Positions 1 to 56,351 of a DNA stretch of 56,351 nucleotides are shown one piece after another; position 1 is the first letter of the stretch; every line of letters begins with the position of its first letter. Made by a program: the position numbers and the translations under genes. The DNA is taken from the NCBI GenBank assembly GCA_900553405.1, contig USDF01000002.1, positions 1-56,351 of the forward strand. Reading direction: 5' to 3'. The DNA is from an uncultured Clostridium sp. Its GTDB lineage: Bacteria; Bacillota; Clostridia; TANB77; CAG-508. The notes beneath the pieces are model-generated. The model saw only the letters and a program-made list of their open reading frames with translations. It ran no database searches and was not told the DNA's origin.

Positions 1-59
1 TAACCTCTCATTTCTTACAAACATTTATAAATTCTTTAAATAATTTCATTCATATTTTT
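1..59. repeat. Direct repeat copy A of a 58/59-nt duplication (partner 1312-1369)
   Basis: 1-59 matches 1312-1369 base for base except one extra A (taaataattt vs taaatattt). Similarity ends at 60/1370. The content is the last codons of the C26 amidotransferase gene plus the nitroreductase RBS region. Confidence 0.85.
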
Positions 60-163
60 TTAAATTCTATCATAAGATATAGAAAAAATAAAGCATATAA
101 TAAGTTAAATTATTATATGCTTGTATTGTACTTTTTCTATGCTTTCAAAATATTATTTTTTAG

Positions 164-694
164 CTATCTCCATATATCTCTATTAATGTGACTTGTCAAA
201 GCCATAATAAATGCATTTCTTGTTAAATCTATTCTTGATACTTCATTTTTAGTTAAAAAACTAATTCCACCTTTTCCTTTATTAAGACCTTTTTCACTAA
301 ATATTTTATCCATAACTTTTCCAAGTTCAGTTTCTTTTATCTCATCTATGTACTTGTCTGGAATAGGGAAACCTTGACTTGTCCCTACACTTTGAAATCC
401 TTTTGAATCTTCTATAACTACTGCATTTATATCAATCCACTCTCCTAAAAGATTTGTAATTCCTGCTTCACTTGAAATATAAAAATCCGCTTCTATCTTA
501 TTATTTATTGCATATTCTTTTAGATTTTTTACTCTATTTTTTGCTCCTTGAAGTATTTCTTCATTTATTGGTTGATCTCCTACATTTGAACTTACTGGAA
601 CTCCTTCTATTTCAACATTTTCAAAATATTTTTCAAATGCTTGTTTTGCTCCTTCTATTTTACCTGGATTTTTTGTTCCAATTAATATCCTCAT
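164..694 (-). CDS. yjjX: Inosine/xanthosine triphosphatase, YjjX/DUF84 non-canonical NTPase family
   Basis: 176-aa ORF. MRILIGTKNPGKIEGAKQAF at the N-terminus and the SSEAGI core match the YjjX family layout and size. Confidence 0.75.
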   Translation of the reverse strand: MRILIGTKNPGKIEGAKQAFEKYFENVEIEGVPVSSNVGDQPINEEILQGAKNRVKNLKEYAINNKIEADFYISSEAGITNLLGEWIDINAVVIEDSKGFQSVGTSQGFPIPDKYIDEIKETELGKVMDKIFSEKGLNKGKGGISFLTKNEVSRIDLTRNAFIMALTSHINRDIWR

Positions 695-748
695 TTTCTC
701 TATATCTCCTTTATATTTTATCTACATATATAATTTTTATTTTCTATT

Positions 749-1309
749 TTAATACCACTCTAAGATTTCTTTTATATCTTTTCTAGGTCTTTGTTTAGGA
801 GTTTGATTTGGATAACCGATAGAAATTGCTGAAACTAATTCCATACTTTCGTATCCTACTAATTTTGCTATTTCTTTCTCGATATACGTTGTATCTCTTA
901 TCCAAAGTGAGCCTAATCCTAAATCTGTTGCTCTTAAGCAAATATTTTCTATAGCTCCTCCTATTGAAAGTGTATCTCCTATAATCCAATTATCTTCATG
1001 TTCTTTAAAAACTAATATTAATATAGGTGCTTCTTTTATTATTTTTGCTGTTGTTATAACACTACTATTAGCATTACATATCTGATCTTCTAACCTTTCT
1101 TTTGAATCTTCTTCATTTTTTATCATAACATCTGCAATTTTATCTTTCGTACTATTTTTTACTATTAAAAATTTCCAAGGTTGTCTATTTTTAGCTGATG
1201 GTGCTAATCTTGCACACTCTATTAGATCTTCTATTAATTCATTTGGCACATCTTCATTTGTATATTTTCTAATACTTCTTCTATTTTTTATTGCTTCTTC
1301 TAATTCCAT
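749..1309 (-). CDS. Nitroreductase family protein
   Basis: 186-aa ORF. RRSIRKY near the N-terminus, PSAKNRQPW and C-terminal AISIGYP are typical of the FMN nitroreductase fold. Confidence 0.8.
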   Translation of the reverse strand: MELEEAIKNRRSIRKYTNEDVPNELIEDLIECARLAPSAKNRQPWKFLIVKNSTKDKIADVMIKNEEDSKERLEDQICNANSSVITTAKIIKEAPILILVFKEHEDNWIIGDTLSIGGAIENICLRATDLGLGSLWIRDTTYIEKEIAKLVGYESMELVSAISIGYPNQTPKQRPRKDIKEILEWY

Positions 1310-1311
1310 TT

Positions 1312-1369
1312 TAACCTCTCATTTCTTACAAACATTTATAAATTCTTTAAATATTTCATTCATATTTTT
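1312..1369. repeat. Direct repeat copy B (partner 1-59)
   Basis: See copy A. This copy spans the real 3' end of the C26 gene and the RBS of the nitroreductase gene. Confidence 0.85.
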
Positions 1370-2005
1370 GTCTTTTGTATATAAACTTTCAGGATGAAAC
1401 CTTACTCCTATGTAAAACTTTTTATCTTTAGATTCAATAACATCTGGATAACCATCTTCACAAAATGCTACTTTATCTAACATTGGACAATTTTTTATTG
1501 TTCTTTTATGTCTAGAGTTTACCATCAACTCTTCCGTTTTTACTATATTATAAAATTTTGAATTTTTATCTATCTTAATATTATGAACATACTCATCAAA
1601 TGACTTATCATGCTTTTCTGGATTAGAAATTTCATAAGTCGTACCACCTAAAGCCCTTGCAACATTATTTTGTCCTGCACATATTCCTAATATAGGTATA
1701 TTGTTGTCATAACAATATTTAGCAATTATACTTTCATAGTTATCTGTCTCTGCTCCACCCTGCAATATAATTCCATCACATAACTCAATTTGAGCAATTA
1801 AATTTTCTTTTTCTTCTTTAGACAGATTATCTTCCCATTCATCACCACTATAATTAATTTGTTTTTCAGTAGGCAAAATTCCAATTGCTATACCTCCATT
1901 ATCAAATATTGCTTGCTTTACTTCGTCTCTTATAAACGTATCTGTTCTATTTGTTTTATATGTAGCATAATGTTTTGATAAAATGCCAACAATTGGTTTA
2001 TTCAT
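1319..2005 (-). CDS. Peptidase C26 / gamma-glutamyl-GABA hydrolase-like class I glutamine amidotransferase
   Basis: The ORF track gives 1319..2056. I prefer the ATG at 2005, which is preceded by AAGGAG. GICAGQN (nucleophile elbow) and RFHPE motifs are present. Confidence 0.8.
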   Translation of the reverse strand: MNKPIVGILSKHYATYKTNRTDTFIRDEVKQAIFDNGGIAIGILPTEKQINYSGDEWEDNLSKEEKENLIAQIELCDGIILQGGAETDNYESIIAKYCYDNNIPILGICAGQNNVARALGGTTYEISNPEKHDKSFDEYVHNIKIDKNSKFYNIVKTEELMVNSRHKRTIKNCPMLDKVAFCEDGYPDVIESKDKKFYIGVRFHPESLYTKDKNMNEIFKEFINVCKK

Positions 2006-2095
2006 ATTAATATCTCCTTTATTCTTATCTATATTGATATTCCTTGTCAATTCCACTTAGTGAACTATAAATACTTATAATTAGTTAAATGCATT

Positions 2096-2584
2096 TTATT
2101 CGATAATTCCACCAGAACAATGAAGTTCATAAATTAAAATGTCATTTTTATAAATCTGTTCAATTCCATCAAAGTTTTCTACTGTTCCTGTTGTTTTAAA
2201 TATATATGTATATCCGTTATTTTCATATTTTCCAGGTCCTCTTACTGGAATAACATTTTTATCTTCTCCTACTTTTATTAGTGCAGGTCTTAAAGCATTA
2301 TCCATAGCCTCTTCTCCAAGTGTTTTATCCAAAGTTACTCCATAATAATTCATTCCCCATATTGGTTTATTACTATTGCGATATACAACTTCTTCTCCCA
2401 TAAATTTAGTTCCACCAAAATAAGTATCATGATAAGTATAGTTATTTCCTTCAATATTTGTTTCATAATGATAATCATTTGATCCTAATCTACTAGAGTC
2501 AACTTTTTCAACTGTACTATTTGCATAAGTTCCTTTTTTGGCACTTATTAAAAAATCAATAAAAGTATTATCAATTATATTCAT
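2096..2584 (-). CDS. Conserved hypothetical protein (possibly DUF5680 family)
   Basis: 162-aa intact ORF. The YHDTYFGG...WGMNYYG pattern resembles what I recall of DUF5680. The family name is uncertain. Confidence 0.5.
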   Translation of the reverse strand: MNIIDNTFIDFLISAKKGTYANSTVEKVDSSRLGSNDYHYETNIEGNNYTYHDTYFGGTKFMGEEVVYRNSNKPIWGMNYYGVTLDKTLGEEAMDNALRPALIKVGEDKNVIPVRGPGKYENNGYTYIFKTTGTVENFDGIEQIYKNDILIYELHCSGGIIE

Positions 2585-2593
2585 GTTTGCCTC

Positions 2594-2806
2594 CTAAATT
2601 TTATATTTTAAAGTAACATTATAATCCTCAAATCCATTTTTTGTATAGAATTGTATTGCTTTATCATTTTTAGCTGAAGCTGTTACTTTTATATTTTGTA
2701 TCTTCTTTTCTTTGCAATACTCTTTGAATTTATTAATTAATAATGTTCCTATTCCAGATTTTCTATATCTCCATATAATCACAAATTCTCTCCTAATCTT
2801 TACCAT
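2594..2806 (-). pseudogene. GNAT acetyltransferase, C-terminal fragment only
   Basis: The 70-aa ORF contains only the acetyl-CoA motif A region and tail (YRKSGIGTLL...FYTKNGF). No N-terminal half lies upstream. Confidence 0.6.
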
Positions 2807-2844
2807 ATTTAATGTATCATAGATTTCTTAATTTTACAATGAAA

Positions 2845-3079
2845 TCAACCAATATTTACAAGCATATTTTCTAAATAAATATTTCTAGTATTTGGTTTTT
2901 GTCCAAAAATTAATACATAATCATAATTTTGTAACATTTTTTTCTTCTATTTGATTACTACTTACTTCAAAATTATTTTCTAAATATAAAATATCTTGAT
3001 TATTTTTTTCTTTTATATTATCTAATAATATTTTTGCTGAATTATCATTTTCTTTAAAACCTGCAACTAATATTTTCAT
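2845..3079 (-). pseudogene. Peptidase C15 (pyroglutamyl peptidase)-like fragment, frameshifted and truncated
   Basis: GAGG RBS then MKILVAGFKENDNSAKILL. The frame breaks in an 8-A run near 2936-2943. The shifted frame continues YDYVLIFGQKP and then stops. Confidence 0.4.
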
Positions 3080-3087
3080 TTCTTACC

Positions 3088-3662
3088 TCATATTCTATCA
3101 TTTATGGTTACTATACCATAATTTGTTATTACACCTGCATTATGAGCAGCTTCTAATAACATTTGATTCCATTGTTTTATATCTCCACGAATTACTAATC
3201 TTTTATTATATTCATCTAATTGATTAAAATAATCCGCAACTTCTTGTCTTCTAGTTTGAATCGCAAAATAAGTTTGACCTAAAGCAATTACTTCTTTTCT
3301 TGGATCTCCATTTTGTACAATTAGATAACATGCATATCTCGAAAGTTCATAATCTAGTAACTCTCTTACAGTATTACTCCCTATTTCAACCATTTTCCTG
3401 ACCTCAGGAAAATGGTCTAAATTTCAAATCCACTATTGTTACATGCCAATTTTGCTCTATCAATTACTTTAGCAAAATTTTTCCATTTCTTGTATTGTAA
3501 AACTTCACTTAGTTCTCTTGCATTCCAATATTCTGTTCCATCTTCTCTAATCTTTTTTATTTCTTCAAAATTTTTGTATTCTTCTGCTTGTAAATTACTC
3601 AATATTATCATCTCCAATATTTTAATTTTTATAATTATATTAAACATTTGTTTGTTGTTCAA
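3088..3662 (-). pseudogene. dinD: DNA damage-inducible protein D (DinD), frameshifted and C-terminally truncated
   Basis: Two ORFs (3417..3662 and 3088..3393). The lower frame extends upstream to read LDHFPEVRKMVEIGS, which follows ...NSGFEI of the upper ORF, implying a 1-nt loss in a T run near 3420. RYACYLIVQNGDP and GQTYFAIQTRRQE are DinD hallmarks. The protein ends about 100 aa short. Confidence 0.8.
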
Positions 3663-3714
3663 GCATTTTTAGATAAAAACTAATTTTTTATAATAAAAAA
3701 GCCCAGAACTTAAT

Positions 3715-3900
3715 CTAGACATTTTCTATTATTTTCAACTTATTTACAGTTTCTCTCAGTTCTATATATTTTCCTTTTACAGATATATCCGCAAAATTAA
3801 TTAAACCAATTATTTTATTTTTGTTATGCATATGTGTTTCTTTTTTTCTTATAAATTTTGTTTGAGCTTTTATTTTGGATTTTATTTTATTTGGTATCAC
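3715..3900 (-). CDS. Hypothetical 61-aa ORF, possibly another gene remnant
   Basis: Open frame only. No recognisable motif and no clear RBS. Confidence 0.25.
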   Translation of the reverse strand: MIPNKIKSKIKAQTKFIRKKETHMHNKNKIIGLINFADISVKGKYIELRETVNKLKIIENV

Positions 3901-3931
3901 TAATTAAATTCATCAAACATGTCTACATTAA

Positions 3932-4630
3932 CTAAATATGATAGAATTTGACTAGTAGGCGCCCTGATGGTAGATGGTTTGTATTCTTTATTTTCTTCAA
4001 ATTTAAAAACTCTTGTATTCCATCTTCTACAATCACACTATCTTTTTCATAATTTACTGATATTTGCTTTGATTCTTTATCATATACATATCCTAAACAT
4101 CCATTATATCCAATTAATTCGCCTCTTTTTAGTTTCATTTATAAGCCTAATTTTACATGAGAAGATATATTTTCACTTTCTTGTTGTGCCATCACACTCA
4201 TTACAGTTAACATTATTTCTCCTGATAGTTCTAAAGTATTTATGTGCTCTTCTTCAAAATATATTGTTATTCCTTTTTCTTTTAATATTCTTACATATTT
4301 TAAAGTATCTACTGTATTTCTTACAAAACTTGATATTGATATTGATTTTGTTATTATCATATCAAATTTATTGTTCGTAGCATCTTGCATCATTTTCATA
4401 AAGCCATCTCGTTTGTAGTCTAAAGTTCCTGTGATTCCTTCATCTGCATAAATTCCAACATATTTCCAATTGCTATTACTTTTGATTTTTTCTTAATAAT
4501 ACTTTAGTTGAGAATTGTAACCGTTTATTTGTTCTTCTTTTTCTGTACTTACTCTTAAATTACCTCTTATTTCTTCTCCTGTCGTTCTATTAATTCGACC
4601 TTTTTTCTTCTCTATAACTTGTACTTTCAA
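3932..4630 (-). pseudogene. Large serine recombinase (resolvase/invertase domain), dead copy
   Basis: TTG start after AGAGAGG. LRVSTEKEEQ, YVGIYADEGITGT, ITKSISISSFVRNTVDTLKY and MAQQESENISSHVKLGL match the serine recombinase catalytic domain. In-frame TAA stops at 4493-4495 and 4139-4141. The protein is truncated after about 230 aa. Confidence 0.85.
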
Positions 4631-4929
4631 ATTTAACCTCTCTTTCTCAAGTTTAGAGAATCTTTATGTGCTTATTATACATCAAAGTATTATTTTTTCA
4701 AATACCTATATGAGTTAAATTATATTCTTGTAAAATATTTTTCTTTAATTCTAAATCTCTCTCTTCTTTAATCAAATTTGCATCAAAAGTTTTGTTTAAT
4801 ATTGCTATTTTAATACTACAATTAAAGATATTTTAATTTAGTTTGATGTTTTTTGTATTATTAAAATTGATTTCGTACAACATAAAAATCCTCCTTGCTT
4901 GAATTAAATTTCAAAAAAGGCAACAAAAG

Positions 4930-4945
4930 AGCCAGCCGGCTGGCT
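4930..4945 (-). terminator. GC-rich 16-bp perfect palindrome, possible terminator
   Basis: The palindrome is agccagccggctggct. On the minus strand it is followed by cttttgttgcctttttt. It lies about 235 nt after the stop of the 666-aa gene. Confidence 0.35.
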
Positions 4946-5180
4946 TCGACTGACTTACTTTACATTTTTTGATAATCCGATTATATTATTATGTTTTTCT
5001 AAAATCAATTCCGTTTTATTTTCCTTTTTTCTATTAAATTTTTAATATTTACTAATTTATGATACTAGTTCACTGGGTGTATTTTTACATCACTTTTTTT
5101 CTCTTTGATTAATACTAGAAAGCTTGCCTTCTATGTGTGATGGCATTGCGTTAAGCATGCTATCCTGCCTTTAGTAAGAA

Positions 5181-7181
5181 TTATTTTTTCTTTATAAATT
5201 CTTCTATTGTGTTGATTAATTCTTTTGCTTCGTTAGTTACTTTTTCTTCATATTGAAAGTTTGGATCTTTGCTCCATTCTACCACACATTTATAAAATTT
5301 TAGCTTATCATATAAGAATCCATTTTTTAAAAATCCTTCTTCTCTACCAGTAATGCCTTTTAGCTGTCTCCTATTAAACTTTTTTAACAATTTATCATTT
5401 ATATACTTACCTAATTTTTGCTTTTTATATTGGTCATATTGTATATCCAAATCTTGCATTAATTCATCAGTAATTAATTCTTTCTTTATTCCCTGTTTTA
5501 TATATATTTCTATTACTTCTTTTGGAAAAAGATTTTCAACTTCTCTCACTTTTAATTTATATATATTTCTCCCTAATTTTTTAGAAAGCTTTTTAAAATT
5601 CTCGCTTTTGGCTTTTTTATCTTCTTCAAACATATTATCATCGTCTAAAATAACCATGTATTTCGGATTTATCTTTTTAGCTTTAACAATAAAATCTTTT
5701 ATTTGTTCCTCTTGATTACTCGAATTAAAATCTATTAAAGTCATATTTTTACCACCATAGGGTATAAAACAATAGTCATAATCCTCCATATACTTTTTTG
5801 AATCTTCTATATTTATGTTTTTAAGATTTAATAATAATCGGATATAAAAAGCATCATACTTTCCCTCTACCCATATTGCTTTATTAGCTATTAAAACACT
5901 ACTTGCTTCAACTCCCAATTCCTCAATAACATCATAATACTCTTCATTTTTTTCACTAATATTAATTTGATTATTTTCTTTTTTACACAAATATATTAAA
6001 CTATTTTTATTTTCTCTGTTTCCTATATCAATTAAATTATTAGAATGTGTTGATAATATGAAAACACATTTCTCAAATTCTTTAAAGTATGTAATCATAT
6101 TTATAAATAATCTTTGGAAACCTGGATGAAAATTATTTTCTGGTTCTTCGATAAAAAACATTTTATAATTATTTTTATCACATTCCATAAATATAGTGTA
6201 CATTATTATTAAGAGTGATGTAATACCATCTCCTACTTGATATATAAACTTATCTTCTTCATCATTTATATTAATTTTTAATTCAAAAGTCTCTTCATCT
6301 GGTATAATCGATACATTATCACCATTAAAAAAATTATTGGATAAAAATTTTTCAAATCTATCTACTTTTTCTCTCTTGTCTTTTGTTCCCAGTAAATTTT
6401 TCTTATAATCTTGATAAAAATTTAATCCTGTAACAATCTCAATATCACTCTCAAACTTATATTCAGAAATAATTCTCTCTTTATATATGTCTATTTTTGC
6501 TTCATCATTATATAAACTTTTGGTATCTTTTAATGGATGTCGTATATTCCTTAAAATTGGAAAATAATATCTCTTTATTTTTTCTTTTTCAGTAAGTGTA
6601 TTCATTTCAAATCCCAATTTTACTATATCTTTTTCATTTAAATTTTCTAAATTATTCACTAATTTTTCTTTTAAGTCTTTTAAAATATCCAATTTAATAC
6701 CTTTGTATTTAGGTATAATTTCTGTATCTAATTTAAATTTTTGGTTTTGCTTTATGTCCAAATAATCAAATAAAGGTTGCATTTCCTTTAAAAGCTCATG
6801 TTCATTTTCATAATCATATGATTTTTGGTTATTAGAAATATATCTTGAATTAGAATCTTTTTTTGAATCATATGCTTTATCAAGTAAAGTTATATATTTT
6901 TTATATCTTTCACTCAATGCCTTTATATTAGTATTTTCTATTCTATCCAAAAGTTCAAAATTAATTTCGTTAGATAAAATTGCCTGTTTCAAATCATTAA
7001 TTAATTCAATTTCATCATTATATATCTTAATTGCATTCATTAGCAAAAATCTTAAAAAATAACTTTTTCCACTATTATTTTTTCCCACCAGAAAATTAGT
7101 TTTATCTACCTTTAATAAATAAGTTGATTCATTATCTATATTAAATTTATCTAATATATTTTCTCCCAATAATAACCACAT
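5181..7181 (-). CDS. ABC-type (AAA_15/21-like) ATPase fused to a Toprim/DUF4435-like nuclease domain; OLD family, PARIS AriA-AriB-fusion-like
   Basis: Walker A is VGKNNSGKS and there is a long helical insertion. GDGITSLL is signature-like, Walker B is MFFIEEPENNFHP and the H-loop is LSTHS. The C-terminus has WVEGKYDAFY, MVILDDDN and REVENLFP acidic motifs. Confidence 0.65.
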   Translation of the reverse strand: MWLLLGENILDKFNIDNESTYLLKVDKTNFLVGKNNSGKSYFLRFLLMNAIKIYNDEIELINDLKQAILSNEINFELLDRIENTNIKALSERYKKYITLLDKAYDSKKDSNSRYISNNQKSYDYENEHELLKEMQPLFDYLDIKQNQKFKLDTEIIPKYKGIKLDILKDLKEKLVNNLENLNEKDIVKLGFEMNTLTEKEKIKRYYFPILRNIRHPLKDTKSLYNDEAKIDIYKERIISEYKFESDIEIVTGLNFYQDYKKNLLGTKDKREKVDRFEKFLSNNFFNGDNVSIIPDEETFELKININDEEDKFIYQVGDGITSLLIIMYTIFMECDKNNYKMFFIEEPENNFHPGFQRLFINMITYFKEFEKCVFILSTHSNNLIDIGNRENKNSLIYLCKKENNQINISEKNEEYYDVIEELGVEASSVLIANKAIWVEGKYDAFYIRLLLNLKNINIEDSKKYMEDYDYCFIPYGGKNMTLIDFNSSNQEEQIKDFIVKAKKINPKYMVILDDDNMFEEDKKAKSENFKKLSKKLGRNIYKLKVREVENLFPKEVIEIYIKQGIKKELITDELMQDLDIQYDQYKKQKLGKYINDKLLKKFNRRQLKGITGREEGFLKNGFLYDKLKFYKCVVEWSKDPNFQYEEKVTNEAKELINTIEEFIKKK

Positions 7182-7194
7182 ATTACTCTTCCTT

Positions 7195-8043
7195 TTATTT
7201 ACATTTTATTATATTTTTTATTCTTTCTAACACTTCCATCGTATCCTCATAACTAATATCTTCTGCATAACTAAACTTACTCTGATAATTCTTCCAATGT
7301 TCTTTCAAAACATCACTTTCTTTTATAACTTCCATTATCTCATCTATATGCTTTAATTTATCTATCGAATCTCTATATTCAAATTTCTTTACAATAGCTT
7401 GTCCTAGTAATCCTTTATCAAAATTTTGTTGTTGTGTAGTCCAAAGTATATAGATATCATAAAAGTCCCTTGCTCTTGTTGTATCAACATTTCTCGATAT
7501 AATTGTTTCAAATTTATCTGCTATTACAGTTTCCATATTATATGCAAGTATTTCTATAGAACGATTTTCAAACATCAAACCAAATTTATAATTTACTTCT
7601 TTAGGTACAATAACATCTCCTGTTGTTATATCTAATTTCATTGGTACAACTAATTTGTCGAATTTAGCATTTAATGAAACTCTATATCCTCCATATTCAT
7701 CTTCTTGCCTTATTTCCTTTATATTTAAAAATTCAAAATCAACTCCATCATCTAAGTTTATATTGAATATTTCATTTAATATATTTTCTAGGTTGTCTTT
7801 TTCTAAATCAAATCCTTTAATTGTTGCATCCATATCTAGTGTATTTCTCATATCTATTCCAACTATGGCTGTTATTAACATTCCGCCTTTTAATACAAAT
7901 TTATATTTGTATTTTGATACTGAAATTCTTTCCAATAGTCTTTCTAGCATATAGTTTTGTAAAATAATGTTTTCATTTACATTAACTTTTGATGACATAT
8001 TTTTTATCCAAGCTTTTAATTGTGCTCTATTTTTAGCTATCAT
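7195..8043 (-). CDS. abiEii: Nucleotidyltransferase AbiEii/AbiGii toxin family protein (DUF1814)
   Basis: 282 aa. LERLLERISVSKYKYKFVLKGGMLI...LDMD is a typical AbiEii N-terminus. The gene overlaps the upstream gene by 4 bp. Confidence 0.85.
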   Translation of the reverse strand: MIAKNRAQLKAWIKNMSSKVNVNENIILQNYMLERLLERISVSKYKYKFVLKGGMLITAIVGIDMRNTLDMDATIKGFDLEKDNLENILNEIFNINLDDGVDFEFLNIKEIRQEDEYGGYRVSLNAKFDKLVVPMKLDITTGDVIVPKEVNYKFGLMFENRSIEILAYNMETVIADKFETIISRNVDTTRARDFYDIYILWTTQQQNFDKGLLGQAIVKKFEYRDSIDKLKHIDEIMEVIKESDVLKEHWKNYQSKFSYAEDISYEDTMEVLERIKNIIKCK

Positions 8044-8633
8044 AGTAACACCTCCAAATATTTTCTTATTTCATCTTCTATATTAAATAATTTTGCATAT
8101 TTGTGTAATCTAATTGAGTTTCTATCTTTTCTTTCTGCATATCTTTTCATCGCATCTGTAAATAAGGCTATTTCGATTCTCTTTTTATTTCTAATAATAT
8201 CACAAATTGTTCTTTCTAAATCATATACTCTTATTTTGTTTCCGTACGGTGTTATCATTTCTGTTATACCAACTTCATACAATTCTTCTTTTAAATAAAA
8301 GAAATCATAATTTTTATTTTTTATAAGTGTATGATTATAATAACTTGGTATAGTTAATTGATATTTTATTGGTGTTCTATCACACAAGTCATGAAAATAT
8401 AAAGCGGTTTCATGCGAGAATATTCCTTTTTTACAAATAGCTTGTGTAATAAAATATTTATCTTCTAATGTATCAGTACTTATATAAATTCCTCTTGCAA
8501 CTCTTTCTATTATTCCTTTTTCTATCATCCTTGTTAAAACTCTGCTATTAATTCCTATTTTTTCAACCTCACTTGTTGTTATAATTCCATTATTCTTTTT
8601 TAATAATTTTTCAATTCTTTCTATATTATCCAT
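8040..8633 (-). CDS. abiEi: Type IV TA system AbiEi family antitoxin (wHTH transcriptional regulator)
   Basis: 197 aa. The N-terminus reads GIITTSEVEKIGINSRVLTRMIEKGIIERVARGIY, a wHTH. The position immediately 5' of abiEii is as expected. Confidence 0.85.
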   Translation of the reverse strand: MDNIERIEKLLKKNNGIITTSEVEKIGINSRVLTRMIEKGIIERVARGIYISTDTLEDKYFITQAICKKGIFSHETALYFHDLCDRTPIKYQLTIPSYYNHTLIKNKNYDFFYLKEELYEVGITEMITPYGNKIRVYDLERTICDIIRNKKRIEIALFTDAMKRYAERKDRNSIRLHKYAKLFNIEDEIRKYLEVLL

Positions 8634-8645
8634 CTTTCTTCTCCT

Positions 8646-8695
8646 TTGTCGGAAACTCTCGTAAATATTATATCATTTACGAGAGTTTCCGACAA
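8646..8695 (-). promoter_or_regulatory. abiE promoter embedded in a 21-bp perfect inverted repeat (putative AbiEi operator)
   Basis: ttgtcggaaactctcgtaaat (8646-8666) pairs with atttacgagagtttccgacaa (8675-8695). The 8-nt spacer reads gatataat on the minus strand, giving TATAAT. TTGTCG lies 17 nt upstream inside the distal arm. Confidence 0.6.
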
Positions 8696-8846
8696 GCATT
8701 TATATAAAATTTGTTAAAAAATATTGCTTTATAATAAAGTTTCTATTATATTTAATTAGATGACTGAGAAGACTTACTTCGGTAAGCAGTTATGATTTAG
8801 AATGTAGCTTATATAGAAATATATAAGCTATAGTTTTTATTATTAA

Positions 8847-8885
8847 AATTGCCGTTTTCATTATTTACGAATGAAAACGGCAATT
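8847..8885 (-). terminator. Stem-loop terminator after the hydrolase gene
   Basis: 16-bp arms aattgccgttttcatt / aatgaaaacggcaatt with a 7-nt loop, directly after the stop at 8889. Confidence 0.6.
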
Positions 8886-8888
8886 AAC

Positions 8889-9440
8889 TTATAAATAACT
8901 AACTATATCTTCAAATGTATCATATCCACTTTCACTATTGATATGTCCGCCATTATGTATTAAAACTTGTTCTGTTGCAACTGTATTAGCAAATTCTTTT
9001 TCTACTTCATATCTTACATATGGATCATTATCTGAGTAGAAACAAATTATCTCATTAGCATATGGTTTTACATCTTCCAAGTTATCAAAATACATTGATT
9101 TATTAACATTATCGTATTCTTCATTTATACCTAGATAATTATTAAATCCACATACGAATATTAACTTCTTAACTTTCACTTTATTTTCAACTAGAAATTT
9201 TGATATTAATATTGGTGCAATACTATGTCCTATAATTGTTGTATTTTCATTTATAAGACCTAAATCTAAATAATATTTTAACAACTTACTCCAATTTTCA
9301 TAATTTTGATATCCTACTCCAATTGGAAAATCTGGTACATATACTTGTTTGCCATCTGTTGCTATAAAATCTTGTAACCAACTAAACCAATTTCCAAATG
9401 GGCTTCCAAACGAACCATGTATTATAAAATAATTTTCCAT
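8889..9440 (-). CDS. Alpha/beta serine hydrolase, YdeN/RBBP9-like
   Basis: 183 aa. FIIHGSFGSP at the N-terminus, a GHS nucleophile motif (IIGHSIA), and C-terminal D and H residues. Confidence 0.65.
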   Translation of the reverse strand: MENYFIIHGSFGSPFGNWFSWLQDFIATDGKQVYVPDFPIGVGYQNYENWSKLLKYYLDLGLINENTTIIGHSIAPILISKFLVENKVKVKKLIFVCGFNNYLGINEEYDNVNKSMYFDNLEDVKPYANEIICFYSDNDPYVRYEVEKEFANTVATEQVLIHNGGHINSESGYDTFEDIVSYL

Positions 9441-9461
9441 TTATTATACCTCCTAAATTAA

Positions 9462-10073
9462 CTATTTTTCAATCTCACTTTCATATTTATCTTTGTATTG
9501 TTCAAATTTAACTTTTGCTCTAGGCAATCCTGCATTTACTGCCATTTTTAAGTAATACTCTGACAATCTCAATTTTTTTTCTGTTCCAACTCCATTATAA
9601 TAAAAATTTGCCCCTAAATCATAAATTGCTGGAAGATGTCCTTGCATTGCACAATCATGTATTAATTCAAATGCTTTATTTACATCTTTTTCAACTTCTC
9701 CAAATCCAAAATAGTAGTACGCACCTAAACAAAATTTAGAAAATGCTTGTCTTCTGGGATTTTCTTTTTCTGCATTTATCAGACTTAATAGTGATTCATA
9801 AGCCTCAATATGTATCTGTTTTGCTTTTTCTTTATCTTGTTCTACTCCATCCCCAAAATAATAACAAGCACCAACTCCATAAGCACAACGAGGATCTCCT
9901 AACTCTTCTCCTTTTTCATACCAGTACATTGCCTTTTCAAAACTTTGCTCTGCTCCATTTTCTTCACTGTCATAACTTCTACCTAAAATATAACATGCAA
10001 ATTTATCACCTTTTTCAGCTTTTCTTCTTACATCATCCAAATCAAATATTATTGGTTTAATATTATTATTCAT
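9462..10073 (-). CDS. Sel1-like (SLR) tetratricopeptide repeat protein
   Basis: Repeated A..WY.K.A..G...A....G.CY..G.GV..D units. Confidence 0.75.
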   Translation of the reverse strand: MNNNIKPIIFDLDDVRRKAEKGDKFACYILGRSYDSEENGAEQSFEKAMYWYEKGEELGDPRCAYGVGACYYFGDGVEQDKEKAKQIHIEAYESLLSLINAEKENPRRQAFSKFCLGAYYYFGFGEVEKDVNKAFELIHDCAMQGHLPAIYDLGANFYYNGVGTEKKLRLSEYYLKMAVNAGLPRAKVKFEQYKDKYESEIEK

Positions 10074-10692
10074 TTTCGACTTCTCCTAATCTTTTTAACA
10101 AAATATATCTTTTAATATTTTCATCTTTTTGATACCAAGTCTTTTCTTCATAGCCTAAATCATTTAAGTTTCTTAAACTATAAACATTACCAAAAGTTAC
10201 TTCTGCAATAATATTTTTAATTTCTTTTTCTCTTGCCATCTTCTCAAGATGTTTTACTAATATTTTTTGTAGTCCATATCCCCTATATTCTGGTAATACT
10301 ATAACACCATCTATATCAGCGCAATTTCCTTCTAATTTTGGAATCATTTGTTTTAATTCTTTCATTCTATTTGAAACTGATAAGAATATCCATGCAATCA
10401 TTTTGTCATCTAAAAAAGCACCATATATTTCGCCATCATTTATAGGGTCGTTAACTATTCTTAAATATGTTTCTTTTTTGAAAGGTAAAAAGTATCCTTT
10501 TTCTTCTTCTTTAAAATTATCTATTACAATATTTTGAATATTATATATATCATCAACATCATTAGCAGTACATTTTCTTATCTTTATATTTCTATTTCTA
10601 ATATATTTATATTCTTCTTCGTTTGCTTGTTGTTTTTCTTTTTTCTCTCCTATTGGAGTATTATTTTCATCAAATATATCTATATATTCCAT
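10066..10692 (-). CDS. GNAT family N-acetyltransferase (with atypical N-terminal extension)
   Basis: VLPEYRGYGLQKILV acetyl-CoA motif. The first ~30 aa look unrelated to GNAT. Confidence 0.75.
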   Translation of the reverse strand: MEYIDIFDENNTPIGEKKEKQQANEEEYKYIRNRNIKIRKCTANDVDDIYNIQNIVIDNFKEEEKGYFLPFKKETYLRIVNDPINDGEIYGAFLDDKMIAWIFLSVSNRMKELKQMIPKLEGNCADIDGVIVLPEYRGYGLQKILVKHLEKMAREKEIKNIIAEVTFGNVYSLRNLNDLGYEEKTWYQKDENIKRYILLKRLGEVENE

Positions 10693-10722
10693 AAAACACC
10701 TCTTTATTTTTTTATCTAGTAT

Positions 10723-11076
10723 TTATTCATCAAATAATTTACATTGCTCTTTATTCCATGCTGGAGTACATACAATTGCAAGTTTAAATGAACCTTCCCA
10801 ATAATAAATATCTTTCTTATGTATAAATATAATATCTCCTTTTTTAAAATTAAAACATTCATCATCTCTTTTATAAATTGTTCCATTACCTTCTAATATA
10901 TAACATAATTCTTCACATTCTAAATTTGAACAATATCCTTTTTCTGGATATCTTCCATTAATTTCATTTATACAGAAATCTAAATTCTTTTCATTCAAAT
11001 CTATTGAATATTCTAGCACTGAACTGGTATCTGCATATTTAAATTTTTTTGCTTGTTCTTCTTTAACTATTTTCAT
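10723..11076 (-). CDS. Cupin domain protein
   Basis: 117 aa. The EELCYILEGNG...GD pattern is typical of a small cupin barrel. Confidence 0.6.
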   Translation of the reverse strand: MKIVKEEQAKKFKYADTSSVLEYSIDLNEKNLDFCINEINGRYPEKGYCSNLECEELCYILEGNGTIYKRDDECFNFKKGDIIFIHKKDIYYWEGSFKLAIVCTPAWNKEQCKLFDE

Positions 11077-11080
11077 AACT

Positions 11081-11620
11081 TTATTTCTCCCTTAAATTAT
11101 ATTTATTAATATTATCTATTGTAGCAAAACCATTATGTTCTTTTACCTTTTCAAGAAATACAATTTCCTCTAAGTGATCACATTCATGTTGTACTAACCT
11201 TGCAAAAAATCCATGCAATTGTTTTATTATTTGATTACCATTTTCATCACAATATGTTAATTCTACATCTTTATATCTCTCTACTTTACCTCTAATACTA
11301 GGGACACTCATACATCCTTCATATTGTATATCTGTTTCTTTTGATATTTCTCTCCAAGTAGGATTTATCATTGCTGTTACAGGATTTTCTTCTGCATCAT
11401 TATATTTAATATTTTCTTTTTTAGCACCTACTACAATTATTCTCTTATTTATACCTATTTGTGGTGCAGCAATTCCTACTCCAGTACCAAATTCTAATGT
11501 TGACTTTAAATCTTCTATGATGTCTAATATTTCTTTAGTTATATTTTTTATATCTACTTCATCACATTCTTTTTCAAGAACAGGGTCTCCCACTTCTCTT
11601 ATTTTTAAAACTTTCCCCAT
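11081..11620 (-). CDS. def: Peptide deformylase
   Basis: GVGIAAPQIG, EGCMSVP and HECDHL motifs are all present. Confidence 0.9.
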   Translation of the reverse strand: MGKVLKIREVGDPVLEKECDEVDIKNITKEILDIIEDLKSTLEFGTGVGIAAPQIGINKRIIVVGAKKENIKYNDAEENPVTAMINPTWREISKETDIQYEGCMSVPSIRGKVERYKDVELTYCDENGNQIIKQLHGFFARLVQHECDHLEEIVFLEKVKEHNGFATIDNINKYNLREK

Positions 11621-11816
11621 ATTTTCCTACTTTCTTACTCATATTTTCCAGTATTTCAAGGATTTTGCTCAATTTTCTAAAAAATATTTTATGTGTTTCC
11701 ACTTACCACTTAAGCAATTACTCTAACTTTCACACCCAAATTTTGATGTTCTTCTTTACCAAATCTGCCTTTTTGTTCAAAAGTTATAATCTCTGAAACC
11801 ATATCAAAATCAAGTA

Positions 11817-13187
11817 TTACATGTCTTGTTTTAGTTGTAGCACTGACACGCACTCCACATGGCTTGTAAACGGAAACATATCTACTGGTTGTATATTACC
11901 TATTTCATAATTTTCATTAAGTAACTTCATATCTCTTACCATAGTTGCAGGATTACAACTAATATAAACTACCTTTTTAGGCTTAACCGCTAAAATATTG
12001 TTAATTGTATTGTTGTCTAATCCCTTACGTGGAGGATCTACTATTATTACATCAGGATAAACTTGTTTCTTTTCCATTAAATTAGAAAATATTTTTTCTA
12101 CATCTCCTGCAAAAAATTCTATATTTTCAATATTATTTATCTTCGCATTTTCTTTTGCATCTTCAATTGCTTGCTCTACAATTTCTATTCCATAAACTTT
12201 TTTTACATAGCTTGAAGCAAAAATTCCTATTGTTCCAATTCCACAATATAAATCAAATAATACATCATCTTTGCTTAAGCCTGCCATTTCAATTGCTGTA
12301 TTGTATAAAACTTCTGCTTGTACTGGGTTTACTTGGTAGAATGACATTGGAGAGATTTTAAATGTATAATCTCCTAATATATCATAAATATATCCATCTC
12401 CATGAAGAACTACATTTTCATATCCTAGTATTACATTTGTGTTTTTCATATTTATATTTTTTACAATTGTTTTTACATTGTATTGTCTTACAAGCATTTC
12501 AACAAGTTCTGTTTCATACGGTATTTTTTTGCCATTTACAACTAATATACACATTATTTCGTGTGTACGAATTCCTACTTTTATTACAATATGGCGAATT
12601 AGCCCCTCTAATGCCTCTTCATTATATACTGGTATATTTTTTTCTATTATAAATTTTTGAATAGAAAATGCTATTTTTTGTGTTTCTATATTTTGAATAA
12701 AACATTCTTTTATTCCTATAATTTCATGTGTTCTTTGTGCAAAGACTCCTACTTGTATTTCGCCTTGTTTATTTAGTCCTACTGGAAATTGAGCTTTATT
12801 TCTATAATTATATGGATTGCCCATTCCTATTGTTTTTTCTACTTTTATATTAGCTCCATTAAAGGTTTTGCTCACTAAATTCTGTACATTTTTTTGTTTT
12901 ATATTTAATGTTTCTTCATAATCAATATGTCTTAAATCACAGCCACCACATCTTTTGTATGTACTGCAATCTTCTTCCACTCTAAAAGGAGATTTTTCTA
13001 GTATTTCTACTACTTTTCCATATCCATAAGAAGAAAGTACTTTCACTATAATTATTTTTACTTTTTCGCCTTTCATGGCATACGGAATAAATATGGTGAA
13101 ATCATTTATTTTAGCAATGCCTTCTCCATTCATTCCATAATCTATAATGTCTACAATATATTCTTCATTCTTTTTTATTTTTTCCAT
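11817..13187 (-). CDS. rlmD: 23S rRNA (uracil-5-)-methyltransferase, RumA/RlmD family (TRAM + Fe-S + SAM MTase)
   Basis: N-terminal TRAM domain, a C..C..CGGC cluster, DLYCGIGT SAM motif and DPPRKG. Confidence 0.85.
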   Translation of the reverse strand: MEKIKKNEEYIVDIIDYGMNGEGIAKINDFTIFIPYAMKGEKVKIIIVKVLSSYGYGKVVEILEKSPFRVEEDCSTYKRCGGCDLRHIDYEETLNIKQKNVQNLVSKTFNGANIKVEKTIGMGNPYNYRNKAQFPVGLNKQGEIQVGVFAQRTHEIIGIKECFIQNIETQKIAFSIQKFIIEKNIPVYNEEALEGLIRHIVIKVGIRTHEIMCILVVNGKKIPYETELVEMLVRQYNVKTIVKNINMKNTNVILGYENVVLHGDGYIYDILGDYTFKISPMSFYQVNPVQAEVLYNTAIEMAGLSKDDVLFDLYCGIGTIGIFASSYVKKVYGIEIVEQAIEDAKENAKINNIENIEFFAGDVEKIFSNLMEKKQVYPDVIIVDPPRKGLDNNTINNILAVKPKKVVYISCNPATMVRDMKLLNENYEIGNIQPVDMFPFTSHVECVSVLQLKQDM

Positions 13188-13248
13188 TTGTGTTCTCCTT
13201 TAAAAAATTCAATTTAAATTGTCTTATATAAAATTTTAATTCTTGATT

Positions 13249-14157
13249 CTATTTTATTCTTTTTCCTTGTACTAAAGGATTCAAGTCTCTTATTTTTACA
13301 TTTGCTAGATTAATACTTGGTATTTCTTCAATTGTTATATTTTCAAATTTATCAAAACATTCAAGTAACTTCAAATCCTTTGTTTCCTTTAATTTAAAAA
13401 TTAAATCTTCCTCATTATCAATATACAACTCTTCATAAGTAATATACTTTTTATTAATTCCGTATTTTGTAATATAAGCCAAAAGTTCCATCATATAATT
13501 ATCCTCATTAGAATGACAATAACAATCTATACTTTTGCTAATTTCTAAAACTTTATTTGCAATGCTTCTCGTCTTAAATCCTATTTCATTGTCATAAATT
13601 TCTATATCGTTTATGATGTTCTTTATATCTTCATAATCTACATTTTTTGTCCAAGAAATTCCTGTAAGAATTACTCCATCTAGTCTATCAGCACATACTT
13701 TTGGACGTTCATTATCAACTATGTTATATTTTTTAAAATTAATAATATCTTCAATTTCAATGTTGTCTTCTTTCAAACATCTACTTAAATATGCATCGTT
13801 TTTTAATATTTTTTCTGTATTTTCTTCTGTACTTTCTTGATTTTTATAATCCTTATTCATATAATCTATTACATGCGAAAAACATGGAGTAGCAATATCA
13901 TGAAAAAGTCCAGCCAAAGTAGCTCTTTTGTCTTTAGTACATTTCCAAGTTAATAATGCAACTGTTAACGAATGATCATATCTTGTAATATTTTCTTTAA
14001 AATTATATATATTTTTAGATGCATAATCCATTCCACAAAAATATCCTACCTTTTTTAATCTAATTAGACAAGGAGTCTCTAAATATTTATTTAAAAAATT
14101 AGGTTTTTTATTATATTCTAATATGTCTAAATAAAATTCAAGCAAAGTATTTTTCAT
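13249..14157 (-). CDS. HD domain-containing phosphohydrolase
   Basis: 302 aa with RYDHS and LFHDIATPCFSH motifs. Confidence 0.7.
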   Translation of the reverse strand: MKNTLLEFYLDILEYNKKPNFLNKYLETPCLIRLKKVGYFCGMDYASKNIYNFKENITRYDHSLTVALLTWKCTKDKRATLAGLFHDIATPCFSHVIDYMNKDYKNQESTEENTEKILKNDAYLSRCLKEDNIEIEDIINFKKYNIVDNERPKVCADRLDGVILTGISWTKNVDYEDIKNIINDIEIYDNEIGFKTRSIANKVLEISKSIDCYCHSNEDNYMMELLAYITKYGINKKYITYEELYIDNEEDLIFKLKETKDLKLLECFDKFENITIEEIPSINLANVKIRDLNPLVQGKRIK

Positions 14158-14331
14158 TATTTTTCTTACCTTTCTATATTTTATGCAAATTCATTTTCTT
14201 GTTTTATAATTTTAGTCTATTTTTTTATTTGCAATAGTTTCAAATTTTCCTTTTTTCTTATTTATATCATAAAATTTGCATAAAAACAATTGTAATATTT
14301 TTTTCTTTGAATTGTTTTTATACAACAAAAA

Positions 14332-14363
14332 AAATCAATCAGATTTTATTTTCTGATTGATTT
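14332..14363 (-). terminator. Intrinsic terminator downstream of tRNA-Leu
   Basis: Arms aaatcaatcaga / tctgattgattt with an 8-nt loop, followed on the minus strand by a run of 8 T. Confidence 0.7.
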
Positions 14364-14404
14364 TTGTATCAACTCTGTTCTATTAGTTTGAACAGAAACG
14401 TCAT

Positions 14405-14487
14405 TGGTGCGGATGAGAGGACTTGAACCCCCACCCTTTCGGACTAGATCCTAAGTCTAGCGCGTCTGCCAGTTTCGCCACATCCGC
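14405..14487 (-). tRNA. tRNA-Leu (anticodon UAG), CCA encoded
   Basis: The reverse complement GCGGATG...CTAGA-CTTAGGA-TCTAG...long variable arm...GGTTCAAGTCC...CATCCGCACCA folds as a type II cloverleaf. Confidence 0.9.
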
Positions 14488-14507
14488 ATTTCCTATCGAC
14501 AATATTT

Positions 14508-14537
14508 ATATTAGCACATTTTGCTCTTTATTGTCAA
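14508..14537 (-). promoter_or_regulatory. Putative sigma-A promoter for tRNA-Leu
   Basis: The minus strand reads TTGACA, 18 nt, TAATAT, about 20 nt before the mature 5' end. Confidence 0.45.
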
Positions 14538-14619
14538 TAGGTATTTTCAATTTTTTTGCTTTTATTTTACCCTATTTTTCCATACTAATTCTAAACTTTC
14601 TAACCATTTTGTAGTAGTA

Positions 14620-15765
14620 TTAATTTATTACTTCACTCATTACCTTTGCTAAATATTTCATACTATTTAAACATTGATCCATTGTATTTCCTGTAGCCCC
14701 CACTTCTATTATGCATGCTGCTTTTGCTAGATGTTGATTATACCTACTATTTCTTAATATTATTGGTTTAAATAATCCTGGATATAATTCATTTGCTTTT
14801 TCTTGTACTTTTATAGCAAATTTTAAGTTATCATTCCAATTTTCGTGCTCTAGTCCTCCTCCATCTGTCCCTATTACAAACATAATTTGTGCTGCTTGTT
14901 CTTCTCCAATTTGAACAGTTGGTGCATATGTATAATCTCCTATTGCATCTCTATGTAAATCTATTACAATATCTGTATTATCATATTGTTTTAATAAGTT
15001 CTTAACTGTAATTAATGATCTTCCATATGACCCATTATATGCAGGATAATCATGATATGTATTATCATGAATTACATTATATCCATAACTCTTTAATTGA
15101 TTTGTAAGTTCTGTTCCAACTCTTACTACATTATAATTAAAATCTGTTGTTCTATATGTTCCTGTTTGTTCATACTCAAAGTTTTCACTTGGTGTATAAC
15201 TTTCACATGTATGTGTATGAAATAATAAAATATTTTCTTTGTTAACAGTTATATCTGGTTTCAACATTTCTTCTGTTAATTCATATTCTGTTTCATTTCT
15301 TACTTTTACACCATTATATTCATTTGTAAACTTAGTAGGTACATTATTTTCTACTACTTTTGTTTCAAGTCCTGTTTTCGCTTGTTCTACTACTACATCA
15401 TTATTTTCTTCTTTTATCTCCTGATTTTCTGTTTTATTTTCTTTTGGTCTAATTTCGTTAAGCATTGCTAATTGTTTAGATACAGTATACTCCAGAAAGT
15501 TTATTCCTTCTATTTTCTCTCCAAAATCTTCCACGTTTCCATTTACTTGTTTCATCATTGGTATAGTCTCTTCTAGGCAAGATTCTAGTCTATTTTTATT
15601 CAAAATTCCCTGTAATTTTATTTCTTCTTTTTGATTACTTTGTTTTATTATTTTTATAAACATAAATAAACATACAAGTACTATTCCTAGTTTTATTCCA
15701 TATTTTAGAACGTCTTTTTTATTTAAAATTGTCACATTTACCATATATGTTTTCCTTTCGTACAA
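14620..15765 (-). CDS. spoIIP: Stage II sporulation protein P
   Basis: N-terminal TM segment. LLFHTHTCESY and VIDLHRDA motifs are characteristic of SpoIIP. Confidence 0.85.
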   Translation of the reverse strand: MYERKTYMVNVTILNKKDVLKYGIKLGIVLVCLFMFIKIIKQSNQKEEIKLQGILNKNRLESCLEETIPMMKQVNGNVEDFGEKIEGINFLEYTVSKQLAMLNEIRPKENKTENQEIKEENNDVVVEQAKTGLETKVVENNVPTKFTNEYNGVKVRNETEYELTEEMLKPDITVNKENILLFHTHTCESYTPSENFEYEQTGTYRTTDFNYNVVRVGTELTNQLKSYGYNVIHDNTYHDYPAYNGSYGRSLITVKNLLKQYDNTDIVIDLHRDAIGDYTYAPTVQIGEEQAAQIMFVIGTDGGGLEHENWNDNLKFAIKVQEKANELYPGLFKPIILRNSRYNQHLAKAACIIEVGATGNTMDQCLNSMKYLAKVMSEVIN

Positions 15766-15889
15766 ACCTATTATATATTAGTATATGCTTGTACTTAGGA
15801 ATTTATGCTAATAGAAATAGAGATTTCAATCACATATAATAAAAAGTATATATATTCTAAATAATATATATACTTTTATTTAAATATTG

Positions 15890-17197
15890 TTATTTAATTT
15901 TCTTAATTACTTCTTCTATTTTTAGAGTTTCTTGTTCTCCTGTTTGCATATTTTTTAAAGTAACTGTATTGTTTGCTATTTCATCTTCTCCTATTACTAT
16001 AACATATGGAATAGCAAGTCTATCTGCATATTTGAATTTAGCTTTTATTTTTTTATTTTCTAAATAAACTTCTGCGTTTATATTCTCACTTCTTAATTCT
16101 GTTGCTACTTCTAATGCTTTTGAATTATCTTCTACCATTGAAACTACTAAGACTTTTGAAATTGAATTTTGTTCTTCTTTTAGTGCATTTAGTTCATTTA
16201 ATTTATAGAATAGTCTTGTTAATCCTATAGAGATTCCTACTCCAGGTAATTTTTTATCTGTATAATATTCTGCTAAATTATCATATCTTCCGCCTGAGCA
16301 AACACTTCCTAATTCACGATATTCATTTAAAAACGTTTCATAAACTGTTCCAGTATAATAGTCTAAACCTCTTGCTATTGTTAAGTCTACTTTAAAGTTA
16401 GAATTTGGAACACCAAAAGCTTTAACATATTTTACAACTTGTTTTAGTTCTTCTAAACCTTCATTAAATATTTCATTAGTATAATTTAATTTTTCTAATG
16501 AATCTATTTTTTCTTCAGTTGTTCCACTAATTTCAATAAAGTTTATTATATCATTTATTTGATTTTCACTTAATTCTAAATCTTTTAAACATTCTATAAC
16601 ATTTTCTTTGCCTATTTTTTCGATTTTATCTATTATACGCATAATGTCTACAGATTTATCTTCTAAATCTAATTCTTTGAATAGACCAGATAATAATTTA
16701 CGATTATTTATACATATTGTAAAATCTTTAAATCCTAAATCTTTAATTGTACTATATATTACTGCTGGCATTTCTGCATCATTTATTATGCTTAATTCTC
16801 CATCACCTATAATATCTATATCACATTGATAAAATTCACGGAATCTTCCTTTTTGTGGTCTTTCTCCACGATATACTTTTCCTATTTGATATCTTCTAAA
16901 AGGAAAGCTTAAATCGTTATAATATTCAGTTACATATTTGGCAAGTGGTACTGTTAAATCAAAACGAAGTGCTAAATCATTGTCTCCTTTTTGGAAACGA
17001 TAGATTTGTTTTTCTGTTTCTCCTCCAGCTTTTGCTAAAAGTACATCTGACATTTCTATTATTGGTGTATCTATTGGTAAAAAGCCAAACTTTTCATATG
17101 ATTTTTGTATTTTTTCTTTCATTTTATTAAATAGAATTTGCTCTTTTGGTAGCAGTTCCATAAAGCCTGGCAATGTTCTTGGTTCTATTTTGTTCAT
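15890..17197 (-). CDS. hisS: Histidine--tRNA ligase
   Basis: 435 aa. Class II motifs (LRFDLTVPLAKY, FREFYQCD, GGRYDNL) plus a C-terminal anticodon-binding domain. Confidence 0.85.
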   Translation of the reverse strand: MNKIEPRTLPGFMELLPKEQILFNKMKEKIQKSYEKFGFLPIDTPIIEMSDVLLAKAGGETEKQIYRFQKGDNDLALRFDLTVPLAKYVTEYYNDLSFPFRRYQIGKVYRGERPQKGRFREFYQCDIDIIGDGELSIINDAEMPAVIYSTIKDLGFKDFTICINNRKLLSGLFKELDLEDKSVDIMRIIDKIEKIGKENVIECLKDLELSENQINDIINFIEISGTTEEKIDSLEKLNYTNEIFNEGLEELKQVVKYVKAFGVPNSNFKVDLTIARGLDYYTGTVYETFLNEYRELGSVCSGGRYDNLAEYYTDKKLPGVGISIGLTRLFYKLNELNALKEEQNSISKVLVVSMVEDNSKALEVATELRSENINAEVYLENKKIKAKFKYADRLAIPYVIVIGEDEIANNTVTLKNMQTGEQETLKIEEVIKKIK

Positions 17198-17210
17198 TTT
17201 ATTTCCTCCT

Positions 17211-17327
17211 ATTAAAGCTAAACTATTAGGGACGGGCCTTTTTAGTTTAGTTATATATTTTCTATTTTTTACCTATTTGATTACTTACTAAACTAAAAAG
17301 GCCCGTCCCTAATAGTTTAGCTTTAAT
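17211..17327. repeat. 40-bp perfect inverted repeat with 37-nt loop between the MBL hydrolase gene and hisS
   Basis: attaaagctaaactattagggacgggcctttttagtttag (17211-17250) is the exact reverse complement of 17288-17327. The distal arm contains the MBL stop codon. Confidence 0.9.
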
Positions 17328-17973
17328 CTAATCTTGGTTTTAGTTCTAAATATATTGGTTCTTCTTCTCTTATTGTTGTCATTCTTCCGTGACCTGGATA
17401 TACTATTGTATCATCTGGAAGTATTGTTAGTTTGTTTGTTATAGATGTTATTATATCTGGAAAACTACTTGTTGGTAAGTCTGTTCTTCCCCATGTTCCT
17501 TTAAATAATGTATCTCCTGAAAATAGTAATCCTTCTTCTTTACAATATAGACAAGTTCCACCTTTTGTATGTCCTGGTGTGTGTATTACCTTGAATTCTA
17601 GATTTCCTAAATGGATTATATCTCCTTCATCTACTCTTGAATCCGCTTCTAGTTCTATATCGTCCATTCCTATATAATAAGTAAGACTAATTGCAGGATT
17701 ATACAACCCTTCTGCATCATCTCTATGAATTAATACTTTTCCACCTTTTTTTGCTTTTACTTCTAATATTGCTCCAAAATGGTCTCCATGACAATGTGTT
17801 AAATATATATATTTTAACTTGTCTATTCCTAATGTATCTAGCATATCTATAATCTTATCTGCTTCTCCACCTGGATCTATAACCATTGTTTCTTTACTTT
17901 CTTCGTCTTCTACTATATAACAATTTGTTGGCTCTTCCAAAGCTGTAGTTACTTTTAATCTTTTTAATATCAT
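17323..17973 (-). CDS. MBL-fold metallo-hydrolase (glyoxalase II-like)
   Basis: THCHGDH motif, and HTPGHT further downstream. Confidence 0.85.
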   Translation of the reverse strand: MILKRLKVTTALEEPTNCYIVEDEESKETMVIDPGGEADKIIDMLDTLGIDKLKYIYLTHCHGDHFGAILEVKAKKGGKVLIHRDDAEGLYNPAISLTYYIGMDDIELEADSRVDEGDIIHLGNLEFKVIHTPGHTKGGTCLYCKEEGLLFSGDTLFKGTWGRTDLPTSSFPDIITSITNKLTILPDDTIVYPGHGRMTTIREEEPIYLELKPRLD

Positions 17974-18469
17974 TTGTTTTTCCTTCTTTTTAAATATATT
18001 TGTATTAAATCTGGATCATTTTGATTCTCTGGTAATTTATCAATATCAAAGAATTTCATATTTCTAGACTCATTGTCCCATTATCTACTAGTTCTAAATC
18101 TTCCTCTTTTACATCTAAATTAGTTTCTTCTTTTATTTCTCTAATAATAGTATCTTGAAATCTTTCTCCTAATTCTTGACAACCACCAGGAAGTCCCCAT
18201 TTATCTCTATCTGCTCTACTTTGTAATAAAATTTGATTTTTACTATTTAATATAATAGCAGCTGCACCATCTTGTAACAAAACAAATCTGTGCTTTAGTT
18301 CTCCCATACATAATCTAGTAAATACAGGATATCCTATAATATTGCTTAATTCAATTATTTCGTCAGAAGATAATTTTTCTATTATTTTCTTTAATTCATC
18401 ATAAGACATATTTCTTTGTTCTTGTAAAGATAAATTTCTAATTTTATTTAGTATTTCTTTATTATTCAT
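17970..18469 (-). pseudogene. NUDIX hydrolase with internal deletion/frameshift
   Basis: Nudix box GGCQELGERFQDTIIREIKEETNL. The ORF stops at 18056 after LELVDNGTMSLEI. Another frame continues WDNESRNMKFFDIDKLPEN... to a TGA overlapping the MBL start. About 50 aa of the fold are missing. Confidence 0.6.
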
Positions 18470-18616
18470 ACCTTTCCACCTTTTTATTCTAAAACAAATC
18501 AAAAACGAGTAGTACTAGGCATTGAAAGCTGAAAAAACGGAGGCGTACGTGTTGTACGTCGAGGATTTTTCAAGTTTTCAATAACGAAGTAATACGAAGT
18601 TTTTCATTTGTTTTAG

Positions 18617-20827
18617 CTATTTTTTACGTTTAACCTCATACACACTATCAACTTTTCTAATTGCCTTTAATACATCATTTAATTGTTCTAGATTTTCTAC
18701 TTCTACTGTTACTTCTGTAATTGCTATTCTTTCTTTATTAGCTCTACAATTAACCGCTATTAGTTTTGTTTTTGCATTACTTATTTGAGCTATAATGTCT
18801 GCTAAAAGTCCTGATCTATCATTTGCAAATACTTCAATATCTACATTGTATGCCACTTCTTTTTCTGTGTACCAGTAAACATCTATCATTCTGCTTTCTT
18901 CGTCTTCAAATAAATCTTTCAAGTTTTTGCAATCTGCTCTATGAATAGATACTCCTCTTCCTCTTGTGATATATCCTACTATATCATCTCCTGGTACAGG
19001 ATTGCAACATTTTGAAAGTTTTACTAGACAATTGTCTATTCCTTTCACTACTACACCAGATTTTGAAGGTTTTGCTACATTTTTTTCTTTGCTTAATTCT
19101 TCTAATTTTTGCTCAACATTTTCTTCTTTATGAACTTTTCTGTATTCCTCTAATATTCTTGCTATTACTTTTCCTGAAGTTATTGCTCCAAACCCTACAG
19201 ATGCATACATATCTTCTATAGAATTGAATTTATATCTGTTTAATGCTCCTTGTATAAATTCTTGTTTAAATAATTCATCATGATTCATTCCTATACGTTT
19301 TATTTCTTTTTCAATTAAGTCTTTACCTTTTTCAATGTTTTCTTCTCTTTGATTTTTCTTAAACCATGCATTTATTTTATTTTTAGCAGTTGAACTTTGT
19401 ATAAATTTTAGCCAATCTCTACTTGGTCCTTTACTATTTTCTGAAGTTATTATTTCTATAATATCTCCGTTTTTTAGTTTTGTTATTATTGGCATCATTT
19501 TACTATTTATTTTACATCCTGTCATATGATGACCTATTTCAGCATGTATACTATATGCATAATCTATTGGTGTACTACCACTTGGAAGTACTTTTATGTC
19601 TCCTTTTGGAGTAAATACATATACTTCATCTTCAAATAATTCTGTCTTTAATGTATTTAAAAATTCTTGTGGGTCTTGCATATCTTTTTGCCACTCTAGT
19701 GTCTCACGAAGCCATGCTAGTTTGTCCTCTGAAACTTTTACATTTGCCTTTTTTCCTTTTGCAAAACTTGCTTCCTTGTAAGCCCAGTGCGCAGCAATTC
19801 CATATTCTGCAATTCTATGCATATCCCAAGTACGAATTTGTACTTCAAATGGTGTTCCTTTTTCTCCTATTAATGTTGTGTGTAATGATTGATACATATT
19901 TGGTTTTGGAACTGCAATATAGTCTTTAAACCTTCCTGGCATTGGATTATATAGTTCATGTACCACACCTAAAGCTGCATAACAATCTTTTACTGAATTT
20001 ACAATTATACGAAGTGCAAATAAATCATATATTTGGTCTAAAGTGATATTGTCTCTTTTCATTTTTCTATAAATACTATATAAGTGTTTTGCACGTCCTG
20101 TAATTTCTGCTTCTATTTTTTGTTTTTTTAATTCTTGTTTTATTTGTTCTTCTATTTTGTCTATAAATTGCAAACGTTCTTCTCTTTTTCTATCTATTCC
20201 TTCTACTATTTCTCTATATTCTTCTGGATATAAATATTTAAAAGATAAATCTTCTAATTCCCATTTTAAAGAATATATACCAAGTCTATTTGCAAGTGGT
20301 GCATACAAATCCATTGTTTCTTTTGCATTTGCTATTTGTCTGTCTCTTGATAAATATTTTAATGTTCTCATGTTATGAAGTCTATCTGAAAGTTTTATCA
20401 TTATTACACGTATATCTTTTCCCATTGCTAGGAACATTTTTCTGTAATTTTCAACTTGTGCCTCTTCTACAGATTCATAATTTAATTTGCTAAGTTTTGT
20501 TACACCATCTACCATTTCTGCAATTTCTATTCCAAATTCATTTGTCAAATCTTGATGTGTAACTTCTGTGTCTTCTACTACATCATGAAGAAGCGCAGCA
20601 CAAATAGTTGCATCATCTAATTCCAATTCTGCTAATGTATAAGCAACTTGAATTGGATGAATTATGTATGGTTCTCCTGACTTTCTTAATTGATCCCCAT
20701 GATTTTCTTTTGCATAGTTGTATGCTTTCATTATAAGTTTTATATCTGATTTTTTGTTGTTCTTTTTCATTTTATTTACAATATCTTCTATTGTATATTG
20801 TACTTTTGCTTCTTGCATTGCATTCAC
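18617..20827 (-). CDS. relA: Bifunctional (p)ppGpp synthetase/hydrolase RelA/SpoT
   Basis: 736 aa with HD, synthetase (RFKDYIA), TGS and ACT regions recognisable. Confidence 0.95.
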   Translation of the reverse strand: MNAMQEAKVQYTIEDIVNKMKKNNKKSDIKLIMKAYNYAKENHGDQLRKSGEPYIIHPIQVAYTLAELELDDATICAALLHDVVEDTEVTHQDLTNEFGIEIAEMVDGVTKLSKLNYESVEEAQVENYRKMFLAMGKDIRVIMIKLSDRLHNMRTLKYLSRDRQIANAKETMDLYAPLANRLGIYSLKWELEDLSFKYLYPEEYREIVEGIDRKREERLQFIDKIEEQIKQELKKQKIEAEITGRAKHLYSIYRKMKRDNITLDQIYDLFALRIIVNSVKDCYAALGVVHELYNPMPGRFKDYIAVPKPNMYQSLHTTLIGEKGTPFEVQIRTWDMHRIAEYGIAAHWAYKEASFAKGKKANVKVSEDKLAWLRETLEWQKDMQDPQEFLNTLKTELFEDEVYVFTPKGDIKVLPSGSTPIDYAYSIHAEIGHHMTGCKINSKMMPIITKLKNGDIIEIITSENSKGPSRDWLKFIQSSTAKNKINAWFKKNQREENIEKGKDLIEKEIKRIGMNHDELFKQEFIQGALNRYKFNSIEDMYASVGFGAITSGKVIARILEEYRKVHKEENVEQKLEELSKEKNVAKPSKSGVVVKGIDNCLVKLSKCCNPVPGDDIVGYITRGRGVSIHRADCKNLKDLFEDEESRMIDVYWYTEKEVAYNVDIEVFANDRSGLLADIIAQISNAKTKLIAVNCRANKERIAITEVTVEVENLEQLNDVLKAIRKVDSVYEVKRKK

Positions 20828-20833
20828 TTCCTT

Positions 20834-22528
20834 TTAATATGACTTTCTTAAGTCTTTCAAATTAATTTGTACACTTTCTCTTCCATTGAATCTATTTATT
20901 TCAAGTGAACCAACCATATCCACTTTATCTCCAATTTGATATTCTTCTGCTAAATGTCCTAAATTAAATCCTATACTATCAATATAAAAATTGTTATCTT
21001 TTAGTGTTAGTTTTATGTGTTTACCTTCTGACAAAGTTCTTATTGAATGTATTTTCAAGTTTTTATACATGAATAATGGCATCTTATTTGCCTCACCAAA
21101 TGGCTCTAACATGTTTAATTCTTCTACTGCTTTTATATTAATATCTTCAAGTGTTATTTCTTCATCAATTTTAATAATAGGTATTATATCACATATATTG
21201 CTATTTTGTGCATATTTTTCAAATTCTTCTTTAAATTTTTCAAAATTTTCTTTTTTTAGTGTAACTCCTACTGCCATAGAGTGTCCACCAAATTTTTCTA
21301 AATTTTCACTACAATTTGTTAAACTTTCATAAAGGTCGAATCCAGGGATGCTTCTTCCAGAGCCTTTTCCTTCATCTTCTTCAAAACAAATTAATATACT
21401 TGGTTTAAAATATAAGTCTGTTATTTTTGATGCAACAATTCCTATTACTCCATGGTGCCAATTTTCACTGCCTAATACTAATACTTGTTTATTCTTTTCA
21501 CTTTTTTCTATTTTGTTTACTGCATCCTCATATATTCTTTTTTCAATATCTTGTCTTTCTTTATTATACTCATTTAACCTTAATGCGATTTTTTTTGCTT
21601 CATTTTCATCTTGTGTTAAAAATAAGTTTAATGCTTCTTTTTCTTTGCCCATTCTTCCACATGCATTTATTCTTGGAGCTAGTCCAAATGAAACTGTAAA
21701 AGAATCTATTTTTTTATAACCTGAAGCTTCTAAAAGAGCCTTTAATCCAACATTTTTTGTTACTTCTACTAGTTTTAATCCAAGTTTTGCTATAACTCTA
21801 TTTTCATCTACTAATGGCACTATATCTGATATTGTACCTATACACACAATATCTAAATATTTTAAATATTCTTTTTCTTCTAACTCTAATCTTTGAGCTA
21901 TTGCTTGAATTAATTTAAATCCAACGCCTACACCTGCTAGTTCTCTAAAAGGATATGTACTATCTTTTCTTTTTGCGTCTACTACTGCTATTGCATTTGG
22001 TAAAACTTCTCCTACTTCGTGATGATCTGTTACAATAACTTCTAATCCCAAAGAATTTGCATAATCTACTTCTTCTATTCCTGAAATTCCACAGTCTACT
22101 GTAATTATTAAATTTACAGCATCATCTGATATTTTCTTTATTGCATCTTTGTTTAATCCATATCCCTCATTTAATCTATTTGGAATATATTGTGTAACAT
22201 TTGCGCCTCTTTCTAACAAGAAATTTTTAACTACTGTAATACTTGTAATTCCGTCTACATCATAATCTCCATAGATTAATATTTTTTCTTTATTATTAAT
22301 AGCTTTTATTATTCTATCTACAGCTAATGCCATGTCTGGCATTAAGTATGGATTATGAAAATCGTGTCTCGTTGGTTTTAAAAATAAATCAATATCTTCC
22401 TTTTTGATTAAATTTTTATTTACCAAAATTTTAGCAAGTAAATTGCTTATTCCATATTCATTCTCAATTTTTTCTACATTTTTAATTTTCTCATTATCTA
22501 ATTCTATACATTCCCATTTTTTGTTCAT
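20834..22528 (-). CDS. recJ: Single-stranded-DNA-specific exonuclease RecJ
   Basis: DHH motifs (YGDYDVDG, VDCG, TDHH) and a DHHA1 region (GGH). Confidence 0.9.
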   Translation of the reverse strand: MNKKWECIELDNEKIKNVEKIENEYGISNLLAKILVNKNLIKKEDIDLFLKPTRHDFHNPYLMPDMALAVDRIIKAINNKEKILIYGDYDVDGITSITVVKNFLLERGANVTQYIPNRLNEGYGLNKDAIKKISDDAVNLIITVDCGISGIEEVDYANSLGLEVIVTDHHEVGEVLPNAIAVVDAKRKDSTYPFRELAGVGVGFKLIQAIAQRLELEEKEYLKYLDIVCIGTISDIVPLVDENRVIAKLGLKLVEVTKNVGLKALLEASGYKKIDSFTVSFGLAPRINACGRMGKEKEALNLFLTQDENEAKKIALRLNEYNKERQDIEKRIYEDAVNKIEKSEKNKQVLVLGSENWHHGVIGIVASKITDLYFKPSILICFEEDEGKGSGRSIPGFDLYESLTNCSENLEKFGGHSMAVGVTLKKENFEKFKEEFEKYAQNSNICDIIPIIKIDEEITLEDINIKAVEELNMLEPFGEANKMPLFMYKNLKIHSIRTLSEGKHIKLTLKDNNFYIDSIGFNLGHLAEEYQIGDKVDMVGSLEINRFNGRESVQINLKDLRKSY

Positions 22529-22663
22529 TTTTCTACTTTTTTCCTTTTTTTACACTTTTGTCCTATTTTATAATATTTTTCTTAGTTTTAAAAGACTTTT
22601 TAGTAACTTTTTTATTATATTTGTAGTTTATATGTAAAAAGAGTGGTTATTAAACCACCCTTT

Positions 22664-23266
22664 TTACTTTTTAGAACTACTTGAATCTGCTTTTTGATCG
22701 CTATAATATGAACAGAAAATCATTAATACAGTTTTTTCATCTAAATTACAATCTTTTGTAATTCTTACTTTAAAATCATTAAATAAGAATTTTGAATTAA
22801 AATCTGCAATTAATTTTCCTTCCATATCATACATGTTTCCGTTAGTGTTAAACATATTAAATGTAACTCTTGCAATCTTCTCTCCATTTTCATTGTATAT
22901 TTCATATTCTTCACCAAAAAGCTTTACTAATCCTACCATCTCTACTGATAAATTTCCATTCACAAAAATTGAATGTGAATCTTGTTTAATCAAATGATAT
23001 GAATCATCTGCATAAGCAATTTGGTTTTCGTTTAAATCATACATTTTCAATGGATCTGTGATTACTTTAAATATATTGCCTTTGACTTTTACAAACTCTT
23101 TGTTATCTTTATCAATATCTATTGTTGTTGACAGCCGAAGAGATTTTACATCACATTTATATTCTGTATAATCACTCATTTTTTGCTTATTTGATAATAA
23201 TAAACCGCCTAACAGAAACAAGCAAATTAATACTACAAGTATAATCCGTCCTTTATTTTCTTTCAT
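22664..23266 (-). CDS. Hypothetical membrane-anchored protein
   Basis: I prefer the ATG at 23266, preceded by GGAGG. One N-terminal TM helix and no recognised motif. Confidence 0.5.
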   Translation of the reverse strand: MKENKGRIILVVLICLFLLGGLLLSNKQKMSDYTEYKCDVKSLRLSTTIDIDKDNKEFVKVKGNIFKVITDPLKMYDLNENQIAYADDSYHLIKQDSHSIFVNGNLSVEMVGLVKLFGEEYEIYNENGEKIARVTFNMFNTNGNMYDMEGKLIADFNSKFLFNDFKVRITKDCNLDEKTVLMIFCSYYSDQKADSSSSKK

Positions 23267-23368
23267 TATAATACCTCCATTATTTAGTATCATTTTTGTT
23301 TACTATAGTATTAATATTTATTTTACCACATTTTTATACAATTTTCAAATTTTATAAAAAACCAAAAT

Positions 23369-24658
23369 TTATACTTTTAATTCTATATCTTCTTTTTTGT
23401 ATTCTTCTGGTTTTAGTCCAAATCTAGTCCTCATATAATCCAAAGTAACAACCATACTAGCTAGTGCGATTAATCCTACTAGTAAAAATGCATTTTGAAT
23501 ACTTGCAACTTCTAGTAATACTCCTCCTAATATTGAAAATATACTTGCGGCAATTCCACCTATAAATTCATAAGTAAATGTAATTTTGTTTCTCATATAT
23601 TCATTTGTAAAATTCTTCAAATATTTTGATTCTAGTATATACCAAATTGAAGTTGATATACGTTGTATAACATACATTACAAGTATTACTGGAATAATGA
23701 AATCATCTGTATACATAGTTGAAATTACGCCTATTACAATACATGCTCCTATATACATTAATGATATAAAAGCTAATGTCCTATTTTTAAACTTCTTTTC
23801 AATAGGCTTCTTTAAAGAAAGTGATATTCCTCCTATTAAATTTAATATTGCAAATATCATTGAAAATTGTTCTTCTGGTATTCCTATATTCGTTAGTAAA
23901 TCTCCATTATATGTGTCTATTATGCTTATTAGACTGTAGAATACTATTTGGAATAATATAAATGCTTTCATTCTTTTTGATTTTAATATAAATTTAAATG
24001 ATGTTTTTAAATCTTGTTTATATTCTTTTAATGTATTTATTAATCCTTTACTATTATTTTTTTCTTTTTTTACTTCATATATATCTTCAAATTTGAAAGA
24101 CAATATAGTTGATATTATGATAAATCCTAAACAAATAAACATTGGTAAATAATTATTCATTACAAATAAATATCCTGCTGTTAATGATGCAACACCATCT
24201 AATATATAATATAGACTACCACCTTTAGCATCTAATTTTGAGTATAACCCTTCACCACCCCTTGTTGATACAGAGTCGTATAGCAAATTAGACTCGGCTA
24301 TTGTCTTTATATTATATCCTAAGGAAAAAATTAAATTTGCAATAATTATTCCTATTGCACCTGGAACAATTATTAAAATTAGCATATAAATTATAAGCAT
24401 TATATTTCCTAAAATTATACTTTTTCTTTTTCCAAAAAAGTCTGTAATTGCTACTGCTGGTATTTGCATTATTATTCTACACAATAAATATATTCCATTT
24501 ATTACTAATACTTCAGAAGCAGTGACTTTTTTGGTTATTGTGTAAAATAAGAACTCTATTGAATAAAAGAATAGTAAATCCCAAGAAAACATTTTATATA
24601 TTGGATAAAGTTTTGCATTTTTTCTTCGTATTTTATTTAATTCATTTCTACTTTTCAT
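23369..24658 (-). CDS. MFS transporter (paralog of 28977..30272)
   Basis: About 12 hydrophobic segments. Shares the C-terminal LDYMRTR.GLKPEEY with the second copy. Confidence 0.75.
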   Translation of the reverse strand: MKSRNELNKIRRKNAKLYPIYKMFSWDLLFFYSIEFLFYTITKKVTASEVLVINGIYLLCRIIMQIPAVAITDFFGKRKSIILGNIMLIIYMLILIIVPGAIGIIIANLIFSLGYNIKTIAESNLLYDSVSTRGGEGLYSKLDAKGGSLYYILDGVASLTAGYLFVMNNYLPMFICLGFIIISTILSFKFEDIYEVKKEKNNSKGLINTLKEYKQDLKTSFKFILKSKRMKAFILFQIVFYSLISIIDTYNGDLLTNIGIPEEQFSMIFAILNLIGGISLSLKKPIEKKFKNRTLAFISLMYIGACIVIGVISTMYTDDFIIPVILVMYVIQRISTSIWYILESKYLKNFTNEYMRNKITFTYEFIGGIAASIFSILGGVLLEVASIQNAFLLVGLIALASMVVTLDYMRTRFGLKPEEYKKEDIELKV

Positions 24659-24695
24659 TCTTTATTCCTCATTACTCTTTTGTTTAATCTTCCTG

Positions 24696-26135
24696 TTAGA
24701 TTTTCAATACTCCACCTATCGTTCTATTCATTGCCTCTTCTCCCATATCTTTACTAGCTACAATAGAAGCTCCACCTGCTATAACAACTATGTCTCCCTC
24801 TTGTACATATCCTCTTCTTTTAGCTTCTTCTATTCCTTCTGTAATAACATCATTTGGTTTTTGTTTGTTTGTTATTAGTATTGGATTTGTATTCCATGAA
24901 AGTGCTAATTGTCTATATGTTTGTTCATTTGTTGTTAATGCATATATTGGACATGCTGGTAAGAAGCTTGCTATCATTCTAGGTGTATCTCCTGTTTCTG
25001 TATATGCAAATATTGCCTTTGCTTTCATTTCCATAGCAGTTGATGTTACACTATGGCTTAAGTTAAATTCATAATTCAAATCTGCCAAATCATGTTCTCT
25101 TCTTGTAAATCTCTTCCAGTATTTTATATTAGCTTCTACTGCTGTTGCTATTTCATTCATTGTCTCAACACATTTTACTGGATATTTTCCCATGGCACTT
25201 TCTCCAGATAACATTATTGCTCCTGTTACATCAAATATTGCATTTGCAACATCGCTTATTTCAGCTCTTGTTGGATTTGGATTTTCTGTCATAGATTCTA
25301 ACATTTGAGTAGCTGTAATTACCATTTTTCCATCATTATTACATTTTTGAATAAGTTTTTTTTGCATAATTGGAACATCATAGTATGGAATTTCTACTCC
25401 CAAATCACCACGAGCTACCATAACTCCATCACTTAGTTTTGTAATTTCATCTAAATTGTCTATTCCTTCTTGATTTTCTATTTTTGATATAATTTTTATA
25501 TTTTTTCCACCATTTTCATCTAGTACTTTTCTTATATTTTTTACATCTTCTCCATTTCTTACAAAAGATGCTGCAATAAAATCAAATCCTACTCTACATC
25601 CATCTTTTAAATCTTGTATATCCTTCTCTTTTAATGATGGTAAATTTACATGTGTTCCAGGTAGGTTTATACTCTTTCTATTTCCTAGACTTCCTCCATT
25701 TGTTACTTTACAAATTACATCTTTATCTTTTACTTCTATTACTTCTAATTCTATTTTTCCATCATCTATTAATATAGTAGTCCCTACTTCTATATCTTTA
25801 TATAATTCTTTGTATGATACACTTACTCTTTCTTTATTTCCTATAATATCATCATTTACAAGTGCAAATATATCATTTGCTTTAAGTTCAACAGGCATTT
25901 GCTCTAATACACCTGTTCTTATTTCTGGACCTTGTGTATCTAGTAATAATGCAACTGGCATGTTTAACTCTTCTCTTGCTTTTTTTACATTATCTATATA
26001 TACTTTTTGGTCTTCGTAATTTCCATGTGAAAAGTTAATTCTTGCCACATTCATTCCTGCCAAAATTAATTTTTTTAATGTTTCTACCTCCTTTGTTGCT
26101 GGCCCTATTGTACATACTATTTTTGTTTTTCTCAT
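24696..26135 (-). CDS. pyk: Pyruvate kinase
   Basis: MRKTKIVCTIGPA and MVARGDLGVEIP motifs; 479 aa. Confidence 0.95.
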   Translation of the reverse strand: MRKTKIVCTIGPATKEVETLKKLILAGMNVARINFSHGNYEDQKVYIDNVKKAREELNMPVALLLDTQGPEIRTGVLEQMPVELKANDIFALVNDDIIGNKERVSVSYKELYKDIEVGTTILIDDGKIELEVIEVKDKDVICKVTNGGSLGNRKSINLPGTHVNLPSLKEKDIQDLKDGCRVGFDFIAASFVRNGEDVKNIRKVLDENGGKNIKIISKIENQEGIDNLDEITKLSDGVMVARGDLGVEIPYYDVPIMQKKLIQKCNNDGKMVITATQMLESMTENPNPTRAEISDVANAIFDVTGAIMLSGESAMGKYPVKCVETMNEIATAVEANIKYWKRFTRREHDLADLNYEFNLSHSVTSTAMEMKAKAIFAYTETGDTPRMIASFLPACPIYALTTNEQTYRQLALSWNTNPILITNKQKPNDVITEGIEEAKRRGYVQEGDIVVIAGGASIVASKDMGEEAMNRTIGGVLKI

Positions 26136-26242
26136 AAAATCTTCTTCCTCCTAAACTCTTTTTATATTATATATCGTACGTATTATATCATTAAATATTT
26201 ACATGTTCAATAGAAAAGAACTAGATTTTCTAGTTCTTTAAT

Positions 26243-28807
26243 CTATTTTACTATCCATTTTACTAAATCTAGATTTTCACTATCTAAAAGCATTTCATGT
26301 TTTGGCATAACTCGGAATGTGTAACCATAGTCTCCACCTGTTGTTAATTCTATTTTTGCTTTGTATGTAGCTATTCTTTCTTCTTCGTCATAGTCTACCA
26401 TTAACATTGGAATAACAGCTATTTTTTCTACTACTCCATTTTCTTTTATTCTTCCATAATAAACTTGTGCTTCAATATTTTCTGGCTCGATATTTGGTAA
26501 TTTTACTTTGCAAGATACTTCTATGTTATTTCCTGCATCCATTGTTATATTGTCTAAATTGTTTTCTTCTGTTATTACTATATCTTCCCAGTTATTATAT
26601 AGTTCTCTTTTCCAATTATTATAATTTGCAACTTCTTCTAAGTTTTCATAGTGTTTATGGTAAAGATTAGCAAGTGGCATATAAAGCTTATTTGTGTAGT
26701 CTACAAGCATTCTTGCTGTACTATATTTTCCACCTGTAGATATTATAGAGTTTTTCATATATTCCATCCATTTAGCAGATATTCCTTTTTCATCTTGTTC
26801 ATAATATGCTGGAACTATTTTATTTTCTAATGTTTGATAAATGCTTTCGCTATCACAATTATCTTGAATATCATAGTTTTCATATTCTGCATTTGTTCCT
26901 ATTGCCCAACCATTTTTTTGATTATATCCTTCTGCCCACCAACCATCTAAAATACTAAAGTTTACTGCTCCATTTACAGATGCTTTTTGTCCACTTGTAC
27001 CAGATGCTTCCATTGGACGTCTTGGAGTATTAAGCCATACATCTACACCACTTATTAAATAACGTGATAATTCCATATTATAGTTTTCTAATAAGAAGAC
27101 TTTTCCTTTAAATTGTGGCTTCATTGATATTTCATGTATATATTTTATTAGGTCTTGTCCTTCTTTATCAGCTGGATGTGCTTTACCAGCTATTAATATT
27201 TGAACTGGTCTATTTTGATTGTTTACTATTTGTGTTATTCTTTCTAAGTCTCTAAATAATAAAGTTGCTCTTTTATATGTTGCAAATCTTCTTGCAAAAC
27301 CTATTGTTAATACATTTGGATTTAATTTTGAAGTAATTTCATTTATTTCTTCATAACGATATCCGCTTCTCTTTAATCTTTCGGTAATGTTTTGTTTTGC
27401 TTTTTCCATTAATTTTTGTTTTCTTACCATATGTGCATTCCACAATTCTTCATTTGGAATGTCATTTATTTTTTTCCAAGTTTCATCTTCATAAATATGA
27501 TCTTGCCAATATGGCATTAAGTATTCATTATATAATTCTTTTAAATTTGGTGAAAGCCATGAACATGTATGAATTCCGTTTGTTACATATGTAATTGGAG
27601 ATTCATCTGCTGCAATTTCTGGCCAAACATCATTAAATAATTCTCTTGATACTGCGCCATGAAGTTTACTTACTCCATTTTTCTTACCTGCTACTTTTAG
27701 GGCTAGAATTCCCATATTGAATCCTGCGTTTGGCTTTGGATTTGGCTCCATTCCCATCTTAAAGAATTCTTCTTTTGAAATTCCAAATCTATCCCAATAA
27801 TCTTTAAAATATTTTTCTACTAAATCTAATGGGAAAATATCATTTCCTGCTGGAACTGGTGTATGTGTTGTAAATACTGTTTTTGAAGATACTATATCTT
27901 TTGCCATTTCAAATGATATTTCTTTTTCTTTCATCATATTTTTTATTAATTCCAAAATTAAGAAAGATGAATGTCCTTCATTCATATGATATATAGTTGG
28001 TTGTAAACCTAAAGTTTTTAGTAACCTTACACCTGCCATACCAAGAACTATTTCTTGTGATATTCTCATTTCTTGGTCTCCACCATATAAAGTAGTTGTA
28101 ATATTTCTATATTCCTCGTGGTTTTCTTCTATATCTGAATCCATTAAATATAAAGTTACTCTACCTACATTAACACTCCATACTTTTAAATATAGTCTTC
28201 TTTTTGGGAATTTTACATATATAATTAAGTCTTTTCCGTCTTCACCTTTTACTGGTTTTATTGGAAGTGTATTTATATCTATTCTTCTATATTCTGTTTC
28301 TTGGTCTCCATATCCATTTATTTTTTGATGGAAATATCCATTTTTATATAACAACCCTACTGCAACTAGTGGAATTCCTAAATCACTTGCTGATTTTAAG
28401 TGATCACCAGATAAAATTCCTAGACCTCCTGAATAAATAGACAAGATCTGATCTAGTCCATATTCAGCTGAAAAATATGCAATTATATCATTTTTATTTT
28501 CTGGATAATTTTTAGAAAACCATGTAGATTTGCTATTTTGATAAGCTTCAAAATTTTCTACAACTTTATCATATTGTTTTAAAAATTCTATACTCTTTGA
28601 GGCTTCTTCTAATCTTTCTTGAGAAACTTGTCTTAGGAATCTAACAGGATTTTTTTCTACTGTCTCCCATAAATCTCTATCTATTTGTTTAAATAAGCTT
28701 AGAAATTCCGTATTCCAAGACCACCATAAATTATTAGCAATTTTTTCTAATTTTTCAATTCTTTTAGGTAATTGTGGATTAACAGTTATTTTGTTAAACA
28801 CGTACAT
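26243..28807 (-). CDS. glgP: Alpha-glucan (glycogen/maltodextrin) phosphorylase, GT35
   Basis: 854 aa. EASGTSGQKA pyridoxal-phosphate lysine region and FARRFATYKR. Confidence 0.9.
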   Translation of the reverse strand: MYVFNKITVNPQLPKRIEKLEKIANNLWWSWNTEFLSLFKQIDRDLWETVEKNPVRFLRQVSQERLEEASKSIEFLKQYDKVVENFEAYQNSKSTWFSKNYPENKNDIIAYFSAEYGLDQILSIYSGGLGILSGDHLKSASDLGIPLVAVGLLYKNGYFHQKINGYGDQETEYRRIDINTLPIKPVKGEDGKDLIIYVKFPKRRLYLKVWSVNVGRVTLYLMDSDIEENHEEYRNITTTLYGGDQEMRISQEIVLGMAGVRLLKTLGLQPTIYHMNEGHSSFLILELIKNMMKEKEISFEMAKDIVSSKTVFTTHTPVPAGNDIFPLDLVEKYFKDYWDRFGISKEEFFKMGMEPNPKPNAGFNMGILALKVAGKKNGVSKLHGAVSRELFNDVWPEIAADESPITYVTNGIHTCSWLSPNLKELYNEYLMPYWQDHIYEDETWKKINDIPNEELWNAHMVRKQKLMEKAKQNITERLKRSGYRYEEINEITSKLNPNVLTIGFARRFATYKRATLLFRDLERITQIVNNQNRPVQILIAGKAHPADKEGQDLIKYIHEISMKPQFKGKVFLLENYNMELSRYLISGVDVWLNTPRRPMEASGTSGQKASVNGAVNFSILDGWWAEGYNQKNGWAIGTNAEYENYDIQDNCDSESIYQTLENKIVPAYYEQDEKGISAKWMEYMKNSIISTGGKYSTARMLVDYTNKLYMPLANLYHKHYENLEEVANYNNWKRELYNNWEDIVITEENNLDNITMDAGNNIEVSCKVKLPNIEPENIEAQVYYGRIKENGVVEKIAVIPMLMVDYDEEERIATYKAKIELTTGGDYGYTFRVMPKHEMLLDSENLDLVKWIVK

Positions 28808-28976
28808 TTCTTATTTTCCTCCTTTGTAAATTATGAAATTTTATCTTTTAGTAATTCATTTTTTATTATCTATTAACTTTATTTATTTGTCAAATATTTT
28901 TTAGTTTTTTATAAAAATATTTCTTAAATTTATTATTTATTAAATATAAATTATCATTTTAATCATTATATAATTT

Positions 28977-56351: not shown

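Follow-up and report, generated by a model that had tools for sequence, protein, structure and literature searches.

AbiE systems such as those of Lactococcus lactis and Streptococcus agalactiae encode a winged helix-turn-helix (wHTH) repressor and a DUF1814 toxin in overlapping genes under an operator with an inverted repeat; the systems described are bicistronic, and AbiE has been reported to stabilize plasmids (PMC13064643). Class 1 OLD proteins (P2 Old, TsOLD) unite an ABC ATPase with its helical insert and a Toprim domain on one polypeptide without a helicase or reverse transcriptase (RT) partner, and their genes have been described as isolated singles outside defense islands (PMC10568477). 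tRNA is the target of AbiEii homologs and is reportedly cleaved by P2 Old and by AriB of PARIS (PMC13064643; bioRxiv 10.64898/2026.07.10.737580). No paper pairing AbiE with an OLD nuclease was found in the literature searched, which agreed with the initial annotation of the locus analyzed here. This locus lies in a window of 56,351 nt from an uncultured Clostridium sp. (contig USDF01000002.1), shares all four AbiE features listed above, and differs from the described systems in a third, unrelated defense gene that follows abiEii after 13 nt without an intervening terminator.

The AbiE pair and the layout of the locus

The features of the apparent transcription unit were as follows:

8646-8695, minus strand: abiE promoter/operator with a perfect inverted repeat of 21 nt, the presumed AbiEi site
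8040-8633, minus strand: abiEi, 197 aa, predicted type IV antitoxin and transcriptional repressor with an N-terminal wHTH and a C-terminal antitoxin domain
7195-8043, minus strand: abiEii, 282 aa, predicted DUF1814 nucleotidyltransferase toxin
7208-7225, minus strand: splice point of two modules inside the final abiEii codons, from blastn end points and an anchored alignment
5181-7181, minus strand: gene for a putative OLD-family nuclease, 666 aa, third ORF with its own AAGGAAG ribosome binding site (RBS)
4930-4955, minus strand: terminator-like hairpin with a 9-bp stem, five GC pairs, and a T tract, the first downstream of the abiE promoter

Both AbiE proteins matched the family models, AbiEi with Pfam AbiEi_4 (PF13338; 8.6e-12, aa 5-51) and, over its full length, PADLOC AbiEi (1.9e-71, aa 1-196), and AbiEii with Pfam AbiEii (PF08843; 3.7e-36, aa 35-266) and PADLOC AbiEii (7e-97). 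With a wHTH antitoxin, a DUF1814 toxin, an antitoxin-first bicistron overlapping by 4 bp (8040-8043), and an inverted-repeat promoter, abiEi and abiEii are, by homology, a canonical AbiE type IV toxin-antitoxin/abortive-infection pair, as initially annotated. The palindromic promoter pointed out at that stage consists of two 21-nt arms (8646-8666 and 8675-8695) of 100% complementarity that span a -35 box (TTGTCG, 8695-8690) and a TG-extended -10 box (TATAAT, 8672-8667), and the arms co-vary among the cassettes of the window, of L003/L143/L145, and of L158. The repeat is presumed to be the AbiEi operator for negative autoregulation, by analogy with S. agalactiae AbiE (PMC13064643).

The abiEii stop codon and the ATG of the third gene are separated by 13 nt (7194-7182, aaggaagagtaat) that include the AAGGAAG RBS. 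A scan of minus-strand positions 4700-9000 detected no terminator-like hairpin between the three genes, and the sole hairpin of this kind lies at 4955-4930, approximately 225 nt past the stop of the OLD gene. The coordinates, overlap, gap, RBS, and terminator-free span of the initial annotation were thereby reproduced, and the three genes are arranged as one apparent operon that would be expected to be co-transcribed.

The 666-aa OLD-family protein

Three regions were delineated in the third gene:

6027-7109, minus strand: ABC ATPase domain, aa 25-385
5523-5894, minus strand: Toprim core of divergent sequence (topology b-a-b-a-b-a-b), aa 430-553
5184-5522, minus strand: C-terminal helical domain, aa 554-666, bearing the invariant K626

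The protein matched AAA_15 (9.8e-18) and AAA_21 (8.9e-17), both over the Pfam cutoffs, and the PADLOC ATPase models AriA, PtuA, and GajA (1e-17 to 1e-12). TsOLD was the best sequence match among solved structures (6p74; E-values of 2.8e-4 for the single sequence and 4.6e-12 for the family profile), and the best Foldseek matches of the AF2 model (pLDDT 84.3) were retron-Eco8 OLD, TsOLD, and GajA. The ATPase motifs comprise Walker A (GKNNSGKS, 33-40), a signature-like GDGITS (317-322), a Walker B/D-loop (FFIEEPE, 342-348), and an H-loop (STHS, 377-380), with invariant columns at G33 to S40 (including K39/S40), G317, G319, E346-P347-E348, and T378-H379-S380. Long helices at approximately aa 57-195 are modeled by AF2 between the ATPase lobes, where OLD proteins have their dimerization domain.

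Invariant metal-site motifs were identified in the Toprim region as E439-x3-D443, D513-x-D515, and E547-x-E549, together with W437 and G440 (WVEGKYD), N550 (EVEN), and K626, while an insert at aa 479-504 was modeled with low confidence. The motifs quoted in the initial annotation (GKNNSGKS, GDG, EPE, THS, WVEGKYD, DDD, and EVEN) thus all fall on invariant alignment columns. E439/D443 were paired by phmmer with E377/D381 of TsOLD, which are validated metal ligands, and the E-x3-D / D-x-D / x-x-E pattern matches the OLD set (PMC7049728). In that set the E and D-x-D bind metal A, the D/E four residues on and the x-x-E bind metal B, and a K/R completes the site. The Pfam model OLD-like_TOPRIM (PF20469) reached only E 0.022 and 15.7 bits against a cutoff of 23.2 bits and was weak in 20/26 and 26/76 relatives; no PDB sequence was found with a profile of the C-terminal half, and Foldseek of the isolated half placed GajA structures on top without significance (E ≥ 0.17). 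The PADLOC candidate model PDC-M55B matched the C-terminal part (2.1e-5, aa 508-661), and by analogy K626 may correspond to K562 in the helical domain of Bp OLD (PMC7049728). The Toprim is divergent yet retains the full OLD two-metal motif set, which marks the protein as a putative nuclease. HMM, sequence, motif, and structural matches agree on an OLD-family ABC ATPase-Toprim fusion as initially proposed; the Toprim part of that proposal stands on motifs and topology, and its DUF4435-like label was dropped because no match was obtained even at E ≤ 10.

Comparison with the OLD classes placed the protein nearest to Class 1. It shares the single-polypeptide plan of P2 Old and TsOLD, and no partner is conserved, since the neighbors differ in every one of approximately 10 independent contexts. 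It differs in its length, which exceeds that of P2 Old or TsOLD by about 80-140 aa, in a C-terminal helical domain absent from TsOLD, in a Toprim too divergent for the Pfam threshold, and in its location in dense defense islands, unlike the genes described; a tblastn search of the phage collection (cutoff 1e-8) did not detect P2 Old itself. As in GajA of Class 2 (Gabija), the Toprim is followed by a helical domain with a conserved lysine, and GajA HMMs match aa 322-480, but there is no adjoining GajB UvrD-like helicase, the flanks being abiEii and recombinase remnants. Class 3 (retron) was rejected as no RT was found by Pfam among the adjoining ORFs and Rfam over the whole window returned only two tRNAs. 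PARIS, AbiL, and PDC-M55 are similar in that the ATPase matches AriA (1.2e-17) and PDC-M55A (4.7e-7) in addition to the PDC-M55B match. They are split ATPase and Toprim pairs, whereas the window protein is a single fused ORF, with scores too weak for membership, AriA models that match the ATPase only, and DUF4435 absent; Class 4 and the PARIS-like label of the initial annotation were consequently abandoned.

Separate occurrence of the AbiE and OLD modules

A decayed mobile element adjoins the locus downstream:

4701-4883, minus strand: 61-aa ORF decayed to a pseudogene by an in-frame stop at codon 17; in L003 and L143 this ORF is found together with the recombinase
4031-4630, minus strand: large serine recombinase remnant covering residues 1-204 of an intact 579-aa homolog in L003, with in-frame stops

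The dead serine recombinase and the defense-island setting proposed initially were both confirmed by these remnants. AbiE lies directly upstream only of OLD homologs of at least 74% identity, a narrow lineage of four contexts (the window, L003/L004, L143/L144, and L145) in which the join of 1-17 nt is conserved. All four joins are found within one mobile block of approximately 82-84% nucleotide identity that extends from the promoter through the recombinase and whose homology to the window ends at about 4042, within the recombinase remnant. Because every join sits on this one conserved block, they represent a single evolutionary event.

Outside the block, AbiE was not found directly upstream in nine other contexts (41-71% identity), where the neighbors were unrelated defense genes, nor anywhere in the examined flanks of homologs at 71, 63, 52, 49, 48, 47, and 41% identity. 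The homologs at 71% (L001) and 63% (L012) lie beside a serine recombinase without AbiE. Those at 41-52% neighbor Type I/III restriction-modification systems, GmrSD, SIR2, a KAP NTPase, MmeI, Hachiman-type HamA with a helicase, a DEDDh exonuclease, and AAA_13. Several close neighbors (3-41 nt gaps) are single-gene PADLOC candidates (PDC-S53 with E=0, PDC-S48, PDC-S06, and PDC-S32), so that close same-strand spacing between unrelated systems is normal in these islands. More distant relatives had no AbiE genes around them (0/127 loci), a few stand-alone relatives of the C-terminal half (277-306 aa) were also identified, and the OLD-like ATPase-Toprim branch as a whole comprises 3,740 clusters at 50% identity.

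AbiE cassettes greatly outnumber the OLD gene, with more than 7,665 AbiEii homologs, of which the top 120 clusters were all at least 84% identical, compared with five to six OLD clusters at 72% or more. An AbiE pair whose toxin is 88% identical to that of the window (P0179) was found in 271 index blocks. In all eight places shown, the next genes after it are an unrelated 61-aa ORF and one for a 941-aa PIN-TPR-GreABC protein. Its chromosomal site is that of the OLD-linked L003, and cargo at this shared site begins 1-13 nt 3' of the cassette. On a Vescimonas replicon an AbiE pair is followed by a co-directional 130-aa ORF and a PLD-like gene, and AbiE pairs of 41% identity carried by plasmids are two-gene units with nothing downstream on the same strand. 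The three-gene defense module of the initial annotation was therefore not upheld, as the join is confined to one block, nine contexts lack an upstream AbiE, and AbiE travels with other cargo.

This distribution largely fits the chance adjacency that the initial annotation named as grounds for refutation, and a weaker association may persist in two further branches. Two OLD homologs (51% and 50% identity) are followed by an AbiE pair, after 3 kb or 0.85 kb. In these branches, those of L014 and L146, gene order and spacing are unlike the window and another gene intervenes, and the L014 pair belongs to another subfamily (approximately 21% identity), which indicates independent acquisitions. AbiE thus occurs near the OLD family in three of the roughly 10 independent contexts sampled. 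This is more than would be expected for a random pair, though AbiE abounds in these gut Clostridia, and a looser link, functional or regulatory, may exist.

These contexts also bear on a true three-component system in which AbiE and OLD are mechanistically interdependent, for example with AbiEi also restraining OLD or with AbiEii-modified tRNA as the OLD substrate, the latter being conceivable because each of the two enzyme families has a connection to tRNA. The tight, conserved, terminator-free join, the tRNA activities reported for AbiEii homologs, P2 Old, and AriB, and the AbiE pairs near two other OLD branches are consistent with such interdependence, which is nevertheless very unlikely given that AbiE is missing beside the nearest OLD homologs beyond the clade and beside most of the rest, that near-identical AbiE pairs exist without OLD, and that L014 and L146 differ in layout. 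Moreover, in a relative 97-98% identical (L002) the OLD gene is broken by an 85-nt deletion and a truncation.

The junction and the origin of the locus

Homology to an AbiE-only cassette (L158) stops at 7225, and homology to OLD-only loci starts at 7216/7214 (L001, L012), so that on these alignments the splice point is at window positions 7216-7225. The OLD leader of L001, a locus with no abiE ahead of the OLD gene, contains the same TATAAT that the window has at 7213-7208, 27-32 nt before the OLD ATG, and this box could be what is left of a -10. This conserved box would be the weak promoter, kept in the abiEii 3' end, in an explanation in which AbiE and OLD are mere neighbors with separate transcripts and no operon. 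That arrangement is quite unlikely, as the box has no acceptable -35 or extended -10 and is not among the promoter-scan matches, the AT-rich region has no more promoter-like matches than chance would give (30 found, 36.6 expected), and no terminator separates the genes.

The locus is probably chimeric, with two anti-phage modules, each autonomous, joined end to end on a now-decayed serine-recombinase element, and looks like defense-island shuffling rather than a new three-gene system. The mechanistic analogies that follow were drawn from PMC10568477, PMC7049728, bioRxiv 10.64898/2026.07.10.737580, and PMC13064643. In the first module, AbiEi would repress the promoter via the 21-nt repeat and neutralize AbiEii, a nucleotidyltransferase that, once released, would modify tRNA and arrest growth as in characterized homologs. 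In the second, an ABC ATPase dimer or tetramer would sense an infection cue, e.g., aberrant DNA by analogy with P2 Old and TsOLD, and license the two-metal Toprim to cut DNA or tRNA, aborting the infection. The join would have removed the OLD gene's own upstream region, so transcription of the nuclease gene most likely continues from the promoter that AbiEi represses, but the modules would act independently.

The loss of the upstream region is also in line with an alternative in which the AbiE cassette is a portable platform for expression and addiction that represses itself and has variable effectors docked directly 3' of abiEii. The selected coupling would then be regulatory, without a shared biochemical pathway, placing a dangerous effector under AbiEi-controlled, infection-responsive transcription and stabilizing it on the element. 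The presence of one cassette at one chromosomal site with different cargo at 1-13 nt, the Vescimonas arrangement, and the plasmid stabilization reported for AbiE (PMC13064643) argue for this platform. It is rather unlikely in view of only three cargo types in a handful of contexts, other AbiE pairs with no same-strand gene downstream, the tight spacing general to these islands, and the residual TATAAT, which could drive the OLD gene separately.

A broader and unlikely proposition is that either AbiE is a mobile "driver" for swappable effectors (OLD, PIN-TPR-GreABC, and PLD-like) at a recombination-prone abiEii 3' site, or AbiEii and the OLD Toprim cooperate on one tRNA pool. As a driver, AbiE would confer AbiEi-gated transcription and toxin-antitoxin-mediated retention on its effectors, and in either case AbiE plus cargo would be a multi-gene architecture not recognized before. 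If AbiE gates or cooperates with a downstream effector, the two-gene AbiE paradigm would be extended. If the modules of the favored chimera are independent, the locus would be a base-pair-resolved case of defense-island assembly, joined within approximately 10 nt at the cost of one promoter, and tight spacing would be no proof of a system in these genomes. The OLD-like branch of 3,740 clusters is missed by the Pfam Toprim models and bears on how broadly stand-alone, Class 1-like OLD proteins may contribute to phage defense.

Architecture of the abiE-OLD locus

Within an AT-rich window (~26% GC), two abi genes were followed on the same strand by a third gene encoding the 666-aa OLD protein, and the features of the locus were arranged as follows.

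8646-8666 and 8675-8695, perfect 21-nt inverted repeat of the abiE promoter, enclosing a TG-extended TATAAT and a -35 TTGTCG
8040-8633, minus strand, abiEi, 197 aa
7195-8043, minus strand, abiEii, 282 aa, overlapping abiEi by 4 bp
5181-7181, minus strand, OLD gene, 666-aa ORF
4955-4930, minus strand, terminator-like hairpin 3' of the OLD gene, the sole one on this strand within 4700-9000
4883-4701, minus strand, 61-aa ORF with an in-frame stop on translation, a pseudogene
4630-4031, minus strand, serine-recombinase remnant interrupted by stops; it covers residues 1-204 of a homolog that is intact at 579 aa

The abiEii stop and the OLD ATG were separated by 13 nt ('aaggaagagtaat'), and RNA folding of the 3' UTR (4900-5185) gave nothing besides the terminator (z = -1.1). 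The factual elements of the initial annotation were all borne out, including the three ORFs, the 4-bp overlap, the 13-nt gap, the palindromic promoter, the lack of an intergenic terminator, and the dead recombinase. Its identification of AbiEi and AbiEii also held, with matches of the abiEi product to Pfam AbiEi_4 (8.6e-12) and the PADLOC full-length AbiEi model (1.9e-71) and of the abiEii product to Pfam AbiEii (3.7e-36) and the corresponding PADLOC full-length model (7e-97); by these profiles, the genes are a textbook AbiE pair. The operator palindrome was kept across homologous cassettes, its arms changing together with complementarity preserved (ACTCTC/GAGAGT in the window vs ATCTTC/GAAGAT in the OLD-linked locus L003; GTCGGAAA/TTTCCGAC in the window vs GCCGGGAA/TTCCCGGC in the AbiE-only locus L158). 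This co-variation fits autoregulation by AbiEi as described for S. agalactiae (PMC13064643).

The third protein as a predicted OLD-family nuclease

Residues 25-385 constituted an ABC ATPase resembling those of OLD, AriA, PtuA, and GajA (AAA_15, 9.8e-18; AAA_21, 8.9e-17; PADLOC models). Pfam describes AAA_21 as 'putative AbiEii toxin'; the name misleads here, since the true AbiEii (PF08843) is the adjacent gene. The best sequence relative among solved structures was TsOLD (PDB 6P74), a Class 1 enzyme from Thermus scotoductus, with E-values of 2.8e-4 for the single sequence and 4.6e-12 for a 50-member family profile. An AlphaFold model built from the family alignment was confident (pLDDT 84.3, pTM 0.78), its best matches being the retron-Eco8 OLD effector, TsOLD, PtuA, and GajA in the PDB and giant-virus 'ATP-dependent endonucleases' in BFVD.

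The C-terminal half was less easily placed by profile. Pfam OLD-like_TOPRIM reached 15.7 bits (E 0.022) against a cutoff of 23.2 bits, and a Toprim signal that was weak and always below threshold recurred among relatives (20/26 and 26/76). A transitive search (Pfam on 76 family representatives and 10 more distant relatives; PDB search with a second OLD, L009) yielded no Toprim match above threshold, and the isolated C-half profile had no match among PDB sequences at E <= 10. Foldseek with a separate C-half model (pLDDT 80) ranked GajA structures first, at non-significant E-values (0.17-1.1). The C-half was assigned to Toprim because its family-invariant residues (E439, D443, D513, D515, E547, E549, and K626) reproduce the experimentally defined OLD two-metal catalytic pattern, which comprises E377/D431/D433 and D381/S478/E480 in Ts, E398/D453/D455 and E402/D541/E543 in P2, and E400/D455/D457 and E404/T506/E508 plus K562 in Bp (PMC7049728). 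In the phmmer alignment to 6P74, E439 and D443 fell exactly on Ts E377 and D381. The AlphaFold model predicted a b-a-b-a-b-a-b topology followed by a helical domain, and the C-terminal helical part matched the PADLOC candidate PDC-M55B (2.1e-5); PDC-M55 was nowhere discussed in the literature searched. Class 2 enzymes (Bp/GajA) likewise combine Toprim with a C-terminal helical bundle bearing a conserved lysine, an arrangement that probably explains why GajA, not TsOLD, topped the C-half structure search.

The ATPase-Toprim fusion proposed in the initial annotation was upheld by the ABC ATPase matches and the invariant two-metal residues. Of the profiles it had named, AAA_15 and AAA_21 matched, OLD-like_TOPRIM stayed below its cutoff, and DUF4435 found no match in the OLD protein, so its PARIS/DUF4435-like label was dropped. 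The Gabija and retron classes were set aside on gene context. We assign the protein to a divergent, uncharacterised branch of OLD-family ATPase-Toprim nucleases, with its nuclease activity predicted by homology. The branch is large: at 50% identity the C-half profile retrieved 3,740 clusters, of which almost all are 600-690-aa fusions, and the Toprim-plus-helical C-half thereby defines a family of about that size; since Pfam OLD-like_TOPRIM never exceeds its threshold there, members are annotated merely as 'AAA family ATPase'.

Genomic contexts, mobility, and the module junction

Full-length OLD homologs (41-77% identity) were recovered in ~10 independent genomic contexts. AbiEi-AbiEii lay directly upstream (1-17 nt gap) only with the 74-77%-identity homologs (L003/L004, L143/L144, and L145), and these loci and the window have one common block of 82-84% identical DNA (window 8761-4042), which starts ~70-130 nt before the abiE promoter and ends within the recombinase gene; the L003 flank upstream of the block was unlike that of the window. 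We read the block as one mobile element lineage, so the AbiE-OLD join counts as one evolutionary event. The homologs next in identity, both without AbiE, were at L001 (71%; order Type I HsdR, 403-aa ORF, large serine recombinase, OLD) and L012 (63%; order OLD, 71-aa ORF, serine recombinase). The three-gene defence module initially proposed was not sustained, the join being confined to one block and absent from the 71% and 63% homologs.

More distant members neighboured Type III R-M, CoiA/NOV_C, SIR2, Ppl-like ATPase, KAP NTPase, MmeI, SLFN-AlbA, MutH/Dcm, HamA plus helicase, DEDDh exonuclease, and AAA_13 genes. Their immediate neighbours (3-41 nt gaps) were single-gene PADLOC candidates (PDC-S53 with E=0, PDC-S48, PDC-S06, and PDC-S32), so tight co-directional packing is the norm here and no evidence of a shared system. 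A superficially Gabija-like case was L146-L150 (5001-9793), where a 912-aa SF1 helicase with an end-to-end PDC-S53 match lies 41 nt from the OLD gene; at L157 (5428-9333) the genes tightly linked with the OLD member encode a DEDDh exonuclease, with a gap of 3 nt, and an AAA_13 protein, with one of 9 nt.

AbiE pairs also occurred near two further branches of the OLD family, 0.85 kb downstream of OLD in L014 and 3 kb downstream in L146-L149, each with another gene between. The L146 pair was 40-44% identical to that of the window and the L014 pair only ~21%, indicating independent AbiE acquisitions. In the neighbourhood survey AbiE was adjacent to OLD in the 74-77% clade, near it in L014 and L146, and absent from the flanks examined at L001, L012, and the other contexts. 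AbiE is extremely common in gut Clostridia, and its presence near OLD in three of ten contexts carries no meaningful P-value without a taxon-matched background. When 127 loci of remoter OLD relatives, which come from other taxa, were searched with a local HMM built from three AbiE subfamilies, no AbiE gene was found. JGI metagenome and IMG/VR scans gave only OLD relatives of <= 34% identity, used as AbiE-negative background, and plasmid and phage collections held only distant ones. The recurrence in L014 and L146 may reflect a weaker AbiE-OLD link; a true three-component system, which would gain from it, is very improbable given a join restricted to one lineage.

The AbiE cassette was far more widespread, with > 7,665 AbiEii homologs, the best 120 clusters all >= 84% identical; for the OLD protein, just five or six clusters reached 72%. 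An AbiEii 88% identical to that of the window (P0179) was listed in 271 index blocks, and all eight places examined had AbiEi-AbiEii, 12 nt, an unrelated 61-aa ORF, and then a 941-aa PIN-TPR-GreABC protein, at the chromosomal site of the L003 OLD-linked cassette downstream of Ribonuc_L-PSP/His_Phos_1 genes. At L158-L165 (e.g., L158 3411-7875) this protein (PF20698) starts 5 nt past the 61-aa ORF and has no PADLOC match. These cassettes suggest that the position directly 3' of abiEii is a slot for variable cargo. Regulatory coupling under selection, in which AbiE is the platform and the cargo is exchangeable, would accommodate such a slot and is rather unlikely. On plasmids, AbiE pairs (41% identity) were plain bicistrons whose next gene ran on the opposite strand. 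A Vescimonas replicon AbiE (47%) was followed by a 130-aa ORF and a PLD-like gene, and the AbiEii search of viral contigs gave no match.

DNA homology between the window and L158 spanned 8715 to 7225, and that to L001 and L012, which carry OLD without AbiE, began at 7216 and 7214, so by alignment the two modules meet within ~10 nt, inside the last abiEii codons; the AbiEii C-terminus is encoded by sequence that elsewhere is OLD leader. Separate transcripts for AbiE and OLD could start from a TATAAT box (7213-7208) common to the window and the L001 leader, but the box lacks a -35 and would be a weak promoter at best, making this explanation quite unlikely.

The closest OLD homologs (63-77%) were always beside a large serine recombinase, in the order OLD-orf-Rec or Rec-OLD, at the following regions.

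Window 4031-4883
L001 4118-5917
L012 5425-6999
L003 7727-9466

This pattern suggests that serine-recombinase elements carry the OLD nuclease as cargo. In the window the recombinase and the 61-aa ORF that accompanies it are both pseudogenes. A contig of a Clostridia MAG from the Hadza gut (L002 1-1201, equivalent to window 7481-6184) was 97-98% identical to the window; its OLD gene had an 85-nt deletion (window 6731-6646), homology stopped at window 6184, and an 865-aa ORF without Pfam match followed. Judging from this deletion, a near-identical relative is in the course of losing its nuclease gene. A CAC(T/C)NNGTG(A/T)ACT-like motif occurred four or more times in the L003 spacer between OLD and orf61 (~7100-7300) and once in the window (~5068-5055); a recombinase or excisionase may bind at these copies. 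Window 11638-11861, between a 456-aa ORF (11817-13187) and a 179-aa ORF (11081-11620), was 89% identical to L003 254-477 and 11126-11232, both intergenic and separate, had no Rfam match, and was single-copy in the window. At 3088-3662, short ORFs beside the recombinase remnant, among them a Bro-N fragment (3417-3662, E 3e-4), fit a continuation of decayed phage or mobile-element genes downstream of the block.

Proposed function and novelty

The most likely reading, with moderate confidence, is that transcription from a single AbiEi-repressed promoter now covers two autonomous abortive-infection modules. Homologs of AbiEii are nucleotidyltransferases acting on tRNA, and AbiEi serves both as the antitoxin and as the repressor of the operon (PMC13064643); by homology, the pair in the window would act likewise. 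OLD enzymes have an ABC ATPase sensor coupled to a two-metal Toprim nuclease, as would the one in the window. For P2 Old, sensing of aberrant or hairpin DNA and cleavage of tRNA are reported; TsOLD degrades DNA (PMC10568477, PMC7049728, bioRxiv 10.64898/2026.07.10.737580). All biochemical activities at the locus are thus homology-based predictions. The literature searched contained no report of AbiE paired with an OLD nuclease, in line with the initial annotation, which knew of no such pairing, and the arrangement is therefore undescribed. That AbiE serves as a driver for interchangeable effectors, or that the two cooperate at the level of tRNA, seems unlikely; the evidence favours a chimera of two known kinds, specific to one lineage, over a new system.
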